DNA of 64,000 nucleotides from Candidatus Latescibacterota bacterium (GCA_965248755.1 OZ252149.1:4448001-4512000); one strand, 5' to 3'. Positions 1 to 64,000 are shown, counted from the stretch's first letter. A program made the numbers and translations. The notes: a model not told the origin generated them from the letters alone.

Positions 1-1083
1 TATGCCTGTGAGATTGAGTTAGATTGGGATTATGTCTTTTCAAAGTCCCTGGATGAAGGATTATCGGGTCTGGTGTATAAGAGTTTGAAACAGACAGCAG
101 TAGAGGACAGGGTTCCACAGGATGTTTTAGAGGATCTAAAAGAGGAGTACTATAGGTCTTTCGGCCGGAACATGGTCCTCCATGCTGCTACCTTAGAGGT
201 GTTAAAGGCGTTTGAGGATGAAGGAATAGATTGCATCGTTCTTCCGGGCGTATCGCTTATGGATGTGTATAAGGATCCAGGTTTAAGACCGATGGAGGAC
301 GTAGACATACTGGTACGAAAAAGGGACCAGAGTAAAGCAAGGTGGACGATGCGGAACTTGGGGTATCAGGACAGCGGAAGGTATAAAGATGTCTTTGTAA
401 AGAACATGACGATCTTCTTCGATTTGCACACGGATCTTATGAACGCCTCAAGGATAGGTGCAAGGAGGTTTGCCCTCGGGATAAAGGAGGAGGATATATG
501 GAGCGAAGCCCTTAAAAGAGGAGATGGTAGAGGGGCTTTCCTATCAAAAGAGGATACGATCTTATATCTGGCGGCTCATGTCCTTAAACACTCTTTCAAC
601 AGGAAGATATGGTTCGTTGACATCAGAAGATTATTAGAAAGTTGGGACATAAATTGGAGGCGGTTATTGAGTCGGGCCCGCCATTTCAACCTGGAAAAGC
701 CCCTGTACTACTCTTTGACATACGTGAAGGAGATTATGGATGCGGATATTCCGAAAGACGTGTTAGAAGAGATGAAACATTTGAAATTTAACTTTCTGGA
801 AAGAGCGGTTCTGCGTTCGGCTCTGGAAAACAGGAGCGTCGACAAATTGGGCGACCTCCTGTTGTTGTTTAACATAGAGCAGAGAGGGAAAAGGTTCGAG
901 TTTCTTAAGGAGACCTACCTTCCCAGGCCTGAGGTGATGGCACAGGTCTTCCCAAGGGCGTCACAGAGATCTTCCTTTCTTGCGTATCTTTTAAGGTTTA
1001 TACAGTTAGTCTGGGAGGGTTCTAAAGGATCAGCCGGGTTTTTGATGGGACTTGTGGGAGAACGGAGAGGATGGGAGACATAA
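1..1083 (+). CDS. Nucleotidyltransferase family protein (NTP_transf_5-like), 5'-truncated by window edge
   Basis: Frame is open from base 1 (YACEIELDWDYVF...). Motifs: LPGVSL (usually LKG), 'YKDPGLRPMEDVDILV', 'DLH', 'YLAAH', 'WFVDI'. Confidence 0.85.
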   Translation, partial: YACEIELDWDYVFSKSLDEGLSGLVYKSLKQTAVEDRVPQDVLEDLKEEYYRSFGRNMVLHAATLEVLKAFEDEGIDCIVLPGVSLMDVYKDPGLRPMEDVDILVRKRDQSKARWTMRNLGYQDSGRYKDVFVKNMTIFFDLHTDLMNASRIGARRFALGIKEEDIWSEALKRGDGRGAFLSKEDTILYLAAHVLKHSFNRKIWFVDIRRLLESWDINWRRLLSRARHFNLEKPLYYSLTYVKEIMDADIPKDVLEEMKHLKFNFLERAVLRSALENRSVDKLGDLLLLFNIEQRGKRFEFLKETYLPRPEVMAQVFPRASQRSSFLAYLLRFIQLVWEGSKGSAGFLMGLVGERRGWET

Positions 1084-1143
1084 TCTTTTGTCTGCTGTCT
1101 ACTTTTTAAAGGGTCTGTTTGAAAATAAAAGGAGGGAACTCCT

Positions 1144-2325
1144 ATGGATCTCCAAAGAAAAGGAGTTATAATAGGCGTGATGGTCTTATTAGTAGGGTGT
1201 GCAGCAAGTGTGCCCGCCCCTCAAGTAGGAGATAACGACGGGGTTGGGAGGCTTGAAGGGGCCTATGTACATCGTTTGCCTGAGCCAGGCCCTGCTGAGA
1301 ATAGGTCGTACACCGAGGAATTCGGCTTCCCTGAGTATCTGATAGGACCGACCGATGAGCTGAAGATAAAATTGGCTTTTGGGACCCAAGAGACTGAGGA
1401 GACCGTTGTCGTGCGACCGGATGGGAGGATCTCCTTTGAGTTGGTTCATGATCTGGAAGTGGCGGGTTTAACTCCAAGGTAAGTGGACGATCTCCTGACA
1501 GAGTCTCTAATTGTATATCTGAAAGTTCCAAAGGTGGATGTGTTGGTGGATAAATACAACAGTAGGAGGGTGGCTCTATTAGGCGCGATACAGACTACTC
1601 AGCAGGCGGGAGACAATGGACCGGGCGTCTATTCACTAACTGGGAAAAAGACCGTGTTGGATATTATCCTGGAGGCAGGCGGACCTACGGACGATGCGCA
1701 GTTGGACAGTATCAAGTTGACCAGGGGGAGTAAAGAATATATCATAAATCTTAATAGGATAAAGGACGCAAGTATCACTTTGGAGGGAGGAGACCTTGTA
1801 CGAGTGCCCGGATTGTCGGTGGTGGATAGGAAGGTACTAGTGATAGGAGAGGTTAGATCTCAAGGGGTGTTCAGCTTCCCAAGCGACGTGAGTGTGATGG
1901 AGGCTGTTATCAGGGCCGGCGGCTTCACGAATGACGCTGTAAGGAAGGATATAAAGATTATAAGAGGAGACGCGTCTAACCCTCAGATGTTTTCTGTGGA
2001 TGCGGAAAGCATATTGGAGAACGCTGATCTGGCTCAGAATATTATACTTGAAAATAACGATATTCTTTATGTTCCGAGGTCATTCATATCGGATATAAAT
2101 GTTGCCATAAATAAGATAAACCCGATATTGAGCCTAATTGTGTGGCCGAGCACCTATAGGGACCTGTACACGACAGGCGGCGGCTTGAGGATAGATACGG
2201 GACCTCCGGAGACAGGCACTACCACCCTGCGGACGCTCCCAATAGGTAAGCCCACAGCGGGAGCGAAGGCTGTGGCTGACAACGAGAAAGATTCCAAGGA
2301 AAAAAAGACCTCTCAAGATGAGTAG
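1144..2325 (+). pseudogene. wza: Polysaccharide export outer-membrane lipoprotein (Wza-like, Poly_export + SLBB) interrupted by an in-frame TAA at 1480-1482
   Basis: Lipobox LVGC. 'EYLIGPTDEL...VRPDGRISF...VAGLTPR*VDDLL' continues in the same frame into SLBB repeats (AGG motifs). SD AGGAGG upstream of 1144. Confidence 0.85.
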
Positions 2326-2348
2326 ACAGGGAAGGACAGTGGTAAAGA

Positions 2349-5300
2349 ATGGCGTCTCAATATGAATTAAGCTTAAGAGACTACTGGCGGATACTGCGCA
2401 AGCGGAGGTTTCTCATTGCCTTCACTGCGTTGATGTTGGGGATATTCACCTTTATGGTGAGTTCTTTTTCAAGACCTGTCCTCAAATATAGCGCCTCTGC
2501 AAAGATACAGATTGAAAAGGAAACTTCACCGACCAGTCAATATACCGATGCACTATCGTCGTACTACGGAGGAGGAGGTGACCTGGAGACAAGAAAAGGT
2601 GTTATAAGAAGTCAGAAAGTTTTGTCTATCGCCTCCAAAAACTTAGGACGGATAGGAAAAGACATCAGTTTGACAGAAATAGCCGATACCCCTGAATATA
2701 TTCGCAAGATCGAAAGCCTTGAGAAGAGCGTGAGTATTGAGCAGGAAGAACTTACCGATATTATAACCATCTCAGCCGTACACATCTATCCTGATACGGC
2801 GGCAAAGATTGCAAACGCTGTCGCAGAGGCATATAAGGATTACCACTGGGATCAGGTGACGAGCCAGCCCAGAGAATCCATAAGACGCATAAAGGAGTTG
2901 ACGGACGCTGAGAAAGATAGTCTGGCGCAGGCCGAGATGAATTTGAAAAGGTACAGGGAGGAAAAGAATATCATCTCTTTGGTCGCTCAGACGAGCCTTG
3001 TGCTGAGCGAGAAGTCCATAACTCGAAGATCGCATTCGGAGGCAGAGTCAGCTTTAGATCAGATCAATGATGTTATTAAGCAGGTAGATAAGGTGGGAAC
3101 TATATCGGAGGAGGCGCTGGAGAGCCTGCCCGAAAAGATCGCTACAGGTGTTTTCATGTCTTTGGCAACAAGCCTAACTAATCTAAACAGCGAAAGGGAA
3201 GTCTTGCTTCTAGACTATAGTGAGAGGCACCCTCAGATTCGGGTGACAGATATTAAGATCGCTCAGGTCAAGAAGGATATGGTCGAGGAGCTAAAGGGGA
3301 TGCAAAAGACGCTGGAGGTCGAGCAGAAAAAGTTCAAGACGAGGCTGGACGCCCTATCGTCGGAGGAGAGTAGTATCCCTCAAATGAGACTGGAGCTTGA
3401 GAGGCTTATGGCAGAGGTGGAAGGAAGGCGTATCATAGTTACGGCTTTAGAGCAACAGTACCATACAGCGAGGATACAAAAGGAGAGCACCGGGGCCGAA
3501 CGGGTGGTGATAATTCAACAGGCATTCGCATCCAGTGTACCCATAAATCCGACTAATCCTCTGTCTATAGCTGTTGTAGGATCTGCCATAGGCATGATAT
3601 TAGGGCTCCTTTTTGCATTTATTGCTGAGACTATGGACACTTCTATAGGGACGATCGAGGACGTCGAAGAGTATGTGGGGGCTTCTGTAGTGGGGCTGAT
3701 ACCTCACATAGATATTGAAGAGGTCAAAGCGTCTCTGATGGCCAAGGGAGTGGCTGATCAAGATGAAGCGGCTATAGAGCAGAACGCCCGATTGGTAGCG
3801 CATTTTGATCCTCAGTCTAACATAGCAGAAAGCTACAGGGCCTTAAGAACGAACATCCAGTTTTTGACTGTTGAGAAGAACGCCAAAAGTGTTTTGGTCA
3901 CAAGCTCCACCCAGCAGGAGGGTAAGACGACGACGATGGTGAATTTTGCCATGACCATGGCTCAGGTGGGGGAAAAGACGCTCCTTATAGACACCGATTT
4001 GAGAAAACCTGTGGTCAATAAAGTATTCGGGTTGGAAAGAGAACCTGGTATGTCGGACGTGATACTGGGCAATTACGACTACAAGGACGTTGTCAGGACT
4101 GTGGCGGACATAATGACAGGGGAAATGGGCATGGAGGATATTATGATGACCCCTGGGATGGATAATCTGAACATAATCACCAGCGGAACGATTCCCCCTA
4201 ACCCCACTGAAATATTGAGCTCACAGTCTATGAAGGATTTCATAAGGGAAGTGGAGGAGGACTACGATATAGTGCTCTTTGACTGCCCCCCCATACTCCA
4301 GGCCACCGACGCAGCCATCTTGGCCCGAGAAATAGATGGGGTGATCCTGGTATATAGGGTGGGTGAGGTTCCGAGAAATTCCTTGAAGCGGGCAAAGCTT
4401 CAGTTGGATCAAGTGGATGCTCAGACGCTGGGGATTGTGCTGAACGGCGCTCGCGCGGATATAAGCTCGGACTTCTACGATATGAGGTATTACTATTCGT
4501 CGTATTACGCTTACGGTAGTGAACAGAAAGAGGAATCGAAAGCCGGACTGCTGTCCAGGCTCGTGGATAACGCCAAATCTCTATTCGGCAGCAGTAATGG
4601 TAAAGATTCAGAAAAGGGCGAACGCTCCGCCGAAAGCAAAGACAGCGAAACAGGAAAAGGCAAAGTTGCAAGATTAGGGGTCAACGTTTTCTTGTCTGCG
4701 TTTGTGGCCGTAGGGTTTATGTGGCAGATGGGTCTGATATCGCTTGGAAAGCAGATAGATAGAAAACGTACAGAAAACACAGAAATTACAATCGATAGAG
4801 AATTGACAGAAACACCTAAAGGAATTGGGGAGGGAAAGGTAGATGCCCCTATTGACAAAGAGTCCAAAGTAAAAGGGGCGTATCAGAGCCAAACGGGGAC
4901 TCCGAAGAGTATTCAAGCATCTTTTGCGGAAAAAGGCGTTTCAAAGGAGACGAATGCAGATCCAGAACGAGATATTGCAGGGGCGTTGGACTCCTCCCAT
5001 GAAACCGATGGGTCCCAAAGCGTCGCCACAGCAGCGCTTGCGCCCGAAGAGAAAGATCCAGTTTACTTAAAGGATATAGCAGAACGTCTACAGCGAACCG
5101 AGAATCTTCCCATGGAGACAAACCATGACAGAAAGAGACCTTTCTCCGTACATGTAGGATCGTATAAGATACTAGAAAATATGAATCTACAGATGGAACG
5201 ACTCAGGGCAAAGGGATACGAGGTGTTTGTCGTGGGTGCAAATATGGGCGGTGACACCTTCCACAGGATTTTGGTAGGCGGGTTCGAAAACATCGTTGGA

Positions 5301-5591
5301 GCAAAGGTACAAGCTGATCATTTGAAAATGAGGGGCCATACAGATTATGCGGAGGTTATGGATTTGCCTTACGGCGTGGAGATAGGCACCTTTGACCTGA
5401 GGGAACTTGCCCAATATGAAGCTGATGAGTTAATAAAGGATGGCTATTATCCGTATATAACGGTTGCAGATGGACTGGACAGCGCAAGTTTCAGTTTAAT
5501 GTTAGGAGCGTTTAAGACAGAAAAGGAGGCCGAAGCGTTCTCCCAAGAGATGGGAGGAAAGGGAAAGTCTAATCAGGTCATCCTCAGATAG
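2349..5591 (+). CDS. wzc: Wzc-like polysaccharide co-polymerase/BY-kinase with an additional C-terminal TM helix and SPOR domains
   Basis: N-terminal 'LRDYWRILRKRR' + TM, coiled-coil periplasmic region, second TM, 'AESYRALRTNI', Walker A 'QQEGKTT', 'DTDLRKP', 'DCPP', Tyr cluster 'YYYSSYYAY', then a TM and 'FSVHVGSYK...HRILVGGF' SPOR-like repeats. Confidence 0.9.
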   Translation: MASQYELSLRDYWRILRKRRFLIAFTALMLGIFTFMVSSFSRPVLKYSASAKIQIEKETSPTSQYTDALSSYYGGGGDLETRKGVIRSQKVLSIASKNLGRIGKDISLTEIADTPEYIRKIESLEKSVSIEQEELTDIITISAVHIYPDTAAKIANAVAEAYKDYHWDQVTSQPRESIRRIKELTDAEKDSLAQAEMNLKRYREEKNIISLVAQTSLVLSEKSITRRSHSEAESALDQINDVIKQVDKVGTISEEALESLPEKIATGVFMSLATSLTNLNSEREVLLLDYSERHPQIRVTDIKIAQVKKDMVEELKGMQKTLEVEQKKFKTRLDALSSEESSIPQMRLELERLMAEVEGRRIIVTALEQQYHTARIQKESTGAERVVIIQQAFASSVPINPTNPLSIAVVGSAIGMILGLLFAFIAETMDTSIGTIEDVEEYVGASVVGLIPHIDIEEVKASLMAKGVADQDEAAIEQNARLVAHFDPQSNIAESYRALRTNIQFLTVEKNAKSVLVTSSTQQEGKTTTMVNFAMTMAQVGEKTLLIDTDLRKPVVNKVFGLEREPGMSDVILGNYDYKDVVRTVADIMTGEMGMEDIMMTPGMDNLNIITSGTIPPNPTEILSSQSMKDFIREVEEDYDIVLFDCPPILQATDAAILAREIDGVILVYRVGEVPRNSLKRAKLQLDQVDAQTLGIVLNGARADISSDFYDMRYYYSSYYAYGSEQKEESKAGLLSRLVDNAKSLFGSSNGKDSEKGERSAESKDSETGKGKVARLGVNVFLSAFVAVGFMWQMGLISLGKQIDRKRTENTEITIDRELTETPKGIGEGKVDAPIDKESKVKGAYQSQTGTPKSIQASFAEKGVSKETNADPERDIAGALDSSHETDGSQSVATAALAPEEKDPVYLKDIAERLQRTENLPMETNHDRKRPFSVHVGSYKILENMNLQMERLRAKGYEVFVVGANMGGDTFHRILVGGFENIVGAKVQADHLKMRGHTDYAEVMDLPYGVEIGTFDLRELAQYEADELIKDGYYPYITVADGLDSASFSLMLGAFKTEKEAEAFSQEMGGKGKSNQVILR

Positions 5592-5726
5592 GAAGATGGC
5601 CCTCCTATCGAAAAGTTCATATGCCTGATCTTTCCTGGCCACTTGTGTCATTGCTTGCCTGGCTTTTTAATCAAAGATATTAAGTAGCTTGAAAACTTGT
5701 TGGATATATTAAGTCAGTAGACAGGT

Positions 5727-5849
5727 GAGATTCCTTCAGGTTTTGGGCCTCGCAATGACAAAAGTCTTTGCACTGTCATTGCCATCCGAAGTCCAGAGCC
5801 TTGGCTCAGAGCAAAGCAAAGGCTCTGCGAAGGGTCAGTGAGCAATCTC
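5727..5849. repeat. REP-like inverted pair (GAGATT...CGCAATGACA / TGTCATTGC...GCAATCTC) with a nested palindrome
   Basis: The same motif family recurs at 16534, 20674, 24247, 45623 and 53854. Confidence 0.7.
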
Positions 5850-5960
5850 CGTTAGGTCGCCTTTTCCTCTTAAGACGTTTACTATCTTGGATCTCTATAG
5901 TCTTGGCCAGAATATTTTCACCCGACACTCAGTTGGCGTAGATTTCAGGTCGAAGGGAAG

Positions 5961-6272
5961 GTGATTTCAGTGCCATATTCGAGCCATTCAAGGCACTCAC
6001 GCCGTTCACGCCGTAGAAGAAGTGGACGATCTAATGTAAAGAGGGAGACCAAGCTATATCTGGCTATAACACTTGCGTGCTTTTTAGCTGCCGCTTTCAT
6101 AAGTTTTGTGACAGGCGCAGCCCCCGATCTCATAAAGGGCTTTATCAGTAATTATGTCCAAAAAACGATAAGCACTGAGATCAAAAAGGCTCAGGAGGAA
6201 ATATCCTCTGGGGGTGGTATGGACGTCGATAAGATGAAAGAGATGATGGGAAAATCAAAAAGGGGAAGATAG
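5961..6272 (+). CDS. Small single-TM protein with Ser/Arg/His-rich N-terminus
   Basis: 'SSHSRHSRRSRRRRSGRS' followed by a hydrophobic helix. Co-oriented within the EPS locus. Confidence 0.6.
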   Translation: MISVPYSSHSRHSRRSRRRRSGRSNVKRETKLYLAITLACFLAAAFISFVTGAAPDLIKGFISNYVQKTISTEIKKAQEEISSGGGMDVDKMKEMMGKSKRGR

Positions 6273-6327
6273 TTAGTCTTTTATTGAGTTTTGAACGTGT
6301 GGTTTTAGAACATATAAGGCGTAATAT

Positions 6328-7725
6328 ATGAACTCTAGCTATAGAAACTCAAGTGTGCTTTCCTTGGCAGGAATAGTTGTCTTAACGCTGTTACTGTCCC
6401 TGGTAGTATCGAGGATACCATACGAAATGAGTTTTGCCCTCGTTATAGGGGCCTGTGTGCTTGTCGTCAGTTTTTTGTACGCAGAGGCAGCTATTTATAT
6501 CCTTATCCTTTCAATGCTCCTTTCACCTGAGTTTGGAACCAGAGAGACAAGCGGAGAGGGAGCGACTATCCGACTGGAGGATATACTTCTGGTGGTCGTA
6601 GGTTGCAGTTGGTTAGCGAGGATGGCTGTACATAAGGATCTGGGATTCTTTTTGAAGACGGAGTTCAACCGTCCGATTCGGAACTATGCAATGGCGTGTA
6701 TACTTGCCACAGGAGCAGGGATACTCTACGGAGACGTTAAATCTCCGATCACAGGCTTCTTTTTCGTCTTGAAATACATAGAGTACTTTGTGATGTTTTT
6801 TATGGTGGTAAATCATATCGAGAGCAGAAGACAGGTCAGATCGTTTCTGATAGTGGCTTTGATAACGTGTTCCATTGTATGTTTTGCATCTTTGGCTCAG
6901 ATACCGGCGGGAGGTAGGATAACTGCACCCTTCGAAGGAGAAGGTGGCGAGCCGAATACGCTGGGCGGCTATCTGGTTCTCATGCTGTCTCTGGTGCTAG
7001 GACTCCTTTTTAATATGGATGATCGGGATTCAAAAACGTATAAGAGGGCGCTGTTAGGACTTTCGTTTATGTGTGCAGTTCTGATTCTATTTACACAGTC
7101 GAGAGGGTCGTGGATGGCTGTGGGGGTTATGTACGTAACGCTGACTGTCTTAAGTAAGAGGAGACTATTGCTCATCCTGGGGCTCTTGGTAGTGATTCCT
7201 CTTTCTCCAGTTATCCTGCCAAAGGCTGTTAAGGAGAGGGTGTCGTACACGTTCAAAAAGGGCGAATCGGAGCAGTGGAGGAAAATGCAAAGGGACGTAA
7301 GCGGTGTTACTCTGGATACTTCGACTTCAGATAGATTGGGGGCTTGGGAGAACGCCTTAAAGGGATTTCTGCGTCATCCGATACTGGGATATGGGATTAC
7401 AGGTTGGAGATTCTTGGACGCTCAATTTATAAAGACGCTGGTCGAAACAGGACTTGTGGGTCTCACCGCCTTCATCGCCCTCTTGGTCAAGATCCTTCAG
7501 GTGGCGTGGAGAACTTACAAACAGACCGAAGATAGAATGTACAAAGGGATATGCATGGGATTTTTTGTCGGTACGGTCGCTATGATCGCACATGGACTCT
7601 TCGCAAATACGTTTATTATAGTCAGAATCATGGAACCGTTCTGGCTCATCGGGGGGTTCGTGGTGATAATCCCTCTTCTGGAGGCAAAAGCAAAGGAGGC
7701 ATCGTTGGAGACTGTAGCTGCTTAG
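6328..7725 (+). CDS. O-antigen ligase / Wzy polymerase family protein
   Basis: Multi-TM protein with 'EPNTLGGYL', 'TQSRGSW', 'R..AW...HPILGYG', 'ETGLVG' motifs. Confidence 0.85.
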   Translation: MNSSYRNSSVLSLAGIVVLTLLLSLVVSRIPYEMSFALVIGACVLVVSFLYAEAAIYILILSMLLSPEFGTRETSGEGATIRLEDILLVVVGCSWLARMAVHKDLGFFLKTEFNRPIRNYAMACILATGAGILYGDVKSPITGFFFVLKYIEYFVMFFMVVNHIESRRQVRSFLIVALITCSIVCFASLAQIPAGGRITAPFEGEGGEPNTLGGYLVLMLSLVLGLLFNMDDRDSKTYKRALLGLSFMCAVLILFTQSRGSWMAVGVMYVTLTVLSKRRLLLILGLLVVIPLSPVILPKAVKERVSYTFKKGESEQWRKMQRDVSGVTLDTSTSDRLGAWENALKGFLRHPILGYGITGWRFLDAQFIKTLVETGLVGLTAFIALLVKILQVAWRTYKQTEDRMYKGICMGFFVGTVAMIAHGLFANTFIIVRIMEPFWLIGGFVVIIPLLEAKAKEASLETVAA

Positions 7726-7758
7726 GTCAAGCCGGGACATGTTCACACATCGGAAAAT

Positions 7759-8331
7759 ATGAAGAAACAAACGCAAATTAACGGAATGCTGTCACCACTA
7801 TTGCAAAATATAAGGATAAAGAAGGCGTTACCCTTTATACGTGGAAATTGCATACTTGATGTTGGGTGTTCAGCAGGAGAAATGCTTCGATATCTTCCAC
7901 ATGATGTCGACTACATAGGAATTGAAGGAAACGCTACTTATTTCAAAAATGCGCAATTATTATATCCGGATCATAATTTCATCAATCTGTATATTGACGG
8001 TGATAACTCCGCTAATTTAGATGTACCTGAGAGAGACACAATTATTATGCTTGCGATTTTGGAACATTTAAACCAGCCGATGGAGACCTTAAGAAACTTA
8101 AGAAGCTATTTATCCCAAGAGGGAATTATTATTATCACGACCCCCAGTAACTACGCAAGATATGTTCTCCAGATAGGATCAAGATTTAGAATATTCTCTA
8201 GCGAGATGGATGAGCATAAGAATCACTTTTCCCAATCGGAGCTCATATCAATCTGTAGGGATGCAGGCTCAACAATTATCTGCTATTCCAGATTTGAGTT
8301 TGGGATGAATCATTTGATTGTGATAAAATAG
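7759..8331 (+). CDS. Class I SAM-dependent methyltransferase
   Basis: 'ILDVGCSAG', 'ILEHL', 'IIITTP'. Visibly AT-richer than its neighbours. Confidence 0.85.
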   Translation: MKKQTQINGMLSPLLQNIRIKKALPFIRGNCILDVGCSAGEMLRYLPHDVDYIGIEGNATYFKNAQLLYPDHNFINLYIDGDNSANLDVPERDTIIMLAILEHLNQPMETLRNLRSYLSQEGIIIITTPSNYARYVLQIGSRFRIFSSEMDEHKNHFSQSELISICRDAGSTIICYSRFEFGMNHLIVIK

Positions 8332-8428
8332 TGATCGGTAAGTTCGACGGAGCCGATGGGGTGCTTTTGCAAGGACAGGTAAAGCGTACATTAGAAGATA
8401 TTCCCAAAGACAAGGTTATGGACGAGAC

Positions 8429-8725
8429 GTGGATATAAATGTGAGGAATGTCAAGTCATCGGTTAAGTTGGAGTGTCCACTGCGACGCGAGGATCTGTTG
8501 TGCAGAGAGATAGACGCCGAAGGTGTCGTCTACGACTGGAAGGGAAATTCAGTTCACTCTCTGAACCTGACAGCGGCTTTTGTCTTTAAGTTGTGCGATG
8601 GAGAACACTCTGTAGAGGATATAACAAATAAGGTTGCGTCTAACTTCGACGTGAAACGGGAAAGGGCCCAAGAAGATGTGGAAAGGGTCATTGAAGAGTT
8701 AAAGGAACTGAGGCTTTTGGAATAA
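8429..8725 (+). CDS. PqqD family (RiPP recognition element-like) protein
   Basis: 'EGVVYD...HSLNLTAAFVFKLCDG..SVEDI...DV...IEEL..L.LL' pattern. Confidence 0.85.
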   Translation: MDINVRNVKSSVKLECPLRREDLLCREIDAEGVVYDWKGNSVHSLNLTAAFVFKLCDGEHSVEDITNKVASNFDVKRERAQEDVERVIEELKELRLLE

Positions 8726-8800
8726 TACGGAGAATAGTGACTGCAAGAACGACGTATAGTTGAAAACATCCCCTGGACGTATAAGGACGGGTTTAGGTTT

Positions 8801-9628
8801 GTGAGTTTCGAGGTGCTTTTCAGGACTAACTGGGAGGATTTGAGCAGAAAGGTTAAGAGTCTCTATCGTTATTTTTATTCTGAGGATCTAGAAGAAAGGG
8901 ATGCGATTTACTCTGTCGCTGTCCAGAGCGTAGAAGCAACAGATGAGAAGGTCTTTACGGTCTTTGAAAGGGGAGAAGTTCTGTGTCGAACGTATGATCT
9001 GGCACGTCTTCTCCCCTTTTTAGAAAACCAAATTACAGATACGGCTTTACGTGGGTTGGACAATTTCTTTCAGATCCACTCGGGGGTTGTAAGCAGAGGT
9101 GGAAAGGCTTTGCTCCTTCCGGGGCCTCAGGGCAGTGGGAAGACCACTTTGGCGCTCGGACTGGTTCTTTCAGGATTCAAGTATTTATCTGAGGAAGTGG
9201 CTTTAATAGAACCTAGTTCACTGGATGTGGTTCCATTTCCGAGGAGCCTGTGCTTTAAGGAAAGGTCATTTGCCACTCTTAAAAGGTTGATGTCTAAGAT
9301 TGAAGCGAAGGACACTGAGTGGGGAATAGATCGTGGAGGAGTCCATTTTATAGATGTGACAGACATAGCTGCGGATCCTTACGGAGAACGCGCTCCTGTG
9401 GGATATGTGGTCTTTCCAAGGTACAACCCACACAGCAAGTCAGTTCTCTCAAAGATAAGTCGTGCTGAAGCCGCATCCCGGATTGCCCAGATGTCGCTGA
9501 ACTTCTCCTGTTACGGCAAGAGCGGGGCAGATATAGCAGTAGAAATAGCAAGAAATGCAGAGTGCTGGGCTCTGTCTGTGGGTGATCCGGAGGAATCCGT
9601 AAGCTTAATTTCAGGGTTAGTAGGTTAG
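8801..9628 (+). CDS. HPr kinase-related P-loop kinase
   Basis: 'IHSGVV...ALLLPGPQGSGKTTL...YLSEE' followed by 'PFPR'. Confidence 0.8.
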   Translation: MSFEVLFRTNWEDLSRKVKSLYRYFYSEDLEERDAIYSVAVQSVEATDEKVFTVFERGEVLCRTYDLARLLPFLENQITDTALRGLDNFFQIHSGVVSRGGKALLLPGPQGSGKTTLALGLVLSGFKYLSEEVALIEPSSLDVVPFPRSLCFKERSFATLKRLMSKIEAKDTEWGIDRGGVHFIDVTDIAADPYGERAPVGYVVFPRYNPHSKSVLSKISRAEAASRIAQMSLNFSCYGKSGADIAVEIARNAECWALSVGDPEESVSLISGLVG

Positions 9629-9674
9629 CGATCAGCTCTGGAAACGGTAATTGAGGGGTGTGCAGAATTGGAAC

Positions 9675-9703
9675 TTGACAAGATGAAAAGCACGGTGTAC
9701 GCT
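9675..9703 (+). promoter_or_regulatory. Putative sigma70 promoter
   Basis: TTGACA-N17-TACGCT just upstream of the 9736 ORF. Confidence 0.5.
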
Positions 9704-9735
9704 CTAATTCACGCCCCAGAAAGGATCGGTAAGAC

Positions 9736-10377
9736 GTGAGATTAAAATCGATCTGGTATCATCAACTCAAGGCGTTGCTCCCCACACTGTTTACAGCATA
9801 CATACCGATACTCCTTTTGCTCTGCATCCTTGCAATCGTGATATTGAAAACCAAAATACCCATCTTGGATCTTACACGCGACCCGGCAAGAACATTGAGA
9901 GCACCATTTTACATTGGACTTCTCTCACACATCGGCGTACTGCTTTGGTGTTCTTCTGCCGCTATTTGTCTTTTTAGTTTTGCACTGCTGCGAAAAGACA
10001 TTAATGATAGAGAATTGCAATCATTTTTCCTGTTTGCAGGTCTCATAACGTCCGTTCTGCTATTGGATGATCTCTTCCAATTTCATGAGCACGTTTTTCC
10101 AATCTATTTACACATTCCTGAAAAAGTCATCTACATCGGATATGGGACGATGACATTGCTCTACATTATAAGATTTAAGCAGATGATACTAAAAACGGAA
10201 CCTCTCCTTTTGCTATTTGCTTTCGGATTCTTTGGACTATCGATAGTTATTGATGCGATAATTATTTTACCCTTACACGACCTGTTTGAGGATGGATTCA
10301 AACTATTGGGAATTGTCAGTTGGCTTACGTATTTTACAAGAGTATTTACCAAGCAGATAAAATGTACAGTGGGGTGA
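9736..10377 (+). CDS. Multi-pass membrane protein of unknown function
   Basis: About 6 hydrophobic segments. Conserved-looking 'LLLDDLFQFHE' and 'EDGFKLLGI'. Confidence 0.75.
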   Translation: MRLKSIWYHQLKALLPTLFTAYIPILLLLCILAIVILKTKIPILDLTRDPARTLRAPFYIGLLSHIGVLLWCSSAAICLFSFALLRKDINDRELQSFFLFAGLITSVLLLDDLFQFHEHVFPIYLHIPEKVIYIGYGTMTLLYIIRFKQMILKTEPLLLLFAFGFFGLSIVIDAIIILPLHDLFEDGFKLLGIVSWLTYFTRVFTKQIKCTVG

Positions 10378-10414
10378 TGGGAGGCGGTGCCCTGCCTATT
10401 GACTACTCATTATT

Positions 10415-11581
10415 ATGAATATCCTTATGATCACAAACGATTTCCCGCCTTTAAAAGGTGGTGTCGCTTCGTTTCTACACAATCTATGTGTTCAGTTGGA
10501 AAGGAACGGCCATAGTGTGCGGGTGCTCACCTTTTCGGTGACTCCGGAGGATTGGAAGGAGGACAAAACGGCACCCTACAGGATATACAGATGCAGGGCC
10601 CCAAGGAGGCTTTCGGCTCTCATCACGATTTACAATAGCCTGCTGCATTGTCTTAAGGATCGCATTGACGTTGTGTTCATAGGACATTTCATGACGGCCC
10701 ATGCCCTGGGCGCCCTCCTTCTAAATATGTTGCTCTCCATACCGTATGTGATTTTGATTCACGGCCTCGATCTTGTGACTTTTCTATCCAAGTCGAGGCT
10801 CGATAGCTTAATATCGCGGGCACTTTTGAAGAGGGCATCTATGCTGATGGCTAACAGCCAGTTCACAAAGGATGAGATATTGAAAACTGGATACGGAAAT
10901 CCCGATAGGATAGGCGTGGTGTATCCGGGGGTAGATGTCCAGGAGTTCAGACCAGATATTGAGTCAGACGGAGTCACATCCAGATTTGGACTTTTGGGCA
11001 GGAGAGTTCTGCTGACTATCGGAAGGCTGGTCAAAAGGAAAAATCATGAAAGTATATTGAGAGCGTTGCCGGGGGTTATTGAGATGTTCTCTGACACTGT
11101 CTATCTTATAGTGGGACAAGGGCGGGAGGAGGGCCATTTAAGAAGGATTGTAAAGGAGTTAGAACTTGAAGATCATGTGATATTCGGAGGATATGTAGAT
11201 CAGAAAGATCTGCCGAGTTGCTACTTCGCGTGCGATGTGTTCGTTATGCCTTCGGATATAGTGGAGGGGAGCTTCGAGGGATTCGGTATAGTGTTTCTGG
11301 AGGCAAACGCATGTGGCAAGCCGGTAATTGGGAGCAATATAAGCGGAGTAGCTGAGGCAGTGGAAGATGGCGTGACGGGGTTGTTAGTAGATCCCAAAGA
11401 CTGCGATGGGATAAAAGACGCGGTAGTAAGACTGCTCTCAGATAAGGAGTACTCCCGAAAGTTGGGGGAAAACGGGAGGAAGAGAGCTTCTGAAAAGCTC
11501 AGTTGGGAGATCGCAGGCAAGAAAGTGGATGTGCTTTTAAAGATTGTACAGACGGAATGTCGGTCTCCTCGACATACTTAG
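10415..11581 (+). CDS. GT4 glycosyltransferase
   Basis: 'TNDFPP..GG', 'GRLVKRKNH', 'EGFGIVFLEANACGKPVI'. Confidence 0.92.
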   Translation: MNILMITNDFPPLKGGVASFLHNLCVQLERNGHSVRVLTFSVTPEDWKEDKTAPYRIYRCRAPRRLSALITIYNSLLHCLKDRIDVVFIGHFMTAHALGALLLNMLLSIPYVILIHGLDLVTFLSKSRLDSLISRALLKRASMLMANSQFTKDEILKTGYGNPDRIGVVYPGVDVQEFRPDIESDGVTSRFGLLGRRVLLTIGRLVKRKNHESILRALPGVIEMFSDTVYLIVGQGREEGHLRRIVKELELEDHVIFGGYVDQKDLPSCYFACDVFVMPSDIVEGSFEGFGIVFLEANACGKPVIGSNISGVAEAVEDGVTGLLVDPKDCDGIKDAVVRLLSDKEYSRKLGENGRKRASEKLSWEIAGKKVDVLLKIVQTECRSPRHT

Positions 11582-11600
11582 AAAACATACTCAAAAGCAA

Positions 11601-13070
11601 ATGGCCAATTCCACAAAAAAGATAGCTTTGAACGCCTCTTTTCTTGCCATAAATGACATTGTCCTAAAGACGCTGTCGTTAATATCGCTTCCAATCATGA
11701 TGCGCTATCTTGGAGTCGATACCTTCGGGATGTACGTATTTGCACAGAGCTTTGCGTCCATTATCCTGGTCGTATCGGACGTTGGGTTGAAGACGATCCT
11801 GGTAAGAGATGTTGCCAAGAATAAAGAGAGAGCGGGCGAATACCTCCACAACAGTATGATTTTGAAGTCTATCTTCTTTGTGATCGCGTTTATTATCACT
11901 CTCGGGATCGTAGATGGACTGGGGTATTTTTCAGAAAAGGCGTCCCTGATCTATCTGGTTATGTTATCAGGGATAACGGCCTCTTTTACAGTTTTGCTGT
12001 CCTCTTTTTTTAAGGCCTTTGAGGTGATGCACAAGAAAGCTATGGTAGACATTGCGGGAGGCCTGATCAGCCTCATCGCAGTTATAGCTGTTTTGGTATT
12101 ACTCAGAGGAGGAATATACGAGCTTCTGGCAGCGTTTGTGGTGGGAAATCTTCTGATAGCAGTCTTGAGCTACAGGCTTGTAAAAGCCCAGATCGCTGAA
12201 ACGACGTCCCGGCACCGCAACTGGAAGGTGGATTGGGGGGCTATAAAATCTCTATTTAGAGTATCGATCCCCGTGGGAATCTCAGGAATATTCGTGATGG
12301 TCTACAACTATTTTGATGTTGTAATGTTAGAGTGGATGAGAGGAGACTATGAAGTGGGTGTCTACGGAGCGGCGTATAAGCTGATCATAACACTGCACTT
12401 TATCCCTTATGCGATAGTTGGGGCTCTATTTCCCGTAATGTCAAGGCTTTCAAAGAGTTCGCCGGTGGAGCTAAAGTTTATCTTTGAAAGGTCGTTCAAG
12501 TACTTAGCGCTATTGGGACTACCGATAGCTGTAGGGGTCACGTTTACGGCAGATGAGATCATGATCCTTCTGGGAGGGGAAAAGTGGGCTGAGGCCGGCA
12601 CGACACTCAAGATCTTGATCTGGGCGACGTTCATAGCGTTCTTGAACTATCCGATAGGGGCTCTTCTGATCACTTTAGATAGACAGAAGGTGGCGGCTTT
12701 CAACGCAGGGGTGTGTATGGTTGTCAACATAGGGTTGAATTTCCTGCTTATTCCATCGATGGGATTTAAAGGGGCAAGTATCTCAACTGTGGCAACCGAG
12801 GCTGTATTGTTCATGATGGGCTATATTGCTCTTTCGCGGGCGTTATATTCTCCTCCAGTGTTGAGCCTTTCAGCAAAACCAACAGTCTGTGGAGTAGGCC
12901 TTGCAGTGGTTCTGTACCTTTTAGGGAACATCGGGCTCTTTTTGTCCGTTTTGGCCTCCATCGCTGCGTATACGGGATTTCTGCTATTGACGCGGATATT
13001 CGATGAAAGGGACAGGGAGATGTTTTTGGATCTCCTTCCGGGGCAGCTAGAATGGAGAGCAAGAAATTGA
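11601..13070 (+). CDS. wzx: Wzx flippase
   Basis: Many TMs, 'RYLGVDTFG', 'VGVYGAAYKL', 'LFP'. ATG at 11601 preferred over the ORF-track start 11544. Confidence 0.88.
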   Translation: MANSTKKIALNASFLAINDIVLKTLSLISLPIMMRYLGVDTFGMYVFAQSFASIILVVSDVGLKTILVRDVAKNKERAGEYLHNSMILKSIFFVIAFIITLGIVDGLGYFSEKASLIYLVMLSGITASFTVLLSSFFKAFEVMHKKAMVDIAGGLISLIAVIAVLVLLRGGIYELLAAFVVGNLLIAVLSYRLVKAQIAETTSRHRNWKVDWGAIKSLFRVSIPVGISGIFVMVYNYFDVVMLEWMRGDYEVGVYGAAYKLIITLHFIPYAIVGALFPVMSRLSKSSPVELKFIFERSFKYLALLGLPIAVGVTFTADEIMILLGGEKWAEAGTTLKILIWATFIAFLNYPIGALLITLDRQKVAAFNAGVCMVVNIGLNFLLIPSMGFKGASISTVATEAVLFMMGYIALSRALYSPPVLSLSAKPTVCGVGLAVVLYLLGNIGLFLSVLASIAAYTGFLLLTRIFDERDREMFLDLLPGQLEWRARN

Positions 13071-14254
13071 GAATCTTTTATGTATGCGACGTATACTTAA
13101 ATCATCAGATAGCCTGGACAACGCATGTCAAAGAGATTACTGAGAATATGAAGATGCTGGGACACGAGGTGATCCTGTTCGCTCCGGCGTACGGTAAGTA
13201 CAGAGAGGAGACATCCGTGGATGTGGTCTACGTCCCCACAACTAACATCAGGTTTTTCAAGGTCTTCGTCTTCTATCTTTTGGTGTTTTTGTATATTTTT
13301 CTATACCGTCTGAAGAGGGGAAGACCCGATGTGGTCTATATAAGGGAGATGTATATTTCAGCTACGGCACAGCTATCTGCAAAACTTCTGAGCGTTCCTG
13401 CCGTGTTAGAAGTGAATGGGATAAATCAGGAGGAAAGGAGTGATACCTCAGGATCGAGTCCCGAGGTGATATTGAGCGGATTCTTTCAGAATTGGGGCGT
13501 TAAGATGGCAGATCGGGTGATCGCTATTACACCCAAATTGAGGGAAAAACTCGCAGAGAGGGCAAAGGTCCCTATTGAGAAGATATTTGTGGTGAGGAAT
13601 GGGACGAATGTGGACCTGTTTAAGCCTATGGACGAGATGGAGGCTAAGCAGAAATTGCGCTTGGAGGGGGACAGAGATTACGTTTGCTTTGTAAGCAGTC
13701 TCTATCCGTTCCACGGTGCCCTGAATCTGGTAGAAAGTAGCCCTGATGTGCTTAAAGAGAGAGGAAATGTCATCTTTTTGATTGTGGGAGATGGATTTAT
13801 GAAGGGTGAGTTAATAGAAAGAACGAGGGAGTTGGGCGTGGATAGAGATTTTGTGTTTACAGGTGAGGTCGCTTATGACTATGTGCCGCTCTACATCAAC
13901 GCATCGAAGTTGGCTCTGTGTTTTATAAGGAATATAAGAGAAAGTGGCGAAGGCAGTCCGCTGAAGTTATTTGAGTATATGTCCTGTGGGAAAGCAATTC
14001 TAGCAAGCAAGGGCCGTGAGTGCGGCCAGTTTGTGGAGCACGCGGAGGCCGGAAGGTCTGTGGACACTGAGGACCCAAGAGCGATCTCCCGGAGCATATT
14101 GAGGCTTCTGGAGGACGACGAAGAAAGGGAACGCTTGGGCAAAAAGGGGAGAGACTATGCACTTCAAAATTGCAGTTGGAAGAAGGTTGCCGAACGGGTG
14201 TTAGAACTTTCAAGCCAGAACGACGAAATACCAAAGGGGACGAGGACAGCTTGA
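13052..14254 (+). CDS. GT4 glycosyltransferase
   Basis: 'NGTNVDLF', 'SPLKLFEYMSCGK'. Confidence 0.9.
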   Translation: MESKKLRIFYVCDVYLNHQIAWTTHVKEITENMKMLGHEVILFAPAYGKYREETSVDVVYVPTTNIRFFKVFVFYLLVFLYIFLYRLKRGRPDVVYIREMYISATAQLSAKLLSVPAVLEVNGINQEERSDTSGSSPEVILSGFFQNWGVKMADRVIAITPKLREKLAERAKVPIEKIFVVRNGTNVDLFKPMDEMEAKQKLRLEGDRDYVCFVSSLYPFHGALNLVESSPDVLKERGNVIFLIVGDGFMKGELIERTRELGVDRDFVFTGEVAYDYVPLYINASKLALCFIRNIRESGEGSPLKLFEYMSCGKAILASKGRECGQFVEHAEAGRSVDTEDPRAISRSILRLLEDDEERERLGKKGRDYALQNCSWKKVAERVLELSSQNDEIPKGTRTA

Positions 14255-15516
14255 AGAGGAGGGAATCGGCATTAATCGCAGGCATCGCAGTTGTGGCTCT
14301 GGCTATAAGATTAGGGGTCATCTATAACTTCACTGTTCCTGTGGAAAAGGATGCCCTGGAATACGATAAGATAGCTGTGAGTCTGTCACAAGGGAGAGGT
14401 TTCGAAATCGATGGACATCCTACTTCGCAAAGGCCTCCGATGTACCCGCTCTTTCTGTCGCTTGTCTACGGTCTCTTCGGGCACAGCCATGAAGCGGCAA
14501 CTGCTGGAAATGCCCTGTTGGGCGCCGCAGCATGTATCGCTGCATACTTAATTGGAAGAGAAATCAAGGACTTGAGGACTGGCACTATAGCAGCGACGTT
14601 GACAGCCCTGCATCCGTCTTTTGAAGTAGCCACAAGGCTGTACTCTGAGAATCTATTCATTCCCCTTGTAGGGTTATCAACATTGCTCTGCATCAGGGCA
14701 GTCCAGGATAAAAAGCTATATCTATATATCTTAGCGGGATCCCTCATCGGGCTTTCGACCCTCACAAGAGTGACTATAGGGCTTTTTTTGTTTTTTGTAG
14801 CACCACTTATGTTATTGGGGAAGAGAGAGAAACGGGAAGTTATTAAAGGGATTATAGTGGCATTTACGGCATTTTTAATAGTAATCGTCCCGTGGCAGAC
14901 AAGAAACTGGTTTATGAAGGACAGGGTAGTGAATCAGGACTTATTGAACTTCGCATTTGCTTTTGCTAATTATCCCTTGTTTTCCGGAAGCAACTGGTGG
15001 ACTGTCTTAGATATGGAGAAGTTTGAGATGGAGCGGGACCGCGGAGTCGAATTTGTCACGAGGAAGGCCCAAGAGCTGGGCGGACAAAATGGGGGATTGA
15101 GCAAGTTGAAACAGGAAGTATTTGATAAGATATGGGGAAATCCGAAAGGATTTATTAAATTATGCACCAGCAGGATTGCTATCTTCTGGCTCTCTCCTCC
15201 TGTGGGAACTTATCTTATCAAAGACAGAAGCAACACATTAGCCGCTTGGTGGATGGGGATAAACTACCTGTTATTGGGAACAGTCTTTTGGGGAGGCTAC
15301 CTGTCCCTGAGGGATGGCAGGGTCGCCTGGATCGTTTTAGGGTTGCTTTTGTATTTCACTCTATTTCACGGACTTACACATAGCATTAGAAGGTACAGCT
15401 ACACAGTGGTCCCTGAGATGATGGTACTCTCTGCCGTGTCAATTTCAACTCTTTATAACCGCTGGAAGGGGCTATGGCTCAAAAAATCGAACGGCGATTG
15501 CGCGGTGTCAGTCTGA
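14251..15516 (+). CDS. ArnT/PMT-like (GT-C fold) membrane glycosyltransferase
   Basis: 'DALEYDKIA', 'RPPMYPLFL', 'SENLF', 'PW..RN', 'RY'. TTG start overlaps the upstream stop. Confidence 0.8.
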   Translation: MKRRESALIAGIAVVALAIRLGVIYNFTVPVEKDALEYDKIAVSLSQGRGFEIDGHPTSQRPPMYPLFLSLVYGLFGHSHEAATAGNALLGAAACIAAYLIGREIKDLRTGTIAATLTALHPSFEVATRLYSENLFIPLVGLSTLLCIRAVQDKKLYLYILAGSLIGLSTLTRVTIGLFLFFVAPLMLLGKREKREVIKGIIVAFTAFLIVIVPWQTRNWFMKDRVVNQDLLNFAFAFANYPLFSGSNWWTVLDMEKFEMERDRGVEFVTRKAQELGGQNGGLSKLKQEVFDKIWGNPKGFIKLCTSRIAIFWLSPPVGTYLIKDRSNTLAAWWMGINYLLLGTVFWGGYLSLRDGRVAWIVLGLLLYFTLFHGLTHSIRRYSYTVVPEMMVLSAVSISTLYNRWKGLWLKKSNGDCAVSV

Positions 15517-16361
15517 TAGTCCCGGCCTACAATGAGGAAAAGGGAATCGAAGGGGTGTTAAAGGGGCTAATTGACATTATGAACAATAATAAGACAGACT
15601 ATGAGATTATCGTCGTGAACGACGGATCTACCGATAATACCGGCCAGATTATAAAGGAGCTTTCAGATATAGTAGTTGTAGACCATTTTCAGAACAAGGG
15701 ATACGGAGCAGCGTTGAAGTCTGGGATAAGGAAGTCTCGCTACGAAACTGTAGTCATTACGGATGCGGACGGCACCTACCCAAACAGCCGCATACCTGAA
15801 CTTGTAGAGGGGATCGGAGAATACGACATGGTAGTCGGTTCAAGAACCGGAGAGAACGTGAAGATACCCGTAATAAGGAGACCTGCTAAGAGCTTCTTAA
15901 ATATACTTGCTAATTATCTGTCGGAGACAAAGATACCAGATCTTAATTCAGGATTGAGGGCCTTTAGAAAGGACACGGTAATGTGGTATTTTAACATCTT
16001 GCCGGATAGCTTCTCTTTTACGACTACGATCACTCTGGCTATGTTAGGTGACGGATTCGCCGTTAATTATATCCCTATAGACTACGGAACAAGGAAAGGG
16101 AAATCCAAGATAAAGGCCAGGGATGCGTTCAATTTTCTGGTCCTGATAGTGCGGACGATTATGTATTTTAACCCTTTAAGGGTCTTTCTGCCCATAAGTT
16201 TGGGACTCCTGTCGGCGGCGCTTATAAGGTTAGGATACGATATTTTTGTGCTGAGCAACATAACGGATTCTTCAACTATATTTTTTATCGCCGCTCTTCA
16301 GGTCGGATTGATAGGGATGTTAGCCGATCTTGTGGCCAAAAAGAGACAGCCGAGAGCTTGA
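15474..16361 (+). CDS. GT2 glycosyltransferase (DPM1-like, polyprenol-phosphate type)
   Basis: 'IVPAYNEE', 'VNDGSTD', 'NKGYG', 'DADGTY', 'DLNSGLR', two C-terminal TMs. Confidence 0.9.
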   Translation: MAQKIERRLRGVSLIVPAYNEEKGIEGVLKGLIDIMNNNKTDYEIIVVNDGSTDNTGQIIKELSDIVVVDHFQNKGYGAALKSGIRKSRYETVVITDADGTYPNSRIPELVEGIGEYDMVVGSRTGENVKIPVIRRPAKSFLNILANYLSETKIPDLNSGLRAFRKDTVMWYFNILPDSFSFTTTITLAMLGDGFAVNYIPIDYGTRKGKSKIKARDAFNFLVLIVRTIMYFNPLRVFLPISLGLLSAALIRLGYDIFVLSNITDSSTIFFIAALQVGLIGMLADLVAKKRQPRA

Positions 16362-16533
16362 ATAAGTAGAGAAAGGCAACGTGTTCCCCATCCTTGGCGG
16401 TTGCTTCGTCAGACAGGAAGATCTGCCCCAACAGAGGACTAGGTAGAGGGACATTTTTGTCTCTCCTGGAGGCAAGAGCAGTCAATGACTGAACGTCGAT
16501 GCTGATCGGCGTCATTTAGAGAAGAGTACAACT

Positions 16534-16596
16534 TCATTGCAACACTCCGATTGAATCCCCGATTGATTCTATCGGGGATCGGAGCGAAGTAATCTC
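16534..16596. repeat. REP-like element with nested TCCCCGAT..ATCGGGGA palindrome
   Basis: TCATTGC...GTAATCTC flanks with an inner palindrome at 16556-16578. Confidence 0.7.
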
Positions 16597-16631
16597 ATCA
16601 TAAAACGACTCCAGATCAGAGTCACAATTCC

Positions 16632-17591
16632 ATGCAAGAAGAAAATAGAAACAAAGAACTTAAGGCTTTGGAACTCCGGTGCCGGTTCGTTAGACATATG
16701 AACAGAGAGGACGAAGGGGCTGAGATAGAAGTTGTAGAGTACCAGGAAACAGGAGGAGACAGTCCGAAGATGTCGGTAATCATTCCGACATCAGATGCCT
16801 ACAGGGACGGGTATTTCCCGCAGCTTTTAGAGCAGTTGAGGGATCAGTCCTTCAAGGACTTTGAGGTCATCGTAGTCAAAGGGGATAAAAGACAGGGCAG
16901 AGCCATAAACACAGGTGCCGCAATGGCAAGGGGCGATATTTTAGTGACTTTAGACGACGATACGAGGCTGGGACACGATGAGGTGTTAGAGAATCTCTAT
17001 GGGGTTCTAAGTGATCACCCCGATATAGGTATGGCGGGAGTGGCGAATCTAGTGCCGGACGACGTCCCCTGGCTTCAAAGGAGGACTATGGAGGAAGTTC
17101 CGAGGAGGAACTCAGATGTGGTGGAGGTCATCACAGAGAGCGATATGGCAGAGCATCCGTGCTGTGCTATCCCCAAAAAGGTTTTCCGTGAAGTAGGCGG
17201 CGAGAATGAGATTATCCCGAGGGGCTTAGACCCTTATCTGAGGAGAGAGATAAGGAGGGCCGGATACAGAGTAGTCGTGATCCCGAACACTTATATCTAT
17301 CACCTTCCGCCCCGTAGGTTTAAGGCTCTGGTAAGACAATTTTTCAGAAACGGTACACAATCTGCGCTCTGCACGAAGGTATATCCGGAGTGGGTCGTAG
17401 AATTGAGGGAGAAACACGGCGAGGATGTACCTGAGAACGCCACTTTACTCAAGCGGTCGCTCAGGGCGACTTGGAGGTTGATAAAGGCGCTGTTTTCTGG
17501 AAAGTTTATATGGTTGGTCACATCTTTGGCGTACCTCGCCGGCTTCGGGTGGGAAATGATCAGATTGAGCTTTATGTCTGAAAGGGAATAG
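16632..17591 (+). CDS. GT2 glycosyltransferase
   Basis: 'MSVIIPT', 'FEVIVV', 'LDDD'. Confidence 0.85.
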   Translation: MQEENRNKELKALELRCRFVRHMNREDEGAEIEVVEYQETGGDSPKMSVIIPTSDAYRDGYFPQLLEQLRDQSFKDFEVIVVKGDKRQGRAINTGAAMARGDILVTLDDDTRLGHDEVLENLYGVLSDHPDIGMAGVANLVPDDVPWLQRRTMEEVPRRNSDVVEVITESDMAEHPCCAIPKKVFREVGGENEIIPRGLDPYLRREIRRAGYRVVVIPNTYIYHLPPRRFKALVRQFFRNGTQSALCTKVYPEWVVELREKHGEDVPENATLLKRSLRATWRLIKALFSGKFIWLVTSLAYLAGFGWEMIRLSFMSERE

Positions 17592-17595
17592 AGTC

Positions 17596-18780
17596 ATGGG
17601 GAAAACGATCTTGTGGGCGAACGACTTCCCGCCTGTGGTAAGTGGGATCGCCACGTTCTTCTACAATATATGGGTAGAACTCCCCAAAGAAAGTACCGTT
17701 GTGATAGCTCCGAAGGCAAAGGGCTATCGGGAGTTCGATAGGCAGCGCGATGTTGTTGTGAAAAGGATATGGCTGCCATTAGGCGAGTCAATATGGGCCA
17801 AGGTCATCAAGACACTTTTAACTCTGATATGGAGCCTCTATCTATCACTCGTAGTGAGACCTCGAAAGTTTCACTGCGGTCAGGTGCTATCTTCGGGAAT
17901 TGCAGGGCTTCTGTGCAAAAGGCTGTTCAAGATAGCGTACGTGGTCTATGTGTACGGATCTGAGACCTTCCGGATGGGTAAAGGAAGAAGGGGAAAATGG
18001 CTGATGAGAAAGGTGTTAAACGAGAGCCAGACCGTAGTGTCGAACAGTGATTCCACTTCGAAGGAGCTTGAAGGGTTCGGCGTAGGTAGAAAGAAAATAG
18101 TAAAGATAAGTCCGGGGGTCGATTCGAGGCGCTTTTGCCCAAAGGCTAAGGATAAAGACTTGACAGAGCGTCTGGGGCTGGACGGGATGAAGGTGATCTT
18201 GACTGTTGCGAGACTCGACCAAAGGAAGGGACACGACATGGTGATGAAGGCTCTGTCAAGAATAAGCAGAGAGAAAAAAACAAAGAGCGTGCAAGGAGAA
18301 AAGCTGAACCCTGTTTACTCCAAATATGTGATAGTGGGTAAGGGAATTGAAGAGGAAAGATTGAAGGAGCTATCTGGAAAGTTGGAGATCGAGGACATGG
18401 TCCTGTTTGCAGGATATGTTCCCGATGACCAGATAGTGGATTATTACAATCTTTGCGACGTATTTGTGATGCCGAACAGGGTAACAAAAGGGACGGCTTT
18501 AGAGGGCGATATAGAGGGATTCGGGATTTCGTTTATAGAAGCTGCAGCGTGTGAAAAGCCCGCAATAGCAGGGCGTTCAGGTGGCACAGCAGAAGCAGTG
18601 TTAGACGGTGTTACGGGTATTTTAGTAGAGCCAGAGTCCGAGAAGGAAATAGCAGATGCGATAAGGAGGCTTATAGAGGATGAGGAGTTGGCGCTGAAAA
18701 TGGGCAGGGCAGGAAGGGAAAGAGCGAAAAAGGAATTCGATTGGCAAAAACTGGCAAAATCGGTGGAGGAGATCCTGTGA
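17596..18780 (+). CDS. GT4 glycosyltransferase
   Basis: 'ANDFPP', 'ARLDQRKGH', 'EGFGISFIEAAAC'. Confidence 0.92.
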   Translation: MGKTILWANDFPPVVSGIATFFYNIWVELPKESTVVIAPKAKGYREFDRQRDVVVKRIWLPLGESIWAKVIKTLLTLIWSLYLSLVVRPRKFHCGQVLSSGIAGLLCKRLFKIAYVVYVYGSETFRMGKGRRGKWLMRKVLNESQTVVSNSDSTSKELEGFGVGRKKIVKISPGVDSRRFCPKAKDKDLTERLGLDGMKVILTVARLDQRKGHDMVMKALSRISREKKTKSVQGEKLNPVYSKYVIVGKGIEEERLKELSGKLEIEDMVLFAGYVPDDQIVDYYNLCDVFVMPNRVTKGTALEGDIEGFGISFIEAAACEKPAIAGRSGGTAEAVLDGVTGILVEPESEKEIADAIRRLIEDEELALKMGRAGRERAKKEFDWQKLAKSVEEIL

Positions 18781-19457
18781 AGTGGAACACCGGCTGCAAA
18801 GAGTTGGATGTATCGGGGGTTAAAATGAAAGGTGCCTTCCTGGGGAAAGTGACCTCGAAGGTACGAGATCTGGCCGGCTTGTTGAGTATGGGTGGTAAAG
18901 GCATTATATTAGACGTGGGATGCGGAAACGGTCTGTTCCTTGCGTCATTAGGCAGAGCGTCAGCTTCAAAGAATGAATTAGTCCTGGTTGGAGTGGACAG
19001 ATCTATGCCGCTTTTGAAGGAGGCTAAGGGAATTTTCAAAGATAATTCCGTGGAGTGCGTAAGCCTCCTCCAGGGGAACGCTTTAGCAATGCCGTTCAAG
19101 CGTGGGTCGCTAGATTACGTCTTGATGATTAATACGCTTCTGAATATGCCGGATAGGACAGTAGTAGTAGCTATCCTTCGCGAGCTTATGTCTCTCTGCA
19201 AGATAGACGGAAAGATGGTTGTGGACATCCGCAACGGACATAATCCCTATATAAGGTTTAAATACTGGCTTCACAACAGAAGGGGGACATTCCCGACGAA
19301 GGCTTACAGATTAGATGAGATATGTCGTATATTTGAGAAAGCTGGGTTTGCAGTAGCCCGAAAGGTACCTGTCGGGATTCCTGCTTTATCTATGGCTTTT
19401 GCGTTTGTGTTGGAGGCAGTGAAAGTCCGAAAGGTGGATGAAGGATGCAGTTATTGA
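18777..19457 (+). CDS. Class I SAM-dependent methyltransferase
   Basis: 'ILDVGCGNG', 'GVDRS', 'GNALAMPF'. Start uncertain. Confidence 0.82.
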   Translation: MKWNTGCKELDVSGVKMKGAFLGKVTSKVRDLAGLLSMGGKGIILDVGCGNGLFLASLGRASASKNELVLVGVDRSMPLLKEAKGIFKDNSVECVSLLQGNALAMPFKRGSLDYVLMINTLLNMPDRTVVVAILRELMSLCKIDGKMVVDIRNGHNPYIRFKYWLHNRRGTFPTKAYRLDEICRIFEKAGFAVARKVPVGIPALSMAFAFVLEAVKVRKVDEGCSY

Positions 19458-20629
19458 CGCCTTCTGCTGGAACGCCCCTGGGCTTGGGAGACCTTTTACA
19501 GGGAATCACCTCGTCCAACGGGAGCGTCAGGGGACTTGAGGCGCAGCTCTCAGATTACGTTAAAGTCGGCTACTGTCACTTTGTAAATTCGGGGACGACA
19601 GCGCTCTACATAATTTTAGAGGTCTTAAAGGGATTATCAGACAAAAACAAAGTAGTGCTCCCGGCTTATACCGCGCCTTCTTTGATATTGCCGATAGAAA
19701 GAGCTGGATTAAGAGCTGTTCTTTGCGATGTATCGCTCGATACATTTAATTTGGATATAGAGCATCTGGAGGAATCCGCAGGAGAAGCTGCACTGTGCGT
19801 GGTTCCAGTCCATATGTTCGGAATTCCGATGGATATCGAAAGAGTGAAAGATGTTGTAGAGGATAAGAACGTATTTATCATAGAGGACGCAGCTTCCTCC
19901 TTCGGCTCAAAGATAAAGGGCAGGATGACCGGGACGTTTGGTGACGTGGGCTTCTACAGTTTCAACAGAGGGAAGAATCTCTCGACCTTGACAGGGGGAT
20001 GTGTGCTCACGGACTCGGAGGACATCTCTTCAAGGATTGTTGAAAAGATTTCGAAGCTGTCAGAGTTGAGCTTAAAGTCAAGGTTGATTATGGAGGCAAA
20101 AGCGGCTGCGCTATCTATAGTTGTGCGCCCATTCTTCTATACTGCCTTGTACAGTATTGTATCTAAATTCAAATATACCGAGCTTCACACCGATTTTGTG
20201 TCGTTTAAGTATACGGACTTTCAGGCGGGAGTGGGGAGGGAAGTCCTTAAAAGGGCTGAGGATATTTTCGCAAGGAGGCATCAAAATGGGATTTTTCTGT
20301 ATGGGGAGCTTGAAGGTACAGAGAGAATCGTACTGCCCCGCATTCCAGAGAATTCTACTCCAGTCTTTAATCAGTTTCCACTGCTGTTTGAGGCTACAGA
20401 GACGAGAGACAGGATTCAAAGGGAAATTTTCAAAGGGGGCGTGGAGATAACGATCCTTTACCGTGATCCTATTCACAGGATACACGATCTGGGATACGAT
20501 CTGGATAACGATCCCTTTCCAAATGCGACGTACATATCTCAGAGATTGCTCTTAATCCCAACTCATCCTCTTATTTCTCTTGATAAATTGAGCAAAATTG
20601 TGGAGATTATAAAAAGAGAGGTTCGTTAA
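19445..20629 (+). CDS. DegT/DnrJ/EryC1/StrS PLP-dependent aminotransferase
   Basis: 'NSGTTAL', 'VHMFG', 'IEDAA', 'SFNRGKNL'. Confidence 0.88.
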   Translation: MQLLTPSAGTPLGLGDLLQGITSSNGSVRGLEAQLSDYVKVGYCHFVNSGTTALYIILEVLKGLSDKNKVVLPAYTAPSLILPIERAGLRAVLCDVSLDTFNLDIEHLEESAGEAALCVVPVHMFGIPMDIERVKDVVEDKNVFIIEDAASSFGSKIKGRMTGTFGDVGFYSFNRGKNLSTLTGGCVLTDSEDISSRIVEKISKLSELSLKSRLIMEAKAAALSIVVRPFFYTALYSIVSKFKYTELHTDFVSFKYTDFQAGVGREVLKRAEDIFARRHQNGIFLYGELEGTERIVLPRIPENSTPVFNQFPLLFEATETRDRIQREIFKGGVEITILYRDPIHRIHDLGYDLDNDPFPNATYISQRLLLIPTHPLISLDKLSKIVEIIKREVR

Positions 20630-20640
20630 GACAAGCAAAC

Positions 20641-20879
20641 AGTAGGCAGCATATAGGGAGAGGCAGTCTGAGTGAGATTCTCTGGCTGATCTTCGGAGAC
20701 CCTTGGCTTGGTTCTGTGCCAGGGCTTTGGGCGTCCCCGACCCCCAATTGAGTCGCCGATAGACTCAATCGGGGACTCGCAATAGCTGAAGGTTGGAGCC
20801 AAAAATCGTCATTTCGAGGGATTAAAAACTCCGAAACAATCTGATGGGATAGGAGGAGGCGCCCCGACTACTGTCTACT
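20641..20879. repeat. Composite nested palindromic repeat cluster
   Basis: Outer AGTAGGCAG/CTGTCTACT inverted repeat, GAGATT..CTCGCAAT and GTCATTTCGAG..CAATCT units, inner CCCCGA..TCGGGGA. Confidence 0.65.
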
Positions 20880-20883
20880 ATTC

Positions 20884-22035
20884 ATGGTTCTATTAATCAT
20901 AACTCGATTGGACAAGGGCGGCTCTGCTGAGGCTGTGATGCAGCTTGCCGAGGGCTTGAGAAAAGACGGCTACAGCGTCAAACTCACAACAGGGAGGACG
21001 CTGGAACCTTATGAGGATATTGAGAGCTTTAGCAAGCGGACAGATGTGCCACTGATCTTGGTCGATGAACTCAGGAGGTCAATAAATCCGTACTGGGATC
21101 TGAAAGCTCTGCTCAGATTAAGGTATATTATCAGCAAGGAAAAGCCGGATATTGTCCACACCCACTCGTCGAAGGCGGGATTCTTAGGGAGATTAGCAGC
21201 CCGGTGGGCGGGCGCAACCACGATAATCCACTCCCCTCACGGCCACGTTTTCTACGGTTATTTTGGGAAGCTGAGGACAGAGCTATATATCCTTTTAGAA
21301 AGGTTGACAGCAAGGATTACAGATAGAGTGATCACGTTGACCGAAAGGGGGAAATGGGATCACGTCAGCTTAAAGGTGGGACCATCTGAGAAGTTTGAGA
21401 CGATATTTTGTGGGATAGATATAAGTAAATTCAAAGGGGCAGAGAGGGATAGAGAGTGGATCGAGACGGAATTGGGGATTCCGCGGGACTCATTATTGGC
21501 AGGATGGGTTGGTAGGCTGGTACCGATTAAAGGGTGTGAGCATTTTATCAGGGCGTGTAGTTTGGCGGTTAAGCAGAGGCCGGACGTTCGCTTTCTGATC
21601 GTAGGAGATGGGACTTTAAGGGGAGAATTGGAAGATCTGATGGGAAGTCTGCGTATGGAGAAAAGGATGGTCTTTGCAGGGGACAGGCGGGATGTCTCTG
21701 ATATCATGGCTTCGCTGGATCTCTTTGTATTATCTTCGCTGAACGAAGGCCTGGGGAGGGTGTTAATCGAGGCTATGGCGTGCGGTTTGTCGGTCGTGGC
21801 GACGGATGTAGGGGGGGTGGGAGATATTGTGGCAGACGGAGAAACGGGGCTGTTGGTTCCCCCCGCTGACTCAATTAGAATGTCTGAGGCTATGGTCAAG
21901 GTTCTGTCAGATTCCAGGCTGAGAGAAGGACTGGGAAGAGCAGGGGAGAAGAGGGCTGGAATCTTTGAGGTGGAAAAAACTCTCGAAAGGACGGAGGAAC
22001 TCTATTGTCGGCTTATAGACAAAAGATCACGATAG
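20884..22035 (+). CDS. GT4 glycosyltransferase
   Basis: 'HTHSSKAG', 'GRLVPIKG', 'EGLGRVLIEAMACG'. Confidence 0.92.
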   Translation: MVLLIITRLDKGGSAEAVMQLAEGLRKDGYSVKLTTGRTLEPYEDIESFSKRTDVPLILVDELRRSINPYWDLKALLRLRYIISKEKPDIVHTHSSKAGFLGRLAARWAGATTIIHSPHGHVFYGYFGKLRTELYILLERLTARITDRVITLTERGKWDHVSLKVGPSEKFETIFCGIDISKFKGAERDREWIETELGIPRDSLLAGWVGRLVPIKGCEHFIRACSLAVKQRPDVRFLIVGDGTLRGELEDLMGSLRMEKRMVFAGDRRDVSDIMASLDLFVLSSLNEGLGRVLIEAMACGLSVVATDVGGVGDIVADGETGLLVPPADSIRMSEAMVKVLSDSRLREGLGRAGEKRAGIFEVEKTLERTEELYCRLIDKRSR

Positions 22036-23525
22036 TTATAGTTGCGGCTGTGTCAGTGCTCATTCCCACGCTAATCTGGGCCCAGAACGTTGGGAGGGTT
22101 CCTTCGGTCGTTCACATAGATTCGGATGTAAGCGGCGGGGAGCTTTCTGTTCCTGAGCTTGCGGAGCTTATAGAGGAGAACGGACTTCAGGTGGCGATAT
22201 TCACTGATCACGATAATATGAGAGTGGAGTACGGCATTCCACCTTTCCGGAACATTTTAGGCTGGATAACCGGAACACTGACGGAGGAGGAATCTATCTT
22301 CACGTATGGGACTCAAGAATATGTGGATATGTTTGAGGAACTGAACGCCCAGAATCCCGGAACCGTGCTAATCCACGGCATAGAGGCTGTGCCGTTCTAT
22401 TACTGGGAGGGGAGTATCTTTGAGGGCCTTCTGCAGGCAAAGAACTGGCACGAGCATCTTTTGGTGATAGGACTGGAGAGTGCGGAGGACTACGATAATC
22501 TTCCGTCAATAGCCAAAGACTTTCCGGGACAGTACGATTTAGTCACCGTAATAATAAGTCTGTGGCCCATTGCGCTGATATTGCTGGCATATAATGTCTT
22601 TTTAAGGAGACCTCCAAAAGTATCGAAGAACGACTTTTTGAGGAGAAACGGCGGTATCAAGAGAGTGGTAGGGATATCGTTGGCAGTACTCGGAGCCTTG
22701 CTTCTGATTGAGAATTTTCCGTACCGTTATCCGATCTACGATCAGTACAGCGGTAACCTCGGGATCGCCCCTTATCAGCATCTGATAGACTATGTGAACG
22801 GGAGGGGTGGGATGGTGTTCTGGGCTCATCCTGAGGTGGACCAGAAGCTGTCCAGGGAGGCTCCGATTATAGGAAAGGTGGAGATAGTAACTGCGGCTTA
22901 TCAGAATGATCTTTTGGAGGCGAGGGATTACGCAGGGTTTGCGGCATTCTGGGAAGGAATGAAATATACGGCCGTCCCGGGAGGTGTCTGGGATAAGGTC
23001 CTTCTTGAGTACTGCAGGGGGGAAAGAGAAAGTCCCGTCTGGGCAATTGGTGAGTCGGACTTTGAGGGAGAGTTCGATCCCAAAGTTATAAGGGAGGTTT
23101 CGACTGTACTCTTGATAGATGAGGTGACCAGGGAGTCCGTTTTAGATGCTATGAGGAACGGGAAGATGTATGCGACGAGGAATTTCCTTGCAGATTATGT
23201 CATCATCGACGAGTTTTCCCTTAAAGATAGCCAGAATAGAGACGTCGTCGGATATTCCGGCGAGACGATCGAAGTTAAGGGAGATCCTGAGATAGTTTTA
23301 GCCATGACAGTGGTAGACAGGACTAATCTGCGAAAGAAACTGAACGTAGAGCTGATCAGAGAGGGGCAGGTTGTAAAGAGAGTCAAATGGGATTGGGATT
23401 CTCCCATCAAACTTGTGGACAAGGACGCCCCGCGCGGCGTCAAGACCTACTACAGAGCTTCTGTTTTGACAGGCAATTATTCTGTTATGGTCACGAATCC
23501 AATATTTGTGGAGACTTCGGAGTGA
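22005..23525 (+). CDS. PHP-domain metallophosphoesterase-like membrane protein
   Basis: Signal peptide, 'VHIDSDVSGG', 'FTDHD', 'WAHPE', 'GESDF', with two internal TMs. Confidence 0.7.
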   Translation: MSAYRQKITIVIVAAVSVLIPTLIWAQNVGRVPSVVHIDSDVSGGELSVPELAELIEENGLQVAIFTDHDNMRVEYGIPPFRNILGWITGTLTEEESIFTYGTQEYVDMFEELNAQNPGTVLIHGIEAVPFYYWEGSIFEGLLQAKNWHEHLLVIGLESAEDYDNLPSIAKDFPGQYDLVTVIISLWPIALILLAYNVFLRRPPKVSKNDFLRRNGGIKRVVGISLAVLGALLLIENFPYRYPIYDQYSGNLGIAPYQHLIDYVNGRGGMVFWAHPEVDQKLSREAPIIGKVEIVTAAYQNDLLEARDYAGFAAFWEGMKYTAVPGGVWDKVLLEYCRGERESPVWAIGESDFEGEFDPKVIREVSTVLLIDEVTRESVLDAMRNGKMYATRNFLADYVIIDEFSLKDSQNRDVVGYSGETIEVKGDPEIVLAMTVVDRTNLRKKLNVELIREGQVVKRVKWDWDSPIKLVDKDAPRGVKTYYRASVLTGNYSVMVTNPIFVETSE

Positions 23526-24202
23526 TTGCAGGCGCACATCAGCCTCAGTATCTCCCCTGGCTGGGCTATTTCGATAAGATAGATAGCTCTGACGTATTTG
23601 TGCTCTTAGATAATGTTCAGTATAAGAAGAACGAATGGCAAAACAGGAACAAGATCAAGACATCTTGTGGATGGCAGTGGCAGACAGTCCCCGTGCTTTA
23701 CAAGTTTCCCGAAAAGATCAACCGGGTCAGGATAAATAATAAAGAGAGGTGGAGAAGGAAGCATCTACAAGCTCTAATTTCCAACTATTCCAAGGCCCAG
23801 TTTTTTAAGGATCACATAGAATTTTGGGAGGAATTCTATTCGAGGGAATGGGAGATGCTTACTGACGTAAATATAGAGGCGGTCAGGTATCTTTCAAGGG
23901 TATTGGGGATTCAGACCGAAACTGTCATAGGGTCACATATGGATTTGAGCGACGATCAGACAGGCAGGCTGGTTGATATGTGCCTCCAATTGGGAGCGGA
24001 CACCTACCTTGCCGGTGCCGGAGCAGTGGACTATATGGATGTACGGAAATTTGAGGAAGCTGGGATAGAGGTCATCTTTCAGGATTTTAGGCATCCCCAA
24101 TATAGACAGTTGTTCGGAGAGTTCGAGCCGTATATGTCCGCGGTGGACCTGATTTTCAACTGTGGGGATAAGAGTCTGGACATTATAAGGGAAGGACAAT
24201 AA
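23522..24202 (+). CDS. WbqC family protein
   Basis: 'HQPQYLPWLGYFDKI', 'WQNRNKIKT', 'YL.G.G...Y'. GTG start at 23522 overlaps the upstream stop. Confidence 0.9.
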   Translation: MIAGAHQPQYLPWLGYFDKIDSSDVFVLLDNVQYKKNEWQNRNKIKTSCGWQWQTVPVLYKFPEKINRVRINNKERWRRKHLQALISNYSKAQFFKDHIEFWEEFYSREWEMLTDVNIEAVRYLSRVLGIQTETVIGSHMDLSDDQTGRLVDMCLQLGADTYLAGAGAVDYMDVRKFEEAGIEVIFQDFRHPQYRQLFGEFEPYMSAVDLIFNCGDKSLDIIREGQ

Positions 24203-24246
24203 GATCAGGACTATTCAGTTTTCTCAAGAAGCGCTGAAAAGCCTTT

Positions 24247-24319
24247 GAGATTGCGTGGAGGTTCGACGATGACAGGGCAAGACAAAAAAACGCCATTGCC
24301 AGCCAGGCGATGCAATCTC
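24247..24319. repeat. Degenerate REP-like inverted pair
   Basis: GAGATTGC...GATGACA / GCCATTGC...GCAATCTC. Confidence 0.6.
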
Positions 24320-24412
24320 AATGCATGATAACTGAGCGTTCCTGAGTTCAGAGTGTCGTTATGATCCTGAAATAAGACAGGAAACTGCTGACATCTATGA
24401 AGGAAAACATAA

Positions 24413-25054
24413 ATGAATATTCTGGCAATTGGAGCACATCCTGATGACATAGAGATAGGGTGCGGAGGTACACTGATAAAGTACAGTCAATGTGGCAACA
24501 ATATCTATCTTTTGATTATGACGGACGGGGGCATGGCGACAGATCCTGACATAAGGCGCAAGGAGCAGACAGCTTCCGCCCAGCTTATGGGAGCCAAGGA
24601 TGTCTTCTTCGCAAACTATAAAGACACTGAGCTTGTCTGTGACAGAGAGTTGATAGAGAGGATAGAGGAGACTGTGGTAGAAGTGGAGCCGGATATGATA
24701 TTCGTGCATTATCTTGAGGATACTCATCAGGATCATAGGAATCTGTCTCAGGCTACGGTTTCAGCGACCAGGTATATAGAAAACGTCCTCTTTTACGAAG
24801 GCCCGAGCACCGAGCAGAGCTTTATGCCGAGCGTATTTGTAAATGTTAAGAGTGTGTTGAATAAGAAGTTAGAACTTTTGGAGGCCCACGTATCCCAGGT
24901 GATGAGGGCCTCTGTGGGATGGTCATTAAGGGAGGACTCCAAGGAGATGTCCATAATTGATGTTGCAAGGTCCTTAGCTCGCTTCAGAGGTTGGCAGGGA
25001 AAAACCGAGTTTGCCGAGGGGTTCGTTCCGTCAAGGTTGTTCTTGGATATCTGA
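24413..25054 (+). CDS. PIG-L family deacetylase
   Basis: 'GAHPDDIEIGCGG', 'HQDH', 'AEGF'. Confidence 0.92.
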   Translation: MNILAIGAHPDDIEIGCGGTLIKYSQCGNNIYLLIMTDGGMATDPDIRRKEQTASAQLMGAKDVFFANYKDTELVCDRELIERIEETVVEVEPDMIFVHYLEDTHQDHRNLSQATVSATRYIENVLFYEGPSTEQSFMPSVFVNVKSVLNKKLELLEAHVSQVMRASVGWSLREDSKEMSIIDVARSLARFRGWQGKTEFAEGFVPSRLFLDI

Positions 25055-25083
25055 CCGAGGAGGCGAAGCAGCAGGAAAGCACA

Positions 25084-25767
25084 ATGGTCGAACAGGATAA
25101 CTTAAAAAGGATTGCAGGAGAAAGAGGCGCAGAATACGTAACAGACGGTATGGTAGTGGGATTGGGCACCGGTTCGACAGTCTATTACACGCTGATCAAA
25201 TTAGGTAAGATGATTCGCGAAGGTCTAAATATTGTCGGAATCCCGACATCTCTACAGACCGAGAGAATAGCCAAAGAGCAAAAGATAAGACTTTCGACGC
25301 TTGAGGAACATCCCAGGATAGATGTCACAATAGACGGAGCAGATGAAGTAGATCCAAACTTAAACCTGATCAAGGGCTTGGGTGGAGCTTTAGTGAGAGA
25401 AAAGGTAGTAGCCAAATCTTCGGAGCGTTTGATTATCGTGGTAGACGATAGCAAATTAGTCGAAAAATTGGGCATAAAATCGTCTCTTCCTGTGGAAGTC
25501 GTGTCCTTCGCCTGGGCCTCGGTTTTTGAGCATCTCAACGATATATGCAGTTTCCCGAGCCTGCGCAGAGAGCAAAACGACGATATTTTCCTCTCAGATA
25601 ACGGAAACTATATCATAGACTGCACATTTGGAGGCATAGATAATCCAGAAGAAGTCGAAAGAGAGATTAAGAGTATAACAGGCGTTATAGACAGCGGACT
25701 CTTCATAGGCATAGCAAATAGGGTGATCGTAGGCTCTGAAGGTGGAGCGAGAGTTTTGTGCCGATGA
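25084..25767 (+). CDS. rpiA: Ribose-5-phosphate isomerase A
   Basis: 'GLGTGST', 'DGADEVD', 'IKGLGGALVREKVVA', 'DNGNYIID'. Confidence 0.95.
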   Translation: MVEQDNLKRIAGERGAEYVTDGMVVGLGTGSTVYYTLIKLGKMIREGLNIVGIPTSLQTERIAKEQKIRLSTLEEHPRIDVTIDGADEVDPNLNLIKGLGGALVREKVVAKSSERLIIVVDDSKLVEKLGIKSSLPVEVVSFAWASVFEHLNDICSFPSLRREQNDDIFLSDNGNYIIDCTFGGIDNPEEVEREIKSITGVIDSGLFIGIANRVIVGSEGGARVLCR

Positions 25768-26816
25768 GTGAGATTATTGGGCATTCCAGACCGACTCTGG
25801 GTATTGAAGAAGTAGAGGCCGTGCGCGATGTCCTCCTTTCAGGGCAAATTGCTCAAGGGGCGTGTGTAAGCAGATTCGAAAGAAAGATGGCGGAGTTTGT
25901 GGGCAGGAGTAGTGGTGTTGCTACAAGTTCAGGGACCGCAGCTCTGCACCTGGCTCTTCTGGCTCTGGGAACAGGAGAAGGGCATGAGGTAATCATCCCG
26001 ACTTATGTGTGTACTGCGCTGTTGAACGCTGTAAACTACGTGGGTGCACACGCTGTAGTTGCAGATATTGACCCTCGCAGTTATAATATATGCCCTAATG
26101 ACGTAAGAAAGAGAATTACAAGGAGGACAAAGGCGATAATTCTGCCGCATATGTTTGGACTCCCTGCGGATGTAGATGAAATTCTAAAGATAGGAATCCC
26201 AGTCATAGAGGACTTTGCACTGAGTGTGGGGGCCCTTTATAAGGGCAAGAGAGTAGGGGGCTTCGGAGCCATTTCGATTGTTTCTTTCTATGCCACAAAG
26301 ATGTTGGGGACAGGGGAAGGTGGGATGGCCCTTTCAAACGATAAGGGTGCACTGAATAAAATGAAGGATTTGAGAGAGTACGATAATAAAAAGGACTATA
26401 AAGTCCGGTACAATTACAAAATGGCGGATATGGTGGGAGCTTTGGGGATTGCTCAGTTGAAGAAGCTTCCGGAATTCCTGCGAAGAAGAAAAGAAATAGC
26501 AAATAGATTCAACTGTGAATTTAAGACTCTAACAATTGCCCTCCCAATCAGTTATGAGGACAGAGATCATGTCTTCTATAGATATGTGGTGGATATTGGC
26601 AGGAAATCTGGAGAATTCATAGAGGCTATGGGAAAAAGGAAGATTACGTGCGCCCGGCCTGTGCATCTGCCTATACACGGGTATCTGGGATTGGTGGATT
26701 GTCCGAACGCGGATACGGCGTGGGAAGGAGCTGTATCGCTCCCGATCTATCCATCTATGTCTGAGGGCGAGGCGAACAGGATTGTGGAGGCGGTAAGGGA
26801 TTTGCTAACACTGTAG
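25764..26816 (+). CDS. DegT/DnrJ/EryC1/StrS aminotransferase
   Basis: 'SSGTAALHLAL', 'SFYATKML.TGEGG', 'SLPIYP'. Confidence 0.92.
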   Translation: MSEIIGHSRPTLGIEEVEAVRDVLLSGQIAQGACVSRFERKMAEFVGRSSGVATSSGTAALHLALLALGTGEGHEVIIPTYVCTALLNAVNYVGAHAVVADIDPRSYNICPNDVRKRITRRTKAIILPHMFGLPADVDEILKIGIPVIEDFALSVGALYKGKRVGGFGAISIVSFYATKMLGTGEGGMALSNDKGALNKMKDLREYDNKKDYKVRYNYKMADMVGALGIAQLKKLPEFLRRRKEIANRFNCEFKTLTIALPISYEDRDHVFYRYVVDIGRKSGEFIEAMGKRKITCARPVHLPIHGYLGLVDCPNADTAWEGAVSLPIYPSMSEGEANRIVEAVRDLLTL

Positions 26817-26866
26817 CGGCCTGGGTATCGCCCTGGTTGAATAGGATCCTTGAGGGATCATACAAG

Positions 26867-28096
26867 ATGGAGAGACAGAAAGAGAAATATCAAAAAGCAG
26901 GACACAAATCGATCTTTGTAGTGGTATTTTTCTTAGTGTTGATGCTACTTGCCATGTTTGTGTTGTCGCCAGGTATTAAAGGGATTTTCTTGGATCATGG
27001 TCTTAAATGGCTCTATATCCTTGCTTTCTCATTCTTTGTATCTTTCCTTGTGACTCCACTTGTGAGACTCTCGGTTTTGAGGATCGGCGTGCTGGATAAT
27101 CCCGATACACGGAAGATCCATACAGACCCTATCCCGCTTTTGGGAGGCATAGCGATATATGTAGCTTTTACGGCTACTGTGGCTAACAATTTGGATTTTT
27201 CCGACAATCTCAAGGGAATCATCATAGGCGCGACAATGCTTATGTTGTGCGGCATGGCGGACGATGTTGTAGGTGTTTCTGCGAAGTTGAAACTACTGGT
27301 TCAAATAACAGCTTCTCTCGTCATGTCGTGGTTCGGCATTAAGTTCGATTTCCTACCGAACACGCTGATGGGGAACATAGGCGAAGTAGCGATCACCGCC
27401 TTTTGGGTTGTGGGAATTACGAACGCCTTAAACTTTTTTGATGGAATGGACGGACTCGCAGTGGGCATCACCGCTATAATGGCATTTTTTATAGGTCTTT
27501 TTGCGATTCAGGCAGATGGACAGAACCATCTGATGCTCCTGTCTTTATCGCTTATGGGAAGTTGCTTAGGATTCTTGCCGTACAATTTCAGGTTGCGAGG
27601 ACCTGCAACGATATTTATAGGAGATACAGGGAGCATGTTGTTGGGGTTTTCCATAGCTGCGATGGCGGTGATGGGAGTGTGGGGAACTGTAATTGTAGAT
27701 GGAGCGGAGAGAAATGACCCGGTCAAGGCCTTCAGCGTTCCCATTTTAATAATGGGGGTCTTGATCTTTGATATGATATACACGACTGTAGAGAGAATAG
27801 TAACAGAAAAAGTGTCTAATTTTAGAGAATGGATAGATTATACAGGGAAGGATCATCTACATCACAGGCTGAACGCTTTGGGGTTGAGCAGAAGGCAAAG
27901 TGTTCTTTTCATCTACCTTATGTGTACGGGACTGGGACTTTCCGCAATAGCGTTGAAAAACGGCAGACCGATAGATTCTCTGCTCTTGATCATTCAGGCT
28001 ATAGTAGTCTCTTTAGCTATTCTAATACTTATGGTTAGAGGAGCAAAGAATCTTGAGGAAAAGGTGGAACGTCAAGAAAACAAGGTGAGGCTTTGA
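26867..28096 (+). CDS. WecA/TagO-like undecaprenyl-phosphate GlcNAc-1-P transferase (MraY family)
   Basis: 'RKIH..PIPLLGG', 'DD', 'NALNFFDGMDGLA', 'FIGDTGS', 'HLHHRL'. Confidence 0.9.
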   Translation: MERQKEKYQKAGHKSIFVVVFFLVLMLLAMFVLSPGIKGIFLDHGLKWLYILAFSFFVSFLVTPLVRLSVLRIGVLDNPDTRKIHTDPIPLLGGIAIYVAFTATVANNLDFSDNLKGIIIGATMLMLCGMADDVVGVSAKLKLLVQITASLVMSWFGIKFDFLPNTLMGNIGEVAITAFWVVGITNALNFFDGMDGLAVGITAIMAFFIGLFAIQADGQNHLMLLSLSLMGSCLGFLPYNFRLRGPATIFIGDTGSMLLGFSIAAMAVMGVWGTVIVDGAERNDPVKAFSVPILIMGVLIFDMIYTTVERIVTEKVSNFREWIDYTGKDHLHHRLNALGLSRRQSVLFIYLMCTGLGLSAIALKNGRPIDSLLLIIQAIVVSLAILILMVRGAKNLEEKVERQENKVRL

Positions 28097-28395
28097 TGGA
28101 AGATGAAGAGATTCTAATGGGGGATGAAGGACGATACGAGTTTGTGGAAGTGGCAAGTTTCCCAAGCATGATATACGCGGAGATGGCGAAGGAGATCCTG
28201 GAAAACAACGGGATTCCGTGTGCGATCCAGGGAGATGCTTTAAATACAGCTTACGGAATGAAAGGGACGGGAATAGGAGTACAGGCAGTTATAGTTGTCT
28301 CCCAATTAGATATGGAGGAGGCGAAGGATGTCCTAGGCGGAATTATAGATAGCCAGGACGGTGACTATCTTTATGATGATGAGCAGTTTTTATAA
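28093..28395 (+). CDS. DUF2007-like small protein
   Basis: 'AEMAKEILENNGIPC...V...D.EEAK.VL' pattern. Confidence 0.7.
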   Translation: MMEDEEILMGDEGRYEFVEVASFPSMIYAEMAKEILENNGIPCAIQGDALNTAYGMKGTGIGVQAVIVVSQLDMEEAKDVLGGIIDSQDGDYLYDDEQFL

Positions 28396-28424
28396 ATATT
28401 GTAATGTGACAGAAAAATATACGA

Positions 28425-29213
28425 TTGCTAAAGAGAGAAAATATGGAAAGGAAAAAAAGCTTTAATAGTCTTTTACGAAGAGGCTCGCCGTACTTAGGTG
28501 TCTTTACGTATCTCTTATTCGGCACAGATGCATACGGAGGCACATTCAACTATAACGCATTTGAGAAGACCTTGCACGAATACGTAAAGGACGGAAGAGT
28601 CGATTATGAGAGGTTGAAAAAGAGCAAATCTATGGATATTCATATATCGCAACTGGCGAAGGCCCATCTGGGAAGTTTGAAGACAAGAGCGCAGAGATTG
28701 ACGTTCTGGATCAACGCTTACAACGCTCTGGCGATAAAGGGTGTCCTGGATAATTACCCCTTAAAGAGCGTGATGGACGTTGAGGGCTTCTTCGATAAGG
28801 TTAAATATGAGATCGCTGGCGTAGAGTACACGCTCAACGATATAGAGAACAGCGTTATAAGGCCGATTTTCGAAGATCCGCGGATCCATTTTGCATTGGT
28901 GTGCGCGTCTTTAAGTTGTCCAAACATAGAGGGCAACGCCTTTAAGCCGGAGGATCTGGACAAGGAGTTAGATGAAGCCGGGCGTAAGTTTTTGCAGGAC
29001 AGTTCAAAGAACAAGATAGATAAGGATAAGGGGATCGTCTATCTTTCCAAGATATTCGAGTGGTATGCACAAGATTTTATCAAATCTTCTGGATCGGTTC
29101 TGGAGTTTGTAAGGGACAATTTTTCGGATGAGGACAGGAACTATCTTAGAGGAAGAGACTTGAAAGTAGAGTTTTGGGAGTACGACTGGAATCTGAATGA
29201 CAAGGTCAATTAA
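28425..29213 (+). CDS. DUF547 domain protein
   Basis: 'FWINAYNA', 'DPRIHFALVCASLSCP', 'LSKIF.WY..DF', 'YDWNLN'. Confidence 0.92.
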   Translation: MLKRENMERKKSFNSLLRRGSPYLGVFTYLLFGTDAYGGTFNYNAFEKTLHEYVKDGRVDYERLKKSKSMDIHISQLAKAHLGSLKTRAQRLTFWINAYNALAIKGVLDNYPLKSVMDVEGFFDKVKYEIAGVEYTLNDIENSVIRPIFEDPRIHFALVCASLSCPNIEGNAFKPEDLDKELDEAGRKFLQDSSKNKIDKDKGIVYLSKIFEWYAQDFIKSSGSVLEFVRDNFSDEDRNYLRGRDLKVEFWEYDWNLNDKVN

Positions 29214-29227
29214 AGAGGGAAGTAGAT

Positions 29228-29416
29228 GTGACTAAACAGGAGCGTTTGAAGCAGCATCGTTTAAGACTGGCCCGGTATCAGAGCATGCTCAAGGATGTGG
29301 ATAATCTGATCCAAAATCTGAGGCAGGACAGAGAGTTTTTACAAGAGCAGATCGAATCGGAAGAGGAGTCAATAGATAGGTTAGTTGAAGAACTCGTTCA
29401 GACGGCCAGCAGTTAG
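29228..29416 (+). CDS. Small coiled-coil hypothetical protein
   Basis: 62 aa heptad-like sequence with a purine-rich RBS. Confidence 0.5.
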   Translation: MTKQERLKQHRLRLARYQSMLKDVDNLIQNLRQDREFLQEQIESEEESIDRLVEELVQTASS

Positions 29417-29593
29417 CAGATCCGCCAATTGTTTATGCCATTTTGACTGATGTAGCTGTCGTATCAACAGCAAGTATGTAATAATGGCAGTAACATCGGA
29501 TTTCTGTGGTCTCCCTTCTCCGCTCTCTATATCTTTACTTAAGATCACTATACACAAATAGTTATTAAAACAAAATAACACCTCCTGTTCTTT

Positions 29594-29609
29594 TGGCACG
29601 AGACTTGCA
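29594..29609 (+). promoter_or_regulatory. Sigma54 (-24/-12) promoter
   Basis: TGGCACG-AGAC-TTGCA, an exact consensus ~90 bp upstream of the Hsp20 start. Confidence 0.8.
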
Positions 29610-29697
29610 TGTATAAAAGCACGGAAGCAGGTTAAGAAAGAAACTCGGAAGTTGAAACGAACAACGGATTTGAGGTACTTAACAGGAGGTGTTAAAA

Positions 29698-30150
29698 ATG
29701 GCATTAGTAAAGTGGCATCCTTTGAGCAGGTTGTCAGTCTTCGACAATCTCTTCAGAGCCAATTTTGACGACTTCTTTGGCTTCAGGCTCCCATCAGTAT
29801 CCAGAGATAGCTTCTCAGGGAGCTCGGAACCGAGGGTTGATATAAAAGAGACCAATGATGAGATCACAATATCAGCCGAGCTTCCGGGGATTGACCGGAA
29901 GGACATAAAGGTCGAGGTTAAGGACAATGTCCTTTCGATAAGTGGAGAAAAGAAGGCCGAAAGCGAGGATGAAGGCGAGGGCTACTACCGCAGGGAGAGC
30001 AACTACGGGAAGTTCTACAGAGCATTCAGGATCCCTGAGGGGATAGATGTCGAGAAATCTCAGTCCAAGTTCAAGGACGGCGTTTTGATAATCAGTCTGA
30101 CCAAGCCTGAGGAAGTAAAGCCTAAGGCGATAGAGATCAAGGTTGAATAA
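29698..30150 (+). CDS. Hsp20/alpha-crystallin small heat shock protein
   Basis: 'PRVDIKE...AELPG', 'LSISGEK', 'YGKFYRAF', 'KDGVL'. AGGAGG SD. Confidence 0.95.
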   Translation: MALVKWHPLSRLSVFDNLFRANFDDFFGFRLPSVSRDSFSGSSEPRVDIKETNDEITISAELPGIDRKDIKVEVKDNVLSISGEKKAESEDEGEGYYRRESNYGKFYRAFRIPEGIDVEKSQSKFKDGVLIISLTKPEEVKPKAIEIKVE

Positions 30151-30168
30151 CCCGTAAGCTGTAAGTTT

Positions 30169-30208
30169 AAGGCTCCTCTCCTGGGAAACCGGGAGGGGAG
30201 CCTTTTTA
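30169..30208 (+). terminator. Rho-independent terminator (likely bidirectional) between convergent genes
   Basis: AAGGCTCCTCTCCTGG-GAAA-CCGGGAGGGGAGCCTT followed by a T-run. Confidence 0.85.
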
Positions 30209-30228
30209 TATGCCGCTTGTTGAGTATC

Positions 30229-30927
30229 TCAGCAGTTCTTTGCGCATCTGAAGCCGAAGTCGCTGAATCTATGGGAGGGATCTAAACTGCTGCGGGCGGC
30301 GCATCGGCTGATTTTTATTTCGTGGCGCCAGGAGCCTCCTTTGGCTACGCGCCGGGCTGCTGTATCGGGGCCTCTCGGATTGCACTCTGGAGAATATTGG
30401 AAGTAGTGGGGATCGTACCAGTCATAGCACCATTCGTGTACGCCGTCGTCCATGTTGTAGAGACCGTAGTTGTTAGGTTCTCCTGTTGCAACGGGTTTGA
30501 GCTCTTCCTGGCGCCCCAAGCCATAATAATCCTCATCCGAAGGTCTTTCATCTCCCCAGGGGTAATCTTTACCTTCCAATCCGCCTCTTGAGGCCTTTTC
30601 TCTCTCGGCTTCTGTGGGCAATCTGTACTCGTCTCCTGTCAACTGGATAAGCCATTTGCAGTAGGCGACAGCGTCGTACCAGCTCGGTCCGACCGCGGGC
30701 TGATTGGGATCGCTGAATTTCTCCTCGTACCAGAAATCGGGTTCCTGATGTCCTGTGTCCTGTAGAAAGAAGGCATATTCTCTCCTGGTAACAGCGTGTA
30801 TCGCTATCCTGAAGTCATCTACCCAGACCCTCTGTACAGGTTTTTCATTGTCCCTTCCGTTGTGACTGCCCATCAGGAAATTGCCTTCGGGGATCACTAC
30901 AGTTTTAGGAACTATGAATTCAGGCAT
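30229..30927 (-). CDS. Formylglycine-generating enzyme (SUMF1) family domain protein
   Basis: 'F.MGS', 'RLPTEAE.EKA.RGG', 'N.YGLY.M', 'GGSW', 'GFRC'. Lacks the FGE catalytic Cys pair. Confidence 0.88.
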   Translation of the reverse strand: MPEFIVPKTVVIPEGNFLMGSHNGRDNEKPVQRVWVDDFRIAIHAVTRREYAFFLQDTGHQEPDFWYEEKFSDPNQPAVGPSWYDAVAYCKWLIQLTGDEYRLPTEAEREKASRGGLEGKDYPWGDERPSDEDYYGLGRQEELKPVATGEPNNYGLYNMDDGVHEWCYDWYDPHYFQYSPECNPRGPDTAARRVAKGGSWRHEIKISRCAARSSLDPSHRFSDFGFRCAKNC

Positions 30928-30932
30928 GTAAT

Positions 30933-31562
30933 TCAGAGAGGGAATATGAGTCCAAAGCTTATTACAAGTGTGTTCTTATCGCCGTCGGGTCTTACGAAAA
31001 TCCTACCTCTTGAGGGTAGAAAGCCTCCTATCTCTATGGATGATACGAAGTCTCTGATCTCTGCTCGTATGCCGATATGACGAGAGATAAGGAAGTTGAT
31101 TCCGCCTCCGAAGTTGAACGACAGTTCGCTTGTTGCATCGAGGTCTTCTATATCGGTGGTAGTCCCTCCTATGCCACCTGTGGTGAACGTGACGACGCGG
31201 CTGGACAAGATAAAATTGTAGGTCGCGTTTACGTGGTAGAGAAAGACTGTGGCATCAGCGTTGAGTTTTGAGACGGCCGTGTTTGTGGTCTCATTGATGA
31301 CGGTTCCTGTGAAAGATGGACGGCTCAATGCGAATCCCGCTTCAAAGGAGTAGCGTCGGGTTAGATAGTATCTGTAGATAGCTCCGAAGCTGCCAGAATC
31401 GTCAAAGCGTCTATCTTCGAACTGAAAAGTTCCGATAAGGGCGGAGACCTCCGATCTTCCGGGAGTTATCTGCGCTGAGCATATAGTGCAGGACGTAAAC
31501 AGTTTTAGAATAGCTAGAATGGTAGAGAATATGTAGGTTCTGTTTTTCAATGTCATATCCAA
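30933..31562 (-). CDS. Outer membrane beta-barrel protein
   Basis: Signal peptide, alternating beta-strand pattern, 'NFGGG', 'IRAEIRD'. Confidence 0.75.
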   Translation of the reverse strand: MDMTLKNRTYIFSTILAILKLFTSCTICSAQITPGRSEVSALIGTFQFEDRRFDDSGSFGAIYRYYLTRRYSFEAGFALSRPSFTGTVINETTNTAVSKLNADATVFLYHVNATYNFILSSRVVTFTTGGIGGTTTDIEDLDATSELSFNFGGGINFLISRHIGIRAEIRDFVSSIEIGGFLPSRGRIFVRPDGDKNTLVISFGLIFPL

Positions 31563-31628
31563 ATGTTGGGTAGTCTGAGGTCACCCAAGCACTTTGCCGG
31601 CCTATTGTCCCAATTTCCTTGCCTGTCA

Positions 31629-31657
31629 AAGATAGTTGCAGAAGCCTTGGTTGTCAA
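31629..31657 (-). promoter_or_regulatory. Putative sigma70 promoter for the beta-barrel gene
   Basis: Minus strand TTGACA-N17-TATCTT. Confidence 0.6.
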
Positions 31658-31698
31658 CAATTTTCAAGATCTTCCGAGATGAAGTGGATCATTTTCTA

Positions 31699-31727
31699 TT
31701 GACAACGGTTACAGGCAATAGTATAAT
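31699..31727 (+). promoter_or_regulatory. Consensus sigma70 promoter
   Basis: TTGACA-N17-TATAAT, perfect match. Confidence 0.85.
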
Positions 31728-31733
31728 ATGGTC

Positions 31734-31845
31734 AAGGACAATTGCTGATCCCAAAGATATAATGAAAATGTAAGGTGGAGTAGCTACAAACCTTGCGATA
31801 TACTGTTATCATCATGTTCAGAGCAGTAGACTAAGCCTTAAGATT
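31734..31845 (+). ncRNA. Candidate structured leader RNA, yybP-ykoY (Mn2+ riboswitch)-like
   Basis: TAAGGTGGAGTAGCT and GTTATCATCATG resemble yybP-ykoY conserved segments. TAAGG/CCTTA and CTAC/GTAG can pair. Lies between a consensus promoter and a terminator. Confidence 0.3.
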
Positions 31846-31849
31846 CTGT

Positions 31850-31884
31850 TCCCGACTTTCCTTGTCGTTGAAGGTCGGGATTTT
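31850..31884 (+). terminator. Intrinsic terminator/attenuator hairpin in the ABC operon leader
   Basis: TCCCGACTTTC...GAAGGTCGGGA followed by TTTT. Confidence 0.65.
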
Positions 31885-31954
31885 CCCTTATATAGGGATA
31901 AATCGGCCTGTCATAACAGTGATTTGACCCCAGTCATTTGTCATTACAATTATT

Positions 31955-32791
31955 ATGGATATCGTTCTTAAAGCCGAACGTATAAGATGCGGTTACGGGG
32001 ATGCGGATGTGCTGAGGGGCATTGATTTGGAACTTGAGAGAGGAGACTTTATCGGAGTGATCGGTCCTAACGGTTCGGGGAAGAGTACGCTTTTGAAGGC
32101 TCTAAGCGCGGCTATAGGTCTGAAAGAGGGGAGTGTCTATCTGTTTGGAAATAGGATAGATAAGCTTTCCAGTAAAAAGATAGCTAGAAGGGTAGGGGTA
32201 ATACCTCAGGATACGATTGTGAATTTTGCCTTTTCTGTGATGGATATTGTGCTTATGGGGAGAACTCCCCATCTGAGAAGGTTCCAATCTGTGGGAAAGA
32301 AAGATTTGGATATGGTTTATGAGGCTATGGATTGGACGGCTACAGTTCACCTGAAGGATAGACTCATAACGGAGCTTTCGGGAGGAGAAAGGCAGAGGGT
32401 GATCATAGCCAGAGCCTTAGCTCAAGAGACTGACATCCTGTTTTTGGACGAACCTACAAGCCATCTGGACATTAATCATCAGGTGGAGATATTCGATCTC
32501 CTTCATAATCTAAACCGGGAGAAGAACTTAACAATTTTATGTGTGTCTCACGATCTGAATTTTTCAGCGGAGTACTGCAGGAGGATTATGCTTTTGAAAG
32601 ACGGGGTAACGTTTAGGTACGGGACGCCCCAAGAGATTATCACAGCTGAGAATATAAAGGAGGTATATGGAGCTGATGTCGTCGTTCAGCCGAGTCCCGT
32701 AGGCGGGGCACCCCATATTGTGATAGTATCGAATAGGAATAGACCTGAAACAACAGTGGGAGATAGACGGACATTACAGTCGAAATCATAG
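31955..32791 (+). CDS. Iron-chelate/cobalamin ABC transporter ATP-binding protein (BtuD/FhuC-like)
   Basis: 'GPNGSGKST', 'LMGRTPH', 'LSGGERQR', 'LDEPTSHLD', 'HDLN'. Confidence 0.93.
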   Translation: MDIVLKAERIRCGYGDADVLRGIDLELERGDFIGVIGPNGSGKSTLLKALSAAIGLKEGSVYLFGNRIDKLSSKKIARRVGVIPQDTIVNFAFSVMDIVLMGRTPHLRRFQSVGKKDLDMVYEAMDWTATVHLKDRLITELSGGERQRVIIARALAQETDILFLDEPTSHLDINHQVEIFDLLHNLNREKNLTILCVSHDLNFSAEYCRRIMLLKDGVTFRYGTPQEIITAENIKEVYGADVVVQPSPVGGAPHIVIVSNRNRPETTVGDRRTLQSKS

Positions 32792-32850
32792 AATGTGATA
32801 GAGATCACAGGAAAAAGGCACGCATTTATATTTTCGATGTGCCTGTTGTG

Positions 32851-33111
32851 AATGTGCCGGGAGTGGCCAGGACGGCATAGCCTTTTTTACCTTTGCCATG
32901 GTGCTTGGAAGCGATCCTGATGTGATCTTTACAAGTTGTATGGTGCGGAATAGGGGTGAGAATCAAGAAAAGTAAAAGGCTGGACAGTCCTATCGGCTCT
33001 GATCGAAGGGAGCGAGTATTACATGCATATCTGGAACGGGCTGGGCAAAGGCTGTTAGATGCCTTAGAACCTATGAGGGAATATATTTTCTCCCAGATAT
33101 TTGGGAGGTAA
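32851..33111 (+). pseudogene. Decayed C-terminal remnant of a BtuF-like substrate-binding protein gene
   Basis: Three frames give, in order, 'VLGSDPDVIF', 'KGWTVLSA' and 'LERAGQRLLDALE...IFGR*', matching class III binding-protein C-terminal motifs. Confidence 0.65.
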
Positions 33112-33139
33112 ACCAGGGAAGCCGTCCTTCTTTGTAACT

Positions 33140-34183
33140 ATGATAATATTCAAACAATTAAGGTTTATTATCCCTATTTTAGTAGTTGCCTTATGCGGGT
33201 CTGCGCTCCTCTCGATAAGAGTAGGTGTTGTTGAAATATCTTTGAAGGATGCAGTGGGGATAATCTTGAGTCAGACACCGCTTATAGGGAGCGTGTCTGC
33301 AGAATCGGTGTTTGATGAGACAAGCCGGACTATCATATCAAGGATCAGACTTCCGAGGCTGATTTTGACCATGCTTGTAGGGGCTGCGCTTGCGATGTCG
33401 GGAACGGTTATGCAGGGCTTCTTTCAAAATCCTATGGCTGATCCCTACATCGTGGGTGTCTCTTCAGGGGCAGCTTTGGGCGCGACAACAGCGATGGCTC
33501 TGGGGATAGATCTTACGTTTGTGGGGCTAAGCTCAGTTCCTGTGATGGCATTTTCAGGGGCATTATGTGTGACGTTCCTGGTCTATGGGCTGAGTCTGAG
33601 AGCTGGAAAAGTGATGGCTTCTATTCTGCTTTTAACAGGGATCGCCATAGGGGCTTTAGCATCTGCACTAACGTCGTTTATTATGCTGATGAGCGATGAG
33701 AATTTACACACTATTTTCTTCTGGCTTATGGGAAGCTTCTCCGCAGGATCGTGGAAGCATGTCCTGATGGTGTTTCCGTATATTCTTACGGGGTCCGCAA
33801 TAATTCTGGTCTTTGCCAGGGACATGAATGTTATGCTTTTAGGCGAGGAATCGGCGCGTCACTTGGGGATAGAGGTGGAAAGGGTAAAGAGAATTCTTCT
33901 AGTTGTAGCGTCTCTTTTGGCTGCATCGGCTGTAGCGGTGAGCGGGATAATAGGTTTTGTAGGCTTGATTGTTCCCCATATTATGAGAATGGTGGTGGGA
34001 CCTGACCACAGGAGACTCTTGCCAACTTCTCTTCTGTCGGGCGCAATATTGATGGTACTGGCAGATACAGCAGCAAGGATCGTGGTAGCTCCATCGGAGA
34101 TGCCTATAGGGATCATTACTGCGATCCTTGGCTGTCCATTTTTTGTCTTCCTGCTATCAAGGAGAAAGGATATCAATATATAG
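33140..34183 (+). CDS. FecCD/BtuC family ABC permease
   Basis: 'IRLPR', 'QNPMADPYIVGVSSGA', 'GEESARHLG', 'IGFVGLIVPH', 'G.PFF'. Confidence 0.93.
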   Translation: MIIFKQLRFIIPILVVALCGSALLSIRVGVVEISLKDAVGIILSQTPLIGSVSAESVFDETSRTIISRIRLPRLILTMLVGAALAMSGTVMQGFFQNPMADPYIVGVSSGAALGATTAMALGIDLTFVGLSSVPVMAFSGALCVTFLVYGLSLRAGKVMASILLLTGIAIGALASALTSFIMLMSDENLHTIFFWLMGSFSAGSWKHVLMVFPYILTGSAIILVFARDMNVMLLGEESARHLGIEVERVKRILLVVASLLAASAVAVSGIIGFVGLIVPHIMRMVVGPDHRRLLPTSLLSGAILMVLADTAARIVVAPSEMPIGIITAILGCPFFVFLLSRRKDINI

Positions 34184-34293
34184 GATTTACCTACTGAAAT
34201 AGAGCAAATTGCTTGATAAATTGTGCGAATCATATTAGATTAAATTATATCGCTTTGTTCTTGAAGAACCTATCCTTTACAGGGGAAGAGAAA

Positions 34294-35517
34294 GTGGATT
34301 ATCCCAGGATTCGTAATATAGAAGCCTTCCCGACGGAAATGTCGGGTCAAAAGGTAGTTTGTCTACGCGATCCGCTGCAGTTCACAGATAACATGCTTTT
34401 TGTGCCTTTTAACGTGTTCTTTATTATTAACATGTTCGATGGACAGCATTCTATCCTGGATATTCAGACGGCTTATTCCAGAAAGTATGGGGATCTCCTG
34501 TTCAGCGATCGTCTGAAAGAAATAATGGATCAGTTAGATTCCTATCTGTTTTTGGAAAGCGACAGGTTCAGCCAATTCAAGAGGAATATGGAACAGGAGT
34601 TTAAAGATAGCCAGATCAGGAGAGCGTCGCACGCAGGGAGCGCGTATCAGGAGGATCCTGAGGCCCTGAGATCGCAGCTAGGGAGCTTTTTCAGTTCTCC
34701 AGAGGGGCCGGGCCAGCCCGTAGTGGAGACTCCCTCAGGAGAGTTGAAGGGCGTGATCTCCCCGCACATAGATTTCAGCAGAGGAGGTGTGTGTTCTGCA
34801 TGGGCTTATAAAGAGGTGGCTGAGCGGTGCGATGCCGATGTCTTTGTGATCTTCGGCACCGGGCATTCTGCTGCCAATATGTTTGCCGTTACATCCAAGG
34901 ATTTTGGGACTCCGCTTGGAATTGTAAGATCGCATAGGGATTTTATAGGGCAATTGGGAGAATTATGCGAACAGGACATTTTTGAGGACGAGTTTGCGCA
35001 TAGAACTGAACATTCTATCGAATTCCAAGTGCTCTTTCTCCAGTATCTTTTTGGAGGTAAGAAGGATATAAAGATAGTCCCAATTCTGTGCGGGTCCTTT
35101 AATCAGATGATGCTTGACGAAAGGATACCGTGTAAGGACGAACACTTTACAGATTTCGTGGAAGCATTGAGGATTGCTATAGATGCATGCGGCAAGAAAG
35201 TATGCTTCGTAGCTGGGGTGGATCTTGCTCACATGGGTGCAAAGTTCGGAGATCAAGGGCCTTTGACTTCTGGGTTTCTAGAGTGGGTGGAAGATGAGGA
35301 TAAAAGAATGTTAGATTTCGTGGAAAAGGTGGACTTGGAAGGATTCTTTCACTCTGTCAGGAAGGATAATGACAGAAGAAGGATCTGTGGATTTTCATCT
35401 ATCTGCGCTATGCTGAGCGTTATGAACGCAAAAGAAGGCAGGGTTTTGAAGTACGATAAGGCTGTTGACAACCTGACGCAGTCTGTTGTGAGCTTTACAA
35501 GTGTGGCTTTTTACTAA
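34294..35517 (+). CDS. AmmeMemoRadiSam system protein B (MEMO1 family) with N-terminal extension
   Basis: 'HAGSAY', 'SPHID', 'TPLG', 'EHSIEFQ', 'VDLAH.G', 'ICG'. Confidence 0.88.
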   Translation: MDYPRIRNIEAFPTEMSGQKVVCLRDPLQFTDNMLFVPFNVFFIINMFDGQHSILDIQTAYSRKYGDLLFSDRLKEIMDQLDSYLFLESDRFSQFKRNMEQEFKDSQIRRASHAGSAYQEDPEALRSQLGSFFSSPEGPGQPVVETPSGELKGVISPHIDFSRGGVCSAWAYKEVAERCDADVFVIFGTGHSAANMFAVTSKDFGTPLGIVRSHRDFIGQLGELCEQDIFEDEFAHRTEHSIEFQVLFLQYLFGGKKDIKIVPILCGSFNQMMLDERIPCKDEHFTDFVEALRIAIDACGKKVCFVAGVDLAHMGAKFGDQGPLTSGFLEWVEDEDKRMLDFVEKVDLEGFFHSVRKDNDRRRICGFSSICAMLSVMNAKEGRVLKYDKAVDNLTQSVVSFTSVAFY

Positions 35518-35562
35518 TCTTGGCCTGCGGTTGTCTACCTTCAAATGACGGGGTCGGTAATA

Positions 35563-35982
35563 ATGGCTGACACAGTGAGATGTGGAATCTCCATAACTCC
35601 TACACTTTTGGATAGGTTTGATAACTTGATAGAGAAGCAAGGATACTCAAACAGGTCTGAGGCAATAAGGGACCTTATCAGGGATAAGCTGGTGGAGACA
35701 GAATGGGAGGAGAAGGATCACGAGATTGTAGGAGCTATTACAATCATCTACAGCCATGAAACCAGGGAAGTTTTAGATAAGCTCTTGGATCTTCAGCATC
35801 ACATTTTCAGTTCTATAATCTCCATCATACACGTTCATCTAAATGAGCAAAACTGCCTCGAAGTTATGGTCGTAAGGGGACGGGTGGGGTACGTTAAGGG
35901 GATAGCTGATAGGTTGATCAGTACTAAAGGTGTAAATCACGGCGAGCTTACGATGACTTCCCTGGGGGAACGGCTATGGTAA
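35563..35982 (+). CDS. nikR: Nickel-responsive regulator NikR
   Basis: RHH 'GYSNRSEAIRDLIR' and Ni ligands in 'QH...HVHL...CLEV'. Confidence 0.92.
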   Translation: MADTVRCGISITPTLLDRFDNLIEKQGYSNRSEAIRDLIRDKLVETEWEEKDHEIVGAITIIYSHETREVLDKLLDLQHHIFSSIISIIHVHLNEQNCLEVMVVRGRVGYVKGIADRLISTKGVNHGELTMTSLGERLW

Positions 35983-35995
35983 AAAGGGAGGGTAT

Positions 35996-36364
35996 ATGAA
36001 GGGAGACGTTATCCGTGTAAAGAATATGAGGTTCTATGCCTATCATGGGGATCTCCCCGAGGAGGCTAAATTGGGTCAGGAATTTCAGGTAGATTTGGAC
36101 GTCTGGACAGACTTTGCTAAGGCTGCAATGACAGATAATGTCAAAAATACTATACACTATGGTACAATTTACAGGTTAACTGAGGAGTTAGTAACAGGCA
36201 AGAGATTCAATTTAGTTGAGAAGTTGGCCGAGGAGATAGCTATGACTGTGAAGGACAAGTTGGATGTGGACGGGGTGCTTGTCAGAGTAAGGAAGCCTAA
36301 TACTCCTATAGAGGGGCACTTCGATTGCATAGAGGTGGAGATAAAGAGGGAGTTTTGTAAATAG
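35996..36364 (+). CDS. folB: Dihydroneopterin aldolase
   Basis: 'FYAYHG.LPEE..LGQ.F.VD', 'KP..PI'. Confidence 0.93.
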   Translation: MKGDVIRVKNMRFYAYHGDLPEEAKLGQEFQVDLDVWTDFAKAAMTDNVKNTIHYGTIYRLTEELVTGKRFNLVEKLAEEIAMTVKDKLDVDGVLVRVRKPNTPIEGHFDCIEVEIKREFCK

Positions 36365-36865
36365 ATGACAACGGCTTACATCGCTCTGGGATCCAATTGG
36401 GGAGATCGAATGGGATTCTTAAGTTCGGCTGTGGTGGCCCTTTCTGAGTCTGAAAGGATAAATGTAACGGCCTGGTCGTCAGTATATGAGACGGAGCCTA
36501 TGGAGGTAGAGAATCAGCAGTTTTTCTTGAATATGGTTGTGGAGGTAAAGATGGATCTAGGGCCGAGTCAACTCCTGGATAGGTTGAAAGAAATCGAAAG
36601 GAGCCTGGGAAGAAAGGATAAAGGTAAATTGGAGCCGAGGACTATAGATCTGGACCTGCTACTGTATGGGGATTTAGTTCTGAACGAAGATTCCTTGATC
36701 ATCCCTCATCCAAGGATGGAAAGTAGAGCTTTTGTGTTAGTTCCCCTTGCAGAGCTGACTCCTGATCTGATGCATCCTGTTTCTAAGACGAAAGTATCCG
36801 ATCTACTTGAAAATTGCAGGCATGGGAAGGTTGATTTCCTGGGCAGCTTGGATAATTCAGGATAA
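36365..36865 (+). CDS. folK: 6-hydroxymethyl-7,8-dihydropterin pyrophosphokinase
   Basis: 'ALGSN.GD', 'YETEP', 'PRTIDLDLL', 'PHPRM..RAFVL.PL'. Confidence 0.95.
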   Translation: MTTAYIALGSNWGDRMGFLSSAVVALSESERINVTAWSSVYETEPMEVENQQFFLNMVVEVKMDLGPSQLLDRLKEIERSLGRKDKGKLEPRTIDLDLLLYGDLVLNEDSLIIPHPRMESRAFVLVPLAELTPDLMHPVSKTKVSDLLENCRHGKVDFLGSLDNSG

Positions 36866-36901
36866 TCACTATTCAAAATCTATAACAATAATAGTTTCAT
36901 T

Positions 36902-37558
36902 TTGCCCATACGAGTGACCTTGAATCATCCGAAGTACATAGCTGTTGAGGGTATGATAGGTGTAGGGAAGACGACTCTTGCAAAGATATTGGCAGAGAAA
37001 TTAGAGATGAAACTTATCCTTGAAGAAGTGGAGAATCCCTTCCTGCCGAAGTTTTACGAAGATCCCACAAGATACGCTTTCCAAACACAGATGTTTTTCC
37101 TGTTGAGCAGGTATAGACAGCAGCAGAGGCTCATCCAACCAGATCTCTTCGAAAGCTCGATTGTGAGCGACTATCTTTTTGCCAAGGACAGGATATTTGC
37201 CCATGTGAATCTGGGCGATGAGGAATTGGCTCTGTACGAGAGATTGGCGACTTTGCTTGAGAAAGATATTCCGAAGCCGGATCTGGTGATATATCTTCAA
37301 TCGAATATCGAAAAACTGACGGAAACGATAAATCAAAGGGCAAGGGACAATGAAAGGGAGATAGACTCCGAGTATCTGCAGAATCTGAACGATGCGTATA
37401 ATCACTTTTTCTTCCACTATGATGAAACTACACTTTTAGTGGTAAGGGCATCTAACATAGATTTTTTGAAGGATACTAAAGGTTTGATATCCCAGATTGA
37501 AAACCCTTTTGTGGGAACAAAATACTACGTTCCGATGGGATCCCAACAAATGCTATGA
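36902..37558 (+). CDS. Deoxynucleoside kinase
   Basis: 'IAVEG.IGVGKTT', 'NPFL..FY', 'PDLVIYLQ'. Confidence 0.9.
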   Translation: MPIRVTLNHPKYIAVEGMIGVGKTTLAKILAEKLEMKLILEEVENPFLPKFYEDPTRYAFQTQMFFLLSRYRQQQRLIQPDLFESSIVSDYLFAKDRIFAHVNLGDEELALYERLATLLEKDIPKPDLVIYLQSNIEKLTETINQRARDNEREIDSEYLQNLNDAYNHFFFHYDETTLLVVRASNIDFLKDTKGLISQIENPFVGTKYYVPMGSQQML

Positions 37559-38361
37559 AAAAAGATAAGGTCACCGCGGTAAGACTCCTGGAGATGAAGG
37601 CAAAGGGCGAAAAGATCGCTGCATTGACGGCTTACGAGACGATATTCGCCTCCATTCTGGATGAGATAGGAGTAGATCTTGTTTTAGTCGGGGATACCTT
37701 GGGACAGACCTTTGCAGGCTACGATACTACTCTCCCTGTGACGGTAGATCAGATGGTGTACCACACTTGTATAGTGTCCAGATGTGTCGAGAGAGCGCTG
37801 GTAGTAGGAGATATGCCTTTTATGTCCTTCCAGGTGAGCCCTGAGGAGGCCTTAAAGAATGTGGGTAGAATTATAAAAGAAGGTGGTGCAGAGGCGGTAA
37901 AGCTCGAAGGCGGATCCCTGATAGTGGATACTGTAGACAAGATTGTGAACGCCGGGATCCCTGTTATGGGACACATCGGTCTGACCCCTCAGTCTGTGCA
38001 TAGAGTGGGTGGATTCAAGGTCCAGGGGAGGGAAGAAAAGGAAAGCGCGAAGCTTATTCAGGACGCTAAGGCTCTTGAGGAGGCTGGAGTCTTTAGTCTA
38101 GTACTGGAAGCGATGCCTTACGATCTGGCCAAGGATATAACTGCACGCCTCAAGGTTCCAACTATAGGGATAGGCGCGGGACCTCACTGCGACGGACAGA
38201 TACTGGTAACTCAGGATCTGTTGGGACTCTTTGAAAGATTTCTGCCCAAGTACGTCAGAAAGTACGCAGAGTTGGCAAAGGAGACAAGGCAGGCGTGTAA
38301 ATCTTATATCGAAGATGTAAAAGCGCAGAAGTATCCGTCTCTGGATGAAAGCTATGGATGA
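37555..38361 (+). CDS. panB: 3-methyl-2-oxobutanoate hydroxymethyltransferase
   Basis: 'LVGD', 'DMPF', 'VKLEGG', 'HIGLTPQS', 'GIGAG..CDGQILV'. Confidence 0.96.
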   Translation: MKKDKVTAVRLLEMKAKGEKIAALTAYETIFASILDEIGVDLVLVGDTLGQTFAGYDTTLPVTVDQMVYHTCIVSRCVERALVVGDMPFMSFQVSPEEALKNVGRIIKEGGAEAVKLEGGSLIVDTVDKIVNAGIPVMGHIGLTPQSVHRVGGFKVQGREEKESAKLIQDAKALEEAGVFSLVLEAMPYDLAKDITARLKVPTIGIGAGPHCDGQILVTQDLLGLFERFLPKYVRKYAELAKETRQACKSYIEDVKAQKYPSLDESYG

Positions 38362-38406
38362 CAACGGACCGGAATTGCGCATAATAATAAGTCCGCAAAG
38401 ATTCAA

Positions 38407-39261
38407 ATGCCGCTTAAAACAATTATAGATGCTGTCGACCAAATGCATACTTGGGCAGACGAGGCAAGGTCTACAAAGATGAAAATAGGCTTAGTGCCTA
38501 CTATGGGTTTTCTGCATCAAGGGCATCTGAGTCTGGTAAAAAAGGCAAGAGATAAGGCAGATCAAGTTGTGGTGAGTATATTTGTGAATCCGGGCCAGTT
38601 TGAACCGAACGAAGACTTTGAGGACTATCCGAGAGATTTCGAAAGAGATGTGACTCTGATAGGGAAGGCTGGTGGTGATGTGATCTTCGCTCCCTCTGTG
38701 GAAGAGATTTACCCTGAGGGTTTTAGTACTTACGTGAAAGTAGAGAAATTAACTGCAGGTCTTTGTGCGGTATCACGTCCCTCTCACTTCCAGGGAGTGA
38801 CTATTGTTGTGATCAAGCTGCTCTGCTGTGTGAAGCCGCACTTTGCGGTGTTCGGTCAAAAGGACGCTCAGCAGGCGTTCGTTATAAAAAGGATGGTCCA
38901 GGATCTAAACATGGATGTGGAGATAGTAGTGTGTCCGACAGTCAGGGCGGAGGACGGCATCGCTATGAGTTCGCGGAATATGTATCTCTCTCACCAGGAG
39001 AGGGAAGATGCTACGATTCTGTTCAAGTCTCTTCAAAGGGCAAGAAAGATGATAGGAGAGGGACAAAGGGAAGCTGACAAAATAATCAAGGTTATGAAGG
39101 ATATGATAGAGGAACAGAGGACGGCCAGGGTAGATTATGTGTCAATTGTAGATACTCTAAATCTGAAAGAGATAGATACGATTGAAGGGGAGGTGCTGAT
39201 AGCTCTTGCAGTATGGTTTGGGAGCGCAAGATTGATAGATAATGCGATAGTATCAGTTTAA
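38407..39261 (+). CDS. panC: Pantoate--beta-alanine ligase
   Basis: 'PTMGFLHQGH', 'SIFVNP', 'FGQKDAQQ', 'MSSRN', 'RLIDN'. Confidence 0.96.
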   Translation: MPLKTIIDAVDQMHTWADEARSTKMKIGLVPTMGFLHQGHLSLVKKARDKADQVVVSIFVNPGQFEPNEDFEDYPRDFERDVTLIGKAGGDVIFAPSVEEIYPEGFSTYVKVEKLTAGLCAVSRPSHFQGVTIVVIKLLCCVKPHFAVFGQKDAQQAFVIKRMVQDLNMDVEIVVCPTVRAEDGIAMSSRNMYLSHQEREDATILFKSLQRARKMIGEGQREADKIIKVMKDMIEEQRTARVDYVSIVDTLNLKEIDTIEGEVLIALAVWFGSARLIDNAIVSV

Positions 39262-39343
39262 GACGAATCTAGCGGTTAGGTATAAATTGAATTGCCGCAG
39301 GACTTCGGTTGCATCAACTTACATTTGGTAAATTCGCTATCCA

Positions 39344-39967
39344 ATGAAACATCTTAACTTAGGTGTTCTCGCCTCCGGCGGGGGCACGAATCTTCAGACA
39401 ATAATTGACAATTGCCAAAAGGGTGCAATTGACGCGGAAGTGGGGGTTGTCATAAGTAATAATAGCAGCTCCGGGGCGTTGGAAAGGGCGCGAAAGCATG
39501 GCATTCCCGCTCTTCATATAAGCAGAATTAAGTTGGATTCAGACGATGAAGTAGATGAGACTATACTGCATGCCTTGGCAGACCACAATGTAGATTTGGT
39601 GGCATTGGCGGGATATATGAAGCGTATAGGAACAAAGGTTTTAGGTGCCTATCGAAACAGGATATTGAATATACATCCTGCTCTCCTTCCATCGTTCGGC
39701 GGGATGTACGGCCGTAGAGTGCACGAAGAGGTGGTAGAAAGCGGGGTTAAGGTCTCTGGGGTTACAGTGCATATTGTGGACCAGGAGTACGATCACGGTC
39801 CGATCGTGGCTCAAAGACCGGTTCCGGTATTGGATGACGATTCACCCGATGATCTTGGAGAGAGGGTGTTAAACGAGGAGCATAAGTTGTACTCTAAAGT
39901 GATTCAGTTGTTTGCCGAAGGGAGAATAAGAGTTCAAGGGAGAAAAGTAAAGATAGAGGAGCGCTAG
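39344..39967 (+). CDS. purN: Phosphoribosylglycinamide formyltransferase
   Basis: 'SGGGTNLQ', 'LAGYM', 'NIHPALLP', 'G.TVH.V...YDHGPI'. Confidence 0.96.
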   Translation: MKHLNLGVLASGGGTNLQTIIDNCQKGAIDAEVGVVISNNSSSGALERARKHGIPALHISRIKLDSDDEVDETILHALADHNVDLVALAGYMKRIGTKVLGAYRNRILNIHPALLPSFGGMYGRRVHEEVVESGVKVSGVTVHIVDQEYDHGPIVAQRPVPVLDDDSPDDLGERVLNEEHKLYSKVIQLFAEGRIRVQGRKVKIEER

Positions 39968-39969
39968 AA

Positions 39970-40614
39970 ATGGGCGATCTATGTGTGAAGGATGGGGAAA
40001 CCTTTCTCTTTATCGGAGACAGCATCACAGACTGTGGAAGACAGGAAGACAAAGCTCCTTATGGAGACGGATACGTCAGTCTCTTTATAGATATTGCGAC
40101 CAGCCGGTACCCTGATCGGAATATCACCTTTATCAACAAAGGGATCGGTGGCAATAGTGTAACGAGCTTGAAGGATCGCTGGGAAGCTGATGTGATCGCC
40201 GAGAACCCGGACTGGCTCTCTGTAAAGATAGGGATCAACGACATTCACTGCCACGTTCGCGGTGCGGACAATGCAGTCTCTCCTTCTCTATTCCGCCAGA
40301 CGTACGACTATATCCTCGGCCAGGCAGTGGAAAAAACAAGTGCTCAGCTTGTCCTGATAGATCCATTTTATATCAGCGCGGATCGTTCGGACCAGACGTT
40401 CGCGAGTAGTGTGATGGAGATTATTCCAGAGTATTTAAGGGTTGTCCACGATATGACCCAACAATACAAAACCCGACTCGTTAAGACTCATGATGTATTT
40501 CAGAAACACCTCAACTACAGGGGCCCGGAGACCTTCTGCCCCGAGCCTGTACATCCCAATCGTACAGGGCATGTAGTCATTGCAATGGAGTTGATGGATG
40601 TGCTGACATGGTGA
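39970..40614 (+). CDS. SGNH/GDSL hydrolase
   Basis: 'GDSITD', 'NKGIGG', 'GIND', 'VHPN..GH'. Confidence 0.9.
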   Translation: MGDLCVKDGETFLFIGDSITDCGRQEDKAPYGDGYVSLFIDIATSRYPDRNITFINKGIGGNSVTSLKDRWEADVIAENPDWLSVKIGINDIHCHVRGADNAVSPSLFRQTYDYILGQAVEKTSAQLVLIDPFYISADRSDQTFASSVMEIIPEYLRVVHDMTQQYKTRLVKTHDVFQKHLNYRGPETFCPEPVHPNRTGHVVIAMELMDVLTW

Positions 40615-40632
40615 TACAGATACAAGGACAAC

Positions 40633-41160
40633 TTGGACAAGGAGAAGGAAATCTCAGATAAGTTTGAGGTGATCAAGTTTTGTCCCAGATGCGGAGGGCA
40701 TCTGGAAAAGCGCATCTTAGATGGAATTGAAAGACCGGTGTGCAAGGACTGTAATTTTGTGTTTTATCTGAATCCTACTCCTGCGGCTGCGGTCGTGATA
40801 CTGAATGACACTAAGGTTTTGTTTGTAAAGAGGGCGTTTGAGCCTCGAAAACGGGCATGGTCTCTCCCTGCGGGGTTTGAGGAATACTTTGAGTCACCGG
40901 AAGAGTGCGCAATCAGGGAAGTAAAGGAGGAAACAGGGCTTGACGTGGGAAATCTGGAACTTTTGGGCGTATATTCAGGTAGTGAAGACCCGAGGACCAG
41001 AGTGGTGTTAATCGTGTATATTACCGACACCTGGCAGGGTGAGGTCACCCCAGGGGACGATGCAAGTGAGGCTAGGTGGTTTGACATAGATAGTCCTCCG
41101 AAAGATATAGCTTTCCGTAATCATCAAAGGGCCGTGGATGCAGCAAGGATCAGAATTTAG
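40633..41160 (+). CDS. NUDIX hydrolase with N-terminal zinc ribbon
   Basis: 'FCPRCG...C..C' and Nudix box 'G..E..ESPEECAIREVKEETG'. Confidence 0.92.
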   Translation: MDKEKEISDKFEVIKFCPRCGGHLEKRILDGIERPVCKDCNFVFYLNPTPAAAVVILNDTKVLFVKRAFEPRKRAWSLPAGFEEYFESPEECAIREVKEETGLDVGNLELLGVYSGSEDPRTRVVLIVYITDTWQGEVTPGDDASEARWFDIDSPPKDIAFRNHQRAVDAARIRI

Positions 41161-41170
41161 AGGGGATCAG

Positions 41171-41614
41171 TTGATAGGAAGGATACTGGGCATAGACTAT
41201 GGTGAAAGGAGGATAGGTATCGCCATAAGCGATCCCCTAGGGATAACAGCTCAGGGGCTGGAGACACTTGTCATAAGATCCAGAGATGAGGCCTTGGAAA
41301 AAATCGCCGGGATCGCGGAGGAAAAGGAGGCTGTGGAGTTAGTAGTGGGCATGCCTCTTAATATGGACGGGAGTACAGGAATAAAAGTTGAGGAAGTAAA
41401 AGTATTTGTGGAGGCCTTAAAGGAGAAAACGGGCTTAAAGATCAATGTATGGGACGAACGGATGACAACTATAGCAGCTCAAAGAGCAATGGGAGAGATG
41501 GGAATAAAGCTCAAAGGCAGGAAGAAAAACCTGGACAGGATAGCAGCAACCATGATCCTTCAGGGATATTTAGATAGGCTTTCGCGGAGCTCCGATGACG
41601 ATAAGGAGTCATAG
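41171..41614 (+). CDS. ruvX: Holliday junction resolvase-like protein RuvX/YqgF
   Basis: 'LGIDYGERRIGIAISD', 'VVGMP', 'WDERMTT', 'D..AA..ILQ'. Confidence 0.93.
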   Translation: MIGRILGIDYGERRIGIAISDPLGITAQGLETLVIRSRDEALEKIAGIAEEKEAVELVVGMPLNMDGSTGIKVEEVKVFVEALKEKTGLKINVWDERMTTIAAQRAMGEMGIKLKGRKKNLDRIAATMILQGYLDRLSRSSDDDKES

Positions 41615-42764
41615 AAGTAACATCCTGTTGCGGGCTGCAGACTTGGGGATCTTATCTTTGTCCGCAGTTGCAGTGCTAACCGCAACTTGGGCATTAGTTC
41701 TCGCTTCTTTTATGTACTATGCAATAACAGCGCCATTTAGGTTAGCGTTCCTGCTCGGCCGCGGTCGAGCAGGACTGGCTATCGGGGTATCTTGCATACT
41801 GGCCCTGGTTACAGTGATAATCTTAGCCTTCCTTTTGAACCTACCTGTAGGAAAAGACTTAAACAGGGAGGTTATAATTAGGAAGGGCCTGACATCAAAA
41901 GAAATAGGGAAGGCTTTAGAAACGGATGGAGTGATTAGAAGTTCTCTATTTTTCCTCTTGGCCGTGAAGGTTTTAGGAACAGAGGAGAGGATAAGGGCTG
42001 GGAGATATAGGCTGCCAGATTCGGAATCTACACTTTCGATAATAGACAGACTGATTGAGGGCGGCTACATAACTCAGAATGTGACAATCCCTGAGGGACT
42101 GACAAGGAGCGCTATAGCTGATATTCTGGAAGATAAGTTAGATTTGGACAAAGAAAGCTTCTTGAAGCTTTCAGACGATTCTACGTTTTGCAATAGCTTG
42201 GGGATAGAGGCTCAGAATCTGGAAGGCTATCTGTTTCCCGACACGTATAATTTCGACTCGCACGCGGATGAAGAAGCTGTGTTGAGGAGGATGGTGGGAA
42301 GATTCAAAGATGTGTTTGTAGATTCTCTTAAGGACAGGGCAAGAGAGTTAGGATTTTCGACACACCAGATAGTAACTCTGGCATCTACAATTGAAAAAGA
42401 GGCGGCAGTTCCTCCAGAAAGAGCGATTATCTCTGCGGTATTTCATAGAAGATTGAGATCGAAGATGCGTCTGGACGCGGACGTGACTTTGGAGTATGCG
42501 CTGGGCAGGAGAATGACGACAAAAGATAAGAAGCTACGGTCTCCTTATAATACGTATAAATACAGAGGTCTCTCTCCAGGCCCGATAGCAAATCCGGGTA
42601 AAGCCGCTATCCTGGCTGCTTTATATCCTGAGGACGTGGACTACCTCTATTTCGTGGCAAGAGGCGATGGAACTCACGTTTTCAGCAGGACGAACAGGGA
42701 GCACATAAACGCCAAGAACAGGATTAAGCGGGCACGGCGCGGGAGAGTCTCAAGTCGTCAGTGA
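41595..42764 (+). CDS. mltG: Endolytic transglycosylase MltG
   Basis: 'TIPEG', 'EGYLFPDTY', 'AS.IEKE', 'SPYNTY...GL.PGPI.NPG', 'YFVA'. Confidence 0.93.
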   Translation: MTIRSHRSNILLRAADLGILSLSAVAVLTATWALVLASFMYYAITAPFRLAFLLGRGRAGLAIGVSCILALVTVIILAFLLNLPVGKDLNREVIIRKGLTSKEIGKALETDGVIRSSLFFLLAVKVLGTEERIRAGRYRLPDSESTLSIIDRLIEGGYITQNVTIPEGLTRSAIADILEDKLDLDKESFLKLSDDSTFCNSLGIEAQNLEGYLFPDTYNFDSHADEEAVLRRMVGRFKDVFVDSLKDRARELGFSTHQIVTLASTIEKEAAVPPERAIISAVFHRRLRSKMRLDADVTLEYALGRRMTTKDKKLRSPYNTYKYRGLSPGPIANPGKAAILAALYPEDVDYLYFVARGDGTHVFSRTNREHINAKNRIKRARRGRVSSRQ

Positions 42765-42796
42765 GCGGAGATGGTGTCTCTGCATAAAGTCAGTAG

Positions 42797-43027
42797 GTGT
42801 CGATAATGGCAAAGGATACCAGAGAGATCGAGGAGGAAACCGAGAACAGATTGGTCCTACTCAGCATATCCCGCGGAACAATATATCAGATCATAGACTC
42901 TTCAATTCTACTATTCATTGTCGTACTATTGCTGATCTTCTGGGTGAACAAAGCCGATTCTATTTCGTTCAGTTTTATTCTTATCGGTTTCATATTGGTT
43001 TCTGGCCTCGCCGCAAGCTGGAAGTGA
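42797..43027 (+). CDS. Small hypothetical membrane protein
   Basis: Two hydrophobic helices, co-oriented in the operon. Confidence 0.45.
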   Translation: MSIMAKDTREIEEETENRLVLLSISRGTIYQIIDSSILLFIVVLLLIFWVNKADSISFSFILIGFILVSGLAASWK

Positions 43028-43455
43028 AGAAAAGTCTTCTGGTACCCGCTAAAGTCACAGTGTTGTCATTGCCTGAACTGATTGGAGTATTTTTTGTAAA
43101 GACCGTTATATATGTGACGAGCATATTTGGCGGGGGGGCGGGGTCCTCTGGTATGGGAGGGCGGCAGGAGGAAATTAATGGACGGAATGTAGTCATGTTG
43201 ACGAGGACCAAGAGGGATTATAATAGTACTGTGCTTTATTTCGTAAGTGGGTTTTTGGATGATCAGGACAGGGCTATAGTGAGAAAAATCACTGAATTTC
43301 TGGAGACGAAAGCCATTGTTGAGAGTACGGTGTCCTGCGATGCTGAAGCGTTTCAGGTTTTTTCAGGCAAAGACCTGGGTCCGGAGATTAAGGTGGAAGA
43401 TTTATCCAAAGCAGAGCTGGGAGATATAGATGAAATCTGTCTCAATTTTAGATAG
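43024..43455 (+). CDS. Hypothetical protein (start uncertain)
   Basis: Fills the gap before pcrA and overlaps its start. No recognised motif. Confidence 0.4.
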   Translation: MKKSLLVPAKVTVLSLPELIGVFFVKTVIYVTSIFGGGAGSSGMGGRQEEINGRNVVMLTRTKRDYNSTVLYFVSGFLDDQDRAIVRKITEFLETKAIVESTVSCDAEAFQVFSGKDLGPEIKVEDLSKAELGDIDEICLNFR

Positions 43456-45619
43456 TCTAAATCCTATGCAGCGTGAAGCTGCGCAGGTTGTAGATGGACC
43501 TGTGTTGATATTGGCGGGCGCAGGGAGCGGTAAGACGAGGTGCCTTACCCACAGGATAGCCTATCTTATGGGAGAGATAAGCATAGACCCGAAGAACATC
43601 CTTGCGGTTACGTTCACGAATAAGGCTGCAAATGAGATGAAGGAAAGGGTGCAAGGGCTGATAGGGATGGCGGTGAAGGATATGTGGATAGGGACTTTTC
43701 ACTCTATGTGTGCCAGGATATTGAGGATTGAGGCGGAACATGTAGGTTATAATAGAAACTTTACGATATACGATTCTAACGATCAACTCTCCTTAGTCAA
43801 GAAGATTATGAGGAATCTTGGGGTTCCGGAGAGTCAGGTTCATCCTTCTGCTGCAAGGGGAAGAATAAGCAGGCTGAAGAATTCTATGATCGAAGCAGCG
43901 GAGTTTGAGTCCTCTGCAACGACTTACGCTGATGAGATCATAGCAAAGATATACAGGCAGTATCAGGTTTCCCTGAGGGGGAATGGGGCTTTCGATTTCG
44001 ACGACCTGCTTTGGGAGCCTGTAAGGATATTCAGTGAGTATCCCGATATTTTGAGTAAGTATCAAAGAAAATTCAGATATATACTGGTAGATGAGTACCA
44101 GGATACGAATAGACCTCAGTACGCGTTGACAAAAATATTAGCGCAGAAGCACAGAAATATATGCGTTGTAGGAGACGACGATCAGTCTATCTATTCGTTT
44201 CGCGGAGCAGATCTCAATAATATTCTTGACTTTGAGAAGGACTACCAGGACGTTAGAGTCATAAGGCTTGAACAAAACTACCGTTCAACGGAAAATATAC
44301 TGGCCCTGGGCAATGCAGTCGTAAGCAATAATAAGGGTAGGAGAGGTAAAGAGCTCTGGACAGATAGAGGGCAGGGCGAGAGAGTAGGCTTCCTGAATTG
44401 TGAGGATGAGAGGGACGAGGGGAGAAGGATAACAGGGGTTATAGGTGATGAATTATCAAAAAATGGGCGGTCATTAGGAGACTTTGCGCTTTTGTACAGG
44501 ACAAACGCTCAATCCAGAGCTCTGGAGGATGCGTTCAGGTCTGCCAGGATTCCGTATGTGATAGTAGGTGGAGTAAAGTTCTATGAGCGAAAGGAAATCA
44601 AGGATGCGCTGGCTTACTTAAGGGTCATAGCGAATCAGAGAGATTCCGTGAACTTAAGGCGCATCATCAATATTCCCAAAAGGGGTATAGGCGATACTAC
44701 TGTCGAGAGATTAGAGACATTTGGCTTAAGAAATGGATTGTCTCTCTTTGAGGTTTTAGGGAGGCTGGATGAGATTGAGGAACTAACCCCAGCAGCAAGG
44801 AAGAGGATCACTGACTTTAAGAGCATGATAGAGGAGTTTATTGCCCGGAAAGAACAGGTAGAGATGGATATTTTGGTGAGGGATGTGGTGTCAAGGACAG
44901 GATATTTCGATGAGCTGAGGTCTGAAGGGACAATTGAGGCGGAGTCGAGAACAGAAAATGTGGAGGAGTTGCTGTCCGCTGTCGTGGATTTTTCTGAGAG
45001 GCGAGATGACGCGTCTTTGGAGGCATTCTTAGAGGAGGTGTCGCTGGTCACTGATATTGACAGGTCGGACGATCAAAAGGATGCAGTAACGATGATGACG
45101 CTGCACAGTGCAAAAGGTCTGGAATTTCCAGTTGTGTTCATAACCGGATTAGAGGACAGGCTCCTTCCACTGTCCAGGAGCATAGAGAACAAGGATGAGC
45201 TGGAGGAGGAGCGGAGATTATTCTACGTGGGGATTACGAGGGCAAAGGAGCGCCTATTGTTATCTGCCGCAAGCCAGCGTTCACGTTTCGGCTATAGGAC
45301 GTGGAGCGAGCCATCTCGTTTTTTGGGTGAGATTCCGCCGGATTTGATTGAAGGAACTGTGAGAATTGCCAGAGAAGACTATCTCGTGGAGGATGATGAT
45401 TTAAAGAAGCGTGATTCAAGTGATGACCTATATGCTGACCCGTACGATACGTCATGGCTGGACGTGGGCAAGTTGGTGATACATCCAGATTGGGGCAGTG
45501 GCAAGGTATTGGAGAGAAGCGGTAGGAGAGAGAACACAAAGTTAGTGGTCAAGTTCAAGACTTCACAGAAGAGGCTGTTGGTCAAATATGCCAAGTTGAG
45601 ACCGGGAGAGGCAGTCTAA
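43430..45619 (+). CDS. pcrA: ATP-dependent DNA helicase PcrA/UvrD
   Basis: 'AGAGSGKT', 'TFTNKAA', 'DEYQD', 'GDDDQSIY', 'LEQNYRS', 'HSAKGLEF', 'EERRLFYVGITRA', C-terminal Tudor-like domain. Confidence 0.95.
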   Translation: MKSVSILDSLNPMQREAAQVVDGPVLILAGAGSGKTRCLTHRIAYLMGEISIDPKNILAVTFTNKAANEMKERVQGLIGMAVKDMWIGTFHSMCARILRIEAEHVGYNRNFTIYDSNDQLSLVKKIMRNLGVPESQVHPSAARGRISRLKNSMIEAAEFESSATTYADEIIAKIYRQYQVSLRGNGAFDFDDLLWEPVRIFSEYPDILSKYQRKFRYILVDEYQDTNRPQYALTKILAQKHRNICVVGDDDQSIYSFRGADLNNILDFEKDYQDVRVIRLEQNYRSTENILALGNAVVSNNKGRRGKELWTDRGQGERVGFLNCEDERDEGRRITGVIGDELSKNGRSLGDFALLYRTNAQSRALEDAFRSARIPYVIVGGVKFYERKEIKDALAYLRVIANQRDSVNLRRIINIPKRGIGDTTVERLETFGLRNGLSLFEVLGRLDEIEELTPAARKRITDFKSMIEEFIARKEQVEMDILVRDVVSRTGYFDELRSEGTIEAESRTENVEELLSAVVDFSERRDDASLEAFLEEVSLVTDIDRSDDQKDAVTMMTLHSAKGLEFPVVFITGLEDRLLPLSRSIENKDELEEERRLFYVGITRAKERLLLSAASQRSRFGYRTWSEPSRFLGEIPPDLIEGTVRIAREDYLVEDDDLKKRDSSDDLYADPYDTSWLDVGKLVIHPDWGSGKVLERSGRRENTKLVVKFKTSQKRLLVKYAKLRPGEAV

Positions 45620-45622
45620 GTC

Positions 45623-45651
45623 AGATTGCCTGCGCTTAAGCTCGCAATGAC
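45623..45651. repeat. REP-like element
   Basis: AGATTGC...CTCGCAATGAC. Confidence 0.65.
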
Positions 45652-45715
45652 GACTTAGTGAGAAGATATACCCTCTGTTTAGTTATGTAGAGCGCGACAA
45701 GAAGGAGCATGAGCT

Positions 45716-46003
45716 ATGGCCGTTACGGTAGACGACGTTGACAAGGTAGCCTCCCTGTCAAGGTTATCATTTTCAGATGATGAGAGACGAAGGTTAGTGG
45801 ATGACCTGAACAGAATCCTTGAGTATATGGATCAGTTGAACGAGCTGAACACTGAGGATGTCGAGCCTACAGCTTACGTTCTTTCGATGAGCAACGTGTT
45901 TCGGGAGGATGTAGAGAAGCCTTCTATGCCGAAGGAGAAGTTGCTGGCGAACGCTCCGAGTCAGGAGAAGGGCTACTTCAAGGTGCCGCAGGTGATCGAG
46001 TAA
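45716..46003 (+). CDS. gatC: Asp/Glu-tRNA amidotransferase subunit C
   Basis: 'VA.L.RL', 'IL.Y..QL.E', 'FRED', 'NAP', 'YFKVP.VIE'. Confidence 0.93.
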   Translation: MAVTVDDVDKVASLSRLSFSDDERRRLVDDLNRILEYMDQLNELNTEDVEPTAYVLSMSNVFREDVEKPSMPKEKLLANAPSQEKGYFKVPQVIE

Positions 46004-46764
46004 TGGGACGGACGGCTGTGATAATTCCCGCACGATACGAGTCGAAAAGACTCCGAGGGAAGGCCCTTTTGAGAATTGCGGGTAAGCCGATGATAGAACA
46101 CGTTTACAAGAGGGCGTGCAAGGCTTGTGTGGCATCTGATGTCATCGTAGCTACGGATGATATAAGGATAAAGGAGGCAGTTGAAGGTTTCGGTGGGATA
46201 GCGGTTATGACTTCTTCTGAGCACAAAAGTGGTACGGACAGGATAGCTGAGGTTGTGGAGTCGTTGAAGGATGTAGAAATAGTTGTAAATGTTCAAGGGG
46301 ATGAGCCGCTAATTGATCCGAGTGTGATAGATCTTGTGGCCCATCCACTTATCAGGGATAGAAATATAGTAATGGGAACAGCAGCGTACAAGATCAGATC
46401 TTTAGAGGAACTATTAAGCACAAATGTAGTTAAGGTGGTCGTTGATAGAGAGGGCTTCGCCCTTTATTTCTCAAGAGCACCGATTCCTTTCATCAGAGAT
46501 ATTGAAGATAGACCTCACGTGATGGACGGATATTGCTTCCTGGGACACATAGGTATATATTCTTATAGGAGACACTTTCTTTTGGAGTTTGCTCGTATGG
46601 AGCCTGCACCTTTAGAAGATATCGAAAGGTTAGAACAGATGAGAGCGTTGGAGAATGGATATAAAATATATGTGTCCAGGACAGAGGTCAGGTCTGTGGG
46701 TGTGGATACAACGGAGGATTTAGAGAGGGTAAGGAGGGGGCTAAGTCGTTGTGACACAAGCTGA
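46003..46764 (+). CDS. kdsB: 3-deoxy-manno-octulosonate cytidylyltransferase
   Basis: 'IIPARY.S.RL.GK', 'SGTDR', 'NVQGDEP', 'YFSRAPIP', 'LEQMRALENG'. Confidence 0.96.
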   Translation: MGRTAVIIPARYESKRLRGKALLRIAGKPMIEHVYKRACKACVASDVIVATDDIRIKEAVEGFGGIAVMTSSEHKSGTDRIAEVVESLKDVEIVVNVQGDEPLIDPSVIDLVAHPLIRDRNIVMGTAAYKIRSLEELLSTNVVKVVVDREGFALYFSRAPIPFIRDIEDRPHVMDGYCFLGHIGIYSYRRHFLLEFARMEPAPLEDIERLEQMRALENGYKIYVSRTEVRSVGVDTTEDLERVRRGLSRCDTS

Positions 46765-46793
46765 GGAATCGATCTGATACGCTTAGAAATCCA

Positions 46794-47477
46794 GTGTCAG
46801 AAGGAGATGTAGTGAAACTCTATCTTATTAGGCACGGGCAAGCAAGATATTTTGGGGATGACGGGAAGATACAGAACAGTCAGGGCTTTCTGACCGAATT
46901 AGGTCATCGTCAAGCAGAGAGGGTGGGGGAGCGTTTCAGGGATTCTAACGTAGATTATCTCTACAGCAGCCCCTTGAAGAGAGTTCAGGAGACTGTGAGC
47001 TATCTGTCTCGAGCTCTGGGAAAGTCCCCGGAGTTTCTTGAATGGTTGAGGGAAATCAGCGTGGGCGATTTTGATGGATGGGCGGAGCCTATGGTTCGAA
47101 AGCATCTTGAGGAGGTAGCACTAAGGCCGCTTGCAGAGTGGTGGGACGGATACCCGAGGGGGGAGACCTTTAGGGAGTTCCACAAGAGGGTGACAAGAGG
47201 GTTAGACGATCTTCTGAAAAGCCACAGCGTGGAAAAAGATGGAGATTCTTATAGAATGTTGGGAGAGCAGGATCAGCGTCTGTGTCTGGTCTGTCATGCG
47301 GGGACGATTTCAGTTATTGTTAGCTATCTTCTGGAGTTGCAGCCTGTGCCCTGGGAATGGCATAGATTCTCCTCAGAGAACACCGGGGTATCCTGTATTC
47401 AATTCGGGAGAGTTGCAGACGCACTTAAGCCCTCTTTGATCTTTTTTAATTCCATTTCTCATCTGAACGGCATTTAG
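46794..47477 (+). CDS. Histidine phosphatase family protein
   Basis: 'LIRHGQ', 'SSPL.R..ET', 'CHAG'. Confidence 0.9.
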   Translation: MSEGDVVKLYLIRHGQARYFGDDGKIQNSQGFLTELGHRQAERVGERFRDSNVDYLYSSPLKRVQETVSYLSRALGKSPEFLEWLREISVGDFDGWAEPMVRKHLEEVALRPLAEWWDGYPRGETFREFHKRVTRGLDDLLKSHSVEKDGDSYRMLGEQDQRLCLVCHAGTISVIVSYLLELQPVPWEWHRFSSENTGVSCIQFGRVADALKPSLIFFNSISHLNGI

Positions 47478-47511
47478 GTCGTTTAAAGCGTGATGTACAG
47501 GAGGAAGGAAA

Positions 47512-49302
47512 TTGAACCCTAAATATGAGGGCCCAAGATTAATCGTAGTAGCAGGCGGGGTTATTAGTGGTGTGGGCAAGGGAATCGCTACGGCTTCGAT
47601 CGGGAAGATATTGCAGCAGTACGGCTACAGCGCAACTGCAATCAAAATTGACCCATACATAAATTACGATGCAGGGACGCTGAGGCCTACAGAGCACGGT
47701 GAGGTGTGGGTGACAGATGACGGCGGAGAGATAGACCAGGATCTGGGGAATTACGAGAGACTATTGGGGATTGACATCCCGAAGCGGAATAATCTGACGA
47801 CAGGACAGATATACCGGACGGTGATAAATAGGGAAAGGGGAGGGGAGTATCTGGGACAGACGGTTCGACCTATTCCCCATATTACAGATGAGATTAAGAG
47901 GAGAGTCTTAGAATCGGCTGTGGGATTTGATATAGCTCTGGTGGAAGTGGGTGGGACAGTAGGGGACGACGAAAACGAACCTTTTTTATTTGCGATGAAG
48001 GGTCTGGAAAGAGAAATAGGGGAGAAGAATGTCATCTATATCCTCGTTACCTACCTTCCAGTGCCGTCTCATATTGGGGAGATGAAGACGAAGCCGACTC
48101 AACAGGCAATTAAGCTTCTAAGTGAGCATGGCATCTTTCCCAATTTTGTCCTGTGTCGGGCAAATGAGCCTTTGGATGAGGTAAGGAAGAAAAAGATAGA
48201 GATTTCCTCGAATATAGCGGCTGATTCTGTGATTTCAGCTCCAGATATCCAGACCCTGTACGATATTCCACTAAATTTGGAGAAGGACGGCATTGGTAGG
48301 AAAATCCTGGAAAAGTTCGGCCTGGAGCCTAGAAAGTCGCCGGATTGGACGAACTGGCAAAGTCTGGTAAGGAGAATAAGAAATCCTTCTAAGACTCTGC
48401 GTGTGGCGATGGTAGGAAAGTACGTGGATATAGGGGACTATAGTCTAATGGATTCTTACATATCTATAAACCAGTCTTTAGAGCATGCGGGAGCGGCGTT
48501 CGACGTCGGGATCGATATCGATTGGATAGACTCTAAAGGGATAGAAGAAGACGATAAGGGGACTGAGAGTCTGAAGGAATTCGACGGAATTATAGTTCCA
48601 GGGGGGTTCGGAGGAAGAGGTGTGGAGGGTAAGATAGAGGCTATCAAGTTTGTGCGGGAGAACAACACACCGTTCTTGGGATTGTGTTATGGGCTTCAAC
48701 TTGCTGTGGTGGAGTTCGCAAGGAACGTCTGCGGGATGAACGGTGCCCATACCACAGAAATAGATCCCTCGACAGAGTACGCCGTTATAGATACTCAGCC
48801 GGGTCAAAGGGAAGTTATAGAAAAGAGTGAATATGGAGGGACCATGAGGCTTGGGGCGTACGCGGCTGTGTTGAAGAAGGGGAGTCTGGTCTATGAACTC
48901 TATAAGAAGTCCAGCCGTCTGGAGGAGGACTCAGAGAAAATTAAAACCATCAAAAAAGATAAGGATCAGGTGTTCAGACTGGGCTTGCTTCACAAGTGGG
49001 AGGATGCAGTTTTAGAAAGACACAGACACCGGTACGAGGTCTCTCCACTTTTTATTGAGCTTTTTGAGGATTATGGACTGGTGTTTTCAGGATATCACAA
49101 AGGGCTGGATGGCGTCAAGTTGATGGAGTTCGTAGAACTTCCAAAACACAGATTTTTCGTGGCAACTCAGGCACATCCAGAGTTTAAGTCGAGGCTGGAA
49201 AAGCCCGCCCCACTCTTTTTGGGATTCGTGGAGGGAATGCTAAAGTGCCAAGCCGAATATGAGGTAAAAGATGAGTTACATTCTACACTAAAGACAAGGT
49301 AA
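47512..49302 (+). CDS. pyrG: CTP synthase (divergent type)
   Basis: 'GGVISGVGKG', 'KIDPY', 'KTKPTQ', 'PGGFG', 'CYGLQ', 'RHRHRYE', 'HPEF'. Confidence 0.95.
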   Translation: MNPKYEGPRLIVVAGGVISGVGKGIATASIGKILQQYGYSATAIKIDPYINYDAGTLRPTEHGEVWVTDDGGEIDQDLGNYERLLGIDIPKRNNLTTGQIYRTVINRERGGEYLGQTVRPIPHITDEIKRRVLESAVGFDIALVEVGGTVGDDENEPFLFAMKGLEREIGEKNVIYILVTYLPVPSHIGEMKTKPTQQAIKLLSEHGIFPNFVLCRANEPLDEVRKKKIEISSNIAADSVISAPDIQTLYDIPLNLEKDGIGRKILEKFGLEPRKSPDWTNWQSLVRRIRNPSKTLRVAMVGKYVDIGDYSLMDSYISINQSLEHAGAAFDVGIDIDWIDSKGIEEDDKGTESLKEFDGIIVPGGFGGRGVEGKIEAIKFVRENNTPFLGLCYGLQLAVVEFARNVCGMNGAHTTEIDPSTEYAVIDTQPGQREVIEKSEYGGTMRLGAYAAVLKKGSLVYELYKKSSRLEEDSEKIKTIKKDKDQVFRLGLLHKWEDAVLERHRHRYEVSPLFIELFEDYGLVFSGYHKGLDGVKLMEFVELPKHRFFVATQAHPEFKSRLEKPAPLFLGFVEGMLKCQAEYEVKDELHSTLKTR

Positions 49303-49310
49303 GTTTATAG

Positions 49311-50129
49311 ATGAAAACCTTCGATGTAGGCAAAATCCGAATCAGTAGTGATAGTCTGATCCTTATAGCTGGACCCTGTGTAATTGAATCCCGGGAGCTG
49401 GTGATGAGGACAGCAGAGGCGCTAGGTAATATATGTCAACGTGTGGGGTTTCCAGTCATCTTCAAGTCGTCTTATGCTAAGATGAACAGGACAAGCATAG
49501 ATTCGTTTTCAGGACTGGGGATAGATAAGGGCTTGAAAATCCTGGAGAGTGTAAAGAGCGAATTAGGTATGCCTTTGACCACGGATTTTCATTCTGCAGG
49601 AGAGGCAGATGTAGCAGCACAAGTAGTGGATATGCTCCAGATCCCTGCGTTTTTAGTAAGACAGACGGATATCTTGCTTGCAGCAGGAAAGACAAGAAAG
49701 CCGGTGAATGTGAAAAAGGGTCAGTTCTTAGCCCCTGAAGATATGGCTTATGTAGTGGAAAAAATAGAGTCTACAGGAAACAGACAGGTTATGCTAACTG
49801 AGAGAGGAACTGCTTTCGGGTATCATGATCTGGTGGTGGACATGAGGTCTTTAGGCGTAATGAAAGCCACAGGATATCCTGTAGCTTTCGATGCAACTCA
49901 TGCAGTCTCCCTAAACCCGAGTAAGAACGAGAACAGGAAGTGTATAGAAGCTCTCTCCAGGGCGGCTGTGGCAGTAGGTGTAGATGCAATATTTATTGAG
50001 ACACATCCCGATCCACCTCGGGCTCTGTCAGATGGAGCAAGGATGCTACCTTTAGATAGATTAGCGGAGTTATTGGAGAGACTGAAGAGAATAAAGGAGG
50101 CTGTAAGAGACAAAACGAAAAAACATTAA
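49311..50129 (+). CDS. kdsA: KDO 8-phosphate synthase
   Basis: 'AGPCVIES', 'NRTS', 'QIPAFL.RQTD', 'KKGQF', 'DATH', 'ETHP...LSDG'. Confidence 0.95.
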   Translation: MKTFDVGKIRISSDSLILIAGPCVIESRELVMRTAEALGNICQRVGFPVIFKSSYAKMNRTSIDSFSGLGIDKGLKILESVKSELGMPLTTDFHSAGEADVAAQVVDMLQIPAFLVRQTDILLAAGKTRKPVNVKKGQFLAPEDMAYVVEKIESTGNRQVMLTERGTAFGYHDLVVDMRSLGVMKATGYPVAFDATHAVSLNPSKNENRKCIEALSRAAVAVGVDAIFIETHPDPPRALSDGARMLPLDRLAELLERLKRIKEAVRDKTKKH

Positions 50130-50331
50130 ACCTCCTACAGTTTTGCGTGTCCAAGACAGTAGAGCAGGGAATGGAACACTGACAATCCAAACTTTAGGAG
50201 GGGAAAAACCGTGAAATTGCGGATGCGGGGAGAAGAGATCACTTTGATTGCGTTTGTCGGAGTGTTTATGCTGTATGTCTTCTCAAACTTCGCCCAACTG
50301 TTCTGAGCATTTGTTACCTCTTGAGAGTATT

Positions 50332-50883
50332 ATGTCCGAACAGGGCGATGAAATATCACTTGTGAAGCAGTTTAAAGAGGGAGATGAGAGAGCATTTAAC
50401 GAAATTGTCAGAACTTACCAAGAGAGGCTCTATTATCTTGCTTTGAAGCTTCTGGGGGACAGAGAAGATGCACAGGATATCTCGCAAGAGGCATTTGTAA
50501 AGGCCTATTACGGTTTAAAGAAGTTTAGGGAGGATTCATCTTTATATACGTGGCTCTACAGGATTGTGCTGAATCTGTGTATGAATCGCCGACGGAGGGA
50601 CAAATTAGTAGAATTTGTTTCATTGGACGCTTTAGGTGAGATTACAGCGTCTAAAAGTGTTAATCCAGATAAGAAAGCGGAACATTCCGAACTTAATGCT
50701 GCTATTAAAGAGGCAGTAGATAGCCTTCCAGAGAAACAGAGAGCCATATTTATGTTAAGACAGTACGAGGAACTCTCTCATGGCGAGATTGCGGAAATAG
50801 TAGGCAGAAGCGTAGGTGCAGTAAAATCTAACTATTTTCAGGCAGTTAAAAAGCTTCAACAATCGCTGGCTAAGTTTAGATGA
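50332..50883 (+). CDS. ECF RNA polymerase sigma factor
   Basis: 'DAQDISQEAF', 'TWLYRI..N', 'LPEKQR', 'EIAEI.G.S.G.VKS'. Confidence 0.93.
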   Translation: MSEQGDEISLVKQFKEGDERAFNEIVRTYQERLYYLALKLLGDREDAQDISQEAFVKAYYGLKKFREDSSLYTWLYRIVLNLCMNRRRRDKLVEFVSLDALGEITASKSVNPDKKAEHSELNAAIKEAVDSLPEKQRAIFMLRQYEELSHGEIAEIVGRSVGAVKSNYFQAVKKLQQSLAKFR

Positions 50884-50914
50884 TGTATAGTTTTAACTTC
50901 CAGGCGAAATAGAA

Positions 50915-51618
50915 ATGAATTGCAATAATTTAAATGACCGTCTTATAGATTTTATCGAGGGGCAGTTGGAGAAGGAGGAGGAATTGGATGTTAAGAGACA
51001 CATAGATTCGTGTGCGGATTGTCTGCAAGAGTTGGAAAGTTTGAGATCTCTTCTGGAAGATATAGGTTCTTTCGGAAAAAGTTATAATGAAGAGGAGAAC
51101 ATTCACTGGGCTAATTATCTTCCTCAGGTAAGGGAAAGGATAAATAGAAAAAAGAGAAGAAGCTGTGGATAAGGGCAGCTGTTCCAGCTATAGGGATTTT
51201 GAGTATAGTTATTTTGCTATTTTTTCTAAACGGCGGCGGCAAACCCGATTCCGGTATGGGAGAAGAATGGACACCCGTGACTGGTGCTGAGGAATGGTAC
51301 ATTGGAGAGCTTGTAGACTTTGTAGTAGACTCATCGGATGTAGAAAAGATCATTATCAGTAGGCTGATCAGTCCTGGAATGATTGAAGATATAGCTGCTT
51401 TAGAGGAGTCCGAAGGATTTGGGTATGATAATACTGATGTGGATGTCAGTAGCGAGCAGTATGGCTACGTAGTCTATGAATTTGAGGAACTGGACAGTGC
51501 TGCTTTGGACTATATAGTTGAAAGGTCGGATTTAGAGAGCCTTCTTGAAGATCTTGATAAAGAGAGTCAGGAGGACTTGCTCAAGAGAGTGGCGGCAATC
51601 TCCTTGTCGATGGGGTAG
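50915..51618 (+). CDS. Zinc-finger (zf-HC2) anti-sigma factor encoded across a -1 frameshift at 51148-51154
   Basis: HxxxCxxC ('HIDSCADC') in 50915-51172. The -1 frame supplies TM 'LWIRAAVPAIGILSIVILLFFL' and an acidic domain ending at 51618. Confidence 0.75.
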
Positions 51619-51790
51619 TGGACTGTCAAGTATATTCTCTTGAATGACAATAACAACCGACGGTCACAGAAGCAGATTGGCAGAAACTCAAAGTTGAGGA
51701 CATAAGGAACGCGGACAGGGAAGCCATTCCCGATGAGTGCAGGTGGTGTAAGGATTTATGGATTAGTGGTCTCTTAAGGAGGCATGAAAA

Positions 51791-52414
51791 ATGAAAAGTG
51801 TTTATGTTGTATTTATATTGGTCTTGGGAGGACTTATCGCTGTATTAGATAGTAGAGCTATGTCACAACCTAGGCCATTTGACTTCCCGGCAAGAGGGGA
51901 GAAAATGAGGGAGAGGATAAGGACTATTCGTACCTGGAAGATGGTTGAACTGATGGATCTGACTGAGGAGCAGTCGCAGAGGTTTTTCCCTATTATGAAT
52001 CGGCGCGAAGATGGGGAAAGAGAACGGAATGAGAAGAGACATGAGATTATGCGGGAACTGCGAGAGCTTGTTGAGAATAAGGATACGTCGGATGATGAGT
52101 TGAAAAAGAAGATTGAGGAAGTAAGGAAAAATAACGTTGAACACCAGGAGAACAGCGAAAAGTTTCATAATGCTGTAGAGAAGGTGTTATCCGTGCGGCA
52201 ACAGGCAAAGTTGATGTTCTTCGAGCCGCGCTTTGAAAGAGAATTAAGAGACATAGTGAAAGACTTTAGACATAGAAGAATAGGGGAGCTTTGGCAAGAA
52301 GGACAACCGAAGGAACAGATGCAGAAGTTGGAGGAGTGGCAAGAGGAAATAAGAAGGTATCAGCAGGAAATTAGAGAATTGCAGAAGAAGTTGCAGGAAG
52401 AAATAAAGAAGTAG
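51791..52414 (+). CDS. Spy/CpxP-like periplasmic helical protein
   Basis: Signal peptide, 'LTEEQ' and 'LSVRQQ' LTxxQ-like motifs, located after ECF/anti-sigma. Confidence 0.7.
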   Translation: MKSVYVVFILVLGGLIAVLDSRAMSQPRPFDFPARGEKMRERIRTIRTWKMVELMDLTEEQSQRFFPIMNRREDGERERNEKRHEIMRELRELVENKDTSDDELKKKIEEVRKNNVEHQENSEKFHNAVEKVLSVRQQAKLMFFEPRFERELRDIVKDFRHRRIGELWQEGQPKEQMQKLEEWQEEIRRYQQEIRELQKKLQEEIKK

Positions 52415-52502
52415 GGGATGGAACAAACGGGGGAGAGTAGCAAAGAGATGGAAAGGCCGTAGACGATTTGCCTTTTGTAGTAAGAGTATCAAGATTGCCC
52501 GT

Positions 52503-52620
52503 GGGTCTGTCCAGAGGGTCTGTCAGATTTTTTGTGTAAATGGGATTTTCTTCTGTTCCCTTCTCCAGTTATTTTATTCTCAATCTCCCCTCGAAATGGA
52601 TTGAAAACTGTTGGATGGCC
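52503..52620 (-). mobile_element. IS256-family remnant: transposase C-terminus plus terminal inverted repeat
   Basis: Minus strand encodes AIQQFSIHFEGRLRIK* (stop at 52569-52571). The end GGGTCTGTCAGATTTTTTGTGTAAA resembles IS256 IRs. Confidence 0.7.
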
Positions 52621-52647
52621 TCTCCCCGATTGCTTCTATCGGGGAGA
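52621..52647. repeat. Palindromic REP-like unit
   Basis: TCTCCCCGAT-TGCTTCT-ATCGGGGAGA, same family as 16556, 20734 and 53882. Confidence 0.7.
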
Positions 52648-52767
52648 GATCCTACAGTAGAGAGGCCGGTGTCTGAAACCTAACGACCCGTGTGTTGGTT
52701 CAGCTTCCGGAAATCTACCTGCCGCACGAGAATTCCAGACACCGCACATTGTTTGGGTCTATTTTCT

Positions 52768-52795
52768 AGTTCCTATAATTAAAGTTATGTAAGCT
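52768..52795 (+). other. Variant dif-like XerC/D site
   Basis: AGTTCCTATAA-TTAAAG-TTATGTAAGCT. The XerC arm is identical to the one at 53698. Confidence 0.75.
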
Positions 52796-52827
52796 TGGGA
52801 GCGATGTCTACTATCAGTACCACTGCT

Positions 52828-53397
52828 TTAGGTAAGTGTTCTTAAAGTTTTCTGAACTTTAGCAGGATTCTTAATGTTTCCTAAAATACAATCAGCTTGA
52901 CCCGTGCCCGCCTTTGTTATAGTTATATCTCCACAACCAAACATTCTCTGGGAAGCACTCATTTTTAGTCTTATGTCTTGAATCCGATCTAAAGAAGTCT
53001 CGTAATAGATCGTATAACGCCATTTGATGAAAGAGGAGAGCATTACGAGAATAGCTAAAATTATGAAGAACTTGCCTCCGCCCGGGGAATCCGCGACAAA
53101 CATCACAATAGCAAGAGCCATAAAAAACCACCCTAAAAATTGAGACACAAAGAGCGCGCATGCTGCAGCCGGGCGTGCTTCGAATACTATCTTTTCATCA
53201 TCGCTTAATATGCTTTTGGGGATCAGCTTAGGTATGCTGTAAGATGGAATACTTATCTCTTTCTGTTTCTCCTCCTGGGCGGACTCCTCTTTCACTGCAT
53301 CTTGAGCAGTCAGTTTTTGAGCGGGTAGCTGAACCCCACAGGCACTGCAGAACTTTGCTGTGTCAGCGTTCTCATGTCCACAGTCAGAACAATACAT
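52828..53397 (-). CDS. Zinc-ribbon + 2TM + bacterial PH (bPH_2) domain protein, apparently with an internal deletion
   Basis: 'MYCSDCG.EN...AKFCSACG', two TMs, 'LDRIQDI....QRMFGCGDI.I..AG'. AGGAG SD. Confidence 0.75.
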   Translation of the reverse strand: MYCSDCGHENADTAKFCSACGVQLPAQKLTAQDAVKEESAQEEKQKEISIPSYSIPKLIPKSILSDDEKIVFEARPAAACALFVSQFLGWFFMALAIVMFVADSPGGGKFFIILAILVMLSSFIKWRYTIYYETSLDRIQDIRLKMSASQRMFGCGDITITKAGTGQADCILGNIKNPAKVQKTLRTLT

Positions 53398-53437
53398 ATT
53401 TATTTCTCCTTAACAAACGAGATATTTGTAAGCGATG

Positions 53438-53692
53438 TTACTGAATCAGCTGGATCTCACTAAGCTCAAGTCGAAGATTCTCCTTTGAATACGCAACCAA
53501 GTTATCATACGGCTCATCGCCGATGAACTGGTTTTCTTCCCATTGGTACCTTGCCTCTGCAATCTGTCCAGCAGCAATGTTTGCTTTGCCGGCGGTCAAG
53601 CGCGTGCGAAACAGAACATCGCCGAAGGCGTTTTTCACAATGAGGAGCGCTTTCCACGCTTTGATTCTCTGAGAGGTGTTATTCTTTACCAT
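53438..53692 (-). CDS. Hypothetical protein, probably a 5'-truncated fragment abutting dif
   Basis: 84 aa ORF whose ATG lies 5 bp from the dif XerC arm. Confidence 0.45.
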   Translation of the reverse strand: MVKNNTSQRIKAWKALLIVKNAFGDVLFRTRLTAGKANIAAGQIAEARYQWEENQFIGDEPYDNLVAYSKENLRLELSEIQLIQ

Positions 53693-53697
53693 ATTTT

Positions 53698-53725
53698 AGT
53701 TCCTATAATGTATATTATGTCAACT
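53698..53725 (+). other. dif: Chromosomal dif site (XerC/XerD recombination site)
   Basis: AGTTCCTATAA-TGTATA-TTATGTCAACT, compared with E. coli GGTGCGCATAA-TGTATA-TTATGTTAAAT and B. subtilis ACTTCCTAGAA-TATATA-TTATGTAAACT. Located at the gene-orientation/skew switch. Confidence 0.9.
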
Positions 53726-53853
53726 TACACTAATATTCAGTTTATTTCCGATACTTTTTATAATATGACTAGCCCGGATAATTCACTAAAACACGCCGTG
53801 TATTAATTAAGAGACTATATTATGTTATAGTTATGCCGTTTAACCATCTTCGG

Positions 53854-53902
53854 TGTCATTGCGAGCCGAACGTGGACCAATCCCCCGATAGACTTAATCG
53901 GG
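53854..53902. repeat. REP-like composite element
   Basis: TGTCATTGCGAG...CAATC followed by CCCGATAGACTTAATCGGG. Confidence 0.65.
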
Positions 53903-54310
53903 CTAGTTCCTCTTTCTTCCAGATATTTTGAACCATAATCCCTTACTCCTCCTGTCTTCCTCCAATCTGTTCTGCAATTCTTCTACTTTATATTCTAATT
54001 TCTCTTTTGCTGACTTATATTCCCACAAAAGCTCCTCTGTGGCTTTCAACTTGCCTATCTGCCTTAAGATTCCTTCATAATGCTCTCTATCCACTATTAT
54101 ATTTTTCTCCAGAAGATTGCTAATATCTCCTATTATTTCTATATTATTTCTAATCTTTGAACTAGAAAGATTCCTAATACTTTCTATGTCTATTATCCAT
54201 CTTCCATTGACCTTATTAGCATCTAACATCCTATTTGATATATAGTTATAGATTGTCTTTGTAGACATTTGGAGTGCTACACTTGCCTCCTTAATAGTAT
54301 AACCATCCAT
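53903..54310 (-). CDS. Excisionase/MerR-like helix-turn-helix protein with C-terminal coiled coil
   Basis: 'YTIKEA...L.MS.KTIYNYI...L.A.K..GRW.I'. AT-rich. Confidence 0.75.
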   Translation of the reverse strand: MDGYTIKEASVALQMSTKTIYNYISNRMLDANKVNGRWIIDIESIRNLSSSKIRNNIEIIGDISNLLEKNIIVDREHYEGILRQIGKLKATEELLWEYKSAKEKLEYKVEELQNRLEEDRRSKGLWFKISGRKRN

Positions 54311-54451
54311 TAGAAGTCCTTCTACAATAGTTCTAATGTACTAAATGATCTTCTTTATCGTAGACTTGATAGGGATCTTGCAAAATTAGATTAACAACCC
54401 CCAAAAAGGCTCACATAGGTACGTAAACATCTGAACTCAGAGACACACTTA

Positions 54452-54609
54452 CTATACCACTATATTCACAAGTTTCGATCGGGCCTGTTGAACCACTATG
54501 ATCCTACGTACTTCACCCTTGCCTATATGACGCTGGACATTAGCATCTACAAGAGCCAGTTCCTTCAATTCTTCCTCAGAAATGTCGGGAATAACCAGAA
54601 ACCTGCCGC
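54452..54609 (-). pseudogene. Duplicated 3' fragment of leuS
   Basis: Encodes [51 protein letters not shown], near-identical to the LeuS C-terminus. Confidence 0.9.
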
Positions 54610-54896
54610 AGCTCCTCTGTAGCTTTCAACTTGCAAATCTGCCTTAAGATTCCTTCATAATGCTCTCTATCTACTATTACATTTTTATCCAAAAGATTGC
54701 TAATATCTCCTATTATTTCTATATTCCTTCTAATTACTGAACTAGATATCCTCCTAATACTTTCTATATCTATTACCTATACCTATTTTACATTGACCTT
54801 CTTATCATCTAATATCCTATTTGATATATAGTTATATATTGTCTTTGTGGACATTTGGAGTGCTACACTTACCTCCTTAATAGTATAACCGTCCAC
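54610..54896 (-). pseudogene. Inactivated partial copy of the HTH gene
   Basis: GTG start, TAG stops from a substitution and a 6-bp duplication (TAGGTA) near 54780, truncated at 54610. Confidence 0.85.
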
Positions 54897-55037
54897 TGGA
54901 AGTTCTTCTAAAATAGTTCTATGGTACTAAATGATCAACTTTATCGTAGACTTGATAGGGATCTTGAAAAATTAGATTAACAACCCAAAAAAACGCTCAC
55001 ATAGGTACGTAAACATCTGAACTCAGAGACACACTTA

Positions 55038-57536
55038 CTATACCACTATATTCACAAGTTTCGATCGGGCCCGTTGAACCACTATGATCCTACGTACTTT
55101 ACTCTTTCCTATGTGACGCTGGACATTAGCATCTCCAAGAGCCAGTTCCTTCAATTCTTCCTCAGAAATGTCGGCTGTAACCAGAAAGCTGCCGCGCACT
55201 TTTCCATTCACCTGCACAGCGGTGGTAACTTTATCTGCCTTTGCAAGTTCAGGATCGTAGTTGGGCCACTCTAGATCCATGATGCTGCCTTCGTGACCGG
55301 TTATTGACCACAACTCTTCAGCTATATGTGGAGCAAATGGAAAAAGGAGGAGAAGGAAGGCATCCCGGCTCTCTCTATCCAGTTTCCCATTACCTGCGTC
55401 CGGAGAATAGACGTAATTTACAAACTCCATAAATCTACTGATGATAGTGTTCAGCTTGAAGGCTTCAAGGCCTTTTGTTACCTGTTCTATTAGAGCATGC
55501 TGCCTCTCGAGCATGGAATCAGAAGGGTCCTCATGGTTATCCAGATTTGAAAGTACTAGGTGCCATACTCTACTCAAAAAGCGAAAGGTGCCCTCTATTC
55601 CCCTATCGTTCCATTCAGAATCCTGGTCAGGTGGACCAATGAAGAGATCGTATAATCTAAGGGAATCAGAGCCGTACTTTTCAACCAGTTCATCTGGGCC
55701 GACCACATTTCTCCTGGATTTGCTCATCTTGGCTCCCAGCCTATAGACCATTCCGTTATTAAAAAGATGGGTAAATGGCTCATCGAAGCCTATGTGTCCT
55801 AAATCGTACAGGACTTTCGTAAAAAACCTGGCGTAGAGCAGATGAAGTATGGCGTGTTCCACCCCGCCGATATACATATCTACCGGAAGCCACCTGTCTG
55901 CAATCTCTCTATCAAAAGGAGCTTTATCCTCATTCGGACTTATGTACCTCAAAAAATACCAGCAACTCCCAGCCCACTGAGGCATGGTGTCTGTATCTCG
56001 TTTTGCCTCTCCGCCGCACTCTGGACAAGAAGTATTAACAAATTCCGGTATGGCAGCCAGGGGTGACTTTCCTGTACCTGACGGCTCGTATTTCTCTACG
56101 TCAGGAAGGAGCACAGGAAGGTCTTCCTCCGGCAGCGGTACCTCACCGCACCTTTCACAATATACTATTGGAATCGGCTCTCCCCAATAGCGTTGTCTTG
56201 AGAAGACCCAGTCTCTCATTCTGTAGTTGACGGCCTCTTGACCGAGGCCCTGCTCTCTGAGCCACGCTGTTATACTATCCCTGCCTTTTTGCCCTTCCAG
56301 TCCATCAAACATCCCGGAGTTCACCATAATCCCCTCCCCCACGAAGGCCTCAGTAAGTTTTCCCTGATCGTCTTTAGTGCTCTGTTTGCTGTGTATCACT
56401 TCCACAATTGGAAGGTTGAACTTGGCTGCGAACTCAAAATCTCTTTGATCGTGGGCAGGAACAGCCATAATGGCTCCCGTCCCGTAAGACATAAGCACGT
56501 AATCGGAGATCCAAATCGGTATCTTCTGTCCATTAACGGGATTTAGAGCGTACGATCCCGTAAAGACACCCGTCTTCTCGCCTGAGGGCGACGTGCGGTC
56601 AATCTCAGAGGTCTTGCACACTTTCTCCACGTACTCGGATATCTCCTCCTTGCGATCATCCGTTGATAGGACTGACACTAACGGTTGCTCTGGCGCCAGT
56701 ACCATATACGTAGCTCCAAACAGCGTGTCGGGCCTCGTAGTAAACACGGGAATCTGATGCTCCGAACCATCCGGAGAAAGACCTTTGAATATCACACGGG
56801 CTCCCTGGCTGCGACCGATCCAGTTGGCCTGCATAACCTTCACCTTTTCGGGCCACTTTAGCCTTTCCATATCGTAAAGCAGGCGATCTGCGTACGCAGT
56901 TATTTTGAGCATCCATTGTTCCATATCCCTCTTTTCCACTTCACTTCCACACCTCTCACAGCGCCCCCCTACCGCCTCCTCATTGGCCAATCCGGTCTTA
57001 CAGCTTGGACACCAATTGATAGGAGCCGCAGCTTTATACGCCAATCCCTTCTTGTACATCTGAAGGAATATCCACTGGGTCCATTTATAATACTCAGGCG
57101 AACTGGTGTCTATCTCCAGATCCCAGTCGTACATCGTACCCATCTCTTCAAGCTGACGCTTCATATTGCCGATATTTTTGGCTATGCTCTTCTTTGGATG
57201 AATTCCTCTTGATATAGCGTCATTCTCCGCTGGAAGACCGAAAGAATCCCATCCTACCGGGTGAAGGACGTTATAACCACAAAGAGCCTTATACCTGCTC
57301 CACACATCGGATATTACATATGGTCTCCAATGGCCCACGTGCAGAGCGCTCCCCGAGGGATAAGGAAACATATCCAGGCAATAGTAGTTCTTATCCTCGG
57401 AATCCAGATTGGTCTTATATCTCCCTGTCTCCTTCCATATCCTGTGCCACTTTGGTTCTATCTCTCTAAAATTGTAAGGGATTCTCTCCCCAATTGTTCC
57501 CGTTGCCCCATTCATCTTTCTATAATCATCCTCCAT
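55038..57536 (-). CDS. leuS: Leucine--tRNA ligase
   Basis: 'MFPYPSG..LHVGH', 'FTTRPDT', '[15 protein letters not shown]', 'SRQRYWG', 'KMSKS', 'QVNGK'. Confidence 0.97.
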
Positions 57537-57609
57537 ACACGCTACTTAGTTCTAAGTCTGCAATACTTTAGCCGATACGATGCGATCCCAGATTCTGCTG
57601 AAAACAATT

Positions 57610-57644
57610 AAAAAAGACTACCGGAAATTGCGATCCGATAGCCT
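57610..57644 (-). terminator. Rho-independent terminator after pnp
   Basis: Minus strand AGGCTATCGGA-loop-TCCGGTAGTCT followed by a T-run. Confidence 0.7.
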
Positions 57645-57666
57645 CTCAATGCTGCAGTTAGAACGC

Positions 57667-59829
57667 TTAGTTTGACGGCTTTGTAGGCTGCCTTTGATAC
57701 CAGCGGGGTTTATCCGATCTCCCATCACCGCTCTCTGTCTCTGTGTCTTTCCTGTCCATAGTTGCTTTTCTACTCAGCTTGATCTTCCCCTGACCATCTA
57801 TTCCTATAACCTTGACTGTGACGTTGTCTCCCACGTTGAGGACGTCCTCTACCTTATCCACTCTGTGGTATTCCAGCTCAGATATGTGCACCAACCCATC
57901 CTTGCCCGGAAGTATCTCCACAAAAGCGCCGAAATCCATAATCCTTTTGACTTTGCCATCATATATCTTGCCGACCTCTGCCTCCTGGACCAAATTCTCC
58001 ACCATCTGCACTGCCTTTTCTCCCATCGCTTTATCCACAGATGCTATAACTACTCTTCCATCGTCGTCAACGCTTATCTTAGCCCCTGTAACTTCCTCCA
58101 TCTCTCGTATAGTACTCCCCTTTGGTCCTATTATGATCCCTATCTGAGATTGCTTTATGTCTACTGTCGTGATCATCGGAGCGTAAGGCGACAGATCGGG
58201 ACGTGCTTGTGAGAGGCTTGCATCCATAATGTCGAGTACCTTATGAAGGTCCTGCCCTGCCCTTTCCAATGCCTCCTGCATAATATCAAAGCTTATGCCT
58301 TCTATCTTGATATCCATCTGTATGGCTGTGATCCCGTCCCTGGTTCCTGCCACTTTCAAATCCATGTCTCCCCAGTGATCTTCAGCTCCCATAATGTCAG
58401 AAAGAATGCAGGCTCTGTCCCCCTCCTTTATCGAACCGATCCCGACACCTGCCACAGCTCCCTTCACAGGCACTCCCGCATCCATAAGCGACAAGCTTCC
58501 CGCGCATACAGTAGCCATAGACGACGAACTGTTCGACTCTAAAATCTCTGAAACTACCCTTATCGTATAAATGAAATCTTCCTGAGGCGGTATCATAGGC
58601 TCGATCGCCTTCTCAGCCAAGGCCCCGTGCCCTATGTCCCTCCTGCTTGGTCCCAATATCCGCTTAACTTCTCCAGTGCAAAATGGCGGGAAGTTGTAAT
58701 CGAGCATATACCGTTTAAACGATTTTCCCTCTAAATCATCCACCATGCGTTCATCCAGCTTCGTGCCCAGCGTCGTCACAGCCAGACTCTGAGTCTCACC
58801 CCTTGTAAAGAGGGCAGATCCGTGAACCCTTGGTAGGACGCCTACTTCGCAGGTTATGGGTCTTATCTCATCAGAGGCCCTCCCATCAATTCTCTTGCCA
58901 TCAGATATGACCATCTGTCTCATATCGGTCCTTTCAATTTCCTCAAGGACCTCAGCTATCTCTTTTTCCTTTTCGGGGAATCTCTCGGACAACTTCTCCA
59001 TAACATCCGTCTCTAGCTGTCCCAGCGCCGCACTCCTGTCTTCTTTATCAACGCCTCTATTGGCTTCCTTGATCCTGATTGCAGCAAGTTCCTCAACGGC
59101 GTCTTTAAGACCTGGGATCTCATCCTTTTGCCGAATCTCTCTCTTTGGGACGCTGGGCGCCGCTGCTATGAGCCTTTCTTGGAGCTCTATAATCTCTCTT
59201 ATAGCCTCGTGCCCGAACTTCAGCGCCTCAAGCATGTCCTTATCAGAAATTTCCAGCGCAGAACCTTCCACACTCATAATGGTATCCTTTTTACCCCCGA
59301 CTACCAGATCTATATCGCTGTTTTCCAACTGAGACATCGTCGGATTGATTATGAGTTGGCCGTCCACTCTTCCGACCCTGACTGCTCCGCTGGGACCCAT
59401 AAACGGTATATCAGATATACAAAGAGCCGCAGAAGCCCCTATCATTCCCAAAACATCCGCGTCGTTTTCCTTATCGTAGGACAGAACCATTACTATAATT
59501 TGAGTTTCACATTTGAACTCCCCGGGAAAAAGCGGGCGTATTTGATGGTCTATCATTCTGGCGCTTAGTACCTCCTGATCCAGGGGGCGCGCTTCTCTCC
59601 TTCCTATATTGCCCGGTATCGTACCCGTCGAATACTTCTTCTCTCTGTACTCCACCTGAAGAGGGAAAAAGTCCTTTTCCAGCTCTTCTTCTTTAGAAGC
59701 CACGGCGGTAGCCAATATTACTGTGTCTCCGTATCCTACTATCACAGCTCCATCGGCCTGTTTAGCCACTTTCCCGGTCTCTATATACAGATTTAGCCCG
59801 CCCAGCGTCATCTCCACCTTTTCTATCAT
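57667..59829 (-). CDS. pnp: Polyribonucleotide nucleotidyltransferase
   Basis: 'DFFPL.V.Y.E', 'HGSALFTRGETQ', 'YNFPPF', 'GDMD.KVAGT', KH and S1 domains. Confidence 0.97.
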   Translation of the reverse strand: MIEKVEMTLGGLNLYIETGKVAKQADGAVIVGYGDTVILATAVASKEEELEKDFFPLQVEYREKKYSTGTIPGNIGRREARPLDQEVLSARMIDHQIRPLFPGEFKCETQIIVMVLSYDKENDADVLGMIGASAALCISDIPFMGPSGAVRVGRVDGQLIINPTMSQLENSDIDLVVGGKKDTIMSVEGSALEISDKDMLEALKFGHEAIREIIELQERLIAAAPSVPKREIRQKDEIPGLKDAVEELAAIRIKEANRGVDKEDRSAALGQLETDVMEKLSERFPEKEKEIAEVLEEIERTDMRQMVISDGKRIDGRASDEIRPITCEVGVLPRVHGSALFTRGETQSLAVTTLGTKLDERMVDDLEGKSFKRYMLDYNFPPFCTGEVKRILGPSRRDIGHGALAEKAIEPMIPPQEDFIYTIRVVSEILESNSSSSMATVCAGSLSLMDAGVPVKGAVAGVGIGSIKEGDRACILSDIMGAEDHWGDMDLKVAGTRDGITAIQMDIKIEGISFDIMQEALERAGQDLHKVLDIMDASLSQARPDLSPYAPMITTVDIKQSQIGIIIGPKGSTIREMEEVTGAKISVDDDGRVVIASVDKAMGEKAVQMVENLVQEAEVGKIYDGKVKRIMDFGAFVEILPGKDGLVHISELEYHRVDKVEDVLNVGDNVTVKVIGIDGQGKIKLSRKATMDRKDTETESGDGRSDKPRWYQRQPTKPSN

Positions 59830-59883
59830 TATTCTTACCTCCCTTAAAACCTTACTTTTGAAGTCGATTCTTTCTATCTTCGC

Positions 59884-60153
59884 TTATCGCCGCAGCCCTA
59901 ATTCCTTAATTAGATCCCTGTATCTGCCCACGTCCTTCTTATCTAGATACCTCAGTAATCTCCTTCTTTTGCCCACCATCTTTAATAGACCTAAACGCGA
60001 GTGATGGTCTTTCTTGTGGGTCTGCAGGTGCTCCGTCATATACGCTATTCTATCTGTCAGTAAGGAAATCTGCACCTCAGGCGATCCTGTATCGCCTTTG
60101 CCTCTTCCGAATTGTTTTACCAGCTGCTCTTTTCTCTCACCGGTTAATGCCAA
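59884..60153 (-). CDS. rpsO: 30S ribosomal protein S15
   Basis: 'DTGSPEVQI', '[11 protein letters not shown]', 'LGLRR'. Confidence 0.97.
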
Positions 60154-60190
60154 AGTTGTACCTCCCTATTTGACAAGTAGACAGTGGTCA

Positions 60191-61156
60191 CTAATTAGCA
60201 GACAGGGAATCCCTGCCTCTCCACTGGTCTACATTTAGAATCTCCTCTCCTATTTCTTTATCTTTTTCGATCTGCTTTGCAAGTTGCTCTGCCGAACCGA
60301 ATTTCATCTCATCTCTTATCTTTTCTAGAACCTCCACTTTCAATGTCTGGCCATAAAGATCGCTTTCAAATCCGATAATATGTACCTCCACCACGTGTTC
60401 CTTACCTCCGAAACTCGGTCTGTATCCTATATTCATCACTCCCTTATATCGGCGGCCCGACGCTTCCGTCCAAACGGCGTAGACGCCATCCGGCGGAATT
60501 AGCTTCCAAGGATCAACTATTCGTATATTGGCTGTTGGAAATCCCAATTGTTTGCCCCTGCTCTCACCCTTAACCACTTCTCCGCTAAAACTGTAGTTGC
60601 GCCCCAGAAGCTTAGAGGCTAACCTCATATTTCCCGATGAGATTAGCTTTCGAATCCTTGTGCTGCTTATCCTGTCACCATCTACTATTTGGGGGGGGAC
60701 CACCTCTACCTCAAACCCTAATTCCTGGCCTAACTGTTCCAGCATATCTGTATCGCCTGATCTTCCCCTTCCGAATCCGTGATCGTGACCGATAATGAAT
60801 CTACTCACACCTAATCTGCTCAACAGTATCCTTTCTACAAAGTCCTTCGGACTAAGAAGAGAGAAATCTCGAGTAAAGGAAAGGATCACGAAAGTATGTA
60901 TGCCGATCTTTTCTATAATTTCGAGTTTTTCCTCCTTTGTAGTCAGAATGGGCGAGGCCGTCTTGGGATTCAGGACAGTCTGAGGATGCGGTTCAAAAGA
61001 AAGCGCTATACTTTCCCTCTTCAACTCTTGTGCCCTTGTCTGCACGGTGGACAGTACGGACACGTGACCCCTGTGAACACCATCAAACGTTCCGACTGTC
61101 ACTACAGGCCGCGACAACTTGTGGCAAAATTCCTCTATATCTTCAATTATTTTCAT
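60191..61156 (-). CDS. ribF: Riboflavin kinase/FAD synthetase
   Basis: 'GTFDGVHRGH', 'ISST.IR', 'GFPTAN', 'GVYA', 'E.H'. Confidence 0.96.
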   Translation of the reverse strand: MKIIEDIEEFCHKLSRPVVTVGTFDGVHRGHVSVLSTVQTRAQELKRESIALSFEPHPQTVLNPKTASPILTTKEEKLEIIEKIGIHTFVILSFTRDFSLLSPKDFVERILLSRLGVSRFIIGHDHGFGRGRSGDTDMLEQLGQELGFEVEVVPPQIVDGDRISSTRIRKLISSGNMRLASKLLGRNYSFSGEVVKGESRGKQLGFPTANIRIVDPWKLIPPDGVYAVWTEASGRRYKGVMNIGYRPSFGGKEHVVEVHIIGFESDLYGQTLKVEVLEKIRDEMKFGSAEQLAKQIEKDKEIGEEILNVDQWRGRDSLSAN

Positions 61157-61159
61157 CTA

Positions 61160-62101
61160 CTACGCCCTTAACGCTGGGCCTAATACTGATTCCCCCCTTC
61201 GGCTGTAGAAAACCTTAATCGGTTTGAGGGAGTCCGAAGCTCTATCGAAAGCGCCTATTCCGATAAGCTTTCCACGCCTATCTTCCACTCTTATTCTTTC
61301 CAGATTTGTATTTTTCTGCGAATATGTAACTGGAACTCCATTGCAGAAGCGGAAGACATCTTCCACTACAAGCGTCAGGACCGGCATATGTTGTAAGGAT
61401 TCGCTTATACTTATGACCCGCTCTCCAATCCTACCTTTCTTTGCGCATTCCTCGATCTGTTCCATCCTCATTGCGTCCTTTAAGTGGAAGGGTCCCGACC
61501 TGATCCTCTTTAAAGATCCTACGTAGGCGCCAGTTCCCAATTCTTTGCCTATATCGTTTACAAGCGACCTTATGTAAGTTCCTCTCGAACATACAACATT
61601 CAAGGTCAAATGTGGTGTTTCGTAGCTCTCGGTCAGGATCGAATCGATTCTGACTCTCCTTACTTGTGCTTCTACCTTTTCTCCTCTCCTTGCCGACTTG
61701 TAAAGCCTTTCACCATTCACCTTAAGGGCCGAAAATGCGGGAGGAACCTGCTCTATCTCGCCCTTGAATTTCTTACAAACTGTTTCTATATCCTGCAAGT
61801 CCACCCGTATATGCTGGATACTATCTATTATCTTACCCTCTGAGTCAAACGTGTCAGTGGATTTGCCTATCACAGCGACTACTGAGTATTCCTTATTTTC
61901 CTCCGGGAGAAACTGGATTATCTTAGTGGCTTTGCCTAGGCATACAACCAGAACGCCGGTGGCTATAGGGTCTAAAGTTCCCGTGTGTCCTACCTTCCTG
62001 ATTTTAAAGATATCCCTTATCTGATCTACGACGTCGTGCGAAGTTGGGCCGGCTATTTTGTCCACTATTAATATTCCATCAATGTTTTCCTCCAACATCA
62101 T
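61160..62101 (-). CDS. truB: tRNA pseudouridine(55) synthase
   Basis: 'KVGHTGTLDP.ATGVL', 'PP.FSALK..G..LY', 'CSRGTYIRSL'. Confidence 0.96.
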   Translation of the reverse strand: MMLEENIDGILIVDKIAGPTSHDVVDQIRDIFKIRKVGHTGTLDPIATGVLVVCLGKATKIIQFLPEENKEYSVVAVIGKSTDTFDSEGKIIDSIQHIRVDLQDIETVCKKFKGEIEQVPPAFSALKVNGERLYKSARRGEKVEAQVRRVRIDSILTESYETPHLTLNVVCSRGTYIRSLVNDIGKELGTGAYVGSLKRIRSGPFHLKDAMRMEQIEECAKKGRIGERVISISESLQHMPVLTLVVEDVFRFCNGVPVTYSQKNTNLERIRVEDRRGKLIGIGAFDRASDSLKPIKVFYSRRGESVLGPALRA

Positions 62102-62237
62102 ATCTCCCGCAGAAATGGTAGACAGCAGCCCTTAGCTGGAATACAGGGCTGACTCCTAAGCGGCCAATTATGAACAGCAAGCAACACCCATTAACAGTAC
62201 GGGAACGGATGCTCTGGCTACCGTCTACTGCAGTTTG

Positions 62238-62573
62238 TCATAGCTCTCTCAGAATCTTATCTATCCTTGTCCCGCTTTCTATTGAGATGTCATGATGGAA
62301 CGTAAGTTCCGGAACGTGCCTTAGCCTTATACTCCCGCCCAGTTCTGCCCTGATAAAGCCCGATGCCTTTTTCAATATGCTCAGATGCTCATCTATATCC
62401 TTGCCGTCCATGAGGCTTATGTAGATCTTAGCCTGACTCAGATCGTTCGAGACCTTGATATCTGTCACAGTTATGAAACCTATTCTCGGGTCCTTCAACT
62501 TGTTGAGTATTATATCGCTAAGTTCTCTCAAAAGAGCAGCGTTAATAGTGTCGCGTCTGTAATGCACTTTCAC
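62238..62573 (-). CDS. rbfA: Ribosome-binding factor A
   Basis: 'KDPR', 'S.DL..AKIY', 'LR.VPEL.F..D'. Confidence 0.93.
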   Translation of the reverse strand: MKVHYRRDTINAALLRELSDIILNKLKDPRIGFITVTDIKVSNDLSQAKIYISLMDGKDIDEHLSILKKASGFIRAELGGSIRLRHVPELTFHHDISIESGTRIDKILREL

Positions 62574-62860
62574 TTCACCTCAAAGTTATGATCTAGAAGC
62601 TCCACCTGGGTCTCCCTTTCAATATCCCTTATCACCTTGGAGAGGACCTCGTTCGCATTGTTCGTCTCGTTAGCTGCCACGGCAAAGCCTAAAACTGACC
62701 TTTGCCAGAGATCGTTCCCATCCATCTCGGCAACAGATATGTTAAACTTGTTTATAAGTCTGGTTGTCAGACTCTTCAGAAGATGTCTTTTAGTTTTGCG
62801 CGAGCTGCTCTCCGGGAAGAATATATCTGCTGTGCACGAAACTATTGTCATGGATCCCAA
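62570..62860 (-). CDS. DUF503 (YlxP-like) protein
   Basis: 'S.K.KR', 'KFNISVAE', 'DLWQR'. Usual position between infB and rbfA. Confidence 0.88.
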   Translation of the reverse strand: MGSMTIVSCTADIFFPESSSRKTKRHLLKSLTTRLINKFNISVAEMDGNDLWQRSVLGFAVAANETNNANEVLSKVIRDIERETQVELLDHNFEVK

Positions 62861-62862
62861 GC

Positions 62863-64000
62863 CTATAGGCTCCTTGCAACCTCCACTACCTCATAGGCCT
62901 CTATAACATCGCCTGCCTTTATATCGTTGTAGCCCTCTATCGTCATGCCGCACTCGTAACCTGACGCCACCTCTCTGGCGTCGTCCTTAAACCTCTTGAG
63001 AGAGCTAAGCTTGCTTTCATATATCGTGACACCATCCCTTATTAACCGCACGGCAGAGCCTCTTTTGATCGTTCCTGAATTTACGAAGCAGCCGGCTATC
63101 GTCCCGACTTTAGATACGTTGAAGATCTGGCGCACCTCTGCTGCCCCTATTATCTCCTCAGTCAAGTCGGGCGATAGGAGCCCCAGCAAAGCTGCTTTGA
63201 CATCTTCTAACGCCTCGTAGATAACTCTGTAGGACCTTATGTCCACCTTCTCCTGTGCTGCAAGTTCCATGGCTCTGGGCTCTGGCCTGACGTGAAAACC
63301 GATAATTATGGCCTCAGACGCAGAGGCTAAAAGAGTGTCCGACTCCGTTATGGCTCCTACGCCCTTATGTATAATATTCACCCTTACTTCCTCTTGTCCA
63401 TCCTTATCCCCCCCTAATTGCATCAGAGATTCACATAGAGCCTCCACTGAACCATCTACGTCCCCTTTGACGATAAGGTTCAGATCTTTGACCTGTCCCT
63501 CCTGGATCCGTCCGTGTAAATCAGCCAGGCCTATTTTCCTGATTTTCCTGTAATCCTGCTCCCTCTTAAGTTGCTGTCGCTTCCGGCTTATTTCTCTGGT
63601 TTCTCTTTCGGAGGAGAGCACCGCAAAGGAGTCGCCTGCCTGGGGCATTCCATCTACCCTGAAGATTTGAACGGGCATAGATGGTCCGGCCTTTTCGACT
63701 CGGCGCCCACGTTCATCCATCATCGCCCTTACGGATCCGCTGTAAATACCTGTTACAAATGTATCTCCAACGTCCAGTGTCCCGGACTGGACGAGTACAG
63801 TAGCAACAGGTCCCTTTCCCGGGTCCAATTTGGATTCGATTATCGTCCCTTTAGCTTTCTTATCAGGATCAGCCGTAAGTTCCAGTACTTCAGCCTCCAG
63901 CACAAGGGTTTCCAAGAGCTTATCCACATTCTCTCCCGTTTTGGCTGAAATCTGGATGCAGCTTATCTTCCCACCCCAGTCTTCGACTAACACTCCGTGC
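62863..64000 (-). CDS. infB: Translation initiation factor IF-2 (C-terminal part; 5' end beyond window)
   Basis: 'EDWGG', 'SAKTG', 'KGDVDGS.EA', 'IAGC.V', 'SLKRFKDD..EV..G.ECG'. Confidence 0.97.
   Translation of the reverse strand, partial: HGVLVEDWGGKISCIQISAKTGENVDKLLETLVLEAEVLELTADPDKKAKGTIIESKLDPGKGPVATVLVQSGTLDVGDTFVTGIYSGSVRAMMDERGRRVEKAGPSMPVQIFRVDGMPQAGDSFAVLSSERETREISRKRQQLKREQDYRKIRKIGLADLHGRIQEGQVKDLNLIVKGDVDGSVEALCESLMQLGGDKDGQEEVRVNIIHKGVGAITESDTLLASASEAIIIGFHVRPEPRAMELAAQEKVDIRSYRVIYEALEDVKAALLGLLSPDLTEEIIGAAEVRQIFNVSKVGTIAGCFVNSGTIKRGSAVRLIRDGVTIYESKLSSLKRFKDDAREVASGYECGMTIEGYNDIKAGDVIEAYEVVEVARSL

Follow-up and report, generated by a model that had tools for sequence, protein, structure and literature searches.

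Insertion at dif by the Xer recombinases of the host is a known trick of cholera-phage-type elements, and the 930-bp unit described here is likely a further case. Among described units of this general kind, the gonococcal genetic island (GGI) measures about 57 kb. The pdif modules of Acinetobacter are flanked by inverted sites, unlike the present unit, whose two sites are in direct orientation.

In the VGJphi class of IMEXs (integrative mobile elements exploiting Xer), XerC makes the first exchange and host replication completes the integration, which is reversible; attP is double-stranded, and its core does not match dif on the XerD side, so that there is no XerD catalysis (PMC4246890). The same text states that base pairing between attP and dif is required next to the XerC cleavage point (PMC4246890). 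For LME-1 of Legionella, substitutions in the modified site have been shown to lower excision (PMC9765430).

The unit resembles the VGJphi-class IMEXs of Vibrio cholerae in its position at the chromosomal dif, in having no integrase of its own, and in being bounded by a direct pair of Xer-type sites with a working dif, here a presumed one, among them (PMC4246890). Its attP would, as in this class, have been single, double-stranded and dif-like with XerD-side core heterology, and the position of the chromosomal core, as judged here from the sequence, fits a XerC-first exchange. VGJphi is a filamentous phage of 7.5 kb that has genes for replication and for the virion; the unit, in contrast, is 0.9 kb long and contains two damaged genes and neither a replication nor a phage function. 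It also differs in that only one base is common to the two sites next to the XerC cleavage point, in that its host, no proteobacterium, is a member of an uncultured phylum, and in that no excised form was seen among the assembled contigs. Like the GGI and LME-1, it is stably integrated between an intact and a modified dif, but those two are large elements with functional gene sets, with the single recombinase XerL in the case of LME-1, whereas the unit is tiny and decayed (PMC9765430). The pdif and chromosomal dif modules of Acinetobacter are likewise small, with one or two genes between XerC/XerD sites and no integrase, and are thought to be moved by Xer of the host; many copies of them exist, on plasmids and at additional dif-like sites, with the main dif thought to be uninvolved, while the present unit is single copy and located at the main dif (PMC12907356).

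Of the properties that characterize IMEXs, the unit has the position at dif and the terminus, the direct pair of an intact and a modified site, the lack of a recombinase of its own in a host that encodes XerD and a XerC-like protein, and an empty site in a relative. Neither a free circular form (searched in contigs) nor replication or transfer genes were found, and we therefore file it as the remnant of an IMEX and not as an autonomous IMEX. It has the XerD-side core heterology of the VGJphi class and lacks the filamentous-phage gene set. The multiple copies and the plasmid or secondary-site location of the Acinetobacter modules are not observed, nor are there full-length plasmid relatives of the cargo among the records searched. 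The locus would extend Xer-exploiting insertion to an uncultured phylum, for which no paper on such elements was found among the literature matches listed.

A direct pair of dif-type sites at the replication terminus

The window, i.e. the whole stretch of 64,000 nucleotides that was analysed, is part of genome G000, a single contig of 4,540,735 bp. It was compared with the 16 kb around the dif (locus L020) of G001, which belongs to the same genus; our collection contains no third genome of this genus or family. The features of the locus are as follows.

52696-52767, plus strand: chromosomal left flank of dif (blast piece 52696-52796 corresponds to L020 7927-8027, 85% identity)
52768-52795, plus strand: site 1, variant dif-type, attL-like, AGTTCCTATAA-TTAAAG-TTATGTAAGCT (XerC arm-core-XerD arm, read directly from the sequence)
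52796-53697, no strand: inserted cargo segment, 902 bp between the 28-mers, with only two genes
52828-53397, minus strand: ORF189 (189 aa), with an N-terminal zinc ribbon, two hydrophobic helices and a partial bacterial PH domain
53438-53692, minus strand: ORF84 (84 aa), apparently a 5'-truncated gene remnant, from a secreted or membrane-anchored family with a conserved C-terminal beta-rich domain
53698-53725, plus strand: site 2, canonical dif, attR-like, AGTTCCTATAA-TGTATA-TTATGTCAACT (read directly from the sequence)
53726-53771, plus strand: chromosomal right flank of dif (blast piece 53691-53771 corresponds to L020 7992-8072, 91% identity)

Sites 1 and 2 are in direct orientation, with a start-to-start distance of 930 bp. 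Their XerC arms are identical at all 11 positions and their XerD arms differ at two of 11, while the cores TTAAAG and TGTATA have bases in common at positions 1 and 4 only. TGTATA is the classical dif core, and site 2 is presumed to be the working dimer-resolution site of the chromosome. A search of the window with the dif pattern, allowing up to three mismatches, gave four matches where 0.17 were expected; none of 100 shuffles reached four, and sites 1 and 2 were the only exact matches. They are also the only matches without mismatch in the whole genome, in which 21 matches were found with up to two mismatches, compared to 28 for a reversed-pattern control. The shuffle statistics of the window and the presence of only two exact matches genome-wide indicate that the pair is not due to chance. 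Further degenerate dif-like sites were found neither in G000 nor in G001 within about 4 kb on either side of dif.

The cumulative GC skew of the genome reaches its maximum at position 4,500,544, equivalent to window position 52,544, and its minimum at 1,891,527; the skew changes sign between 52 and 54 kb of the window. As the maximum lies only 224 bp to the left of site 1 and about 1.15 kb from site 2, the locus can be identified as the replication terminus. The initial annotation had reported two dif sites of the same orientation at the terminus, with equal XerC arms, unlike cores and slightly unlike XerD arms, and each of these statements is borne out by the present data; the genome scan which it proposed for additional dif-like 28-mers yielded none, sites 1 and 2 being the only exact ones.

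Independent contigs from two public runs (1327 nt each) cover positions 52528-53854 with zero differences, so the arrangement is not an artefact of a single assembly, although these runs may be the source sample. Pairs of this kind call for caution in annotation, since one might wrongly take them for an assembly error or for an additional site of dimer resolution.

An empty dif in the same genus and the likely mode of insertion

G001 has one exact dif site, AGTTCCTATAATGTATATTATGTAAACT, and the DNA on either side of it has an identity of about 95-96% with the window (46001-52508 and 54610-60000). Onto this single dif align both the sequence left of site 1 and that right of site 2, which identifies the two as the flanks of one ancestral dif and the 902 bp between the 28-mers as extra; the entire 930-bp unit is absent from G001, and the breakpoints relative to G001 fall inside the 28-mer. 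The empty single-dif allele that the initial annotation suggested looking for in relatives is thus present in G001. In its core and XerC arm the dif of G001 is identical to site 2, with ten of 11 positions of the XerD arm conserved. Compared to site 1 it has the same XerC arm, again ten of 11 positions of the XerD arm, and an unlike core. Its XerD arm, TTATGTAAACT, is one base off each of the two XerD arms in G000.

A second instance of the empty site comes from run X3, in which a 959-nt contig skips positions 52763-53694. This contig was considered as an excision product of G000, but it has the G001-type bases at 52728, 52742, 52744 and 52747 as well as the other two indels of G001; the excision reading was rejected on account of these substitutions, which point to a co-occurring G001-like strain. 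A polymorphism typical of IMEXs, in which a precise single dif stands in place of the unit, is accordingly observed twice, in locus L020 and in the G001-type contig of X3. Neither a circular or excised form of G000 nor the back-junction of a circle was seen in the assembled contigs of three runs.

We propose, with a probability of about 0.6, that the 930-bp unit was inserted at the chromosomal dif by XerC/XerD of the host via a XerC-side exchange, and that it is now the decayed, non-autonomous remnant of a larger element. The chromosomal core TGTATA, as found in G001, is located wholly in site 2, beside the chromosomal right flank, and the odd core is in site 1. This is the placement which a XerC-only exchange predicts, and it would put the crossover at the border of XerC arm and core; we infer from the sequence that a XerC-only pathway was probably used. 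G000 and G001 can in this respect be considered as a natural before/after pair, in which the crossover may be placed without experiment.

The incoming DNA would have been a circle with an attP resembling the dif of the genus, consisting of a perfect XerC arm, the core TTAAAG and the XerD arm TTATGTAAGCT. XerC would have swapped one pair of strands at the arm/core border, and replication or repair would have resolved the junction. One product, attL, would be site 1, with the XerC arm of the chromosome and the core and XerD arm of the element; the other, attR, would be site 2, with the XerC arm of the element and the core and XerD arm of the chromosome, i.e. a working dif. Subsequent deletions would have reduced the element to two broken genes. 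A two-step reaction of XerC and XerD followed by replication could yield the same product in one daughter cell. The arms of the element match the dif of the genus at 21 of 22 positions, and XerC arms differ between families of the phylum, from which we infer a donor adapted to this kind of host.

On the XerD side of the core, positions 5-6 are TA in site 2 and in G001 and AG in site 1. On the XerC side, positions 1-3 are TGT versus TTA, with only the T at position 1 in common and GT versus TA at positions 2-3. Such thin pairing on the XerC side points to a permissive XerC, or else to drift of site 1 after integration. The initial annotation had argued that the mismatched cores would disfavour excision, and this view is upheld in so far as the XerD/FtsK route is blocked; it has to be qualified in that elements of the VGJphi class excise by XerC alone in spite of such heterology (PMC4246890). 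Since the first core base beside the XerC arm is the only one there that is common to both sites, poor excision of the unit is still plausible. The pair is also likely to be stable at present, as the cores share the first XerC-side base only and nothing at the XerD-side end.

The comparison with one close relative, with no outgroup in the family, makes gain in G000 indistinguishable from loss in G001. The strongest competing explanation is that the element entered before G000 and G001 separated and was later excised by Xer in G001, in which case the site pair is, or was, competent for excision. The clean single dif of G001 is exactly the expected outcome of an excision between the two sites, the heavy decay of the cargo would agree with a long residence, and VGJphi-class elements leave by the same XerC route (PMC4246890). 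Against this, the heterologous cores argue against efficient excision, the XerD arm of G001 gives no direction, being one base from both arms in G000, and G001 is the sole other genome of the family in the collection. Overall we regard loss from G001 as possible but rather unlikely.

Two incomplete cargo genes and the recombinases of the host

The genome of G000 contains 15 tyrosine-recombinase matches, none of them near the window. The two best are XerD and a XerC-like protein, both encoded elsewhere in the genome. XerD scores 349.2 bits on TIGR02225 and passes the cut-off of 329.6; the XerC-like protein, with 331.5 bits on TIGR02224, falls just below the cut-off of 335.15 but passes the NF001399 subfamily model. 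Neither of the two cassette proteins matches a recombinase family in Pfam and further profile searches. No replication, phage or transfer genes could be identified in the 902 bp, and a PHROGs search assigned neither ORF to a phage structural or replication family. These results agree with the earlier description of a cassette of only two genes between the sites that lacks an integrase, and with its suggestion that the Xer system of the host served for mobilisation.

The cargo segment is present in a single copy in the genome and has a GC content of 43.6%, compared to 46.2% for the window. No RNA family of Rfam was detected in 51500-55500 at E<=0.1, and a promoter scan upstream of ORF84 did not exceed the shuffle level (six found, 4.3 expected).

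ORF189 matches the Pfam families Zn_Ribbon_1 (31.2 bits) and bPH_2 (31.8 bits). Among 5.8 billion proteins its sole full-length relative is P0003, with 43% identity by BLASTP and 49% in a pairwise alignment. P0003 covers the complete bPH_2 profile (positions 1-78), while the match of ORF189 is confined to positions 26-78 of 78, and 18 residues present in P0003 are missing inside the PH domain, the first third of which is lacking. ORF189 is therefore likely degraded. No full-length relative was found in the other 167 genomes of the phylum (one of 168, which is G000 itself). A metagenome search yielded a single locus, with homology to the zinc ribbon only (residues 1-68, 33% identity), and in a tblastn search of 72,556 plasmid records no full-length relative was found, the five matches being partial PH-domain matches on haloarchaeal plasmids (27-40% identity).

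ORF84 appeared to be an orphan in a first homologue search, a view which was overturned by a full HMMER search that identified 91 relatives at E<=0.001. It aligns to the C-terminal 83 or so residues of proteins of about 140-240 aa, the best example being P0005 with 70% identity, and the longer relatives bear signal peptides, membrane anchors or SH3/DUF3157 domains. Of the 15 relatives in alignment A1, 14 extend at least 20 residues upstream of residue 1 of ORF84. This residue falls inside a conserved strand of the family, and ORF84 has no signal or anchor region. Its ATG is located 5 bp from site 2, with an AGGA before the ATG that lies inside the XerC arm (minus strand). The gene thus looks damaged, and would represent the 3' part of a longer gene that was cut 5 bp from site 2. 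The predicted fold is beta-rich (mean pLDDT 80); it had no match in the PDB at E<=0.001 and only unnamed clusters in the protein atlas. The family was not found in the other 167 genomes of the phylum, G000 being the only one of 168. Searching the genome contigs with the ORF84 alignment gave three distant loci, which had 33-34% identity or consisted of a 17-residue piece.

Both cargo genes are foreign to the sampled genomes of the phylum and structurally incomplete, and because they look both foreign and damaged we favour a remnant over a working mini-cassette. The unit then shows what such an insertion looks like in decayed form, with two fossil genes between a working dif and a dead-looking copy. 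The initial annotation had left the choice between a minimal cassette and the relic of a larger IMEX; the 5'-truncation of ORF84 and the loss of part of the PH domain of ORF189 speak for the relic, and the minimal cassette fits less well.

The latter may nevertheless be spelled out. Like an integron cassette or pdif module, the unit would be complete and still mobile, a replication-less circle of 930 bp with one attP that XerCD of the host moves in trans and that is spread via transformation or as a passenger on other replicons, with ORF84 and ORF189 as working cargo. The cargo nearly fills the space between the sites, leaving spacers of 32 and 5 bp, and such tight packing against both sites is what one would expect of a designed cassette more than of random decay. 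In addition, the ATG of ORF84 follows an AGGA located within the XerC arm, one relative in A1 (P0024, 85 aa) begins at the same point as ORF84, the 21 of 22 matching arm positions would make a well-adapted attP, and the size is within the range of the Acinetobacter pdif modules, with one or two genes (PMC12907356). A mobile unit is harder to reconcile with its single copy in the genome, with its absence from the other phylum genomes searched and from the plasmid, phage and IMG/VR collections, and with the lack of a circular junction in the contigs. The upstream domain and signal or anchor region missing in ORF84 are present in 14 of its 15 aligned relatives, and ORF189 is without one third of its PH domain. 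We consider a working cassette doubtful, and slightly more so than a loss from G001.

A parent element of the proposed remnant was sought in several collections, and none was found in them. A scan of IMG/VR with the ORF84 alignment gave 43 candidate stretches, none of which was confirmed. In tblastn searches both ORFs were without match in 50,697 phage records, as was ORF84 in 72,556 plasmid records. In 13 IMG/VR contigs (14 loci) the XerC arm was present in exact form, with a TTATGT XerD arm after it, and the five annotated contigs with this site are tailed-phage contigs. The site adjoins small-terminase genes in L049, L055, L059 and L060, and in L061 a gene for the large terminase subunit lies about 1 kb away. 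None of the 14 loci shares DNA with G000 or encodes cassette proteins.

Paired dif sites elsewhere in the phylum

A loose dif pattern was matched in 99 of 168 genomes of the phylum. Among the matches listed, at least seven genomes carry same-strand sites in groups of two or three that span less than 20 kb of a single contig, and at least two have opposite-strand pairs. From these paired sites, 11 inter-site intervals were annotated.

The clearest parallel to the unit is found in G046, a member of another family. Here two direct sites, AGTTCGCATAA-TGAATC-TTATGTAAACT and AGTTCGCATAA-TAGATA-TTATGTAAATT, flank an island of 9.2 kb encoding, among others, a heparinase-like protein, an M14 peptidase and two DegT-type proteins, and no integrase. 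G047, of the same genus, has one dif, with about 11.2 kb missing at that place.

A different kind of linkage concerns a conserved gene for a DNA-binding HTH_17 protein, which was linked to dif in nine of nine genomes checked; in four families, the gene for this HTH_17/coiled-coil protein adjoins the XerD arm of dif. It is conceivable, but improbable, that the terminus serves as an integron-like landing pad, at which integrase-free cassettes or islands of 0.9-9 kb are swapped at dif by XerCD in a XerC-first manner, with the HTH_17/coiled-coil protein as a dedicated excisionase-like or XafT-like accessory factor in control of the exchange, and of which the cassette of G000 would be one, possibly exchangeable, member.

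An origin of the pair without Xer, by local duplication of dif or illegitimate recombination and with foreign DNA arriving by another route, is very improbable, for although the terminus of G000 is unstable (within 2.5 kb of dif, 580 bp are duplicated in tandem, a repeat of 134 bp is inserted and one segment has been replaced, with none of these changes in G001) and four T's to the left of the XerC arm are also common to both sites, the identity is limited to the Xer-binding arms plus these 4 bp, the 6-bp core is replaced, unlike in a duplication, the breakpoints relative to G001 lie inside the 28-mer, and G046 as a second member of the phylum has an arm-identical, core-different pair around unrelated cargo.

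The view that IMEXs are found everywhere in the phylum was considered and rejected, as only one of the 11 annotated intervals, that of G046, has accessory cargo; in the other intervals the motif of paired dif sites may have another meaning. In genus g43, leuS alone is located between two direct sites with identical XerC arms and unlike cores (G118, G124 and G126), and each of the five g43 genomes searched has one copy of leuS. These pairs indicate that heterologous sites can persist around an essential gene. In G125, also of g43, inverted sites enclose leuS, mutL and a recombinase gene. Taken together, the 9.2-kb island, the leuS genes between sites and the dif-linked HTH_17 gene suggest an undescribed terminus biology in this phylum, and as leads they are maybe worth more than the cassette itself. 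Finally, the interval of G107 contains a recombinase gene, and five intervals in G101, G112 and G114 contain housekeeping or mixed genes between sites with unequal XerC arms.

The HTH_17 gene beside dif

Next to dif in the window lies a gene for a short helix-turn-helix protein, which is oriented with its 3' end facing dif:

53903-54310, minus strand: HTH_17 (excisionase-type helix-turn-helix) plus coiled-coil gene, 135 aa, adjoining the XerD arm of dif

Homologues with 34–92% identity (matches with E<=1e-18) were found at most 730 bp from dif in nine of nine genomes, representing four families, i.e. G000, the genome of the window, its same-genus relative G001, which has a single dif without the cargo, and G002, G013, G018, G023, G045, G046 and G047 (homologue-bearing loci besides the window: L020, L033, L041, L042, L044, L045 and L046). 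The linkage was not seen in the 37 genomes of families f7 and f13 with weaker matches, in which dif was not identified. The HTH_17 protein may be a factor associated with dif or with the terminus.

Repeats, rearrangements and a split gene in G000 compared with G001

Comparison of the window with L020, the 16-kb locus around dif in G001, identified the following differences:

53769-53902: insertion of 134 bp bounded by 17-nt terminal inverted repeats, 43 bp to the right of dif
54030-54609 and 54610-55190: 580-bp tandem duplication, with a junction between the leuS 3' end and the HTH_17 5' part
52508-52696, versus L020 7355-7927: replaced segment on the left side of dif, with 188 bp in G000 where G001 has 572 bp
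50915-51172 and 51199-51618, versus L020 5761-6465: zf-HC2 anti-sigma gene, downstream of an ECF sigma factor gene

The 134-bp insertion, not present at the corresponding place in G001, is a member of a MITE-like repeat family, with about 45 copies at 84–87% identity in the G000 genome and a very high depth in all three public sequencing runs (X1, X2 and X3). The 580-bp tandem duplication is likewise missing in G001. Its two copies are 90.4% identical to each other, and the second HTH copy contains two in-frame TAG stops; each copy shows 89–92% identity to G001, which is below the 95% of the left flank. In the replaced segment, the 188-bp stretch of G000 contains a single copy of a 106-bp repeat, of which the genome has about 12, and the 572-bp segment of G001 has no match anywhere in G000. 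Finally, since the zf-HC2 anti-sigma gene is split into two ORFs of 85 and 139 aa in G000 and is a single ORF of 234 aa in G001, it is probably frameshifted in G000.

Genes and islands between dif-type sites

An island was found at the dif/HTH_17 locus of G046, a genome from another family than G000:

L033 2997-12268: 9.2-kb island without integrase, between two direct dif-type sites

The island encodes a heparinase II/III-like protein, an M14 peptidase and two DegT aminotransferases. At the same place, G047 of the same genus (locus L041) has one dif and no island.

As a separate observation, the single-copy leuS gene of genus g43 is located between two direct dif-like sites:

L029, L030 and L031 (G118, G124 and G126), also L032 (G125) and L043 (G122): leuS/dif-like arrangement

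The XerC arms of this pair are identical, ATGTCTTATAA, and the cores differ. In some members of g43 a gene for an Xer-like tyrosine recombinase is adjacent to the arrangement; in genome G107 such a gene is itself found between inverted dif-like sites, with mutL on one side and leuS on the other.

dif-type sites on viral contigs and other molecules

Complete dif-type 28-mers were found on 13 IMG/VR viral contigs (loci L048-L061); their XerC arm, AGTTCCTATAA, is identical to that of the dif in G000, and their cores vary. In four of the five annotated contigs the site adjoins small-terminase genes of tailed phages; in the fifth (L061) the nearest terminase gene encodes the large subunit, about 1 kb from the site. 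One 40-kb contig carries a dif-type site at both ends, and in L049 all 22 arm positions are identical to those of the G001 dif. The contigs may represent tailed phages that integrate via host Xer.

Runs X1, X2 and X3 yielded contigs that match the dif site alone (window 53692-53734), with unrelated sequence on both sides, and X1 contains a third relative which has the right flank of dif in common and a different left flank. Therefore, the samples contain further molecules or strains in which the same dif has different neighbours.
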